A stretch of 64,000 nucleotides of DNA, taken from positions 62,001 to 126,000 of the forward strand of contig CBFFRP010000410.1 of the NCBI GenBank assembly GCA_965644295.1. Direction: 5' to 3'. Position 1 is the first letter of the stretch. Each line of letters begins with the position of its first letter. Position numbers and translations under genes: made by a program. The notes beneath the pieces were generated by a model. The model ran no database searches, was not told the DNA's origin, and saw nothing but the letters and a program-made list of their open reading frames with translations. Below are positions 1 to 64,000 of the stretch, piece by piece. The stretch is from Paraphysomonas bandaiensis. Taxonomy: Eukaryota; Protista; Chrysophyceae.

Positions 1-828
1 TAACAACATATCATTAAATGCGACTACATCCAGTGGCCTGATATGATGCTTTACTGCAGACATTATATCAGTTATCGAAGCATCATTACAACTCAAAGTA
101 GTTGGATACACATGAGGAAATAACCCCATTAAAGTATGCTTCACAGTCTCTTTGGCTCGACCCTTGATCAATATGAATACTGAAGGAATTGGTTGATCAT
201 AATTGCACTTTCCAAACTCAGCTATATCCTCAAGAAACTGCATAAACTTATCCAAATCGATCTCCGGAAGCGAAATCGTTCTCTTATATGACTTGTCCTC
301 GGTTGTCAACATAATCTTCTTGACTTGCCTCTTCTCTGATTCAGCAACCGCTTCCTGTACCGTTTGTAGCGTTTGCCTCTTATCCTGACGGGGTTGCACT
401 ATATACTGCTCTCCTCCAAAATACTCTGAGTAGCATTTCGAACTCCCTGTCGAATAGCTGTCTCAATTTGTGACTGCAATAGCGCTGGATCAATGTACTG
501 CTCTGTATGATGATGAGGAATATAGGTCCTACAGTAACTTCAATGCCTCTAGAAGTAGTTGACGCATCTTCATTATGAATTATATTCGATATGTCCTCCT
601 CACGAGGTACCACTTCATATAGACCTACAACTGAAGCTGCTGGTGAAGTCCTCCGAGATCTTATCTCTTCAACTGTTGTTAGACGTTGATTATTAACTTC
701 CACTCAAAACTCATTGAAATTCTCCTCCTGCCTTAGTTGTTGCTGATTAAGCTGATGCATGTCCTCCCGAAGCTGCTGGAATTGCTGACTGAACATGTTG
801 GCCATATCCTGATACACATGGTTCCATG
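1..828 (-). pseudogene. Decayed Gag-like ORF of a retrotransposon (runs off the left edge)
   Basis: Minus strand reads MANMFSQQFQQLREDMHQLNQQQLRQEENFNEF*VEVNNQRLTTVEE..., and later ...IDLDKFMQFLEDIAEF...IKGRAKETV. It has an N-terminal coiled coil with stops and frameshifts and lies beside a Gypsy pol relic. No diagnostic motif was seen. Confidence 0.35.
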
Positions 829-1203
829 GCTCAATCACACGAAAAACTAAACTCACTTATCTCTTGGGCTCAATATATGTTAACTTGGTACAATTTACTG
901 CTAAGCTAAGTAATATTACTGTATCTTTTCTGTGCCCGCAGGTGACTCACCAACCGTGACTCAACTCTGTGTGGACCAAGAAAAGATGATCTCTTGTCTA
1001 GACTCTACAACCACCAAAAAGTATCCGCCAGCGGGCTGCGATACTGTCCAGGCGCAACGACGGGCGCACTGCCAGAAACACTAACAAACCGTATGTGCTC
1101 TTTAAGAAAAGTAAATTATAAAGTCAGTGACAAGAAGTGGTAACAGCAGTTGTGAACTTGAATCAATTTTCATGCGAGGAGTTTAAAGCTGCTGCTCATC
1201 GTT

Positions 1204-1587
1204 GTGGTGTCACTACAAATGCAACTAGAGGAATCACGGGCGATGTGTCTAGCTATGCAGGAGGAGATAAAGAGAATGAAATCTGCGGCGCTATCTGCAC
1301 CGAATCCGCCTACACCTGCACCGAATCCGCCTGCACCTGCACCGAATCCGCCTGTATCTCTTCCACCAGCTGAAATTCTACGTGAACTTCCAGTCGTCGC
1401 TTCTCCTCCTCTAGTCGCGACGCCGACACCCCTGCAGCAGATTCCGTGTGTGGACAGACACAATGTGTTCGATGAGTACATGCAACAACAAATTATGCAG
1501 GATCGAACAGCTCGTGAAATACACTCTCATGAGCAAACCCTGAGGCTTCAAATTTACGAGAATCTTCTAATGCGGAGAGGTAGATAG
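1204..1587 (+). CDS. Hypothetical coiled-coil/proline-rich ORF (possibly TE-derived or an exon)
   Basis: 127-aa ORF containing APNPPTP/APNPPAP/APNPP repeats; no recognisable domain. Confidence 0.3.
   Translation: MVSLQMQLEESRAMCLAMQEEIKRMKSAALSAPNPPTPAPNPPAPAPNPPVSLPPAEILRELPVVASPPLVATPTPLQQIPCVDRHNVFDEYMQQQIMQDRTAREIHSHEQTLRLQIYENLLMRRGR
1295..1355 (+). repeat. 21-bp tandem repeat, about 3 copies
   Basis: ctgcaccgaatccgcct(a/g)cac repeated in frame with the Pro-rich ORF. Confidence 0.85.
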
Positions 1588-1749
1588 TAGTTTGTACTGC
1601 TCTTTTTATCTACTTCTCTGTAGAAATTTAACACTTATAGCAGTTAAGTTAATAATAATTGCGTTGACAACACACACTTGTAATTGTTTAAACATAACAA
1701 CGTTACTTTTACTATCTACTATCCACCAACAAAACCTGGTAAAATCACT

Positions 1750-3200
1750 TTACCAGGTTTGGGCATCACATCGACTTATTATAAATAGTTATGGTGAAGA
1801 GATTGATGTCGATATTGTTTTGTTTGATTCAGGTGCAAGTTCGAATAATTTTATATCGGATAAGTTTTACAAGAGATATGAACGTGTTTTGAAGAAGGAT
1901 GTCATATATAATAAATTTATAGTGAGAGTAGCAAATGGACAGGAGGTAGTCATACCGGGATATGTGCCAGTGAAAATTGTATTCAAAGATCATGATAAGG
2001 AGTACGAAGCATGGGTTAAACTGTATATTTTGAAAGGAATGACAAAGGATATCATAATCGGATTGCCTACAATATGTGAACATTTCAGTGAATTATTTAT
2101 CAAAATGATTAAACCAGCGAGTAATGATTCAAATGATCTGTTGTCTCAGTTAGCAGTTTTGTCAGTGATGATGTTGAGGAACTGAAGAATTATATTGTGT
2201 CCGGTTTAGTTGTACAACCATGGGAGAATCCAGTTAATCAGTGTGCTGAGAATGATGACCTAATACCAGAACCTTGTAGTTTTGGAGGAATTTTGAATTT
2301 TCTGGAAGTGTCAGTTGAGAAAGCAAGAGAGTTGTACTTGGAAGAAGTGGAGTCTAGAGTTAATCCGCAATTTGCTAGTGCAACAGATGTGGTTCAATTC
2401 CTAAAGGAGGAGGCAATTGATGTGTTTGTGCCCTGTGATTGGAAAGGTATTCAACATGTTAAACCATTGAGATTACAGACCAAGGATAGTATTCCCGATC
2501 GTATTAAGCCCAGGAATATGAGGAGGATTCCACCTGCATTGTATCAGAAAACTAAGGAAGAGTTTCAGAGAATAAATAAATATTTCTACCGGCCAAGCAC
2601 TAGTCCTTATGCGTCGCCTATCGTTGTAGCACCAAAGGCAACGAATCCTTTCATCAGAATTTGTGGGGACAATAAGGAGATTCTTTCACCGCATTATCCG
2701 ATCCCAGATGTGATTACCGAGTTACATAAAGCGGTAGGATATAAAATCTTTGTTGATCTTGATATATGCAATGCGTTCCATGGTATATAAGGTTACATGA
2801 TGAAACATCAGCGTTGTTATCAGTTCAGACCCCAATGTTTCTTCCAGAAGGTGTCTCTCCGGCTAGTGGTGTTTATGATGTCTTTGCTGAAGCTAGTGGA
2901 TGGTTGTAATTTTTGACAATCTATTGTTACTTGCATATGATTATGAGGATGCATTTCAGAAATTGAAGTTGGTCATTGAGAAGTGCAAATATTATAACAT
3001 ACATTGTGTTAAAGTTGTCAAAAAGTAAGTTTGGATTTTCTTCAGTTGAGTTCTTCGGATATCTTTGTAAGGATAATACATATTATTGTCTAACGGATCA
3101 GCGTAAAAATGCAGTGACGTCAATTCCGTTTCCAGAAGGTAAGAATAGGACTAGAGAAATGCAGCGGTTTCTAGGAGCGGCGATTTACTTCATTACTTGT
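1750..3200 (+). mobile_element. Degenerate Ty3/Gypsy pol (aspartic protease + reverse transcriptase)
   Basis: Protease motif VLFDSGASSNNFIS...IIIGLP; RT motifs SPYASPIVVAPK, RICGD, FVDLDICNAFHGI, KSKFGFSSVEFFGY and MQRFLG. Broken across three ORFs by stops and frameshifts. No LTRs, RNase H or integrase were found. Confidence 0.9.
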
Positions 3201-4116
3201 ACATTTATACCTCTGTACAGTGGAAATATCTTCAAATATCTAGTTGACTGCTAGTTATATATGTATCTTTAAAAGATTTCACATCTGTTTTACCTATGGG
3301 ACTAGTCATCATAGCATTATCAGATTATTGTGATCACTGTTGTTTTATCTCACTGCATTCTACATTGAGTGGGAGTATTAGAATATGGATCTTATTCTAG
3401 TATATTCAGTATGTCACTTGAAGACAATGTACGAGTATACAGTGAAATATAGTGATGTACAAATGCTGTGATGATATTGAGAAACTGAAATAATTTTGAT
3501 CTTTCAAGATATGTTCAGTAACGAGAGGTTCGCATATGTAGGATATTATGCAGGGATTATAATGAGTTAGTGTTGGTTATCACAACTTCGTGTAAACGAT
3601 ATTAATAAATCTATCTAGTCTTACGACAAATTCTCTCTGTGATCTAGCTTAAAATGAGGAATTATCAATAGTGGTTTATTACATATTGGCATAATATTGC
3701 ATAAGCGACCGTCGTAGCTTGCCCAAAGATACTACTCACTTGTTGGTCACTTTATTACTACTAAGTAGTAAGTAGAATACAGTGATTACATGTGTGGGTA
3801 TTATTTATTATTGATAGCAGATGTGGCGAGTCTTCTTAACCCTTCTTGACGGAAAACATTTACTGCAATAACTTCTTCAAAAAGCTTGCTATATCCAACA
3901 TTTTTCACCGAATGATTTCGTTTTTATAAAACATATTATTATTTGCATAGTGAGTCATTATTTCACAAAAGTGGGTTTAAACTCATAAAACCACAGTATA
4001 TCATAGTACAGCGCACTGCCAGTGGAGGTTTTGCAACAAGGGGCACCGACAGCAGCAATGGTGCATGGCAGAATATAACTGCAGCATACTTTTACACCCT
4101 GTATCTAGACTATACA

Positions 4117-5525
4117 TTAAAGCAAGAAGGGCGTTTGTTTAGGAGATTGTCTGTAGATTTTCCTATCAGCAATGCAGACTATCTTCTTGGACAACTCAGG
4201 GCAAGTTCTCTTCAGCATCTCCTCAAGAGCAGCAGGGCGTGGAATCGGTCCACCGAAGAGCTGCAGCAATGACACAAAGTCAAATAAATAGAGGTCAGAA
4301 AATAGGGTGTACCTCTCGGGGCAAGTTCTTTGCCGCCAGGGCAGTGTGCACCTCTAGACCCTTCACTCCGATAGTACGGATGTCCACTTCTTCCATTTCG
4401 CCATTGACGTGCTCACTCAGGTCACGGATGAATGTCATGGCGCTCACCTTTCGTGATAAATATGAATTAGAATAAAAGATCACAACACTTCGCATAAACA
4501 TAGCATAGCTATTTCAACATAAAGGAGCAGCATTACTATACAGATAAACGTACCGTTTCACCAGGACATAAGTTATTAGGGTAGATACAGTCGACAAGTT
4601 CCTCAAACAGCACCTCATGAAGGTCTCTCGAAGCCAGAGAGCACGTAAGGGCAAATATCATTCCACCAGGAACCATAATCTCTTCATGTCGATACTTGCG
4701 GGTGTTAAAGTGTCTCTCGTGTGTTAATCGAGCAAGAGTAGCTAATTGCATGATATGTGTCTCAGAGAGGGGTCGAACAAGGGTGTGAAAAATAAGCTGT
4801 CCTGGGCGGAGATGGGAAAGAGTATGTGATCCCAACTCGGAGAGCTTTTCGCTACTGCTGATAAGGTGGTTGAGGTAGGTGTTTCCTTTGGCCTCCTCAG
4901 TCATGGGCACAACAACTTCAGACGAGGGCACATGGAATGGGAACATCATATGCTTCTCGCAGGTAAAAAGGTTGACATCGCGCTGGTTACGGATCTCACA
5001 GGCAATATGTGCAACAGTATTATTACCATCAGATGTAGACCTCAAACTCCGAATGACGAAGCGCTTGCGAAAGGTGTCCCCAGCGAATGCCGGCCAGTGG
5101 TAAACGCCATATCCGAACCCAATCTGAAGCTTGGCATGATCAGCATGACTCATAGATCCAGCTAGAAACAACATCAGAGAAAACGGAAGCACTTGATCCT
5201 GTAGACCGAGATGTCTAGCGAAAGGGGTGGATGTGTTCACTCGGTCATGAGAGTAGAACGCAGACTGCCACATATCGCGGATGCTCTGGTTCACAGTGAG
5301 CTCATAAGGAAGGTCGATCACATCACCGGGACGACACTTCGATAAATCGACAGTATGGTCCAATATTTCTCCGGATATATCGCCTTCTAAGTTGTTGTTT
5401 TGCACCTTATAAAACTGATCGAAATGTTTTTCATCAGCTCTGTGTGAAAACTGAGATGAGAAGGACCGAATGCATGCATTCGGATAGGTGCGGAGTTGTG
5501 TAGAGCGTCGTAACAAAGGTAACAT
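4117..5525 (-). CDS. Mesaconyl-CoA hydratase-like (double MaoC/hot-dog fold) protein with a predicted mitochondrial presequence; 3 exons
   Basis: Two MaoC-type halves (FARHLGL...PAFAGDTF...IRNQR and HERHFN...VPGG...PGETV) collinear with bacterial Mch. Arg/Ser-rich, acid-free N-terminus MLPLLRRSTQLRTYPNACIRSFSS. Introns at about 4449-4553 and 4262-4313. The last exon ends ...QTPFLL* at 4117. Confidence 0.75.
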
Positions 5526-6130
5526 ATTGGTAATCCTAATTCAAGAGGTATATGACGAGGGAATGCAATGTGGTATTGTGTAATGGCACTTAACGCACAA
5601 TGTTGCGGTTACCGTGCAGTGCATATATATGTACGTAGACAAGTAGGTCATGATGTATGTGCATGTACACAGTACGGTGTACGATGCAGTACGTACCATA
5701 TGGTATATATACAGCAGTATGTATGGTAGGAATTCTTATATACGTGGTAGAATACAATATATATACAATACAATACAAGAGGGTTTCAAAATTTTGAATT
5801 TCAGTGCGGGGAGTCTGTTTTTCCCAACAAGAATGAAGTTGTAAAGTACAGACAAGAAGACGAAGTGTGAAGTGTACATTCCAGTGCAGTGGATTACAGT
5901 CAGTGAGTATAGTAGGTGGATATGTATGTATATATCTAGATGAAGTCGAAGTCTCTATGGAACATCCAGAAGTCCAGTTGATAGTATAAGCATCGAGTAC
6001 ACTATCGCATATACATACATCATAGACATACATCGTCGAGCAGTATCATATATAACTATAACCCAGAAGATAATACCAAGTCACCCTCCTATGAATTGAA
6101 CACACCTCTCATACTCCAACCCCCCTCCCC

Positions 6131-9100
6131 ATGATCTCCCCTGACACCATCATATCCCGCTTCCTCATCCAGGACGAGGATGGGCATCAACTCGATGAAC
6201 TTAACCAGGACGATCTGCTGATGATGATGTCCGATGACCCCAACAATATTATTACTTATCCACTCGCTCTACTTCATGCGTCTCATCACCAGTCTCCTCA
6301 GGCAGCCATAAGACGTGTGCAAGTCTTCAAACAATCAATGAGTGTGTTAAAATCAGTCCAACGTGGAGATAAAGAGACACGTGATCTTTGCGATGAATTG
6401 TTCTCTATTATACGACTTATTAACCAATCAGAGGCTCAGGAGTGTGCGGAAGCTGTTCTCAAGGACTTCCTTCCGACTCCGGACACAGTGACGGGGTACT
6501 GCTACTGCTTGGAGCTCTTGCCGCAGCTGGTTGCACGAGCAGGGCCCGTATGCAGAGGTCAAGTATTCAGCAAGCTGTGCGAGATGTCCTGGGCCCCCTG
6601 TGTTATTGTTACAATGGCTTCTGCTCTTGTGGAACTCACTCAAACAGAGCAGGAGTGTCGTCAGGCTATCAGCAAGTTATCAGCTTATATCCAGTGGTCA
6701 GATATAGACTCTAGTAGTGTTGTAAATGGTGGTAGCTTAGACCCAGAGGATCTTCCTGCCTTAGTATACCAGCTAACTGCTCTGTCTCGGCGTGGAGGGG
6801 GGGCTGAATCTGCTACCGGAACGGGAAGTGGTTCAGCTGTTGTGCGTGGGATGGTGGTAGATGCTGTAGGGAGGGCATTAGACTCTTTAGTGGAGGCTAT
6901 TGACAACGCACGCCAGCTCGTATTGTCGGGAGAGGCTGGAGACCAAAGACGGAGGGGACTCTCCCGAGTGGAGCCTGTTCTCTCAACCATCATTCATCAC
7001 TTGTCGCTATTGGTATCAAAGGATCAGGTATATATTATTTATATGGAAACTATTGATTGTGCTCATGTTACCTCCTGCTGATTTCATATTCCAGGGGGTA
7101 TCATCTGAGATAGTTCGGTGTGTGCGAGCTCGGTCTCTTGTGAAGTACCGCTCTGTGGCTAATACCTCCTGCTCCCTGCTGACTGCCAGCAGACCGGAGG
7201 AGCGGCAGTTGCTGGATGAATTGTACAGTGCCTCTGACACCTGCAGTGGGCGCGTCCTCTCGCCGTCACGTATACTACTGGCATTATTGGCAGCCCGTGC
7301 GCCCAGATCGGAGAGTGCTGTGCTCGGTGGGATGACAGAGACAATTGCAGAGATACATGGGGCACTTCTGCGGGCAGGAAGCAGTGGCATCAATAATTTA
7401 TGGTTCCAAGGGGATGTATGGAGGGATGCTGCGCAGATTCACCCCCAACACTTACGTGACGCGTTTATGAGAATTCTGCGTGGGCCTCTCATGGTAGAAG
7501 CACTTGTTACTCCGCTCGTCAGACTGGCCTTTTCTCTCCTTTCTCATAAGACTCCCGGCCAAGCCAGGCGCTTTCCGTTACAGGGAGCGTCATGGGGGTC
7601 TCTTACCGCGTCCACCCCGTATTTTTCGGACCTTCCACTTCCCCAACTTTCAAGGCAACTCGACTATACAGGGAACACTTGTGCCTCTTTCGGTGCTTGG
7701 TTAGTGTATAGTCTCTTTATTTATAGCCGGCATACACGTTCACAAATCATGAAGGAGGTAGTGTTGCGACTCCAACTCTCTGGGTCACTTTCGGTTGGGG
7801 ACGGGGGAGGAGAGTACCACCAACATCAATCGGAAGGAGAGGTTCTTGTTGTCCTTGTCCTGAAGGGTTTAATAGAGAAATGTCTTGAAGGCATGATGGA
7901 GGTGTCGAGTGATTTGCAGGAAATCTTTTTGTCTCTTCCATCTTTGCATCCAGTTACTGCTGGTGAGATTGTAAGAGTTCTTCTCCCGCTCTTCGTATGT
8001 TCTCCAGGATTGGCAGATCGGTGTGCACTTTCCCTGCGTAAAGCTAGCTTCTCCAAGGATGTTGCTGGCAGACAGGCTGCAGTATGCGCTCTGACCGCAC
8101 TTCTCCGTGCTCAACTGGGTGCAACAGATGGCCGCCTTGCGTTTAACCCTCGTTCTCACTCCTCGCAGGATGATGAGATCACCATCAGAAGAGCACATAG
8201 GGGAGCTATAAATCACCAGGAGTATTTGTCTCAGAGAGTGTCAGGTCTGTCGGTTGATGAGGTACTCTCGCTCTGCCGACGCTTTATGCAGCATCAGGCT
8301 CCTGTAAGAGCCCTTCTCTATGATCGCATGGCCCGCCTACAAAACGACTTCTACAAATTTCGCGTTTTGCTTTTACGAACTGTCCGCCATCATCTCGGAA
8401 ATATTTTGACGGATGGCGATTCTCTCAGTGTGTCGGCAGATGCAGTTACAGGAGATGTAGATGTCTTGGGCGAAGGGCCTAAGGGATCTCTAGTTCTCAA
8501 CTTAAGGCGGTGTGTGGACTCCGCTGGTAACATAACAGAGGCCGTGAGTGACCTCATGCTATTTGCTTCTGGTATGGCCTGCATGTCTATTGCTATGGTC
8601 TCCAAGGAAACCTCAAACGGAGACCAATATGGGTTCTCACAGCAGTCTTATAGTCAGGAAAGCTACAGTCAATCACAGTCCAATAACACCACCCCTCATC
8701 ACCATTCACCAGATGCAGTTGATATATGTCGTTCACTCTGGCGACTTGCGCGTGGTCTAGCATATGCTGATCTGAGTGACCATGGTATGCCATTGCAAGT
8801 ATCAAGTAGCGCAGAGTACAAACGCTTAGTGGTGCTTGTGGAGGCCACACAGACCGCTATGATCTATGTGATGACGCTCCCGGAAGTGTTTGGTGGTGTT
8901 ACGTTATCACTTTCACACCGACTGAAGCTGCTGGAGAGCCTGTCTGACCGCCTGCAATTGATGTCTGCCGCTGCCCTAGCGTACCGCAAGTCTTGCCGTG
9001 ACTTAGAGAGGGAGAAGGCTAAAGAGTCTAGGCGCCGTGGAGCTACTCAGGATACTAGCTCTGAGCCCACTACTCATATCTCCCGCCTTCCGTTGCCTCG

Positions 9101-11381
9101 ACTACCAGGGGAAATGCAAGGTGTGGGTCGAGAGGTGGTTGGAGTGGAGGGGTGTAGTACCTTGGCGATGGAGCAGGAACTTGATTTCCTTCGGAGGTGC
9201 TTGTGTGAACTGAGCCCTGGAGAAGATGACGATGAGGAATGCGAGGAGGAAGAAGAAAACGCAAGGAGAAGTCTACAACACTGTCCTGGAGTGCAGTTTT
9301 TGACTAGGCATGTGCGGGAGAGATCCTTGCGGGTCGTTGAGAGTGTTTTGCAGTACATAGATGATGTTGCTCAGCGATATGCTTCTCCCTCTGTGACTGA
9401 TGAGGAGGGTGAGACTAAGGTGTTAGAGGATGGATTCTTTGATGGTATTTCGCGACTGCGTACCGGCATTCACTCTTTATATAGTGCTCTTTTACGGGAT
9501 ATGGTTCGACAGCGTACAGACGAGCTGGACCGTGTGGAGTCTTACAATACCCCTGCCGCTCCATCGCTTCTCTTTACGTCGGCATCTGTTGGAGCGCATT
9601 TGTATGACAAACAAGCTGTACTGAGAGGTATGCTCGGTTGTGTTCGCGCTGAATCTCTCTGTGGGGCTCTTCTGTCTACTACTTCATCCTCAGCTTCTCT
9701 GGAGAGGGCAGATGGCATGGCTAGTATGTTACGTGAGGGATTTAGTCGGGCGAATTTAAGGCGATTTCGGGAAGTGCAGGGGTCATCCCTTTCTGCGTCT
9801 GCCACTGGGTCGATGACACCTGCTGTTGACCTTGACTCGTATGCCAAAAAGTTTGTGAGCCTCTTCTTGAATATGCATGGGGCAGGTGGAAGGGATGGAG
9901 AGAGGAATGAGGCGCCACTAGTCGTTGCGATTATTGGTGAGATTGTTGATATTATGCCCGCCAATATGAAGGATAGCATGGGAGAATATATATACAAGCA
10001 GTGCCAAGAGAAGTTAGTGAAGTAAGTGTTGATGCTTTTTGATTTCTTCCAGGTATTATTTTATTGATACGCTTTGACAGTCCTTCGAACCAGCTATCTC
10101 AGGCATTGGTTCATTTGCTTGTCACTCGAGTGGCTCGTGACCCGACGAGCCGACTGTCTGCTCTTCAGAATATAGCTGGCATGGTTGAGAAGTGCTGTGC
10201 TGCACGGGGCGGATGGGACGAGGAAGATTTAGGTGATGGTGGGGGAGAGAGGGGAGGACATCTGGGAAATGAAACTTTCACAATTGTGTGTTTCGAAACT
10301 GTCGCCTCCACAGCAACAGCAATTGTAAGTCTTCTGGATCGGCTGGCTGGGGAAGCGGATGCTCTTTTGAAAGTAGTACTCAAGTCAAAGGGTGGGACAG
10401 GAATGAAAGAACCACTTTTGAGTGACGAAGAATTTGAATCCTCTGGAGGACTGAGAGATGGTTCTGCGATAAAAATCGATTCAGCTGTATGCGGTGCTGT
10501 ACAAGGGTGCATGGAAGCAGTCGTGAAGGTGAGATTTTAGTACCGTTGCCTTCTCTTGTCAAATAATGTATATTTTGTCAGTTGTTGGGGTACAACGACT
10601 CAGCCCAGGTCAGCATTAGCGTAATATCACTCTTCTTAAAGCTGTACAAGATCCAAGTGAAACTTACAAGGGATATTGCCAGTGGACTATCAAAGCGTAG
10701 AGTTTCAGCATCTATGGCTCTTAGTAGAGGTTTCCAAGAAATGTGTCAGCTCACGGCAGAGGAGGTGACGCCCAGCGTGCAGGGATATTTGACGCGAGTG
10801 CACAATAGTCTAGATAGTAGCGAGGGTGTTAATGGAGCAGGGGGTGGGGGGGCGAAGAAGGGTGTCCGCAACAAGCTTTCGAAGCTTATCCCTGAATTGA
10901 TATTCCAGGTACGTATCAGTGGTTAGTGATGCGCAGTTAATATGTGTCCTCTACAGATGGAACAGGTAGACTTGTATCTCATCAAACTTCTCTCACACCT
11001 CAAAGACAAGGATCGAATTGTTGTTGGAAAGTGAGTTCGATTTGAGTGCTGTTATGTCGTCTAAACGTGTACAGATGGATTAAGCGGTCAACCGCGCGAG
11101 ATTTTAGATTAAAAACTGATTTAATTGAGTCAGAACAAGATAGAGCACGAGAGTTAGCGGAAGATCGGGCTCATCGCAAGAGAGACCGCGAAAACAAAAT
11201 GAGCAGTCAGAGTGGCAAGAAAAAGAAGAAGCAACAGCCGACATCAGACGAGGAAGATGGGGGAGAGGAGGATCAGTACGAATATTACGGCGATGTTGCT
11301 GAGGTTGAAGCCGAAGAAAATGGGGAGAGATATTATGGTGGCGATGATGGAGATGAAAACGATAGTAATATGGTATATTAG
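6131..11381 (+). CDS. FANCI: Fanconi anemia group I protein homolog (multi-exon)
   Basis: LELLPQL, DLPALVYQL, LRKASFSKDVAGRQAAV, QAPVRALLY, KLIPELIFQ and IKRSTARDFRLK match conserved FANCI blocks. C-terminal NLS-like KKKKK and an acidic tail. ORF-track pieces join via short GT-AG introns. Confidence 0.88.
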
Positions 11382-11580
11382 GCTATGAATTGTCGAAGCC
11401 GGGTGAAGTATTGCTGAATCCTGTGGGTGTGGGATATAAGTACTGTAGTCTACATCTAGGTGCAGTGATTTGACAGTTTTTGTTAGTGAAATAGTAAATA
11501 TTATAATATATTTGGAAGAGTAGCAACAGTTTATATAATTTATTTCCATATTATTTCATTATATAAACCAGCCAGTGTTG

Positions 11581-12687
11581 CTACGATGCTGTGTGACTAT
11601 CAAAAAAATCTAGAGATTGTGCCATGTAATCTGCAGTGATTTCGTGTTGGGCATAAGCTACATTCATTTCTTCTGATATTGGAGACAAGTCACTTTGAAG
11701 TGTATCACCATTTAAGCCAGACATGCCCATCAAAGCAATTCTCCACATAGAGACTCTTGGATCTTGGTGGAGATACCCGTGATCGTCTATGAGACCATTT
11801 CGGGAAAGTCTAGTATATATATCTCGCGAAACGTCCTCGGCGAGCTCAGATATGCGATTGGAGAAGAAAGAGGGAGTCAGTGGTAGGGGAGGAACTTCAA
11901 TGACGGATGCATACGTCCCAGTTGCCGATAGCTCATTCACAGTCCTCCTAACTGCCATTGTGGTTCTGTGATCACGAGTCATCACTATCCACTGAGAACT
12001 ACCATATCAAAATATTAGTTCACAAAACAATCACAATGTTCGAGCTTACGGGGGATATTGGCCCTTACGATCCCTCAGCAGCACTGCAGGTGGTACGAAC
12101 ATCACTTGCACCACTAATGCACGTATGTCAGGTATATGTAGAGGCATATGTGCCACAAAACGTCCTCCACTAGACACTCCAAGTGCAAAAAAAGGTACAT
12201 TCTCAAGCTGTAACTCTTTCCGCATACGTATGCGGCTTATTAGTGTGCTCACTCTTGCCATATCTGACTTTAAGTCCCAACATTTGCTCTGTCTATCAAC
12301 ACTAGAAGCAGCAAGCACAAAATATCCTCGTTGTAAAGCATACTCAACAATTCTCTTCTCTTCTGGTAGTCCAATACATATAGGACACGTATCTGATCTA
12401 TCCCTTTACATGTATTAATGATATCATATATATGAACCGTTACGTTACCAGTAATCTAATGCACTATGACTGCATCCATGGGCTAAGAAGATAATTCCAC
12501 GAACTTTCTTTAGTGGAGCTTCCCATATCCATTCAATAGGGTCCTTCTCCCCTATATTCGCATACTCTAACTTTCCACTTCGAAGTATAGGATGAGTATT
12601 ATACCCTGTAGTATCAATATACAGTGGATACTGTTGTGAAATTACATAAGACCAATAGGTTAGATGAATGAGTTGGGTTAAGGTCAT
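11581..12687 (-). CDS. Alpha/beta-hydrolase-fold protein (3 exons)
   Basis: GIIFLAHGCSHS oxyanion region, nucleophile elbow GVSSGG, C-terminal His (AQHEIT). Confidence 0.7.
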
Positions 12688-13110
12688 TGGTTTGAAGAGA
12701 GAGACATTGGGAGGTGATCCTCTGATTGTGTTGTGGGAGGTTGAAATCTACTTCCACTGGAGAATAGAATTAGCTGCTTGTAGTTGTAGATATATGTATA
12801 CACCAGCATACACTTTAGCCACAGTGGACTCGCGATATAACGCGATACTGGTTTTTAGCAGAGAAGTGGCAGTATTTATATAAAAACCCATGTTTTTAGA
12901 ATAAAAGCTTCAGTGTCGGCCAGTAGGAATACAGGGACTATACAGTCCAGTCATACAGTGCTTTGTATGTGTGTATCTTAAGGACTCATAGTTACGTAAA
13001 GCTTCATAGTCTACGCACAGCAATGGGCTCTATGCATATAGATTGCACAGCCAGACGAGTAATACCTAGATAAGCATTCATCTCAATTGTTCTCTTATAC
13101 CGTAGCCTGT

Positions 13111-14799
13111 ATGACATCTTCCACCCCCGAGAGCGCTGTGCAGAGTGTGTTTAAGTTCTATAGAGAGCGTTGCAGAGAGGAAGCACTACTCACTAGTCAT
13201 GAATACAGACAGGAATACAGACAGGAATACAGTGGTGAGTGGACAGGTCGTGGACATAGATATGACTATATATACACTTACACTCACACTATGATCACAA
13301 TAGGAGGGAGCCATACAGCTTATGCCATGTTACTATGCAAGACCATTAAATCTGTACGTAAGTTCGTTCGTCAGAAGGAAGCGGAGCTACGCAGAGTTGT
13401 ATCTGATGCAAGAGACCGCAGGCAATATACAGATACTCAACTTGCAAAGGTCTGTTATCTTCATGGAGGTTATCTAGAGCTGCTTAACGACACTCGCGGT
13501 GCCCTTGAATCCTATGAAGCTGCTTTAAGTTTCATAAGCAAATCAGCGAATAGAGATCACACATTACATGAGCTCTTCTCGACGATTAAATATTCATACG
13601 AGCGTACCAAGATGCAGCTATCAATTGACAGTTCTCGACTAAGATTGGAAGCATCAGCCCCCCCTAGAGAATGCATCCGCCAGGATGTAGCACATGTAGA
13701 ATATGGGTCGATCAGCTACTCTAGCTTCTTGAATGCATTTGGCTTTACATGCACTCCGGTGGTATTTACCAATGCCGCCTCACATCTCCTAGATATCGAT
13801 TTCTGGTGTCTACCTTCCCTCATGAAACATATAGGCTCAAACACCGTCACACCAAAAGTATATGCAGAGGGTTCATATGAGTGGGCGAACCATGAGGATA
13901 CTGTGTCATGTACCATAGGCGATATCATACGGTCTTCGTTCCCTTCCGATGATGTACCAGGTGATTCTGTCGCGGCTTCCTCCAGTGCAACTGACTCGGA
14001 GAAAACTGCGAAGTGTAAGGGTTCCGAAACCTCGAAGCCGTACTTGGTGGATTGGAGTATACCGCAGCATTGTGCTACAGTGCTGGATATATTACCCTCC
14101 CCCCTTTTAATACCGAGATACTTCTCAGCTGACCTGCTTCAGCTTTGTCCTGAGGGCGTTTTGTATAGGGACACTTGGCCATCATTATTTATCGGCCCCA
14201 AGGGGTCGAAATCAGGTCTACACGTAGATTCATTCGGTAGCAACTTTTGGATGCTACTCATCACTGGTCGCAAGAAGTGGACGTTTTATTCTCCCGACGA
14301 TACGGCTCTTCTCCATCCCACATATCCGACTTCCTTTCAACCTGTTTTTCCTAGTGATGCTGTCAGTTCTGCGGTCCCGTCTTTTGAGGTAGTACTAAAC
14401 GCAGGAGAACTGCTGTTTGTACCCGCTGGAGCACCACACTCTGTAGAAAATCTGACCCCTACTATTGCGATATCAGCTAATTATGTTGATGAGTCTAACA
14501 TCGAGAGCTGTTTACGAAACCTCGAGCTCGAAGGACTGGTGTGTCCTAGATCCAAGGAACTATTTGACCAGTTAAAGTTCATTCACACCAACCACTCGTA
14601 TGATGCTGATAAATCGATGGCAGATAGTAAAGCTGCCTTTACATGGAGAGAATTTAAAGCTAGGAAATTAGTACCACGAAATGATTCCACTACTGTATTT
14701 AATCAAGATAGCTGTAATGGTGATGCTAAAACAGTTGACAGCGATTCATGTGATGTAGGTACTAAACAGCCTAGTTGTAAAAGAATGCGATTGTTATAG
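13111..14799 (+). CDS. JmjC-domain 2-oxoglutarate/Fe(II) oxygenase with N-terminal TPR-like helices
   Basis: WPSLFIGPKGSKSGLHVDSFG (HxD), GRKKWTF, GELLFVPAGAPHSVENL (distal His). Probable 69-nt in-frame intron at 13235-13303. Confidence 0.88.
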   Translation: MTSSTPESAVQSVFKFYRERCREEALLTSHEYRQEYRQEYSGEWTGRGHRYDYIYTYTHTMITIGGSHTAYAMLLCKTIKSVRKFVRQKEAELRRVVSDARDRRQYTDTQLAKVCYLHGGYLELLNDTRGALESYEAALSFISKSANRDHTLHELFSTIKYSYERTKMQLSIDSSRLRLEASAPPRECIRQDVAHVEYGSISYSSFLNAFGFTCTPVVFTNAASHLLDIDFWCLPSLMKHIGSNTVTPKVYAEGSYEWANHEDTVSCTIGDIIRSSFPSDDVPGDSVAASSSATDSEKTAKCKGSETSKPYLVDWSIPQHCATVLDILPSPLLIPRYFSADLLQLCPEGVLYRDTWPSLFIGPKGSKSGLHVDSFGSNFWMLLITGRKKWTFYSPDDTALLHPTYPTSFQPVFPSDAVSSAVPSFEVVLNAGELLFVPAGAPHSVENLTPTIAISANYVDESNIESCLRNLELEGLVCPRSKELFDQLKFIHTNHSYDADKSMADSKAAFTWREFKARKLVPRNDSTTVFNQDSCNGDAKTVDSDSCDVGTKQPSCKRMRLL

Positions 14800-15147
14800 T
14801 ACATATATGCTGTATTATAAGGCTTAAAGTTTTTATAAACAGCAGTAATAATAATTATAAAAAATAATAAACGTTTTGATTTACGTATAGGCATGTATAG
14901 TAAGAGTGCTAGAGGTAGGTAGGTTTCATCCTCGGTTTTCAACTATTCGGATATATATCGTCCCAGAGTCTATATGAAATAATATATCAACAGTTAAGGC
15001 CTATTTAATAGGTATAAACAATAGGGAAAATTAGTAATGACAATGCTTGAATTAGTAATGAGTTAAATTTATTCTATTACTATATATCACATCCTTGTTA
15101 CCAAGCAGGAAATATATCGCACAAGTGAAAATCATATCTGAAACAGC

Positions 15148-16680
15148 CTATACCACATTCAGCGAAAGTGAATAGTTCTTGACACTTCTCACGGGAAGAA
15201 TTCGAGACATAAAATTCGCATCTCTAAGCTGTGAAGCTGTAACGTGAGGATGTGGCCCAGTGGAGGCGGAAGGTGGTGGGCGAGGTACAGAACCCATTGA
15301 TTGGAGGGTTGCACCTGTGTCTCTTTCCGCTGATCGAGACATGTAGTCGGACTCTTTACCCTGAAAAAGAACATAATGCAATGATGATACAAGACGAACA
15401 CATTATCCATTGTAGCCATGTGATATTTGTGTTTCATTAAACGAGTACGCATCGATGGCCATCCAATGCAATGAATATAACTCGTAGGTAGCGTTGCTAA
15501 TACAGTATATACTAACGAATCGTAGTTGCTACTAACTGACCTCTCTGTGGGTAATTTCCACCACGACCTTGTCTGAACCAAACTCATGAAAGAGGCGTGT
15601 ATCCCGTATAATAATCTGCAGACCGTCTACACGAACAAAGAGCCTGTGTACACAATACGACACATAAAATATCACTGGTTTACGATTGAGTTGACGAAAT
15701 AATATTCAGGGAACTAATTAATGCTTAAATACACACCGTGGATATTGGCTACATACCTGCTGAGCACAAACCAACAAGTCGGCATCACGCGAATTTTGAC
15801 GTCATATTGTGACTCTCCACAGTCCTGTAGGTCATCCTGTTGACAAACGATAGAGATAACTTAGATTATAGCCTCGTACAGCAATTGTGTCAATGTACCT
15901 GATAGAGTAGAATTTCATCGAAGAATATGATATCATCCTTTGCGCGCAGAAGATCCATATTTATACCACCCGGGGGGCAGGGTGTCCAGTTCAGAGGTGA
16001 CGTTGAAGGTGTTGAAGTGGGCTCAGTTGTCTCTGTTGTTGTAGGCGGAGAAGGAAGTCCCTGAAAAAGCAAAACTTATCGTGATGTGAGACCCGAGAGA
16101 TGGACGACACACATACCGATTGGTTGATAACTTCACCATCGTTCACAATAAACTCCCCCACAGGAGTTTTTACAGAATAATTGTAGTCTGACATATAAGT
16201 CCAATCCCATTTATGCTGTTTCATGCACCTCTGATCAGAGTCCGACCCTTCTGACTGCAGAGTCTCTGTCCACTTATGTGCATATGGAACCTCAAGCACC
16301 TGTAAAGTCTCCGGATGAGTATGTTTCAATGCCCAACACATCATTGCATCAGTAGATGTGAATGAAAGTGTCATATGAGAGGGCTCATGATGTAAGACGA
16401 GTGTATCATGAGGGAATAACATGGGCGGTAAGTGGAGATGATCTCCATTAATAACTATCACATCATCATTACGTGGATCCACTCCACAATGTGAACTAAT
16501 ATGTCTTTGCATATGTATAGTTTGAGTTTCATCAGCTATCTTACTATGACTTGTCGATATCTTCCAGCCTTTATAAGTCACGCCACTCGAGGCTGCTGCT
16601 GCTGAGGATAAGGGGCTTGATAGCTCATTCACACCGTGTTTATCTAAGATATCTTGAGAGGCGATAACAGCAGTTCTCAT
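15148..16680 (-). CDS. TIP41: TIP41/TIPRL-like PP2A regulator (multi-exon)
   Basis: LPPMLF, WDWTYMSDY, INMDLL..KDDIIFFDEILLYQ|DDLQDCG, KIRVMPTCWFVL, RVDG...RDTRLFHEF across exons. Confidence 0.88.
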
Positions 16681-17302
16681 AGTGTTGATGGATTGGTAAT
16701 GTATCGTATAATAGTGTATGTAGAGTGAGATAGAGAGTGATTCTATGTATATATATGTATATATGGAACATTTCATACTTTAGATTGTGTTGATTATGTG
16801 CTGTGGAATACGTACAGCAGTATAGTATGTATAGATATTCTATGTATGTATGTACAGTAGGAGAGACTCTGTATATGAAGTAGAGTGTATTTATATTATG
16901 TACAATAGTACCTATCATGTATGTAGGTGGGGTGTCTTATTAATGCAAAAACACACTCACCATACATCAAACGGTTGTTAAACGTACCATTCCCTCACGA
17001 CTGATGACACTATACGTATTACGGCCAAATACAGTGTCCACACGGAGGTCGATGTCAGTACGACTCTCGTTTTGTTTGTGTTACAAGAAATACCACTTTT
17101 TGACACAATAAAACCCAAAAAGCTCTCTATATGCAGGAGTTTTATACAGATTTTTGTAGTAGCAGTCGCATATGTACAGGACCATCCATACATACCTACC
17201 TAAACCTCATATGTCCGTCCACTCATTGTACTGCAATCTTGCTACCTTAAAATATAGTGCTGCATAATAACCAACATAGTACGTATTAAGTAATTGATTC
17301 AT

Positions 17303-18607
17303 ATGATCGATATAGTGTACCCTAAACATGACATGTGCTGGGCCATGGAGGTGGAATGGTCTCACGCTAGACGTGTTCACGACACACTGCGAGTGCAAGG
17401 AGTGGAGTCCGTATGTGTCCCTGGACACCGGCCATCTCAAGACCCCTCTCTCATATACAGCCGTACAAACCTTATTAATGAGCACCTCCTTCCCTCTGAG
17501 TGCTGTAAATACATCCACCGCATGTTCTATGTCCCATATTCATGCTATGATATGAGCTTGATGCACTCCAATTCAGTATTACAGGATGCTGTTGTAAAAC
17601 GCGCTGTTTTTAAGGTCCTTGCATCGCCAAAGCCGCTAGAGAGGTCTATTGTAGATGTGCTTATTCGAGACTCGGATGAAGATGGCAACCCACTGCAGCC
17701 CATTGTCTCACCGGAGTGTATTCACCCCAGCCTAAACACTCATATAATCCACTGTATATACAGCCCCAACGAAGGTTTATTTCGATGGGGAATCACGAGC
17801 AAAGAAGAGTCTGAAAGTTACTCTCTATCTGCCGAGTGTCTCCTTGGGGTGGTTGCTGCATCCCATTCCGCTCTACCGTCGCCACCTGTTTGCCGCGCGT
17901 ATCACAAGATGCAGGAGATTGTAGAAATATATTTTCCCAAGTGGGGTTGGGCTTTGCCGAATAAAGATCACCTCCTGGCAGTGGATGTGGGGGCCAGTCC
18001 GGGCGGATGGACGCAATATATAGCCCCATTGTGCAAACGAGTGTTATCCATTGACCCAGGCGAGATCCGCCCCTGTGTCCGTAGTTTGCCAACTGTCACG
18101 CACTCTCAGCATTTAGCAGAGTCGTGTGAGGCCCAGCAAGACCTCTGTTCTTTCACGCACTCTGGTGAATCGCAATATAGTCCAGTATCGCTCTGTGTAT
18201 GTGACGTTAATTTCGAGGGGTACCTTGCCGCCGACATGCTAGTGGAGAGTATTCTCCCTCACATGTCAGTTACACCATCTGCAGCACATATATCTCTTTG
18301 TCACTTGTGTTCTGCACACTCTATTCCCCCATTACAATCGGACTGTGCCAACGTATTCTCAGGCTCTTCAGTGCCGAGTTACCTAGTGTTAACACTCAAA
18401 CTACCCAAGAATCCTAGTCAGAGAAAAATAGAAAGTAGCTTTAACTCGGCTTGCAGGTCCCTAAGCAGAGGGTATACGTACCAGGAAAGCAAGGGGAACT
18501 CCCCGAGAACAGTAGCTGTGAAATGTATAGATTTTAAGATGATTCATTTAAATGCGAACTCTAGAAATGAACGCACGCTTGTATGTAGAGTTGTGGTGCT
18601 TTCATGA
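17303..18607 (+). CDS. FtsJ/RlmM-like 2'-O-ribose RNA methyltransferase
   Basis: CRAYHKMQE, AVDVGASPGGWTQY, CVCDVN, LTLKLP and N..NERTL give the K-D-K-E tetrad layout. Start codon uncertain. Confidence 0.8.
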   Translation: MIDIVYPKHDMCWAMEVEWSHARRVHDTLRVQGVESVCVPGHRPSQDPSLIYSRTNLINEHLLPSECCKYIHRMFYVPYSCYDMSLMHSNSVLQDAVVKRAVFKVLASPKPLERSIVDVLIRDSDEDGNPLQPIVSPECIHPSLNTHIIHCIYSPNEGLFRWGITSKEESESYSLSAECLLGVVAASHSALPSPPVCRAYHKMQEIVEIYFPKWGWALPNKDHLLAVDVGASPGGWTQYIAPLCKRVLSIDPGEIRPCVRSLPTVTHSQHLAESCEAQQDLCSFTHSGESQYSPVSLCVCDVNFEGYLAADMLVESILPHMSVTPSAAHISLCHLCSAHSIPPLQSDCANVFSGSSVPSYLVLTLKLPKNPSQRKIESSFNSACRSLSRGYTYQESKGNSPRTVAVKCIDFKMIHLNANSRNERTLVCRVVVLS

Positions 18608-19952
18608 GTGCGTGTTGAAGTGCTAATTATTTGTTTTCGTACTATATAATGTTTAATAAATATCATAACACTTAACCGTTTACTCTATCATGGCGCAACC
18701 TAGCTACGTGCTTTCACAATTCCAGATTTCTTGGTAGATGAGTCTGTGAATATGTCACAATATTTAATTTACTTAACTCCGTCATTGCTCTAATAAACGG
18801 ACTGTGTAAATATAAATGAGCTAACTTAGTTCTATCGTGCTTTTTTTCACAGGATTCTATGTGTACGTCCAACATCTTCCGGAGTAGCTATATTTATCCC
18901 TCTGGGCTGCGTAGACCTTCGAGTATTTGAAACAGGTCTGACAAAATAGAGTACACTTCAAACATTTACTGAATACTTTGAGAGCAAAAGCCATACTTTG
19001 ACGAGTTACATCTATTAACTGTATGTACTACTATATATGTAAACACTGATCTGTATATGTAAACACTATATATTATATATACTATATCTTCACTCGTTGA
19101 AATATATCTGACCTGTGGTGATACAGTAGATTCATATATATATCTTTAAGGTTATAAGTTATTATTATTTTTGATTTCAAAGTAATTACAAACAATAGAC
19201 TTGTAGGGCATTCTTAGTAGGGAGTGCATCATATGGCTTACAGGTGTATGTAATATGTCTGCATTGGCGACTTTCAAGTCTACAATTGGAAATAGTGTTC
19301 TTATACTGCTGTCTTATGAAATTCCATGTCATGCATCCTCCATAGCCCTTGCAATATAGCTATAGATATTGAGGGCTCAGACGGTGGACAAACTTGTACA
19401 ATGATAACATGCGCGCCCAAAACCCTTTTCCCGAATTTGGTATTTTTGGGTATATATTTCAGATTGTTGGGGTTTTTGTATGTACTGAAAACTAAAATAT
19501 GATGGTTTTTAGTGGCCAGAAGTGTTCGTACTGCACTTGTATAATAGAACATCATTGTCGTACGATGAAGGGAAGATGGTCGGATGGATATTAAACAGAA
19601 GAGAGAAGTGAGATGTTCTTGTGTATCTTCAATGACCATACATATACATTCACATACGCACTTTATATATATATCCCCAATATATATATGGGTATGTCCT
19701 ATACATACATACATACTATTCATCACATAGCTAATGATTGAACTTCTCTTCTTCTCATCCATCAGTTGGCCTGAAGTCTATACAATAAGCCAATCAATTC
19801 TCTTCTAACTACTCTTCATATCACTGTATAGTCTGTAATAGAACACTCATATATTACTCACTTCGACTTCGACTTCGACTTCATCTTCTTTTATCATACA
19901 CTTCACGCCATCATACATACATAGATCTCCATACACTCATATATACAGTCAT

Positions 19953-22328
19953 ATGAGGTGCTTTGGTATACATATACGATCACTATATCCACGTGAGATA
20001 TGCGTCATATTAACTATCGCTGCTGGGATAGGGCTATTCACTCCATACATTCTTGGATATGAAAGCGATGAATCACATCGTCAAGATCTTCCTATTAAAC
20101 TCATTAATAGGAATATATTTCATGCTTCATTAATCGCTGCATTCTCCTCTGCATTACCCATGACACTTGATACATTGCTAGACTATCATTTACCATTACG
20201 TTATACATTACCAAGATATTTAATGGTGCTCTCTCTATCATTACCAGGCATCTTATCCTTCTATACCACTATGATATTAGATCATCCATCATTTGCTCCT
20301 GTAATTGTTGGAATACATTTACGTGAAATCTTATTACGTGGATCTCTATTAAGTTTTCTATTATATGATGGATGTTCATGGAAGACGATTGCGATTGTAG
20401 GGAGTGTATGGGTGATGACAATGTGTATGTTATATGTATCTTTATGGGAGGCTTATATACCCAATAGAATCAGTATGGAATTAAGTGAGCATATTCGTAT
20501 GGCTACACCAGTATCAGTGGGAATTGTTGTGGGTCTACTTATGTATAGGTGGCGAAAGTCAGTTATATCATCTAATAATGCTCCGGTAGCTCATGTTACC
20601 ACGTTCTATACTTTCCTTTTTGCGTTGTGTATCAGTATTAAAATAGGCGTTCTCTTTATCACAGATGATATGGCATACTCGGGCTTTTCAGATATATTCA
20701 TCTGTATTCTTGCGACCACTATACCTGGTCGCCAAGCGAGGCATGAGAAGACGATTGCTGAGGTGAGTGTAGTTGCCTTTTGTATTCTATAAAGTTCTGA
20801 TTAAAGATGTGTTTTGGCAGCATATCATCGAATCGAAACGTGATTATGTAAGCTATCTGTCACACGAAATCCGTACACCTCTCAATGCTGTGTACATGGG
20901 AATCCAACTTCTTACCAAGGAGTGCGCCGGAGTATTGTATAACAAGGATGTGACCGATATTCTCACTGATATTGACAATTCCTGCAAAGTTGCCATAGAT
21001 ATTTTGAATGAGTTTCTGCTGGCTAATAAACTAGAGGCAGGAAATGTTACGCTCGAGAAAGAGATCGTCGATGCTTATGTTATAATCAATGACGTTTCGA
21101 AATCGTTTGATGCCCAGGTATAAGCCTTGCCGTGTCAACAATATTCCCTGGTATGTAAATGCTTGTGATTAGGCAAGGCAGCGTGGTGTGATATACTCCC
21201 ACAGCGGTGATTGTCATATCGATCCAGCGATTTCGAATAATAACGTGCAATTAGACGCGGACTCGCGGAAGCTCAGCCAAGTAATGCGTAATTTGATCTC
21301 TAATGCCTTGAAGTTCACTCCTAAGGGCGGCCGGGTGGATGTATATGCTTATCTGACCCCACATGACGATATTCCTTCGCCGAAGAGGTCACCAACACAT
21401 TCGCTGTATAGTATTCAGCCACAGCCTTTCGTATCACCTACAAGTACAATTCCAACAAAAGCAACCAAACAAGTGGGTCGAGGAGTATACGGTGTGGGAA
21501 GGTCAATCCTGAGGATTGAAGTCCATGATACAGGTGTGGGTATATCACCGGTACGTTAATCTACGTCTACTACTTGCTGTGTAATGTGTAGTATATATTA
21601 GGAGAATGTTCAAAAGTTATTCGGTGAGATTGTTCAGTTTAATGCTGCTCAGCTGCAGAATGGTGGTGGATCTGGTATAGGGTTGTGGAGTAAGTCTTAT
21701 GTCACCTTAGTGTAACCAAACTTATTTATGTTTTTCTCTAGTATCTAAGAAGATAGTCGACCTTCATGGTGGGCGTATTGGGGTCACTTCCGAACTGGGA
21801 AATGGGTCTATGTTTTTTATGGAGCTGGAAGTGGCTGATGTTGCGACTGGGACAGATGTATCCAAGGAATGCAATGACAATCCAGCCGCCGTCGAAATGT
21901 GTGTTTCTGCGCATAACAGTGTGCAAAACATAGGCGTCGACGACTTATGCGAGATGAAGGTACTTGTGGTGGACGACTCGGCAGTGAACCGGAAGATGCT
22001 TACTCGCTTAATTGAACCTAGAGTAGGTCATATTTCTCAGGCTGAAAATGGCCTGGAAGCAGTGACCAAAGTCCGTGAATCCATGGAGCGAAAATCACCC
22101 TTTGATTTGATATTCATGGATGCCACTATGCCGGAGATGTGTGGCATTGATGCCACTATACTCATTCGTGGAATAGGGTACAAGGGCATGCTTGTGTTCT
22201 TGACCGGGAACGTTACCCCGGAGGATAGAGAGCAATTTATGGCTGCTGGGGCAAACAATGTTATTGCAAAGCCGTGCACGTTAGAGACTGTGGAACGCAT
22301 TCTGAGAACGGTTTCTTCAATAACTTGA
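19953..22328 (+). CDS. Membrane-bound hybrid histidine kinase (multi-TM + HisKA + HATPase + receiver), multi-exon
   Basis: H-box SHEIRTPLN, N-box NLISNALKFT, G1 VHDTGVGIS, G2 GGGSGIGL; receiver VLVVDD, IFMDATMPEMCG and IAKP. Confidence 0.92.
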
Positions 22329-22743
22329 CGATGCCATGTTTTTTTACAACTCCACTCGGGTTGGAGTTTTTGTTCTATACAAGCATTTACTTTTTTAATG
22401 CCTTTGTTGTAATATATTCGACCGATAAACAGGTTGAAGGAAGTTTATGAGAATTTCTCGGAGCTATCGATACATTTATTATGCTATCATAGATTTTGTG
22501 GTATTAAGATGAGTTTTGTTGAATGAAGACACTAGACCATATAATATATTTTAAGAATTTTATTCTTTGTTTTAATTACATGGATTCGGGCTGGGTAGTA
22601 ATTAGTAGGTGGACACCACATACTACGTCTAATATCTATGATTTTAACAGTTGCCTCCACGCTACAAATTTACCACTATTACATCCCCCGAGCCCAATAA
22701 GCCAATTGAAATTACATATGTAATACATCGTGCTGTTATTTAT

Positions 22744-23632
22744 TCATCGCATCTTATTCCACACCGAGCCATCATCCCATCTGATGACATTGCTATCGTG
22801 ATCATATGTTCCAGTCAGTGAATTCGGTCCACCTGCGCGCAATACAACCGAAAGAAATAGCTGTGAGTACAGGATATATTCGACATATTGATCATCTGAA
22901 TACAGCGTTCCGGCCCCTACCTTTTGGTGAAAAGTCGACTATGATAGTGTTTCCGCTGGTAGCACCATCCAGAGGTCCCCAATGCGCATCGCCAATGCCA
23001 CGACATCTTTGCATGTCACCAACTGGAGAATCTATAAAACGCGATTAGATATTTGTGGCACATATATACATTACATATTATTACCAACCTCCAAAGATTT
23101 TGGCAGATGTTTCAGTCTCAAAGTTTATCGTTATTGCGCAGTTATCATCGCGGTCCTTAATCATATACTTGCCAGTGAACGGCAGCTTATACCACACACT
23201 CCCATCACTCCATGTGATAGATCTGGATTGACTGTTATATTCACCAGTGGCATCCTGTTTATCACCTTGATATCCATATGATTGTTAGGAGTTTACATGA
23301 ATAGAAACGATCAATGAATGAACTCACTGATATCACTATACTGTACACGTATCTCTGTATCAGACACCATATGAGCCGATACAGGGCCCCATCTCTTATC
23401 ATTGACCCAATTGCATGCTGATCCAGCCCTATAGATACCTCTCATGAACATCAGTGTAGTAGATATACCCGTTAACTGACCCTACATCGGACCCTGTAAC
23501 GGATAGATGGCCTCGTTTGTTCAGTATGGTACGGCCGCATTCAGGCTGTGTGGGATCATGATATCTCCCTTCTAATGGATGAGATGATAAGGTAGGTGTG
23601 ATGTAAAGGAGTGTGTATAGGAGGAGAAGCAT
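22744..23632 (-). CDS. Uncharacterised secreted protein (multi-exon)
   Basis: Signal peptide MLLLLYTLLYITPTLS, then GRYHDPTQPECGRTI, and later exons IIVDFSPKG|GPNSLTG...IRWDDGSVWNKMR*. Confidence 0.55.
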
Positions 23633-24719
23633 GGTTGGTTGTGGTTGAGGGTTATGTTGTTAAGGTTGTGTTATATGCATGGTATGGTGCATATATATAC
23701 ATACACTGATACACTGATACGATCGCCCATAGAGGTAACTGTAGCGTACAGAGGTACGTGCTCAACATATAGCAGTACGTACAGAGTATGTACGTATGTA
23801 CAGCAGTATGGACACTGATAGAGGTACATCCACTATATAGAGCAGTACATTTAGCAAAGTAAGTATGCACGTACTACTGCTGTATAGACATGTACTTTAC
23901 TGTATATGGTGCTGTAGAACGCATATATGATGATGCTGTAGGTATCTTCTGCACACTGTACATTTAGTGGACAACAGCGTAAATATACGATTAAATAAGG
24001 ATGCAGAGGGTGACATGCACTGCATAAGATGCAGTAAGAGCCAACGATGGTCTCCATTAAGAGATAGCTGATCAAATTAGCGTACAAGGGTGTCAGAGTT
24101 GTCACTGCAAGCCAGCACACACACAGTTGCCAGTTCATAGTCTCATCAACATATTTCTACTCAGATGAGGGCATGCTCAGTAATTATTTCTTGATATTTC
24201 TTGCTTTAAGTTATATCTATGTATATGAATTTACTGTGCCTCATAAGATCGACACAAATGAACTGCTCTTCTAGTATACTTGAATTATCGCCGTACATCC
24301 GTAATTTACACACTCTGTACTGCAAGACTTACTTTATTTTAACTGTCCCTATTCTTATATTGTGCAGTTGGAGTTCAGTAATTGAACTTGCTGCCTAAAT
24401 GCCAATAAAGAGTATCATATGCTTGCGTGAAGAGTATGGTATAGTCGTCCACCACCATAGTGCAGGTGAATTCATATGCTTGTCGTATTGAAAGTACACA
24501 CACGAACGGCTGTAACATTCACCACTGAATTCGTACACACTAAAATGAAAACAATGTTGGGCTTTGTTCTAATGAATTGTGTAAAGTGTAAAATAACACA
24601 CGCATGAAACTCGTTCCTCATGTACGTAAAAAAGTAGTAAAAAAGATGTACCAAAGTCAACACGCTTCGACAGCTATAACACATAATTATTAACCAGCAT
24701 GTAATACCACGTATTATAC

Positions 24720-26151
24720 TCAAGATGCCGTTAGAAAAGGCTTGTTCTCAATAAATGTAGATATCATGTCATACAGTCTCTCAGGTTCGTTCATTGGAGC
24801 AAGATGACCAGCCCCGTTCACTACTACCTCCGTCAATGTGTCATACTCTTGGATCCAGCCGGATAGGTGGGTAGATCCATTATACTCCGCCAACCATTTC
24901 TTTCTAGGGGCAGAAAGGTAGTTCTCTCTCCCTGGCCAATCCATCTGCATAATCCATTTTTCGTTGGAAAAGGGGCCGTCTCTCCAGTCAAACTGACCCT
25001 GAAATATGCCAGTATAAATCAATTTCTGGTAGTGATGTCATTCCGCATCGACTTACCTGATAGAGTAATACTCTGATGTGTTCCAAAAGAAAGGGGATCT
25101 TGTCCGCTTGGCTACGCATGGTATCGTCATAGAGTGCAACAGCAAGTTGACTATCCGTACGAAAGGGAACATCCTGGGGAACATGCAGCATATCCTTGGC
25201 TTCCGGACTGTTCAAGAAAGTATCCATACGCTCATCCATGTAATCATAGTTTTCAAAGGTCCGCACATCGTATTCATTAATTCCACTGGTGGAGAGGACA
25301 ATGTCTTCCATCTCAGCTCGATAATCGTGAGCAGCAGTATAGTTCTGCTGGAGACAAGCAGCGCTGGCCTTGAGTGCGGATAACTTAGCAGCCGCGAAGG
25401 TCTTGGCGTCAATCACACCAAAATCATATGCAGCCCGGGGGCCTGCCTCTACTTGAGAACAAGGGTCTGTGAGACCGTCTCCAATAGCTATACCCTGGAG
25501 ATTAATAACATGATTTCCAGTCTCAGCTGCTTTCTTGTTCTCATTGATGACTTTATAAGCAAAAGAGGGGATGTAGTGGCCACCATACGACTCACCAGTA
25601 ATAAAGAAAGGAACATCAGCATACTTCTCATATTGTTTGAACCACTCCTGCATGAAGAAGTACAAGTCCTGGGCAACCTCATCCTGGTTCTTTGCATAGG
25701 CTTCATCAGACCCCGCCACACTATAACCAGTGCCAATAGGCTGATCAACAAACAAAACGTCATAATCACGATTCCAGTTCCCGACAGTTCGAGGCTCCAT
25801 TTCAGCCTTTTCATTAAGATAATACGGACCTAGTTCGAAGAATAGACCCAGCTCACCCGGTGATCCCGGCCCCCCTACACAGCAACACGTAAACCATCAA
25901 CCCTTCATATATATATATATCCATCAAGATAATCACCTACCCTGCAGCCATATGAGAAGGGGTCTGACATCCTCTTCTGAGCCTGTCTGATGAGGAGTAA
26001 ACCAATAGAATATCTTTGATCCATGTGTTTGAGGTCGTGAGTGTGATATGTCTATAAATCCAGACAACTGCTCGATACCTCTCACTGAGGAGGGTATGAG
26101 AGTGAGAAAGGAGATGAGGAGGAGGTAAGGGATGGGGGAAATAGGCTTCAT
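24720..26151 (-). CDS. Serine carboxypeptidase (peptidase S10), secreted/lysosomal
   Basis: Signal peptide, LIWLQG|GPG, FVDQPIGTGYS, TGESYGGHYIP, GIAIGDG, GQFD, GAGHLAP. Confidence 0.95.
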
Positions 26152-26604
26152 ATGTATATGGAGAGTGATTATTTTAATAAGAGGGTTATATGAATGAGGT
26201 GCTGCTATATATGGAGATTGTGCATAGGGAGTACTTAGAGGTTAGTCCAGAGGAGTGCATAGGTACGGAATTTGTACACCAGTACATTTGTGTGTATGTT
26301 TTATATTACCATTGTACGATCGTAGTTGTATAGCAGAGTACATCCCTTTTGTCTGGATTTTTTCTTTAAATATCTATATTTTGAGGATCACATAACCGGA
26401 AATGTCTAATATCCCCACACTATACTAAATATCCCACTAAAAACATGACCTCAACCCACCTCATCAATACATACATGCATACATACATACATATTCATAC
26501 CTCTCACACCATATATATATATATAACAGCACTCTGTCTAGACAACAGAGCCTTCATATTATCTCCCCTCCAACTCCTTATCTCTTTGAAATACTCCTAA
26601 TCAA

Positions 26605-27609
26605 ATGAAATCAAAGACATTGTTCATTATATTGCCTGTATCAATAGCCATCTTGTCTTATATAACGGGCGTCACCAGAGATCTATTGGGACACCATAAC
26701 GACATTGTTTTAGACTCTGATATTGCAGAAACAAGTCGTATGTTAGCTTCATATCGTGCAGCTGAATCAGAACGTTCAAATTCATTATATTATAAACGTG
26801 ATCCACTTGCACGATATTTCGCTGGAAGAGAATTAATGAGTGTGGCAGTAGAAGAAACTTTTCATTATGAAGAACTTATGGATAATGAACTTCATGCTGC
26901 AGCTATACGAGCTATGGCTATCGATGATCGTGTGGTTGAGTCTTGTGGAGATATTAGCCAAGTAGTAGTGATCGGAGCAGGCATGGATACGCGCCCTTAT
27001 CGTATCCAACTCACAAATCCTAACGTGAAGTGGTTTGAAGTAGATATGCCAGAGGTGATTAAACTCAAAGTATCTCTTCTATCCTCTGCTCCTAGCCATC
27101 TCCAGGGTAATATTTCATCGTCCACTGTGAAGTCAATTTCACACATTCCCTTGAACTTAAAGTATAACTTACGTAACTTAATTCCATCATTAGAAGCCAA
27201 TGGGTTCAACCGTTCTGAGCCGGCGTTTTATATAATGGAAGGGCTTTTGATGTACCTGACTGTTGGCGATGTTCGAAGTTTATTTGCAGAGCTTCCTCAA
27301 TGCAAAGGATCGAGGGTTGTAGCCACTGTAGTCTCTTTCATTAGTCGGTTCATTTCATCCAGCTCTTTGTTTTCCTATTTTTCCAATATACAATTGTCGG
27401 CATATCAAATGGTGGGAATGTGGAGGAATGATTGGCTCTCATTAAATATTGGATTTGCATTTAGTAAGTGGAATGTTGTACACAAGAACAATATTTTGGA
27501 CGAGGGACGTTTGAAGACTCCAGAACTGAACCTGCCCCGCTTCAGAAATAAGAGATTGCCACAGAATAGGAAAGGTGCTGAATTGATTCTTGATCTGATG
27601 CCGCAGTAA
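26605..27609 (+). CDS. Leucine carboxyl methyltransferase-family SAM-dependent methyltransferase with an N-terminal hydrophobic anchor
   Basis: YRAAES, DPLARYFAG, QVVVIGAGMDTRPYR, WFEVDMPEV, IMEGLLMYL. Intronless 334 aa. Confidence 0.88.
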   Translation: MKSKTLFIILPVSIAILSYITGVTRDLLGHHNDIVLDSDIAETSRMLASYRAAESERSNSLYYKRDPLARYFAGRELMSVAVEETFHYEELMDNELHAAAIRAMAIDDRVVESCGDISQVVVIGAGMDTRPYRIQLTNPNVKWFEVDMPEVIKLKVSLLSSAPSHLQGNISSSTVKSISHIPLNLKYNLRNLIPSLEANGFNRSEPAFYIMEGLLMYLTVGDVRSLFAELPQCKGSRVVATVVSFISRFISSSSLFSYFSNIQLSAYQMVGMWRNDWLSLNIGFAFSKWNVVHKNNILDEGRLKTPELNLPRFRNKRLPQNRKGAELILDLMPQ

Positions 27610-28081
27610 TCTGAGTAGCGAGTTGTATATTTCGTGTGTCAGTTTGTGTCAGTGTTGTGAGTAGGAATCCTATTAAGATAAAAGTCATTGTTAGACCCAC
27701 GAAAACGACTTTCACTATGACGTGGAAACTAATGCATCGCACTGCTAGCTGAACGTGACTTCTATTGTCGCCATAAACTGCTCAAATGAACTTTTCTAAG
27801 CAATATGTAGACGCTATAGCATATACTTGCATCTGCAAAGCATACACAAAATAACTATGGTAGAATTTATGTTACATTCAGAACTGAATTCTTAAAAGCA
27901 ACTTTCTGCAGAATCTTTACGATAGTTATTTATTAGGAATCATTGATTCACGTATATCTCTTAACGCGTGAATACAACACACGTATAAATCGTATTTTTA
28001 TTAGTTTCATATTTTCAGTGACTCCAGTAATATTTATGAAACTTGGCCACAAGACATACAAAATCCAAGAGTACTAGAGTA

Positions 28082-28136
28082 CAAAGCCTGGTAACCATTA
28101 ATGGTAATGTCAATCGTGGCCATTAATTATTACCAG
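28082..28136 (+). mobile_element. Orphan terminus of the hAT-like family seen at 56198-57697
   Basis: caaagcctggtaaccattaatggtaatg closely matches gggcctggtaaccgttaatggtaatg at 57533. Confidence 0.55.
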
Positions 28137-29309
28137 TGACCAAGTTCTGCTAGATGCTAGAATATATTATTTGCATGTCGTTGTTGAAACTTGGTATACT
28201 TCGGTATATTAATATCTGCTTCCTCAACGAAGTTGGACACGCGCCTTTTTATAGTGTTCTGGGAGATAAGTACCGGAGATATGTCTCCGGGAAACTAATG
28301 TGAGCCGCACAAGTAGTCACAGGATATATTGTTCTGCATGCTCAAAGCCAGACGAATAAACAAGCGTCCGGGATTGGGCTCACCTGAACCGTATTCAGGA
28401 TGAGTTCACCTTAAGGACTCAGAAATCCTGAAGTATATCAACATTCTGTTCAATCACTGCGTTAGCTATGAATGATTGATAGCGAGGATGGTTGCACTTT
28501 GGTGCTTGCGGCGACACACAAATAGTTTTCACAGCACTGAATAGTAGACTAGTAACATTACAAAGTACAATATTAGTGATTCAGTATAAAGTTTGCTCCA
28601 TTACCTTTGTATAATATTAGTGGAAACATAACTTGTGATCACATGACAACTCCGAGAATACTCACAGCCAACATTAATGTGGACGAAGTCGTGCCCATAA
28701 TCGGAAAACATGTGTCAGTTAAGCTGTGGGAAGTAGTCATGAACTTACATCACTGCAAGACACTAGACACTAATGTGATTGATAATCCAGAGTTATCAGA
28801 AGTATCAACTGCTAATCATTAACACATCAGCCAGTTGTTCAGATTCCGGTTTCTGATCTTTAAGATTTCAGTTTCTGATAAATGCCCCTCTATACGTACA
28901 GAAGTACTCTGTATATGGAGGGCTATCAGGCAAGAAAATCACCCTTTTTTATATGTCGATCATTAAAAAATCAAAATACTATGTAAAACCCACGATTTAT
29001 TAGCCTGATAGTCAGATGTTGTTGAGTTGAAGTGTTCTGTATTCTATGGTATTCTGGAAGTTTTCATCATAGAATACAATATTTAAGTGTATGTATATTG
29101 CTGTATTCTTGCTGATTTCTGTTGTACCTTCCTCCATATGTATGTATCTGTACAGCAGTACATGTATGGTATGTATGTATGTATGATGTATAGGGATGTG
29201 TATCTTATATATGAAAACTACTGTACGATACAAGTGACTCTCCTCTCCCACTATTTCAGTTACTATCCACATAACACTCTACCTTATCTATCATCTACCT
29301 GCAATCATT

Positions 29310-29645
29310 ATGGCAGGCCAGGGTGCATCTCTTCAAAACTATAATAACGAACTAGTGAAATGCATTGAAGATTTAAGAGATAAACGTGAAGAGATTAACA
29401 AACAGATACTTAAAGAGGAAGAAGAGAAAGCTAAAATACAAAGAGATCTAAGCATACTTACAGATAGGCTATCAACTATCAATGAGAAATTAGCCAAGAA
29501 GATTCAAGCAAGAAATGAGTATGACAGGACAATACAAGAGACGGAAGCAGCGTATATGAAGATATTGGAGAGCTCACAGACTCTGCTACAAGTACTGAAA
29601 CGTGAAACTGTGAGTTTGACGAAGAAGAAGCAGTCATCTTCTTAA
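29310..29645 (+). CDS. SSNA1: SSNA1/DIP13 microtubule-associated coiled-coil protein
   Basis: [23 protein letters not shown]...[23 protein letters not shown], the highly conserved SSNA1 signature. Confidence 0.96.
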
Positions 29646-31499
29646 CTTGTATTTTTTTATGGTGGGATATACTCACTATATATTCTGAACGGTATGCTTT
29701 GTCTTTCTCATTTATTAATTATGCTGAACGAAGCGTTACGTTACTGCATGCTAATGATTACGATGTCTGATGAATTGCTTAATAACATGGTGCTTACATT
29801 TATGTAATTGAAGATTGAAGTAGATGAGTTCTTAAGAACAAGAAATAACATAATTCGAGAGACGATATTTAAGCCTTAGCCTAGGATTATTGATAGTTCC
29901 GTTTAGAATTCTTACATTATCAACTTCGTTTAGTAGTGAGTGCTGACTTAAAGCTTAGTAGCAAGAAGTTCTCAAGCCTAGGCGATTAATATTTGTAAAT
30001 AAGTTTTTCTTTACGTATAGCGATCGAAGAACCATTATTATCATTTCGAAGTTGTGAGAAATAAGCATTACATACTACTAATCTCGAATAGAGTTGCTTA
30101 GTCATAGTTCCACAACACCAATACAATTAAATAAAATCGCTTGACCAGTTGTGATCAATGTTTTTTTTAATATACTTGGCGGAGTGGTACAATGCTGTGT
30201 TGTCTTCCATGCTCAATACTTTGTACATTATTCTACGTTTTCTTAGTATATAACAAGGTTCGATACCCCTATTTTGTAATACTATTATTAGATAACTTCC
30301 CATCAATACCATTGATGGATATTTTGGAACCGGTCGAAAAATTAGTTTGGCTGTGCTGAACAGGCACTAATATGTATTGGAAGTACATGCAACGTGACTC
30401 GTGCACCTGTACTTGGATGTTTCAACTTTTCATAATTTTTTGAGCTGACATAAGAATTTTCCCCATAGTCAACATCAGCTTCATCATCCTCTGTATTGTT
30501 GCAACCACTGTCAGAACAAAGACTTATATTTTGAACCCTACTCTCTTATATTGCAATATGTTGTAAGCTACTTTAACAAAAACAGTATTCATAGAATTTT
30601 TGGCCGGTCCACCAATCAATTTATTTTGCTTCCGAACCCTGGTATGAGAAATCGTGATGTCGCATTTTACATCATCGGTTAGTATTTTAACATCTGAATG
30701 ATCCACAGAATCATGAGCAGCTAGTATTCCTTTTTTCACTGATAGTTACTCCCACGGTCAAGTAATATCAGATTGTATGTGAGCAGTTATCCTTTGTCCT
30801 GGTAATCCAAATACTAAAACCTTGCCCATACCTTAAACAGTGAACACAATAAAACAAATAATTAAAGAAATGTTATATAATCTTGATTTGATTACATCTC
30901 CACTTTTAATACTTGGTCATACACTTTTAGAAAGTAAATGCTAGCGATAGGATTAAACTAACTCCGATTGTAATAATCCCGTTATGGAGAATAGGCTACT
31001 ACATCATATACAATACTGTAAGGTAATCATTCATCGGCCTCCACATAGAAGATGATTGCTGTGGTATCCAACTCGTATATCCATAGTAACAGTGTACCTC
31101 ATTGTTTGCATCCACTTCGCTTATATATATATGTACATATGATAGTTATATATGATAATACTCAGACACACCCTCCGATGCAACTGTGATACCTTCATAG
31201 CCTGAACCAAATCTCAATCCTGTAAATAGAGATATAACAGATGAGAGACATTCTATATTAAGATGTGGACATATGCATATATGCATGAGGAGACGTCATG
31301 GATTTGTCGTCCTCAACTGGCTACATGATCCGGATATGCGGCTATTTGAACGGGCTACGTAATTTTGTGTATATGGCCATCACCACCATCTTGTACGATA
31401 GTGGTAGTTCAGAATGAGCCCTTAAAGATGTACTCTTAAAGATATACCACTAACCTCAACGAAGTGCGTTTGAAAGTTCAACATTTGGTATGTCAATCA

Positions 31500-31900
31500 T
31501 ATCTAATCGTCATTATAGTTGAAATATATATGTTCACATGTTTCACTAGTATTCTCATGAGCCCTTCAGGATATTCCTCTAAGAAGTTCAACTATCACTA
31601 TTTTATACGGGTTTAGATGTCATTGTACAGTAACTTTACGCCACATCAACCTCACATTCACACATGTTTCACCAATATTCTTATGAGCCCTTCAAGATAT
31701 TCCTCAAAGAAGTTCAACAATCGGTATTATTATACGTATCTCAATGTCATTGTACTTGAAATATACACTTCATTTATACATCTTCAACCTCACATCTACA
31801 CATATTTCTATAATTATCTCATAAACCCTTCAAGATATTCTTCTATAAAGTTCAACTAGAAATATCTAGATGTCATTGTAGTTGAAATACACGTGTGTAA
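31500..31900. repeat. Degenerate tandem repeat, about 126-138 bp unit, 3-4 copies
   Basis: gagcccttca(a/g)gatattcctc.aagaagttcaac at 31559, 31685 and about 31823; atgtcattgta at 31617, 31744 and 31870. Confidence 0.75.
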
Positions 31901-32919
31901 CATGAATCGTGATGACGACAGCGGTATCCACTTCAAAGATACGGATATGAAGATATATATGCGTAATTTCATAGTTAAGAATTGCCATAATTTCCTATTT
32001 AACAACACTGACAATAGCAACATATTATGAAAGTAATTCAGCTCGGACATAAAGACGAATGTACTCAAATGGATGTGGATATATTCCTTTCCCGATACAA
32101 AGCAAGATTAAGTCTTGATACATGCCAACCATCTCATATGTGTGATGTATCACTTACCTCCAAACCGATCCTATTCATTCACCAGAATCATACAGGAGAC
32201 ATACGATGTGAACATTCCTCACAGTTTGTTGGTATACCTTACATACTACGATCACAAGATATGGTGTATAACACGGACGATAACTACATACGTATCGATG
32301 ATAAGAATCCCAACAAAACAAAGAGATTCTTCAACTCCTCACGGCTCATGAGTGACTTATACAAGACGACAAATGTCATCCGCAGAGCAGTTTCGTTACA
32401 ATGTTTTCGAAACTTGTTTCAGGAAAAGACTCAAAAGGAGTGCTGAATCCTACATCTATCAGCAGTGTTTCCAAGATATGTGACACATACCAAACCGATT
32501 TTCTGTGAACTCCTGGTTTCAGATTTCTTGCTGTGTTACCATACACAGCTACCGACGATGATATATTAACTTAAGTTCCTGTGCCAATATCCACAAAGAA
32601 TTTGATTAGTATGATTTTATTTGTTTATTTATCTATTATTTTCTGTCTTAATTTGAATTTTTTTTAAGAGTATTATCGGTGCCATTATTAATAAGTTACA
32701 AGTATTTCTGAACATCTAAAACATTCTTTATTTACGAGTCCCGACTTAGGAAGTAGAGCAACAGTACCAATAGAATATATGCGCTGTTTTCAATTGTTCG
32801 CCAGTATGAAGCCGTAGTGATGTAGTTATCATCATCTGCAGTAGCATTTTAGTTTCTATTAAGAACGATACAAGTACATATTTAGAGTGGCAACATAAAA
32901 TGAAATTATTACTATTTCA

Positions 32920-34724
32920 TTATAATTTTTTACTCTCTATATATTTTTCCACACGTGCTATGCGCTCTTCGATAGGAACAAAAGGAATGTTCTTCGCTAA
33001 CACAACTTTCGCCAAATCCAATACCTCTGGATAATAATGTAATTCTGGTCCTGCCGCCTCACCTGCAAGTGCTACTCTAATAGGAAGATACAATTTCTTT
33101 CCTTTCACTTTCATATCCTTTCCAATACTGGATATACACTGACTGAATTTTTCTGAGTAATAAGAGCTCGCGTCAATTCCGCAAGTACGAGGATCAGGTG
33201 TTGTCCACATATGAGGGAACTGGTTCGACTTGTAGGCCTCACATACACGACTCATTATAGGAATAAAATTGTCACTATGCACAGTGTTGTACAAGCCATT
33301 TGTATAATTGTTGCGTATGGTTTCCTCTAAGTTGTAGTCCGCCATTGATAGCAAGGACTGTCTCATCTCACCTATCAAGCACGGAGATTTTTTATTTATT
33401 TCAGCAATGAGCTCAATCATACGCCTCTTGCACACTTCGAAGTGCTCTTTTTCTTTAGGATCAGAGGGAGGTGATCGCAAGAGAGGAGTATCCCCTGTGG
33501 TTAGAGCACGCTCGGCACGACTTTCAATTTCACTCAGCGGGAGACTCTTGGTGTACTGCAGCTGCATCCATTTCAGCTTTTTAATATCAAATATAGAGCC
33601 AGCACGATTAATTTTTTCAACGCGGAAAGAGTCGATTAGCTGCTGAGTGGTAGCGTTTTCAACTCCTCCTTCAATATAAAATCCTACAGCAAGTCAGAAA
33701 AGAAAATTGTTTGAGTAGCAACATGTGTACCTAATGATGACAAATACTTGAGCATACATTCCGGGAAATAGCCCTCTTCCCGAAACTGCCCCACAGATGT
33801 CGCACCGTGTCTCTTACTGAGCTTTGATCCGTCCTCACCCAATATCAGTGAACAGTGGGCATAACGCGGAGGTGGAACCCGAAGGGCTTCCATAACCAAT
33901 AGTTGCTTAAGCGTATTCGAAAGATGTTCCTCTGCCCGTAAGACGTGTGTGATGCGCATCAACACATCATCTACTGCCACACAAAAGTTATACATGGGCA
34001 TTCCGTTGGAACGCATAATAATGAAGTCCCCTCCTAGAGCGGCTTCGGCATCCCATCGCACTCTCCCACGAATGACATCGTCCACATATACGACCTTTGC
34101 CTCAGGGATACGAAATCGAATGCAATGTGGGTCACCTCTAGCTAGACGTTTCTGAACCTCTTCTTTGTCTGCATCACGCCATTTCCCATCATATCTACTA
34201 ATCGCACCAGCATCTATCATTTCTTTCTTCTTCTCTTGCAACTCTTCCTCAGTACTAAAGCACGGATAGGCATATCCATCCTCAACTAACTTCTTCGCAT
34301 ACTTAACATATATCTCCTTCCTTTCCGATTGTCTATATGGCCCATACTTACCACCTACCCCAGGTCCCTCATCCCAATCAAGCCCAAGCCATGCGAGGTC
34401 CTCTAAAATAGCCCTCTCAGATGTTAGTGTGCTGCGAGCTATATCAGTATCCTCAACTCTTACTATAAACTTCCCGCCTGTCTTACGAGCTAATAGCCAG
34501 TTAAATAATGCTGTTCTTGCTCCACCAACATGTAAATTTCCTGTAGGTGATGGTGCAAAACGTACACGTACAGGTGTCATATGAGGGGAGGCGGGTGAGG
34601 GGTCTGTATATAGCCGTTTACGGGCTGAACTAATGCGACCACGAAAGATATGTGTACGTAGTGATGTGGAAAGAGATAAAAACATGAAGAGAAGTGTTAG
34701 ATGAAGGAGGGGGAGGGGTTTCAT
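32920..34724 (-). CDS. gltX: Organellar (plastid-targeted) glutamate--tRNA ligase; 2 exons
   Basis: VRVRFAPSPTGNLHVGGART (HIGH), RVEDTD, YRQSER, KLSKRH (KMSKS), LYLPIRVALAG. Signal peptide plus basic transit peptide. Intron at about 33684-33730. Confidence 0.95.
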
Positions 34725-34851
34725 GGTATTGTGAGATAGACTAACTTGGGCTTAACCATACAGATGCATATATACACAGCAGCAGTACATATACATACAT
34801 ATATCCACACATCCCTCCACAATACAATAGTACTACAGTTGTGGGACTACA

Positions 34852-35081
34852 GTATGTATGTATGTATGTATGTATGTATGTATGTATGTATGTATGTATG
34901 TATGTATGTATGAATGTATGTATGTATGTATGTATGTATGTATGTATGTATGTATGTATGTATGTATGTATGTATGTATGTATGTATGTATGTATGTAGG
35001 TATGTATGTATGTATGTATGTATGTATGTATGTATGTATGTATGTATGTATGTATGTATGTATGTATGTATGTATGTATGT
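34852..35081. repeat. (TATG)n microsatellite, about 230 bp
   Basis: Nearly perfect tatg array with two interruptions. Confidence 0.98.
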
Positions 35082-35254
35082 ACAGCAGTGTGTAGACATG
35101 TACTATACCATATGTAGGCAGGTACAGGTATACACGGCAGCCATATATCCACATGTCAAGTCACTGCATATGATGCGTATCTTGTTGGGGCTGTGGCATA
35201 ATCACTTACATACCACCCCTATACATAACCAGACCTCCTACCCATCTAACCTCT

Positions 35255-36344
35255 ATGATATCAGAATCATACAGTTCAAAAGCAGGTGTAGCCGGCATCT
35301 CCTGTGCTATTGCTGGTGCCATACTTAACCCTTTAGATGTCGTTAAGATCAGGTATACATACCACCCCATAATACACATATCAACCACATGTACTAACTA
35401 ATCTACTCTCATCAGGATGCAGAACAACTCACCTGCTTATCCATGGCCAGAAACACGGTTTTCAAGGGGCATTATACGCCTCATAGAGGTGGAAGGAGTG
35501 TCTGGATTATGTAAAGGGCTTTATGCAACAATAATGCGGGAACTTATGTACTCAACTATCAGAATGGGTGCATATGAGCCGATACTTCATGCTTTGAATA
35601 TCAATGGTGATCAAAAATATCCATCTCCCATTGTTAAGTATGGATCGAGTCTACTGTCTGGAGCCATAGGTGCAGCACTAGCCAACCCGACAGATTTGGT
35701 ATGAGCATACATTCATCAGTGTAAACTCTAACGGTTTTGTAATATAAAGGTGAAGGTCAATTTTCAGGCAGCTCTACCTGGTACACCACTACCTTACAAC
35801 ACTACGATGGGAGGATTTTCGTACATAGTCAAAACTCACGGGGTGCTTGGACTGTGGAAGGGATCGCTTCCAACGATTGCGAGAGCTGCTGTAGTAACAT
35901 CAGCTCAATTAGGGAGCTACGACACGATTAAAAACAATATTTTAAAGCGACATTTTTGCATGGAGGATGGAATTGTTCTCCATTTCACGTGCTCACTATT
36001 GGCGGGGATTATCACAACCACTGCATCTAACCCAGGTTAAAGTTTGTGTGGCCTCCACAGCGTTACTTATAATTTGACTTCTAGTTGATGTTGTAAAAAC
36101 ACGCTTTATGAGTGATGCCGCTGGAAGTTATGGAACTCCTTTGCGCTGTGCGATAATGACATACAAGGAGGGTGGTATTCGAGCATTTTTGAAGGTATTG
36201 GAAGAATACTTCACCTTACTGCCGCATGTCATATATTGTATGTAGGGCTGGTTACCTTCGTACTTTCGAATCGGCCCTCATACGATGATATCTTTCTTAC
36301 TAATGGAGCAGGGACGAAAACTTCTTGGACTCTCATCGATATAG
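35255..36344 (+). CDS. Mitochondrial carrier (UCP/dicarboxylate-oxoglutarate subfamily), 5 exons
   Basis: Three Px(D/E)xx(K/R) signatures (NPLDVVKIR, NPTDL|VKV, NP|VDVVKTR), plus YSTIRMGAYE, AQLGSYD and GWLPSYFRIGP. Confidence 0.92.
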
Positions 36345-36692
36345 TTAATTTAAGTGAATTGTATATTGTATGCGTTTATCGTATTAGACTACGTTATTCA
36401 CTTACAATCAGCCATCATATATTCCCCATTGCTTGTTACTATCCACAAATACCTTTCTTTTATTATCTAGTTATCTTGGTCATTAATCCTTTAAGCAATA
36501 ACAAATATTTCATTTTAGAAATGCACATACAGAGCCTTCTGGGTGGTGTTATGACTCTATTATTGGTGTTCGTTGCAATAATGAACTCCCACCTACTGCT
36601 ATCTAACCTAGCTAAATAATAACTATACATCTGCATGGTAATGATGGAGTAAATAACATATAGTACTTGCAAGCTACAAACTTTACAACTCA

Positions 36693-38133
36693 TTATACAT
36701 CATTGTTATTTCCATTGTTCGTGGAGTCAGAATATATCGTTATAAATGCCTCAGGAAATTTCCCGTTAGACAGTGATACATCTTCATCCAGCGGAGCCAC
36801 AACAGATTCCCCACATACATTACCGTCATCTGCAAGAAAACATTATCCACCACTAACGCAACATAAATATATACCAGATTGATCAGGAGGAAAGTTGCGG
36901 TCGACTACCAATGCAATCAGATTATCAACAAATCGCGGCAAGAGTTTGTCCGCTACGGCAGGGGAGGAGTTGATCTCTAACAGATACACACCCACTTCGC
37001 TTCCTGGAGAGTCGCCTGCATCCTCTCTAGCCTCGGTAAGCATAAAGTCATACCCAAACACATTGAACGCCCTACATACACCGCTTACAACATCACACAG
37101 ACCTCTTGTACCCTATTACTAGGTGAGAGTCAGGCTCACCTGTAAGCGCTGCTAGTGCCTCCCTTTAGCTGCTCTCTGACCGCTAGAAGTGTCAACTTAA
37201 TAATTTCGTGGATCCGAGGTATAATGTGGTCGTGAAAGCTTACCCTCCCATCGGTTATACTACTGAGAATGTCCTCAAACTCATCGTACCAGATCTCATT
37301 GGTTGGCTCGTACATGCCATAATTATCATGTGTCTCTGCGATACAATGATTCGAGAGATGTGCGTGAATATTCTGCCACGACCCTACATTGAAACCAACA
37401 TGAACAATATACTGTAGTACGTTTAAATAAAACCTGGAACATAAGTTTCTGCTGAAACTCGAAGTGCGCCCTGTCCGTACACGTGAATGTCATAATTCTC
37501 ATCCAAAAGAACCCAAACACGAATGTCAAACTTTCTCTTCCCCCTGGGAATAAGAAGTGGTCTGTCAAGGTAGCGTTGTACAACCCAAGCAATAGAGCCA
37601 TCACGCTGACTATCCATTGATGCCAGAACATCATCAGCACTATCTGTGATGGATATACTATGACCTTTGCAACCATCAGATGGTTTCATTATCCACACTC
37701 CCGGTCGCTCTGAATGACTTTTTATAAACGCCTCACGTTCAGATTCTTCCGGTTTAGATGGATAAAATAGAAATGTTTCAGGACATATCGATTCATATGT
37801 ATGAGTTGCAACATATGGACATGTAGAGGTGTTTAAGTATGCTCGTAATGTCTTGGTCATCATAGTTTTACGACACAATACATTAAAACCACGATAGAAA
37901 TTAATTAATGGTGTAATACCAGGATACAATGAATCATATCCAGATAATAGTTTATAAGGGATATTCAATGCTTGTGCATCTCCTATAAGTAAATGAAATC
38001 GACCAGCTATCTTCTTTTTAGGGATGATATTCCAGTGAATTTTCTTAGAAAGTGTGGATGTAAATGATGCATATAAACTACCAAGTGATGAATAATTATT
38101 ATTATTACAATTAATTGCTATAGCTGTGTACAT
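36693..38133 (-). CDS. Tubulin-tyrosine ligase family protein (multi-exon)
   Basis: WIMKPSDGCKG, VVQRYLDRPLL, RKFDIRVWVL, TNHCI, FGYDFML, LLEINSSPA. Confidence 0.92.
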
Positions 38134-38584
38134 ATTGAGTTATTATGATGGTATTGAAATGAGAAGGAGCGAGTTGGTTAAGAGAATGAGGAGATTTGAC
38201 ACGAGATTGAGAGAGTGCTAAATATCCATAAATTTATGGATTTTGAGATTTGGTGATCTTGAAAATAGCCGATATATAGCTATCGTAAAGTTGAAAATCC
38301 CGATATTCTACAGGTATGTGTGGATATTTCAAATTTCTAGATTATATTTCAACTCAACTGCTATATTTTGCATATTGTCATCGCACAATAACGGTATTTA
38401 CTATATTTCGGAGTATTTACTACAAAAATGTTGGTTTTGTAGGTCGAAAATTCCACACTGCTACAGATAGACTGTTGCACATGTATTGCAACTATGCAAC
38501 ATCCATCTCAACAATGAGCAAGAAGCACATACATATCCTCTCATTTGCAATATAAATGACCCTAATCACTCCCTCTTCAGTCCA

Positions 38585-39418
38585 ATGACACTCCTTAACC
38601 TCACATATCTTCTCTTCTTTCTACTAATACCATCATCTAATTCTGTGTCATTTTTAAAACAAAACGCTTGGATTATACCCTCCATATACAGAGATGCGGA
38701 TCTTAATAGGCATTATCGTATACAGCAAGTGCCAGGTGATGGATCCTGTTTATTCCATGCATTAGCTGTTAGTATCGAGCATATGAATGCATCCAAATAC
38801 TGTGATTATAATACTAATACGAAAAAAATAGCCTATGAATTACGTCGTAAGGCTGTTAGTATACTTAACCGTACAACAGACCCTCTATATATACAGGACA
38901 ATGAATGCATTCATCCAACTAAACTTCTTACTATGATATCAATGCAATATAACATGACACCAGAAGAATATTGTCAATCAATGTTATGTACATCTAGTTG
39001 GGGTGGAGGTCCTGAGATAGTTGCATTAAGTAACTTCCTTCATCGCCCTATACATATATATGAACTGCATGCATCTACACATCATAGTTCAGGATTTGTT
39101 TTAAAGCGAACTTCTAGTATTGGATCACCAAAGTTTTCATATGCAAAACCATTAGAGATACTATACGCTGATGGCAGATTTCCTGATATAACACCTGGAC
39201 AACAGAGTGATCCGAATCATTTTCTCTCATTATTTGAAGAAGAAAAGCCCAGCTGGAGAGGCTTTACACGCTTTTTGTCGAGATCATTTAAGATTGCTCG
39301 TTCCCCAAAGCAATCAAAGCATGTAGACGAATCAAGTGCCTATAGTGATCAATTGCTTAAGAATTTTGTAGTAAACTGTACACTAAATTGTGATAACAGT
39401 ACAGTTGATGAGCCCTAA
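38585..39418 (+). CDS. OTU-family cysteine protease/deubiquitinase with an N-terminal signal peptide
   Basis: VPGDGSCLFHAL (catalytic D/C), WGGGPEIVAL, NHF (His). First ATG at 38585 begins MTLLNLTYLLFFLLIPSSNS. Confidence 0.85.
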   Translation: MTLLNLTYLLFFLLIPSSNSVSFLKQNAWIIPSIYRDADLNRHYRIQQVPGDGSCLFHALAVSIEHMNASKYCDYNTNTKKIAYELRRKAVSILNRTTDPLYIQDNECIHPTKLLTMISMQYNMTPEEYCQSMLCTSSWGGGPEIVALSNFLHRPIHIYELHASTHHSSGFVLKRTSSIGSPKFSYAKPLEILYADGRFPDITPGQQSDPNHFLSLFEEEKPSWRGFTRFLSRSFKIARSPKQSKHVDESSAYSDQLLKNFVVNCTLNCDNSTVDEP

Positions 39419-40079
39419 TAACTTGAGTTCGGTATTATTTTTATTTGAATTCAGATTTATCTCGAAATATATTCCTAATCCTCTTCATACTTCATACTTC
39501 TTGGAGATTTATATCTATACCAATGAAATCATTAATAATTAATAGATACCAGGCCCTGAATCTATATGGTACTTTGACATCAGTACATGAAATACTACAT
39601 CATTGTCCAGTTAGAATACGTAGGTAAGGCGATATTAGATATTAGTAGAGTGCAACAAAATTAAAAAGAGTAGTGTTGATTAAAAAGAGTAATACTACCA
39701 ATGTGGGTTACGTCTTTGATCTTACTTTAGTGAAGCAGATATAACAAACTTGAAACAGCACAATTCTGCAGTGACTAAATCAGTTCAGCAATTAGTGAAT
39801 GTAATAGATGAAACGATCTACCAGTATGACAATATTGATTACTCGCGCGCAGTTAAACACCAAAATACAGAAACCTGACACTACAGCATTTATTCGTGTA
39901 CCTTTGAAAATGATTAAACTTATTAAAATTTTACGACAGTCATAAAACTTCCAACGCAAATGAGAGAAAAACCAGGCAAACTACTCTGGAAGACTACTTC
40001 AAAACTTAACCTCACAATCTCACTAAATACTTTTAGCTATTCTCTCAGTGAGTTCACACGGTGCAAAATTCCAAAACAT

Positions 40080-42270
40080 CTACTCGGCGTAGATGGAGTC
40101 AGCGAGATCTTTGTATTTCTCGCACACGACATTGCGCTTGACCTTCATTGTGGGTGTGAGGTCACCCGCCTTCTCAGACAGATCCACAGGGAGCATCCTC
40201 CATTTCTGAACCACCTGGGCGTTGGACGTGGTACGTGAATTGGCTTTCTTCATGCCGTTATTAATATACTCAATCCACTTGGGGTCATCCTTAGCTTCTG
40301 ACATGGTGGTGGCAGAACTTCCAATTTCTGATCCAATGTAGAGAGCATCACCTGTGAGCTTATCTGTGGGCTCCTGAGTATCAGGATCGACTTCGGTCTT
40401 GAGGGATATAAGCATGGAGAGATACTTTCTTCGGTCTCCGATGACGATACAATTTGAAAGAGCGATCATTTCAGTCTTCATCTCATTCTCAATGAGAACT
40501 GGTGGAACATTCTCTCCACCAGCAGTGATGATGAGATCCTTGATGCGCCCCGTGATGCGCATAAATCCAGATGGTTTGGGCTGACCAGGCACATCATTAT
40601 CATCAAACTCCGCCACGTCTCCACTGTGTAAGAATCCCTGTTCGTCAATAGTTTCTTCAGTCTTATCGGGCATGTACATGTAGCCCTGTACAAGAAAATT
40701 ACACACCATATTTGTGTCGTACATACACGCACCATGAAGATGTGCCGCCCACGATAGCAGAGCTCATTCGTCCCATCAGCGATCATAGTTTCGGTACCGG
40801 GCATGGGGCGACCACCTGCAGATGCCATTATTACATTTGTAATGCAGGTGTAGAATATACTCACAATATCCAATTCGCCACGCGTTAGTGCTTGTAACAG
40901 TATGAGGGCCAGTACACTCGGACTGTCCAAACACTTCAAAAATTGGAATATCAAGTGAGCCGAAGTACTCAATGGTCTCAATAGAAATCGGAGCAGCAGC
41001 GGAAAAGCAGTACTTAGCTTGGTCGAGTCCAAGAGCCTCTTTAATCTTAGACAACACAATGCTGTTCGCGCATCCATAACCGAAAGGTGCTCCATGGTCA
41101 CCACCGAACTGAGCACGCTTTGTTTTTTCCGCAGCACATGACTTTGCCCAAGTGGAGAGCATCTTCTTGATCCCAGTGGTCTCTCTGCCCAAAGCCTTCA
41201 TCTTCTCCTCAATCTTTTCCCACACACGAGGGACACCGAAGAAAAGAGTGGGCCGAACGTCCTTCAGGGTGGCTGTGAGAGAACCCTTAAGTGCATCCGG
41301 CTGAGCGAAATACGTGCAACCGCCAATGTACATCGGTGCATGAATGTCTATCATTTGTCCAGCGATATGAGACAACGGAAGGTAAGAAACAATGCGGTCC
41401 GTGTGGTTCATTTCTAGGTAGTTGTCGACGAGGCATCGGACAGTCCAAGTGATGTTATCGTTGGAAATCATGACTGCCTTAGGAGGACCAGTTGTTCCAG
41501 AGGTGTAAATAAGCGTAGCACAGTTGCCAGGCTGCACACTACTGTATCGGTTTTCCACTTCGGTGTCCGGGACATCATTACCAAGGTTCATGAATTCTTC
41601 GAAAGAGTACAGGGGTACTTTGAAGGCCTCCCTATTAGACTCCTTGATTTCTTCGCCGTACATAACAATCGCCTTCAAAGCAGGAGTTTCGTCGCCACGG
41701 TTGGCATACTTCATGAGCTGTTTGTTGTCTTCGACAACAATAACTTCAGCATGACTGTGATTAGCGATGTAGATACAGGAGTCCGAGAGATTGGTAGTGT
41801 AGATACCAGCAGCAATACAGCCGGCCAATATCGCCCCAGTATTCGCTATAAACCATGAAGGCTATTCAACCCATCAAAACATATTCAATAATCAATTGAA
41901 ACCCAACTTACCGCATTAAATCCAATAATATTAATGATCTTAAACATATCCACATTCAAATGAATGAGTGATTTAGCAAATCTAAAGCAATCATTCCAGT
42001 AATCTTGCCATGTCCAATACTTCCAATCGCCAAGTACACCATCGACTTTCTGTTTATGTGCTAAAGCTTTTTCTGATCCATGTTTAGCTAAAGTATCTTG
42101 AAAGACTTGAACGATTGTCTTGGGAGGGTAGGCAGCTGTTTGTATAGGAGATATAGTGAGGTAGAGTAGAGGGTATGTAGAGGGGTTGTATGAGACTTAC
42201 CGGCACCAGAATCACCTACTTTTATATCAAGACATACGTTTGGTTCCGTGGTACAATGAGGATTACTCAT
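40080..42270 (-). CDS. ACSBG: Long-chain fatty acyl-CoA synthetase, bubblegum (ACSBG) type, multi-exon
   Basis: LIYTSGTTGPPKAVMIS, VSYLPLSHIAGQ, FFGVPRVWEK, FGQSECTG, GRHIFM|GY, ITGRIKDLIITAGGENVPP. Confidence 0.95.
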
Positions 42271-42485
42271 GATTACAATATCTTCACAGTTTATTTGATA
42301 GAAGGGACGGTATGAGAGTGTTGGGATGAGGTCTATATGTGACTGGGAACATATAGCAAATCACAGATACTTTTATTGTTAGCGACACTACCAACTCACT
42401 GTATCTCACAAGATTCTAGAGGAGTATCTTGAAGGGATGTTTTCTGATGACGTGACTGAAATGCATGATGACGTGGAAATATGGG

Positions 42486-42610
42486 TATGTATGTATGTAT
42501 GTATGTATGTATGTATGTATGTATGTATGTATGTATGTCTGTATGTATGTATGTATGTATGTATGTATGTATGTATGTATGTATGTATGTATGTATGTAT
42601 GTATGTATGT
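42486..42610. repeat. (TATG)n microsatellite, about 125 bp
   Basis: tatg array with one interruption. Confidence 0.98.
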
Positions 42611-42975
42611 ACACGTGTACACATATGTTATGTATGTCCTTCAACATGTCATAGAGAAGATTCTCCAATCAACACCATCGAATCACCTCCCATCTTTCCT
42701 CTCTAATTGGTTCCCATCTCATCATATGCATATCCTATAGAACATATGGTCCAATCTCTCATCATATGAATCCCCCCATATGATATCTACCCACTCCTAG
42801 ATCTCCATCTATACACACCCACCACTCTATTCCCAACACATACACTATCAATCAAAACACATGTCTGTTTATCATCAATACATCACTCATTTATAATCAT
42901 TTTCAAACCATTTATATATCAAACAACCCTCTAAACACACTCATTACAACACACACAGGAAGCTACTAATAAACA

Positions 42976-44470
42976 ATGACAACATACATAAACACCCCTC
43001 AAACAACATCACAAATACAACAAAATGATCAAGATGAAGCCCCTGATGATCCCTCTGGTGGGAATAATGACATCATTGTATTGGAATGTACATTGCCGAA
43101 GGGTGTTGTTGTGGGGAGAACGAAGTATGGCTATGGAGTCTTTGCATCTGAGAACTTCATCAAAGGTATGCTTATATACGTGTGTCTATGAGGATATGGT
43201 CGTATATGTGTGTCTATGGGAGTATATATGTGTGTCTATGAGGGTATGATTGTATTAGTGTGTTGGTGTTTTGATAAATGTGCAGGTGAGTATATATGTA
43301 TGTAAAATCGTATAATAGATGCGTGTATAGATGTAATGAATGATTTTATCTGTACAACTACTTACTGGGCACCGCTTATCATCAGGTCAAGTGCTATACA
43401 CTGGCACCTACACACTTATCGACGACGACGGACGAAATCGACCCATCAAACTTGTTACCAATACTGGTATCTATGATATGACCACAGAGATGCACACCGT
43501 TGGGGTCGGGGTCGCCCCGAATAAGAAGAGGCAGGCGTTCACATTTGATGCTTTTATGAACCACAGTTGCAATCCGAATACATACTCTGCTGATGAGCAT
43601 GACACTGCTACTGGTGGAACGTACAAAACTGTTGCCTTACGAGATATTGCTGCTGGGACTGAGATAACATGTGACTACGACCTCTTTGAACTGGATTCAC
43701 GTAAAAAAGGCATCGATAAGTGCGAGTGTGGATCTGCTGAGTGCCGCGGATTTTCCCACGGCTTCAATTTTATGCCTGAAGCTGTTCAGATGCAAGTCTT
43801 TAATCGCGTTTACAGCGAAGTTGTGGAGGCGTGGCTAGCACAGAAACCAAATGTTATGTTTCGTCGCTTATGTGCTCCTGAAGGAATAGCTATCAAACAC
43901 TGTGAGGAAGACGGTAGCATGTGCTTGGTTGCTAGCAAGCGCTTTGAGCCTGGTGAAGTCATGTATACGTACCATTCCGAATATTTTGACTCTTCAGTGA
44001 TCGACACCATCTTGGTGAGTGTTCGTGTTGACCACACCATCTCTCGTCACTCACGGACAACGAGCGGCTCTTCATCCGACAGTGGGGCCGAGTCCGTTAT
44101 CACAGGAATTTCATCTGATGATTCCACCCCCACACCAGTTGAGGGAGAAAACCCCCAGAATGTAGAGATGTGGGACATGAAAATGCCAGTTGTGCGCAAA
44201 CTTGACCTTCTTGCACACACTGTGAACCGCGGAGAGAATCGCCGCGAGTTTTTCGGCTTCGATACTTTTTGTGATCACTCGTGTGACCCTAACGCCTCTT
44301 TTGTTTATGTAAATGGGTCTCTCAATTCCACTGTTACTACTGCAAGACGGGTGATTGAGATCGGACAGAAAATCACTTGTGATTACACGGCCTTCGACGA
44401 GGGTCGGGATGGCACCGCCTTTGTTTGCGACTGCGGCGCTGAAAACTGCAAGGGTGTTATTGCAGGCTAG
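42976..44470 (+). CDS. Protein with two tandem SET + post-SET domains; 2 exons
   Basis: GYGVFA, then FMNHSCNPN...EITCDY...CECGSAECRG, and a second copy FCDHSCDPN...KITCDY...CDCGAENCKG. Confidence 0.9.
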
Positions 44471-45088
44471 GTGTGGCACGACCACCTTCAGCTAAGACGC
44501 TTATTATATGCTAGACATAATGTGAATTCATATTATTAGACGGGGCGTTTTAGCAGTCCTTGTCGATACTAATGTCGATGAGTTGAATTATTTCGAAGTG
44601 ATTAATAGCCGTGTTATCGTTTGCTTCGAAATCGTTTCTATATTTTATACAAAATAATAAATTAGTCTAGTATATTTTAACATCGTATCGTAGGATTACT
44701 TTAGCAAAGATAAAGCATACACTTTAGTCTTCCATTGTGCAGCAAACATTTAGATTCACTTTATAATTTATAATAATGGCCCTCAGACTACGTACTGGTG
44801 GCTTCATTTGGTTACCGCTATTACTGCAGCACTCCTAACAAATATTCCTTAACAACTGTATTCTTAAACTAGCGGTCATAATTCGAATTCCTTAAAATGT
44901 AGCCTTTAATTGCTTTCAAATTAGCAAAACTCAACAATCAGCATGGTTTCTATCATAAATAAGACAGTCTAAAACACTCTTAAGTTTCCATAAAAATCAG
45001 TTATTTGCTTTACTGACGTAGATTAATGTCTCATCCGAACCACTATTACTATGACTAAACTATAAATCATCAAATCATAAATAAGTAC

Positions 45089-48000
45089 TCATACTATAAA
45101 TTCTTGCCCTTTTCCCTTTGCAATCTTCGTTGAATAAGTAGAGCGGGTCATCGCATTAGTTTCAGTAAACAACGCCGGAAAACACTTCTTCCTCACAGTG
45201 TCTAGAATTATGACAGAGGATGCAAGGCAAACAATGAAGACTATGTCCCAGAATGACAATGCGACGGTTCTAAATACTTTTTGAAGGGGTTCAAAGTATA
45301 TCACTAGCACTTGGCCTAAAAGAGATAGGGTAACTGCGATAACAAATGCCATGTTTGAATCCCATTTTAGCTCGTAAATAGGCTTCGTGTTATGTCTGCA
45401 CGACACCGCATTGAATATATCAAACAAAACGAATGTCGTGAATGTCATAGTCGTGTCTCTAGACGACACCTTGCCATCATCTAGCTCAGTCAAAAACACA
45501 TACGTGGTACCAATGAGGATTAACGTTCCAGATGTCAAGACTCGTAGAATGAGTGGACGGGTAATTACACTATCGTTTCGGCTTCTTGGTGGACGCAACA
45601 TCACAGCCGGATCCACAGGTTCCACACCTAGGCTTTGAGCAGGTGGTCCATCCATTATGATATTAATCCATAAGATCTGCATGGGGTTAAGTGGATTGGG
45701 GAAGCCAAAGATATTATTAAGAGCAACCAAACTTAACGCAGCAAAAGATGTGCTCAGTTGAAATGTCAAAAAATTCTTGATATTGTGAAATATGGACTTT
45801 CCTTCCTCGACTGCATTAACAATGGTCGAGAAGTTGTCATCAAGAACGACCATATGTGCCGCTTCCTTTGCAACATCAGTACCAGAACCCATGGCAATAC
45901 CAATGTCAGCACACTTCAATGCTGGACTGTCGTTAACACCTAAAAATATCAATTAAAGTGGTCTGAGAAATATAATAGTCATACCATCTCCAGTCATGGC
46001 AACAACGTGGCCTTTCAACTGAAGGGCTCGGATTATATGAAGTTTGTGCCTGGGTGACGTGCGGTAGCAAACTGAAACGTCCTCCATCACACTTGAGAGA
46101 CCATCAATACCATTTACGCTCACAAGCTCTTCAATATCGCTGCCCGATAACGTCTTGTGTCGTTGTCTGTCGTACATATCAGTGCCGTCGTTAAGAATCC
46201 CTGCCTTGCGAGCAACAGCGACAGCAGTTCCCTCCGAGTCGCCAGTGATCATCATCACCCTTGCACCTGTTTGCTGGATCCTCTTCACTGCCTCACACAC
46301 TCCATTCCTAAGGGGGTCGTGCATACCAACTATGCCTCGAAGAACACACTCACTGCGCTGTACCTATAAAGAATGGTCGCTTAAGCAAATATCATACAAT
46401 CTAGAGGGGTCTCTACTAACCTGCTTACTGTCAGCAGATGCTACCAAAAGGACCCTAAGTCCATCGTTTGACATAAGCGTCGCCTGCTGCATAATTCGGT
46501 CTCTATCCATGGCACGCAGTGGGAGGATCTCACCTCCTCGGCCAATATAATGGGTGCAGTCCGGCAGCAATACTTCCACAGCACCCTTCACGTATGTCAC
46601 CTCAAGTTCCCCATCCACACATGATATCTCCATCCGCTTTCTATCCGATGAGAACCCGCCTTCAGATGTACGGACAAGGTGAGGGCGTCGGTCCGGCACA
46701 CCCAGTGCAGCTGCTGCGACAAGTAGTGCCCCTTCTGTTGGTTGACCAATGACGACGCCATCTTGTGTCAAGTGCGCGTTGTTGCAGATACAAAAGGCAT
46801 CTAACATTGGATAAAGTCCAGGAACAGAGTGTACATCCACATTGTTTCCCGCACTCCATAGAGAGACCTTATTCCCCAAATTACCGACATTTGATTCATA
46901 CGAAGATAAGGAACTCTCCCCTTGGCCGTGGCCGTTACTGTGAAACTCAACATAGTCATCCATACACAGGGAGAAAGCTCTTGACACCGTCATCTTGTTC
47001 TCCGTGAGAGTCCCTGTATATGAAGATAAGAAATATAGATCACATGCTGTTACAGTACCTGTTTTATCCGTGCAAATAAAATTCGCGCATCCCAGTGATT
47101 CAACTGCGGGAAGTTTCTTACATATGGCATTCCTTTTTGCCATCCGAATGACCCCAAGTGCGAGGGTCACAGTGACGCATATTGGCAGCCCTTCAGGTAT
47201 CGCAGCAACCGCAAGACTGACCCCGATATTAAACATCGACATAAAAGTTTTTCCTTGTAGCACTCCCAGGATGCCGATGCATATGATGATTCCTAGAGAT
47301 ACCATACTCAGATGTTTACCGAGATCATCCATCATCTCTTGCAGTGGGGTCCTACGGCTGTCTACCTCCTTCATATCTTGAAAGGTTTTGCCGAACTCAG
47401 TGTCAAGCGCCGTATATACAACAATAGCAGTAGCAGATCCAGTGGAGACCAGTGTGCCCATAAAAACCATGTTACGTTTGCTCGTCACTTCTGCATCATC
47501 AGGAATATCGATTGCATCCGCAATTTTGTCCTTGGGCTCTTGTTCACCCGTCAGATTCGATTCGTCCACCTACACAAGCATGAGTACTTGATTGTAGAAG
47601 TACCACAAAAAACTCACAGAGAAGCCATTACAGCAAAGAATGCGGGCATCTGCTGGTACTCTGTCTCCACACTTAAGTCGGATGATGTCCCCCGGAACAA
47701 GGTCCTCTGCAAGGGCATTATCTTGCAAGGATCCACGCACGACATGACACATGGGAGGCACCAAATGAGTGAGTGCTTCCAAACTCTGTTCAGAACGATA
47801 CTCCTGTAGTATAAACTCCTAAGCCTATAATATAACTAGACACAAATGGGTACCTGAATGAACGCAACAGTTCCAACGATGACGACTGCAGCAGCAATAC
47901 TAATCGCATCTTCGTACTGATACAAGATTAATTATAGTTCGTAGTTATACAGACAATTCAACCTGTCCAACTAGAATACTAAGAGCTGCAGAGCCTAACA

Positions 48001-48518
48001 ATAGGAGGATTAAGGGGTCTTTGAACTGCTGGATATACTTCCATAAAATATGTTCCTGTGCAGAGAATATCAAAAAGAGCTCATTGTGTAGATAGGAACT
48101 CGTTTTATACAGAGACGATACGAACAATATGTAAACAAACCACTCATCTATAACACATATACACATATATATATACAATGAAGCCAGTGCTTATACATAA
48201 CATACACATATATATATATATACATATACATACATATACATATACATGTATATAACATACACACATCTACATACACATACATATACACACATCTACATAC
48301 ATACATACACATACATATACACGTATACAGATGTACAGATGTATGTATCACTGTCTCCTGATAAAACTGACCTTCTCTTCCACATCAAACTTATTGGATC
48401 CATATGAATGTCGTCGAGACAAGGCTTCACTAACAGACAAGCCGATCTCGCCATTGGAGTTCAATATCTGTATAATCTCATCACCAGAGCACTTCCAGGG
48501 GTGCCTTGTGGCTAACAT
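45089..48518 (-). CDS. PMR1: P-type IIA Ca2+/Mn2+ ATPase (SPCA/PMR1), multi-exon
   Basis: [16 protein letters not shown]|[21 protein letters not shown]|GVNDSPALK, and [21 protein letters not shown] (SPCA-type). Confidence 0.95.
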
Positions 48519-48918
48519 GTTGGGTAGAAAGTGAGATTAAAGGGGGTTTGATGGATGGTGTGGTGACTATATGTATGTATGTATATGTATATGTGTATAT
48601 ATGTGTATATATATGTGTGTATGGCTCTATGTATGTGTATGTATGTATACAGAAGGATGTTCCTATAGATGAATACAGATATACAGCTGTATACGAGATG
48701 TCTATATGCTCTATGCATATACACATTCATCGATATTGTCGTTGTTTTTCTTGTTAAAAAGTCACTTATTTTGTGGTTATAGTAAAAAAGTCGCGTTATT
48801 ATGGACGAATTTAGTCTTGGTACAGGGATTTTTTCATAAAATCCTCGAATTATATATAAACCTATAGTTTTAAATGAAAAAACTCACCATTTCCCCCCCC
48901 CCTTGAACTGATATCTAG

Positions 48919-50357
48919 ATGTAGCTAACCGCAACATCCATCAATACAATCACAGACATACACACACAATGCATCTAAACTCATTGTTACCATCACACTC
49001 TTCCTGTATCTCGAGTGATAAGATAGAGGAGCCTTCAGTCCTCAAGATGCCCCCAGTGGGATGCATGAACCACTCCTGAGTCTCTATATTCAGAGAGTTG
49101 GAGGCAGGTGACAATTCATGCATTGTTGGAATACTTGCTATTAAAAATATGCCTCCAGATATGTTTCGCGTTGAAGAAGTTGCAGATTTAAGTCTCTCCA
49201 GTCATGTTAGTGCTAGAGGCCTTGTCTATTTTGCAAGTGCACATATGGCACCAAAGCTATGTGGAAGGATTATTTGCGTGTTGTTAAACCAACAATTGAA
49301 TTTGCCAAAAATATGCACAATCCTTGAAATCCAGGCAGTTTACCAATGAGGAATTTCTTCAGCACTGACGGGAAGACATCATTATCTGGAGGGCTTGCGA
49401 AGATGATGTGCGAAGTATGTTTGAAGAAATTCTCACAGACTATGGTCAGGTTGGTGCTGGTACAACGGGAATTCATAATGCATGCGATCGTCAGTTCACC
49501 TATCGGGAGGTCAAAATATGAGTTCGCAATCACATATTAGATGACAGTGCAAATTTCAGTAACAGACAGTTGGAGAAATCAATTCAAAAAGCACTTGATA
49601 GTTTTAGCCAGACGTTTCCATCTGTTGAATTTGGTAGAGCCTTAAAGGACACTCCGTTTTCGGCAATAGCAGCGTCACGTTTGGATTGAGATCCGGCACA
49701 GCATTTTGGCCACAGTAAGTGAATTCTCATATAACCATCTCGCGGTTCATTACTTTGTCGAAAAGCTGAGTCTCAATCCCAGCGTGAAGCTGCTATTGCC
49801 GAAATAAATATGAAAGAAGAAACTAGACTGATGGAAATAGAAGATGCTCTATCGGTTCTAGCTGCCTATGAAACAAGGAGCACTCGTACTTGAGAGGAAT
49901 GACTGATGGGGTGTAAGGATATTCGATAGTTAAGTTTTGCCATTGCGTATTTCTACGTTATTGTTTCGCACATATTCCTAACCAATGATATATTATTATT
50001 ATCAACATCTACATGTCAACACACAGAACGGGCGTATATATATGCATACACACAGGTGACATATTCTCATTCACAAGGTACAAATACTCTCTCCCCTCCA
50101 AACACTTTGTCTGTAGTATTAGTCGAATATAGAGTCTCAGTAGTGGTTACTGTAGTATCCACTGCTCTGCATATAGCGATTGATAGTCCTCCTGAGGACT
50201 GAGGGCTCCTCTTTCTTATCACTCGAGACACAGGGTGTGATGGTAACAATGAGCGTATATTAAAATGTGAGCTTACTCCATTGTAAAGATAGTGTGTGTG
50301 TCTCTGATTGTATTGGTGGTAATGTCATGATGAGATGTGGCGTTGTAATTGCTACAT
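48919..50357. mobile_element. Decayed DNA-transposon-like relic bracketed by imperfect inverted repeats
   Basis: 48980-49091 (ctcattgttaccatcacac...tctcgagtgataag...aaccactcctgagtctctatattc) is matched in reverse at 50125-50253, with weaker similarity outward. The interior has broken coding-like frames. Confidence 0.6.
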
Positions 50358-50482
50358 TACACATCATGCACGATGAAAACCTGAACTAAGAAGAACAATA
50401 CCATTACCGTAAGTGAGTGCAATACCAAGCTCATGACACCGTATATATATATACATACATGTGCAGTGGCTGCATATATATA

Positions 50483-52428
50483 GGGATCTATTTTTCGACC
50501 TAGTCAATTTGGGGGAATTTCCTAGTCACACCAAAATTGGTGTAATAACCTAGTCAAAAGGTTGAAAAACCTAGTCATTAAACAATTAGATTTTTAACTT
50601 TACAATGACTAGGTTGACTAGGTGGAATTGAGTATTCACCTAGTTAAACAGGGGAGCATACTATAGCTATAAATTAAATTCTATATGCCTCACACTTCGT
50701 CTTCACAGTCGAATGCAAATTGGGCTGTTTCTGATGACCAAGTCCGGTGTAGCTCCACAGCAATCTTCATTTCATGGGCATCGAACCCCACAATCTTCGG
50801 ATGAGCAAGGATGTCATCTGGAGCATCAGAAAACCGACACTGCCAGCGAAGAATTTTTTTATTTCTGTGGTTCGGCACCACGAGGTAATCCACGCACATA
50901 CCATTCAGGTACTGTGGGTGGCGAACATACGCGTTCTTCCAGTCCCCTGGCTTAAGGGCCTCCACATCTATGGGGTCATCGTTGATAAGTGCCCTAGCTG
51001 CATTGCGAGGCCGGCCGCGTTTCCTTGCAGGCCTGATAGTGCTCGCCATGTGCTTTACATCAATGTCCCCTAAGGACATAATTAATATATGTAAGGGTGT
51101 GTAAGTGACATACACATACCTCGCAAGTGATGTACGGCTAGGGAGTGGGAGCAGTAACGACCATTGTCCCAAAACCGCGGACAGCTGCAAATAAGAGAGG
51201 TATAGGTCCTACGCTTTATTTTGTAAATTAAAAGGAACTTCTCGAACAACAAACATACTGAGGAATCTGTTATATAGAATGATTAGTACATAAATAAAGA
51301 AGTACAATATTTATTTCACCTCTCCCTACATTCCTCTACTTGATATTATGTGTCTCTTCCTTTAACGCAATGGAACATATCTATGAAAGACTTGGTCATT
51401 CGATTCTCACCGGTGTGTTCAATGAACAAGTTTTTCTTTGAGTTCACATACCTATTAGAAAACTTATGTTACTGACGCATATTATATAATAAATTAGAGT
51501 TACTAACCAATGGACTTCATTTCTACCTTTCACTACTACATCCATGCGTTTACAGTTTTGAGGACCTGGATCAATAATAGAGCATGCACCAAGCAGGCAG
51601 TCTCGATGCACGTGACCATGTTGCAGTAAAGCAAGCTGATCATTACATAAGAAATTGACCCTAGTGACCCGGTACTTTTCTCGCAGATGTCTCAACATAG
51701 AAGGAATAGAGACCTCTATAAAATGTGCCATAGCCGCCCTCTCCTTAATCTGTAACTTAATAGATCGAAATAATGACTCCGATGTATTGTTCTGCGGGGC
51801 GTGACCGGGTATGCCCGGTGCCCCTACGTTGAATGTACCCCCAGTCCACTCCTCAGCGAGGTATATCTATAGTAGTGAATGTCGTCTTATTAGCAATAGC
51901 CGTGTAGTAGAACTAGAAGCAAGGTATACCTTGCAAAACCAGTCTGCATAGTCATCTTCACCATTACTTCGCCACTCTCTAACTTGTTGTCACACTTGTG
52001 CATGATAATTCATAGTTATATTATTAAACTAAGTGATGCTGATAGACCCCCCCCAGAGTACAAGATTTCATCAATGTTTCTGAAGGCGACTGAAGGACAT
52101 CTATGGAGATTGTGTTGAGAAAGAATGGTGTACAAAAGCCTACTTGAGCATTGTAGAGAGCGATGGAGTCCTGCCCATGCTGTTATATCTTACTATATTA
52201 CTTCTCTTTAGCTTTGTGTTCGCCTGATCTATGTTGTATTGATTTTAATTCACCTTCTATGACCTCATGCTTCTGTAATTCGTAGCTATATGCGAGTACA
52301 ATTCATGACTAGGTTTAATACTATAATTGGCTAGGTTGAGTCATTTATTGCTTTGACTAGGTTATTACACCAATTTTGGAGTGACTAGGAAAGTCCACCA
52401 AATTGACTAGGTCGAATAATATATCCCC
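50483..52428 (-). mobile_element. Mutator-like (MULE) element with about 80-bp TIRs and a deleted/decayed SWIM-containing transposase
   Basis: TIR gggatctatttttcgacctagtcaatttgg...ggtgtaataacctagtcaaa is mirrored at about 52351-52428, with ATATATATA on both flanks. Minus strand encodes YADWFCK|IYLAEEW, PQNNTSESLFRSIK, SWIM CSCPRFWDNGRYCSH (51121-51189) and an AT-hook RKRGRPR. Confidence 0.85.
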
Positions 52429-53026
52429 ATATATATATATATATGTATATCAAGAGTCTGAGTCTCTTGTTCGTGGATCCAAACAGGTGTCCAATAACTT
52501 CATTCATATACAGACACATAGACTGACAAAGTAACATATAACAGACTAACGATCTATTGCAATTAAGAGGGTCTGCTATCTATCGTTTGATTAACAAGGG
52601 CGTATGAGCATGTATAGAGTCTATGAATATTCTTGTATTCGAATCTATTGTAAACTATTACATTGTCACTTGTCACTATTACCATGATGTAGATGGTAGA
52701 TGGTAGATTGCGACTTGTGGTAATTGATATTAAGCACTATCATATATACTATATAAATAATAATAAGAATTATTTCGAACAGCTTAATATATATTAAATC
52801 ACCTTAAATATTTACCTCGAAGTAGGTCAACACAACAGTTGAATTTAGCTATAAGATGTCCCATACTTCTAAATAGGCACATTGGCGAGAAAAGGCTGCA
52901 TACATTAATCTATATAACGACATTGTTGGAGACATAAACAGCATGAATAAAACCCACAAGGTCGTACCAGCCAATTCGAACAACAGCCCTCCTATTACTA
53001 TAGTAAATAATAGAAAAGTTTGCTGC

Positions 53027-54163
53027 TTATAGAATCTCCAGAACGGCAGCTTCTCCATCTCGTGCATATTTTCCTTTGTACTTGTTGAACAAATCTTGAT
53101 AGCCTTTCAAAAATAGTGCGTGGTACTTGTCGATATCCTCTGAGCTTGGAGAGTCTAACTTAGGTAACTCGATTACTTTTCCAACGACGACATTGAAATC
53201 CATATCATTATCAGGCATAAATAAATACTTTCCCACAAAGATACAAGTGGGAATATGGAATTTATTTAACCATAGTGCCCACGACTTGGGCAACAAATCA
53301 ACAGTCCTGTTTGAAGAGTTATTGTGATGAATAATAAACATGTGTGGTGCCATACCAAAACGTTAGCTCTTCACCAAATGCGTACACTGGCATGATAGAA
53401 TAGCCATACTGCAGAGCGTACTGTCATGGTGAACAACAACGTATTACTTGGACACACTGAGAATAGCTTTTACTTACCTTGATGAAGCCTTTTTTCTGTT
53501 TAAGAAAAAGTCGGTGCTTTCCTCGCTTGAACATGGTTGCCTCCTGAAATCCACCAGGGATAAGGCCGATATTGCACCCAGTTTTCATGATGCTCCGCAT
53601 GGATGGTGGCGAACATGAATGGCAACCCGTCCACCTGCAGACCCAATAATGCATACTTAGGCTGTATGAATCAACTAACAATCTAATTATCTTACCTCAT
53701 AATATCTTGAACAAATGGCAAGGTCATCATAGCCGGAGCAACCAACCACTTGGTGTCGGTATCATAAAATGATCGTGATGATATCACAAATGACCATCCG
53801 AGAGTTAGAATACCGTGAGGGGCAACCGATATCAGAGTCTTTGAATAAGGCTTGGGAGCTTTAGAGTTATTATCAAATATGATCCTAATATAACAATAGT
53901 ACATATATTAAGGCCATAAGAAACATACGTGATCCCTACCTCGCCGAATTGCAATATGGGGTATCATCAGTCATGAGTACCTGTCTCATCCATTCCCATT
54001 TTGATGCAGGGAATATACTTCTTATAGAATAGTAGATAACTAGTGCAATAATAGGGAGATATACGTTAAATACCATGCATAATAGAGCTATTGGTATGGC
54101 AAATGCCCCTCCTAGCCATAGTGCATAGAAGAAGCATAGATTGCGGAAAGCACGAAAATGCAT
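53027..54163 (-). CDS. DGAT2: DGAT2/MGAT-family acyltransferase (5 exons)
   Basis: VAPHGIL, LIPGGFQEA, RLFLKQKKGFIK, PVYAFGE, VVVGKVI and IDKYHALF, with N-terminal TM segments. Confidence 0.9.
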
Positions 54164-54431
54164 TACTTGTATATGATAGTATGGTAGTTAGGGAAAGGAA
54201 AATATCATATGTAGTATGTGTAGATTGAGTTATGGTGTTCTATAGATGCAATTGATATGGCGTCATCTTAAAGTAGAGAGGAGAGTGTACTCAACTGCTA
54301 CTGTGTGTGAGTACATGTACTGGTGTATTTATGTACCTGACGGCGTACTCTATATGACAGAGTATTCCTGCGTGTACACAGGTACTAGTACTGTAGTACT
54401 ATTGTGTGAACCACTCGTACATCTACAACCC

Positions 54432-54598
54432 ATAGAAAGTACTGCTGTACTGCTACGAGGAATACACAACCGTGCATCAGTACACTTCACCAGTACAGCA
54501 GTACATCTAGCCATACGACGTAGATAGAATAGAAAGTACTGCTGTACTGCTACAAGAAATACCGAACCGTGCATCAGTACACTCCATCAGTACAGTAG
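54432..54598. repeat. Direct repeat of about 70 bp, 2 copies (period 97)
   Basis: atagaaagtactgctgtactgctac...aaccgtgcatcagtacact at 54432 and 54529. Confidence 0.85.
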
Positions 54599-54717
54599 AG
54601 AAGTACCTAATGTATATATCTGTATATATCTAAGAGAAGATACTTGTGTGTTCATGTAGATGGAACATCTCATACATTAACAGAAAGATCAGCCAAATTA
54701 CACATTCAAAACTCATC

Positions 54718-55903
54718 ATGGGATGCTGCATACACTGCTGTGGTATATTCACTGATCCTGAAATTACATTTTACAATAAATATGGATATGAAAAATACAA
54801 AATTACATTTCAGTTTTTAAATTTACATGAAAAACATTTAAATATTTTACATAAATTATATATAAAAATACATACAAAAGATAATAGTATGATCGAGACA
54901 AAATTGTTTTTTACAGAAATTGGATATAAAATATTCCCATTTTTTCATCATATATTTACAATTTTTACAAATAATGACAATAAAAATTTAAAATTTATTG
55001 ATTTTGTATTCATTCTATGGAATATATGTACAATAGCTGACCGTGATCTCCCTCTATATATCCTTGAGCTCTATGACCCTCATGGGGGGGATCTCAGTCA
55101 TCATGTGGTTGAAGGGATACTCAAAGATATATACGACAAGGAGAGTTACGTTAATAAGCATACCTCAAAGTACGCAGCATGTTTATGTATGTATATACAT
55201 GTATGTGTGTATATATATGTGTATATATATGTGTATGTTATGTATGCGTGTGTATGTACGTATGTATATGTATGCGTATACGTGCTCTGTATATACAGTA
55301 TGTGTGTATATACATGCGCTGTGTGTATGTATGTATATGTATGTGTATATATGTGTGAGTTGACATCATGATATCTGCATGTATCTTCTCAGGCTACTGG
55401 ATTCTGCACGATCGAATAAATTCATAAGCAGAAAATTATTTTTGGAACACATGCAAGAGCATCCCAAAGCGTTGAAACCCATACGGTCCGTAATTAGCCA
55501 CCTACAACGACGCATTCTTGGTAAACGTACATGGAAAGAACTCTCCAATTACCGCGACATGAAAATTGGAAAGGGGAAGTATGTATCCATTCATAGCATT
55601 CTATCCAAATGCGGTGTTGATGATGCGTCGTCTATAAGTGGTAGACGAGCCTCCATAAATTCAATTAGTAGTGCTGCCTCGGAAAGGTCACTTGGCCAAC
55701 GAAGTGACAGCGGGCATCGAAATGAAAGCCGAAGCGGAAGTACTCGTAAATCCCGTGGATCAGTAAGTGGAGGAACTTCTAAAGGAGACTCCAAGGCTGT
55801 TGTCCGCAGGAAGTCTCTTGGGGAGATCACATCAGAACGTGGAGAGTTTACACCAAAGAAATCACGAAGATCTAGTAGAAGGACTTTTCCTGTTGACGGC
55901 TAG
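54718..55903 (+). CDS. Degenerate EF-hand (calcineurin B/recoverin-like) protein with a basic Ser/Arg-rich tail; 2 exons
   Basis: MGCC N-terminus; IFTNNDNKNLKFIDFVFILWNICT and LELYDPHGGDLS are EF-hand-like. TA/TG-rich intron at about 55169-55393. Confidence 0.6.
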
Positions 55904-57255
55904 AGACTGACTTTTATGTATTTTACAATATGTTAAGAGAAATATTATTGTCGTTTCATATATATTAAAATCCGAGGTACATTATATTATGCGTTTATAA
56001 TATTACGCGTGAATAATGCAATCATTGTTTGTATAGTGAATCACTATATTTCTGATTTATAGTTGTTAACACCTATATAATATATATAATTCCATTCAAA
56101 TTTAATAGCGGCCACATTGTTAGTTTTGTATGACATGTACCTATACCACTGTGACGATCATAGGATGACATTGCTTCTTACATATTGTTACATGAATCAG
56201 GACTGGCAACCATTCCCTGATCCCGGCAGTTATACTGGCATAAATGAAAAATATCCCGGCAATTATAATGGCCATTAATGGGCCTTTAACCTTTAATCAC
56301 CATTAATACCTAAGTAAATAATACCGCTCAATAGATAGTGTGGTGCTCCCTTAACTATCATGTTAGTTAAATAACAGGCTACGAATCGTAACTACTTCTC
56401 GATCTCCACTGGCACATCAGGATCTTCTTGCACGACTTCATGTAATTGGGTCATAGGAATAGCAACGATTCTAAACTCTAAACGTTATGGATTCATGTTT
56501 CTACGGTCAGGTGCACGACTACAGAGAGCCTCTCAATAATACACTAGATTTTGCTACGATATAATGCAATCAGCGGTAGTTGCTCGAAAAGGTACCAAGT
56601 CGAGCCCTCTTGGTGACCTCAGCGCGGTCCAGATCACGCTGTACAAAATCAGTTCCTACACTTTTGTCGTGATTGCTGTCGGATGAGAGCAAACTGGCTT
56701 TCTAAAAGGTATTTAGATCTTTCATCAAGGAATGTCAGTTGATTCGTTCAGAAAACAACATAAAATCCGAATGAAGGAAGGTGATTTGGTGGTTCTGCGA
56801 ATCCATTCGGAAAAAGACTGTAAATTACACAGTTGCCGTCAACGGCTTTGGCATCATAGCTTAATGTACGCTATAATTACATAGTGTTTTTTTGTGTAGT
56901 TGAATACTGTAGCTCTTTCAACTTACTTTGGGGTAAAAGAGTATTTTTAAGAATGTTTTCTACATGAAATATGCTTGTTATCATTGATTTTTTTAGAATT
57001 TTTGAGTATGAGCACGTTGTTATGTTGTTGCTCAAGAGCTATTTTCTAACTCTTGTAGCAATAAGTTAGCCGCTGATAATGAACAAACTTGCCACAAAGT
57101 AGCTATAGAGTTGCATGAACATTGTTTACCATTGTTTAGATTTCACTTAGTTCTATATACCAGTACTTATTGAATATTAGTCATCTTCACAATTAAGATC
57201 TTAAAGAGAAGTTTATTGTAATCTAACTAGATAAACTCTTTTATTATATTTCATA

Positions 57256-57479
57256 CACAATTGTGTGTGTTGTCATGTAAAACATGTCAGCAACATGTTA
57301 ATCTATTTTGTTCAACCACTGCTCAACTCCGTATCTTGAATCGTCATGACACAATACTTCCGTTTCACAATTGTGTGTGTTGTCATGTAAAACATGTCAG
57401 CAACATGTTAATCTATTTTGTTCAACCACTGCTCAACTCCGTATCTTGAATCGTCATGACACAATACTTCCGATTCACA
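57256..57479. repeat. 110-bp near-perfect tandem duplication
   Basis: cacaattgtgtgtgttgtcatgtaaaac...cacaatacttccg at 57256 and 57366. Confidence 0.95.
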
Positions 57480-57532
57480 GCTATAGCTATATAGTATCTT
57501 TGACTACGTATACTGTTTTTCACATTGTATTT

Positions 57533-57617
57533 GGGCCTGGTAACCGTTAATGGTAATGCCATTTTAATTTCCGGGAACTGGACTACCATTAATGGGTCAT
57601 TAACGGTTACCAGGCCC
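57533..57617. repeat. Perfect 20-bp inverted repeat (mini-MITE-like, 85 bp)
   Basis: gggcctggtaaccgttaatg (57533-57552) and cattaacggttaccaggccc (57598-57617). Confidence 0.9.
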
Positions 57618-58032
57618 TGTATTCCACAGTCTAACCCTATTCCAACATTACATGCCAGTAATGGAATGCCGTTACCATTAACGGTTACCAAGCCTTGACA
57701 TGAATCACAGTCATTTAAGATAGCTTGACTGCGGCGAAGTGCACAAAATCAAGATATATGCGATAAATTCACTTTCTCTGTATTTCTGCACTACTTACAC
57801 AAGATATTTCAATTTAGTTCCAACAGTCTACACTGTAGCGAATGCTAAACACAAGTCGAATTATAAACAACATTAACACATACTCCTAAACACATAAATT
57901 ATAATTATTACATATTGACTGAGAATAATTATGCCTTGCCCACCAAAACATAGTACTCATATCTTATTCAAGCGCTACAACTTATACTTGGTAGCTCTGA
58001 TCAAATGATATCAACTTTTTGTTGAGATATTA

Positions 58033-61000
58033 TTATTTTGCTACTACAGCACGCATCAACTGCCCAAGCGGAAAGCTTCCAAAGGGACTAGAGCAGCGAG
58101 CAGCAATGCCATCGAGTGATTGCTGTACCTTCAATAGAGCCGTGTCAGTTTCCTACACAGTAAAATTAATGGCCAATCCGTACAACATACCTCAATCTTA
58201 CCTCTACACAGGAATCAGAATCAACATATGAGCTCTTGAGTTTAATTGATTGAATTGGAAGCAATTTCATGTCCCCTGATACGAGTGTATGAAGAGGGAT
58301 CCGTACGCAAGCTCCACTTGTATGTTGCATAACAACAGCATAGCCTTCGTTAAAAGAAGTTTGGGAAGACTTCTCAATATGCCATGTCCACTCGCACTCA
58401 GAAGCTAACATCTTATCCGCTAATGATGGTTGAAGGGGAGAAAGATTGCGACGGTTAAGCCATGATAAAACAGTGCGGAAGGACCCTACATACCCAGACA
58501 CCTGCACCACCAAATTATATTACAGATACATGCAGATGCAACAATAATAACCTGCTGAAGTAATTTCGGAATATCAGCGGGTTTATTCACTAATTGCAGT
58601 GACGCATCGCTTAGTGGCCCATCTCTGTACGACGAAGATAGGAAGTCAACGTAGTAAGCTGCAGCTAGTTTCGTCTCTTCTGATTGCAACAGAGCAAAGC
58701 TTTCCTCACCCATTGAATTTCGAGTAGGCGCTACATGAGCCGCGAACGAAGGAGTAGATTCGAAGTGTGTCACGGATAAGTGTCCATCCACCATACCCAT
58801 ATAAAAAGTCATATCCACCGTTACATCCTTCGTGACAAATACTCGCACAGAAATTTCGCTTGTCTTGTACGACAATATTCTGCACCAAGTTATATTGTTA
58901 ATAACACCTATTCGACTCTGAATATCTTCTATGTCTATCTCAGCCTTTTCTACTTCTTCATCGATGGTGTTAACAGCGGACTCAACGTCAGAATGTTGCT
59001 CATTCGAGGACTGATTCGCAAGCTCAATCAAACGGTCTTTCTTCTGCTGTACCAGTATTGAAACTGAGTCTCTCAACTCCTGCACCTGCATTCTTTTCTG
59101 CTCATACTGTTTCTTTGCGTCGTCAAGACGTTTCTTCATCGCATTTATTTGCTCCTCAACAGTCTGTGCTTCGTTCAATTGTCTTTCAGCCTCGGATTTC
59201 GCGACACGATCCTGCTCTTCAAACATTTCTTTCAGCTCAGCATTCTCCTCTCTCTGAGAGAGCTTTCTTGCGCCAATAGTCTCTGCGGCCACCATCATCA
59301 AGTCCTTCTCCCAGGTTCTCCATCGTAGGGACGTATTTCTCATGCAGACATCTACTTGACTCTTTAGAGCAGCCATATCAGGTTTGCTATTGGTGGTGAC
59401 GGCAAAAGCAGCGTGTCTAACAGATTCATACATGTCATTGGTCATACATGTACTCCATTTCTCATAAAGGTCTTCACTCTTGGGCAGAGAAGGGTTCTCG
59501 TCCGTTTCTTCGACAGCTGCACTCAAAACATCATATAAGGTACCAGCAACACCGGAGATGAACTCCTCCTCGGCTTCAGCAGAAAGTTCACATAGGCCGC
59601 CCTCCTCTGGTGATATTGAGAGCTTCTCTTGATAGCTCTTACAAAATTCCTTGATAACAGAGTAGAAGGAATCAGAGTCAATTTCATCCATGGATGGAGA
59701 GGTGTGCTCAGAGATATCCACTCCAATTCGTGAGAGGAAGTAATGAAAATCTTCAACAGGTGGACGCGACATCAGCTGAGTTGATATCACCATTGGCGAT
59801 GATATAGGTGTCTCGTCGTCAATATCTTCTTCTTCAATCTCTTCATCAGGCTTCTTAAGCTTTTTGGCAGACCGAGACAAGCGCAACGATGACAAAACCT
59901 CGTCACCATGTCTCTGAGTGATGCGTTTACTAGTGCTATCAGCCTGACGAGAGGCTAATGAGTGACGCTTCATGCCAATGGACATGCGACCAGTCAGAGC
60001 GAGTGGTGTCTGACATTGAGCAAGAGTCTGTTGTCGAGAGACGGCATTCAAACTTCTCAAGCGTCTCAACACACCAGGAGTTCCTCTAGGAGCTGGAGGA
60101 GCACATACACTTTTCCTCAAAGAAATACTGAGTGAGGAATATTCCATAAGATTATCGTCTTCATTCTCTACGTCACCCTCAGGAAGGGTACTGAAGCTAC
60201 TGTTGGCGACGCTCGTGTCCATGATGTATTGTCTCTGGTCCTCACCAATAAAAATATCTGATGTTGTAGATATATTGCCTTGCTCGTTTTCGGGAGTTAA
60301 ATTTGCTTTAGATGTGTCAATATCACTGACTTCTGTCTCCATATGAGGCTCAGAAGAAGTCTCCACTCTTTGAACGAGCGCACCAAGATTGGTCTCAAGC
60401 TCTTCAGTACACTCAGGCATATCGCTACAGTCGACATCAATTGACTGCTTCGAGGTATGAATTTCTTCAGGTGTATGAACATCTCTGTCAGAGCCAACTC
60501 TACTCATAAGGGCTCCAAGATTGGTCTCCAACTCTTCTGTGAATTCAGGCATATCGCTAGTACTTATTTCCTGAGATTTATTGGTCGAAGTTATTGGAGT
60601 ATTCACGGGCTTCTTAAACGATACCACACTCTCATCTGATGCAACAGATGACACAATCGACGAGTCACTAGGCGACGAAGATATACTAGTGGCTATTTGA
60701 GACATTCTGTTTGCTGCAGGAGATTTGCCGTCATCCTGAATGTCAGAAGTGGAATCAGTGTTTCCAATTAGTACATCTAGGCCTTTTGAACCACCAGATG
60801 ATGCTACTGAGTGAGAATCCGGTACGGCTGCGTTGACCCTACTAAGGGAGAGAGATGAATCAACAGACGCATTGGTAAGATCTGGAGCAGCTATGTTGCG
60901 CATTAAAGAGCTCAAATTCGACTCTAGAGTCATGGTTGCAGTATACTCCTCACGAGATTCCTCCATGGAGAGTTCTGCTTGTCGCATGGACTCATTCAAA

Positions 61001-63866
61001 ACACTCGAGTGCACGAGGGTGTGAAGTGCATGTGCAGGAGAACCAGTAGAAAGGTCACTCGTCACACTATTTGCAGGAGACTCTACCTTTGCATAGGCAC
61101 CAACTATATCTTTCTCGTCCAAAAGTTCATGGAGATTTCCTGGAAGATTCTGTGTGTGACTGATAGTCGAATCGTCAAGATTATGGTTAGACGAGCACGT
61201 GGACATTACAGAAACATCCAATGCACTATCATCAGCACTGTTGAAGGACGGAAGGTCATCGTCTGGATTGTATGTCTCACTATGAGTCATAGACTTGCGG
61301 CGGCGCTGAAGTCTCTTGTTCTTTCGAGAGGAAACAGGAGTGCTACTGACACTCTTCCTGCGACTTTTTTTCGTTCTGGGAGGGGTGGAGAGTGAAATTG
61401 AGCTCCTTCGCTTACTACTCTCCTCTACCTCTTCATCCGACCCCTCACTAGCATTGGTAAGGCGATCCCACTCTTCAAGAATTCTAGAGTTTTCATCAGT
61501 AGCCTCATCATGTACTTCATCAGCAGCAGGTAAACTCCCAGCCATAGAAAATCGAGTCTTCACGTCATTTTGTCTCATGGGAGTAAAACTTGTAGTCGGT
61601 GATGTCTTATTGAATTCAACAGCTTGCGGCGACCCGAACATAACATTACGCTTGGACACAGACGCAACCGAAACGGAGGCTCTAGGCTTTTTGCGTGAAC
61701 TCAAACAACTGCGTAGTCCAATTGGAGCAGGCATTGAGTTGCCTTCAGTGGGAACTGCTGCGAGAGCGTTTTCGCCTTCAGGAGAGTTATAAGAGGGATA
61801 GCTAGGAATCGATTGCAATGTATCTGACCCAGAAGAAGCACGACGTAACTTCTTAGTAGCAGGTGTGCTACCTGGTGGGGGTAAGTTCTTCGTATTGGGT
61901 GACTCCAGAAAAGAACGCAAAGACCCCATAGTTGAAATAGTGTTGTCTTCATCACTTAGTGCACTTGTTTCCATATTGAAGCTATCGCTTTCTTTCTCAT
62001 CAGTACTGACATCAGATTCTATTCCTGTACGTCTCACTATGTCTTGCACATCTGCCAGCAGCTCAACTGTATTCACGGTTTCATCATCTCGAACAATATC
62101 GCTGTCGTCGGTGTGATTCTTCGTATACGGACTCTCAATACAGCTATCATCGGTATCGACAAGCGCGTCGCCCCGAAGACTGTCCTGTACTGATGATACA
62201 GGACTGTCAGTGCATTCTTTATTTGAACCGTGTTCTCCAAGGAGGGCATCAACAGAGCGCATAAGTACAATCGTGTCAACAGACTCTCTGGATCCAGGAC
62301 CACGAATGTCATTGCTGTCATCTGGTGACTGGAAGCTCTCTTCCCTCCGTCCTGACTCCGAATAACGAGAAGTGGCATGTTCCGCTTCAAGTTCCCGCAT
62401 CATAGCCTCGATATCAGAAGAATCGGCAGTCATGCGTCTACCCTGAAGGCCATCTAGAGACTTCTCACCTGCGGTACTGTTGTCCAATTCACTGGTGTCC
62501 TGCAAAAGTCCTTCTATTGCTGCAGACCCTCCTGTAAATGTCTCGCGTCGATTTGACTTGCCAACACTCTTCTCTCCCTTTGAGGAGCGCCTACTCTTAG
62601 ACTGTGAATTGCGCGAATTACTGGCAACAGATATATTCGCATTCATATCACTATTGGTGACAGTCCTCGCAAACCTCGGCGACCTCCTCGGTGATGGAGC
62701 AACAACACTGACAGATGACTCACGTAAGGGGCTAATCATCACCGATTCGTTAGTATCATTGCAAGAATCATTGATAGAATCATCGTCCATATGCCTCATC
62801 ATGCTCTGGATGTCATCCGGCTCGGCAGTGGCATGACTCTTGTTCGTGTCAAGGTCAAATGAATCATTAACAAGATGAAAATCATCTCCAGTGGAAACTA
62901 CACTATCCGCAGCACTAGACTGAACACTTGATCTACGTTTGTTCTTGCGAGAGGTACTTCGGCGTTTTACAGCAGCAACTTTCGATACAGAGGTGTCTGT
63001 ATCATCACTTTCAGATGTATTTGCACGAGAGAATCTCGGAGACCTTCTTGGTGAGGGTCTGATATCACTCTTCTCCGCTGGAGACTCGTATCCATCCATA
63101 GTACTGACTTCTTCTGACTGAGGTATGTTGCCTACACTGCTAGAAGTGCTGGTATCAGCTTCCTCCTCTTCGAGCTCCCGCATCATAGCCTCTATATCAG
63201 AGGGGTCGGCAGTCATGCGTCTAGAGGGGCGAGACGATGACATTTTACCTTCGTCAAACATCTGGCTAGTATTCGTACTGTCGTCCAATTCACTGGTGTC
63301 CTGCAAAAGTCCCTCTATTGCTGCAGACCCTCCTGTAAATGTTTCGCGCCGTTTTGACTTGCCCGAACTCTTCTCTCCCTTGGAGGAGCGCCTACTCATG
63401 TTCTGAGACTGTGAACTGTTCAGATTACTATCAACAGATATATTCGCGCTCATTTCGCCTGTGGCAATATGACTGGTGTTAAGCTCACTGATATTGCTGA
63501 CAGTACTATTGTTAGTATCTTCTTCAGTCTCCAGTTCACGCATCATCGCTTCAATATCGGACGGGTCAGCTGTCATGCGTCTGTCCACTCTCTGTGTACT
63601 GATATTTAAATCAGCATCGCTCGTATCACAGAGCATACTTTCCATTGCATCAGTCCCTCCAACAAATGTTTCACGCCTCTTCTTAGTGGTTGACTTGCCC
63701 GTTGATGGACGATAAGGCATATCACCAATCTGAATTATGGGTGATGTTTCAGCTGCTCCAAGCAAGCTTCCAAGACCATGTGAATCTTCCTCGGCATAGT
63801 TATTTTCTTTCGAGCTTGAATTTTTCAAGTTTGATTTATTAGCACTCTTCTTACTGGAGCTTCGTC
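58033..63866 (-). CDS. KNL1: Probable kinetochore scaffold KNL1/Spc105/Spc7 (5' end lies upstream, probably beyond the window)
   Basis: Long disordered S/D/E-rich region with repeats; SILK/RVxF-like pair (LRSCLS...KRNVMF); MELT-like T(M/E)xLExNL repeats; C-terminal coiled coil followed by a globular, RWD-sized domain. Last exons at about 58195-58501 and 58033-58153. Confidence 0.62.
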
Positions 63867-64000
63867 TGAGTGAGTAGTATATATATGAGTGGATATATAT
63901 GAGACTATCGTATCAACACACCTCAATTGAGTCTCTGCACGTGATAAGTTATCAATGATACTAAGTATCTGTGTTCTCCCACTCCCTGGAGTCTTTGGTG

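Follow-up and report, generated by a model that had tools for sequence, protein, structure and literature searches.

A probably mitochondrial double-hotdog protein of a chrysophyte alga belongs to an uncharacterised family neighbouring mesaconyl-CoA hydratase that is coupled to CitE-type lyases in bacteria

We identified an expressed gene for a double-hotdog protein in the window, that is, in the whole stretch of 64,000 nucleotides of Paraphysomonas bandaiensis DNA that was analysed. The family of this protein is the nearest relative of mesaconyl-CoA hydratase (Mch) and is distinct from it. Our preferred reading, to which we give about an even chance, is that this expressed, probably mitochondrial protein comes from an uncharacterised Mch-neighbour family whose ancestral role was a hydratase step beside a lyase of the CitE/CLYBL/Mcl type.

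The gene, like all its features given below, lies on the minus strand, and its coding span (4117..5525, ATG at 5525, TAA at 4119-4117) comprises three exons and two GT..AG introns. Exon 1 (4554..5525, 324 codons) encodes the presequence, the N-terminal hotdog, a linker and the first half of the C-terminal hotdog, and is followed by exon 2 (4313..4447, 45 codons) and exon 3 (4117..4260, 47 codons plus TAA), which carries the last beta-strand with the family-invariant Arg406. There is one copy of the gene in the genome, and its neighbours in the window are FANCI-like and JmjC genes. We found that the joined exon translations were 100% identical to the 416-aa database protein P0001, from an MMETSP transcript marked 'complete'. 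Spliced contigs from four runs of four studies, one of them a polyA marine metatranscriptome, omitted exactly intron 1 (4448..4553, 106 nt) and intron 2 (4261..4312, 52 nt), so that the two spliceosomal introns proposed in the preliminary description were borne out by both their borders and the transcripts. These contigs cover about 4024-5589, with a 5′ UTR (5526..5589) up to the limit of the contigs and a 3′ UTR (4024..4116) beyond which the contigs of two runs extend at least to 4000. Bacterial contamination was ruled out by the spliceosomal introns, the polyA transcripts and the eukaryotic neighbour genes.

The first 22 residues (5460..5525) form a predicted mitochondrial targeting peptide, which is Arg-rich, lacks acidic residues and ends at an R-x-F↓S site of the R-3 type. 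The N-terminus is rich in Arg and Ser, its first acidic residue does not occur before position 31, and the R-S-F-S-S ending noticed earlier was confirmed at residues 20-24 (R20-S21-F22-S23-S24). The presequence region has a pLDDT below 50 in the AlphaFold model, and residues 1-50 are absent from bacterial relatives. Among 86 eukaryotic homologs, the N-terminal extension has a median length of 59 aa, the first 30 residues hold 5 Arg/Lys versus 1 Asp/Glu, and a signal-peptide-like hydrophobic stretch was found in 0 of the 86. A PTS1 is absent from the algal protein. A mitochondrial presequence is indicated by a basic, acid-free extension that bacterial relatives lack, by an R-3/R-2 cleavage motif and by the absence of a signal peptide, and the recurrence of presequence features in the 86 homologs supports the mitochondrial targeting that had been predicted. 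Judged by these sequence features, the nuclear-encoded algal protein is probably located in mitochondria.

The AlphaFold (AF2) model (pLDDT 86.5) consists of two hotdog halves. The N-terminal half (4926..5348, about residues 60-200) includes Lys191, which aligns with the carboxylate-binding Arg142 of Mch, and the exon-1 part of the C-terminal half (4554..4823, about residues 235-324) includes the invariant His247 and the central helix. Neither Pfam nor NCBIfam yielded a significant model when the single exons and P0001 were scanned. The hotdog fold, with a catalytic loop in the C-terminal half, makes the protein a double-hotdog member of the (R)-specific enoyl-CoA hydratase (MaoC) superfamily, and its earlier designation as a 'double MaoC' protein is correct as a statement on fold. 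Among solved structures, those of Mch (MeaC; PF19315) were the nearest in VIA-align (4e3e, Z 34.3; 8hgn, Z 33.9), with Foldseek E-values of 6e-24 and 9e-23, respectively, while hhalign against the Mch alignment gave a probability of 99.5% and an E-value of 1.3e-22. Mch is likewise a monomer with a double hotdog and is about as large (rmsd 3.0 Å over 326 aligned residues, Z about 34), and both families operate beside a CitE-type lyase. An assignment of 4e3e to the C4-hydratase Meh was excluded, since a Rhodobacterales Mch fits 4e3e (1e-125) and 8hgn (5e-124) equally and the active-site residues of MeMeaC are present in 4e3e.

The third-best structural match was Rv0216 of Mycobacterium tuberculosis (PDB 2bi0; Z 31.0), also a double hotdog, with 15% identity and no lyase association seen here; no hydratase activity is known for it, and it gives no functional transfer. 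PaIch (8huc/8khg; Z 17-18, range 17.1-17.7) and MFE-2 hydratase-2/HTD2 (Z about 20 for MFE-2) have the MaoC superfamily and a double-hotdog or hotdog-dimer architecture in common with the algal protein, but with Z values of 17-20 and about 10% identity they belong to other subfamilies. HtdX superposed at Z 17-18, and hotdog thioesterases at Z 14-15 only. PaIch, whose partner is also a CitE-type lyase (Ccl), is not the nearest relative (11% identity, not retrieved by the sequence profile). These values place the protein nearer in fold to Mch than to MFE-2 hydratase-2 (Z 34 versus about 20).

Homology to Mch, as first proposed, therefore stood by structure and profile, but orthology did not. Identity to true Mch is 21-22%, and the algal protein differs from Mch in its N-terminal extension of about 50 residues, which is eukaryotic, and in a helical insert of about 40 residues (357-395) ahead of the last strand. 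The Pfam Mch model PF19315 (gathering cut-off 26.5 bits) had no match in P0001 at E<=1 and none in the genome, and at E<=0.01 it was matched by only 9 of 39 diverse family members. In the tree, a branch of about 3 changes per site (SH-aLRT 100) divides the algal protein's family from an Mch sample of Rhodobacterales only, a word search from Mch having given only Rhodobacterales proteins with identity of at least 84%.

An exhaustive profile search retrieved 710 relatives, many of which are 650-950 aa long with an N-terminal HpcH_HpaI domain and a C-terminal Mch-like double-hotdog domain; such lyase-hydratase fusions were also the Atlas structure neighbours of the algal protein. The bacterial members come mostly from Planctomycetota and Myxococcota MAGs. 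At about 50 of 57 bacterial MAG loci, collected with a narrow family alignment, the lyase is fused (21), encoded immediately upstream (about 24) or located no more than about 2 kb away or directly downstream (5). Planctomycetes carry a lyase-hydratase-hydratase operon, and on a eukaryote-like contig a lyase-hydratase fusion is split by introns and begins with an mTP-like N-terminus. Among 73 immediate neighbours tallied by Pfam, no third conserved gene (CoA-transferase, dehydrogenase) recurred beside the bacterial pair, and the gene that precedes the Planctomycete operon, considered as a hidden CoA-transferase, proved to be dockerin-like only. MM_CoA_mutase occurred in three loci, which are genuine ethylmalonyl-type clusters (mutase, lyase, acyl-CoA dehydrogenase, Mch) with a PF19315-positive Mch.

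The algal protein matches the family profile over its full length and carries both His247 and Arg406, as do the bacterial fusions (Planctomycetota, Myxococcota, Bacteroidota and Alphaproteobacteria MAGs; 24-33% full-length identity, 165-290 bits). In these bacterial proteins the lyase is fused or adjacent, and the loop mostly has the canonical-looking form N/E-T-H/N-P-x-H. The algal protein differs in having no attached lyase, a presequence and an L-T-H-E-R-H loop, and the sole CitE-like gene of the genome is on another contig (C252). The eukaryote-type members, from ochrophyte algae, a chlorarachniophyte and Paulinella, form a single clade, all without the lyase, which is nested among lyase-coupled hydratase-like proteins. 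Our literature search returned nothing on a lyase-coupled Mch-like family and no biochemical data for any member, and this is apparently a separate, so far uncharacterised family.

The counterpart of the catalytic loop, R-L-T-H-E-R-H-F-N (residues 266-274, 4704..4730), retains His272 but has Leu267 in place of Asn/Asp. The canonical hydratase-2 loop has the motif D-x-N-P-[LIV]-H, with which L-T-H-E-R-H shares only the His. In Mch, the Asn226/His231 pair holds the 3-hydroxyl and water (PMC10164722); Asn226 corresponds to Leu267 and His231 to His272. Position 267 is Leu, Ile or Val in all 69 close eukaryotic members, and more than half of the bacterial fusions likewise have a non-polar residue there. 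His272 is present in 68 of the 69, and 61 of them have gained a Glu/Asp270 within the loop; in a 'mid' eukaryotic group, His272 is often missing too. A strict 'residue migration' from Asn267 to Glu270 was rejected, as many bacterial members pair a non-polar residue 267 with Pro270. Across 183 family members, His247 (His206 in Mch) and Arg406 are invariant and Lys191 and His272 highly conserved, while His127, His303 and Glu304 are invariant residues specific to the eukaryotes. The malate/carboxylate contacts of Mch are largely unmatched (Phe71 is Gly123, Tyr248 is Pro286 and Asn85 is Gln134), and the loop bearing Ser79 of Mch is three residues shorter; the change from Arg142 to Lys191 is conservative and keeps the position basic. 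Given the loss of the catalytic Asn/Asp, and sometimes of His272 as well, the chemistry may differ from that of a canonical hydratase-2.

We also searched the algal genome for partner enzymes. The single CitE-like gene encodes a complete 288-aa product that is closest to the Mcl2-type malyl-CoA thioesterase of Rhodobacterales (47-49% identity to Mcl2-type proteins of that order, only 31% to the lyase domain of a fusion protein), and its bacterial relatives sit near mch. Like most of its algal orthologues, this protein lacks a presequence, and it may therefore reside in a different compartment from the Mch-like protein. The suggested link to a CLYBL/Mcl-type lyase thus found strong support in the bacterial fusions and operons, but its mitochondrial partner did not, the only CitE-family gene being Mcl2-like and without a presequence. 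An exon-by-exon genome search for crotonyl-CoA carboxylase/reductase (Ccr), the expected ethylmalonyl-CoA pathway partner, found nothing above the cut-off (best TIGR01751 score 64 bits versus 378.55). Nor did a mesaconyl-CoA transferase of the Mct type stand out, the best family-III CoA-transferase being a SUGCT orthologue with an N-terminal extension. The genome also holds a B12-type methylmalonyl-CoA mutase gene and three other genes that exceed the MaoC Pfam cut-off. With SUGCT, a CitE/CLYBL-family protein and this mutase, the alga resembles the mammalian mitochondrial C5-dicarboxylate route (SUGCT/CLYBL; itaconyl-CoA to citramalyl-CoA); unlike that route, its CitE-like protein is Mcl2-like and has no presequence, and mammals had no member of the Mch-like hydratase family in the results obtained here.

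The fusion or adjacency of bacterial members to a CitE/CLYBL/Mcl-type lyase suggests that the ancestral job was most likely the step next to this lyase. The algal protein is most likely a hydratase for short dicarboxylic enoyl-CoA esters, a putative substrate class. Such an enzyme would reversibly hydrate a 2-enoyl-CoA (mesaconyl-CoA, itaconyl-CoA or a related C4-C5 dicarboxylyl-CoA), and the resulting 3-hydroxyacyl-CoA would be the compound formed or cleaved by the lyase. The acyl-CoA would be bound between the two hotdog halves, its distal carboxylate would be held by Lys191, and in the L-T-H-E-R-H loop His272 could activate water together with His269, Glu270 or both. The unlinked CitE-like protein may be the partner.

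We weighed this preferred reading, an ancestral lyase-coupled hydratase step, against three others. If the protein were a true Mch orthologue, it would work with a mitochondrial Mcl/CLYBL lyase in an ethylmalonyl-CoA, methylaspartate or 3-hydroxypropionate-type route of the mitochondrion, where it would convert beta-methylmalyl-CoA to mesaconyl-C1-CoA and back. In structure and profile the protein does match Mch best, the family is lyase-coupled in bacteria, the counterparts of Arg142 and His231 are kept, and a CitE-family gene with bacterial relatives near mch is present. However, we regard orthology as improbable in view of the 21-22% identity, the failure of PF19315 to match in protein or genome, the long and fully supported branch, the replacement of Asn226 by Leu, Phe71 by Gly and Tyr248 by Pro beside a Ser79 loop shortened by three residues, a best Ccr score of 64 bits against a cut-off of 378, a lyase without a presequence, and the use of PF19315-positive proteins by the genuine EMC clusters. 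An ordinary fatty-acid-type (R)-hydratase, either mitochondrial HTD2 of type II fatty-acid synthesis or an MFE-2/PhaJ-like enzyme of beta-oxidation, is in our opinion very improbable: the MaoC-superfamily fold and the mitochondrial-type N-terminus would suit it, but MFE-2 hydratase-2 and HtdX reach Z values of only 17-20 versus 34 for Mch, no PTS1 is present, and the three other MaoC-Pfam genes could fill such roles. In addition, the conserved Lys at the carboxylate-binding position and the bacterial lyase coupling favour dicarboxylyl-CoA over fatty acyl substrates.

It is also conceivable, though we think it rather unlikely, that the eukaryotic clade was neo-functionalised after loss of the fused lyase and the catalytic Asn/Asp, giving a thioesterase, an isomerase or, as with Rv0216, a non-catalytic acyl-CoA-binding or scaffold protein. 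The uniformly aliphatic position 267 (69/69), the eukaryote-specific His127, His303 and Glu304, and the absence of His272 from much of the 'mid' group would all accord with this, as would the Z of 31.0 for Rv0216, the fold common to hotdog thioesterases (Z 14-15) and the compartment mismatch with the sole CitE-like protein. Strong conservation over ochrophytes, a chlorarachniophyte and Paulinella argues for the contrary, and so do the retention of Lys191 and of His272 (68/69 close members), the gain of Glu/Asp270 (61/69) within the loop and the nesting of the clade among lyase-coupled hydratase-like proteins.

Beyond the preferred reading, we tentatively propose, as a possibility that we hold with less than even confidence, that ochrophyte and rhizarian mitochondria import a rewired lyase-coupled hydratase (Asn changed to Leu, loop Glu gained) for converting a dicarboxylyl-CoA in a way that no eukaryote has so far been described to do, and that the bacterial fusions represent a widespread, unrecognised two-step module of marine Planctomycetota and Myxococcota. 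The conversion could be that of mesaconyl-CoA and beta-methylmalyl-CoA in the assimilation of glyoxylate plus propionyl-CoA, or that of itaconyl- or mesaconyl-C4-CoA and citramalyl-CoA, which would protect the B12-dependent methylmalonyl-CoA mutase. How hotdog hydratases place their catalytic residues could be studied on the altered loop as a natural experiment, and if the eukaryotic clade is inactive or otherwise employed, a hydratase fold would have been repurposed after its fused partner was lost. If the proposed function is true, a new enzyme family of hundreds of members would stand beside Mch, with a functional clue from bacterial gene fusions. A C5-dicarboxylyl-CoA or related step would then belong to the mitochondrial metabolism of algae that dominate ecologically, diatoms, pelagophytes and eustigmatophytes among them, and would bear on how algae handle glyoxylate, propionyl-CoA and B12-poisoning CoA esters.

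The double-hotdog gene at window 4117-5525 (minus strand) had been described as carrying two spliceosomal introns, and transcripts bore this out. Exon 1 (5525, the ATG, to 4554; 324 codons), exon 2 (4447-4313; 45 codons) and exon 3 (4260-4117; 47 codons plus TAA), all on the minus strand, are separated by GT..AG introns of 106 nt (4553-4448) and 52 nt (4312-4261). With each exon used as a separate query, a word search with exon 1 found the 416-aa database protein P0001, from an MMETSP transcript marked complete, whose sequence equals the translations of exons 1, 2 and 3 exactly and in the same order; it served as the full-length reference throughout. Precisely these two introns are absent from contigs that cover about 4024-5589 and come from four public sequencing runs, each of a different study; one of the runs is a polyA marine metatranscriptome. 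The 62.6-Mb assembly holds one copy of the gene.

The flanking genes, a divergent FANCI-like gene and a JmjC gene, are unrelated. At 6131-10025 (plus strand), two long ORFs overlap, with matches to FANCI solenoid 1 and solenoid 2, and probably form a single gene with an intron or a frameshift. The JmjC/cupin-8 domain lies in a 570-aa ORF at 13087-14799 (plus strand). Short 'gtat/atat/tacg' repeats, which give rise to spurious ORFs on both strands, are abundant at 5590-5800, between the hydratase-like and FANCI-like genes; this stretch may be a promoter region common to both.

We then examined the protein itself. The AlphaFold model (pLDDT 86.5, pTM 0.83) showed two hotdog halves (residues ~60-200 and ~235-410); a helical insert occupies 357-395. 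Residues 1-50 are modelled with low confidence and have no equivalent in bacterial relatives. The first 30 residues contain five Arg and no acidic residue, and R20-S21-F22-S23-S24 matches the R-3 cleavage pattern. Among 86 eukaryotic homologs, the N-terminal extension has a median length of 59 residues, median counts over the first 30 positions are five Arg/Lys versus one Asp/Glu, 44 carry R-x-[FYL]-[SA], and none has a signal-peptide-like hydrophobic stretch. Together these features argue for mitochondrial rather than plastid (signal-peptide) or peroxisomal targeting, a localisation that is a prediction only.

An exhaustive profile search returned 710 relatives (217 with E ≤ 1e-30), many of them 650-950 aa long with the double-hotdog domain at the C-terminus. 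Eight of ten relatives tested with Pfam, all eight at least 670 aa, carried an N-terminal HpcH_HpaI (CitE/CLYBL/Mcl-type) lyase. Three of these eight fusions had an extra N-terminal domain, Sua5/YciO/YrdC in two (P0176 and P0208, ~880 aa) and cNMP-binding in one (P0232, 951 aa, the single case with cyclic-nucleotide-binding domains), a possible sign of regulation or of a third activity. The ESM Atlas neighbours of P0001 were likewise lyase-hydratase fusions, and its own cluster bears the automatic name 'citrate lyase family'. When species-representative genomes were scanned, 57 loci emerged, every one in a MAG; they span Planctomycetota, Myxococcota, Alphaproteobacteria, Bacteroidota, Spirochaetota and others, and a script sorted them by lyase linkage. 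The lyase was fused in 21 of the 57, encoded directly upstream, often overlapping, in ~24, and within ~2 kb or directly downstream in five; most of the others lie on truncated contigs or are the remotest members of the family. Around these loci we found no conserved neighbour other than the lyase and no family-III CoA-transferase. We found no paper on this family.

Several loci had architectures of their own. In marine Planctomycetes, a compact operon (L017:5910-9125; also L018-L020, L038-L040, L046, L050 and L079) encodes a CitE-like lyase and, behind it, two tandem hydratase-like paralogs, both family members, one with Asn and the other with Glu at the catalytic-Asn position. On an AT-rich, eukaryote-like metagenomic contig of 373 kb (L021:5931-9653), lyase and double-hotdog domain form one gene, which is interrupted by a ~1.6 kb intron and encodes an mTP-like N-terminus; the tree placed it with a fusion clade of bacteria, outside the algal clade. 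The three CoA-mutase-adjacent loci were true ethylmalonyl-type clusters from Myxococcota/Deltaproteobacteria MAGs (L082:3063-9065; alike in L084 and L088), in which a CoA mutase gene is accompanied by genes for an HpcH-type lyase (392 aa), an acyl-CoA dehydrogenase (556 aa) and a mesaconyl-CoA hydratase (Mch) positive for Pfam PF19315.

The preliminary description had called the protein an Mch homolog. P0001 itself had no significant match in Pfam or NCBIfam, and its relatives matched PF13452, PF01575 and PF19315 weakly. Among solved structures, the single sequence found only 4e3e (7e-8), and the family profile found 4e3e (2.4e-9) and the MeaC/Mch structure 8hgn (0.0024). Since a bona fide Mch of Rhodobacterales (L028:7640-8665), which is positive for PF19315 and encoded near mcl2, mdh and sdh, matched 4e3e at 1e-125 and 8hgn at 5e-124, 4e3e is itself an Mch. 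In structural comparison with the P0001 model, 4e3e (Z 34.3) and 8hgn (Z 33.9) ranked above Rv0216 (Z 31.0), mycobacterial MaoC-like dehydratases (Z 23), fungal FAS DH and MFE-2 hydratase-2 (Z ~20), and HtdX and the itaconyl-CoA hydratase PaIch (Z 17-18). A fatty-acid-type hydratase is very improbable. That the protein is a true Mch is improbable as well: the eukaryotic family aligned with Mch in hhalign at 99.5% probability (E 1.3e-22), but at 21% identity (22% by BLASTP), and a maximum-likelihood tree of 100 sequences, with a narrow Mch outgroup and leaving aside Meh, PhaJ and HTD2, placed a branch of ~3 changes per site (SH-aLRT 100) between Mch and the family as a whole. The alga's genome gave no PF19315 match. 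On this evidence, P0001 is a distant homolog of Mch, nearer to it than to MFE-2, HTD2 or PaIch (PhaJ lay outside the direct comparison), and not its orthologue. In the same tree, the 40 eukaryote-type sequences, metagenomic proteins without an organism name being assigned by architecture and N-termini only, formed one clade (SH-aLRT 100), and the order of the surrounding bacterial clades was not resolved. Separately, P0448, deposited as the alga Chrysoparadoxa australica, is 100% identical over 326 residues to a Mameliella (Rhodobacterales) Mch and is probably bacterial contamination of that assembly.

Around bound malate, MeMeaC places Phe71, Ser79, Asn85, Arg142, Asn226, His231, Tyr248 and Gly249, with Asn226 and His231 as the proposed water-activating pair (PMC10164722). 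In our alignments, P0001 keeps the counterparts of His231 (His272) and Arg142 (as Lys191), whereas Asn226 becomes Leu267, Tyr248 Pro286, Phe71 Gly123 and Asn85 Gln134, and the Ser79 loop is three residues shorter. Across 183 family members, His247 (Mch His206) and Arg406 are invariant, Glu343 is nearly so, and His272 is missing only from part of the 'mid' eukaryotic group. All 69 close eukaryotic members have Leu/Ile/Val at position 267; among the bacterial ones, roughly half carry Asn or Glu there and the others a non-polar residue. The close eukaryotic loop reads L-T-H-E-R-H (Glu/Asp at 270 in 61 of 69), the bacterial one x-T-[H/N]-P-x-H. Judged by these residues, the pocket retains the basic residue for the distal carboxylate and the catalytic His and is elsewhere remodelled; hydratase chemistry is plausible, not assured. 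A neo-functionalised or non-hydratase protein, to which the remodelling would point and the retained His would not, is a doubtful though real possibility.

Partner enzymes had also been proposed, and some were present. Exon-by-exon searches, by which absence is not provable, found a single CitE-family gene (G000:C252:24234-25052; L001:1483-2349), intronless across its coding region. Its complete 288-aa transcript product, P0301, is closest to the Mcl2-type malyl-CoA thioesterase of Rhodobacterales: it shares 47-49% identity with proteins named 'CoA ester lyase / (3S)-malyl-CoA thioesterase' that are encoded two genes from mch, but only 31% with a fusion protein's lyase domain; its best solved relatives were Mcl (3e-38) and CLYBL (1e-32). 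It may be an alphaproteobacterial-type gene common to ochrophytes (Ochromonadaceae, Ectocarpus). As P0301 and most algal orthologues begin right at the conserved barrel start, it has no presequence, and it is probably in another compartment than the hydratase-like protein. The alga also has a multi-exon methylmalonyl-CoA mutase gene and an orthologue of SUGCT (succinate-hydroxymethylglutarate CoA-transferase; G000:C73:63366-64532; L002:1408-2760, minus strand; 1.7e-108 to the human structure) with a mitochondrial-presequence-like extension of ~30 residues. These searches did not find crotonyl-CoA carboxylase/reductase (best 64 bits versus a cut-off of 378). Three other genes passed the cut-off of the MaoC model, and HTD2 or MFE-2 functions could fall to them.

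Taken together, the observation of the preliminary description was confirmed and its interpretation supported in part. We give an even chance to the reading that the protein is mitochondrial and belongs to a new sister family of Mch that is coupled to lyases, with a predicted hydratase activity on a short dicarboxylyl-CoA. Because gene fusions are usually read as joining consecutive enzymes, the family would hydrate or dehydrate the CoA ester made or cleaved by its CitE-type lyase, which may be beta-methylmalyl-, citramalyl-, malyl- or HMG-CoA.
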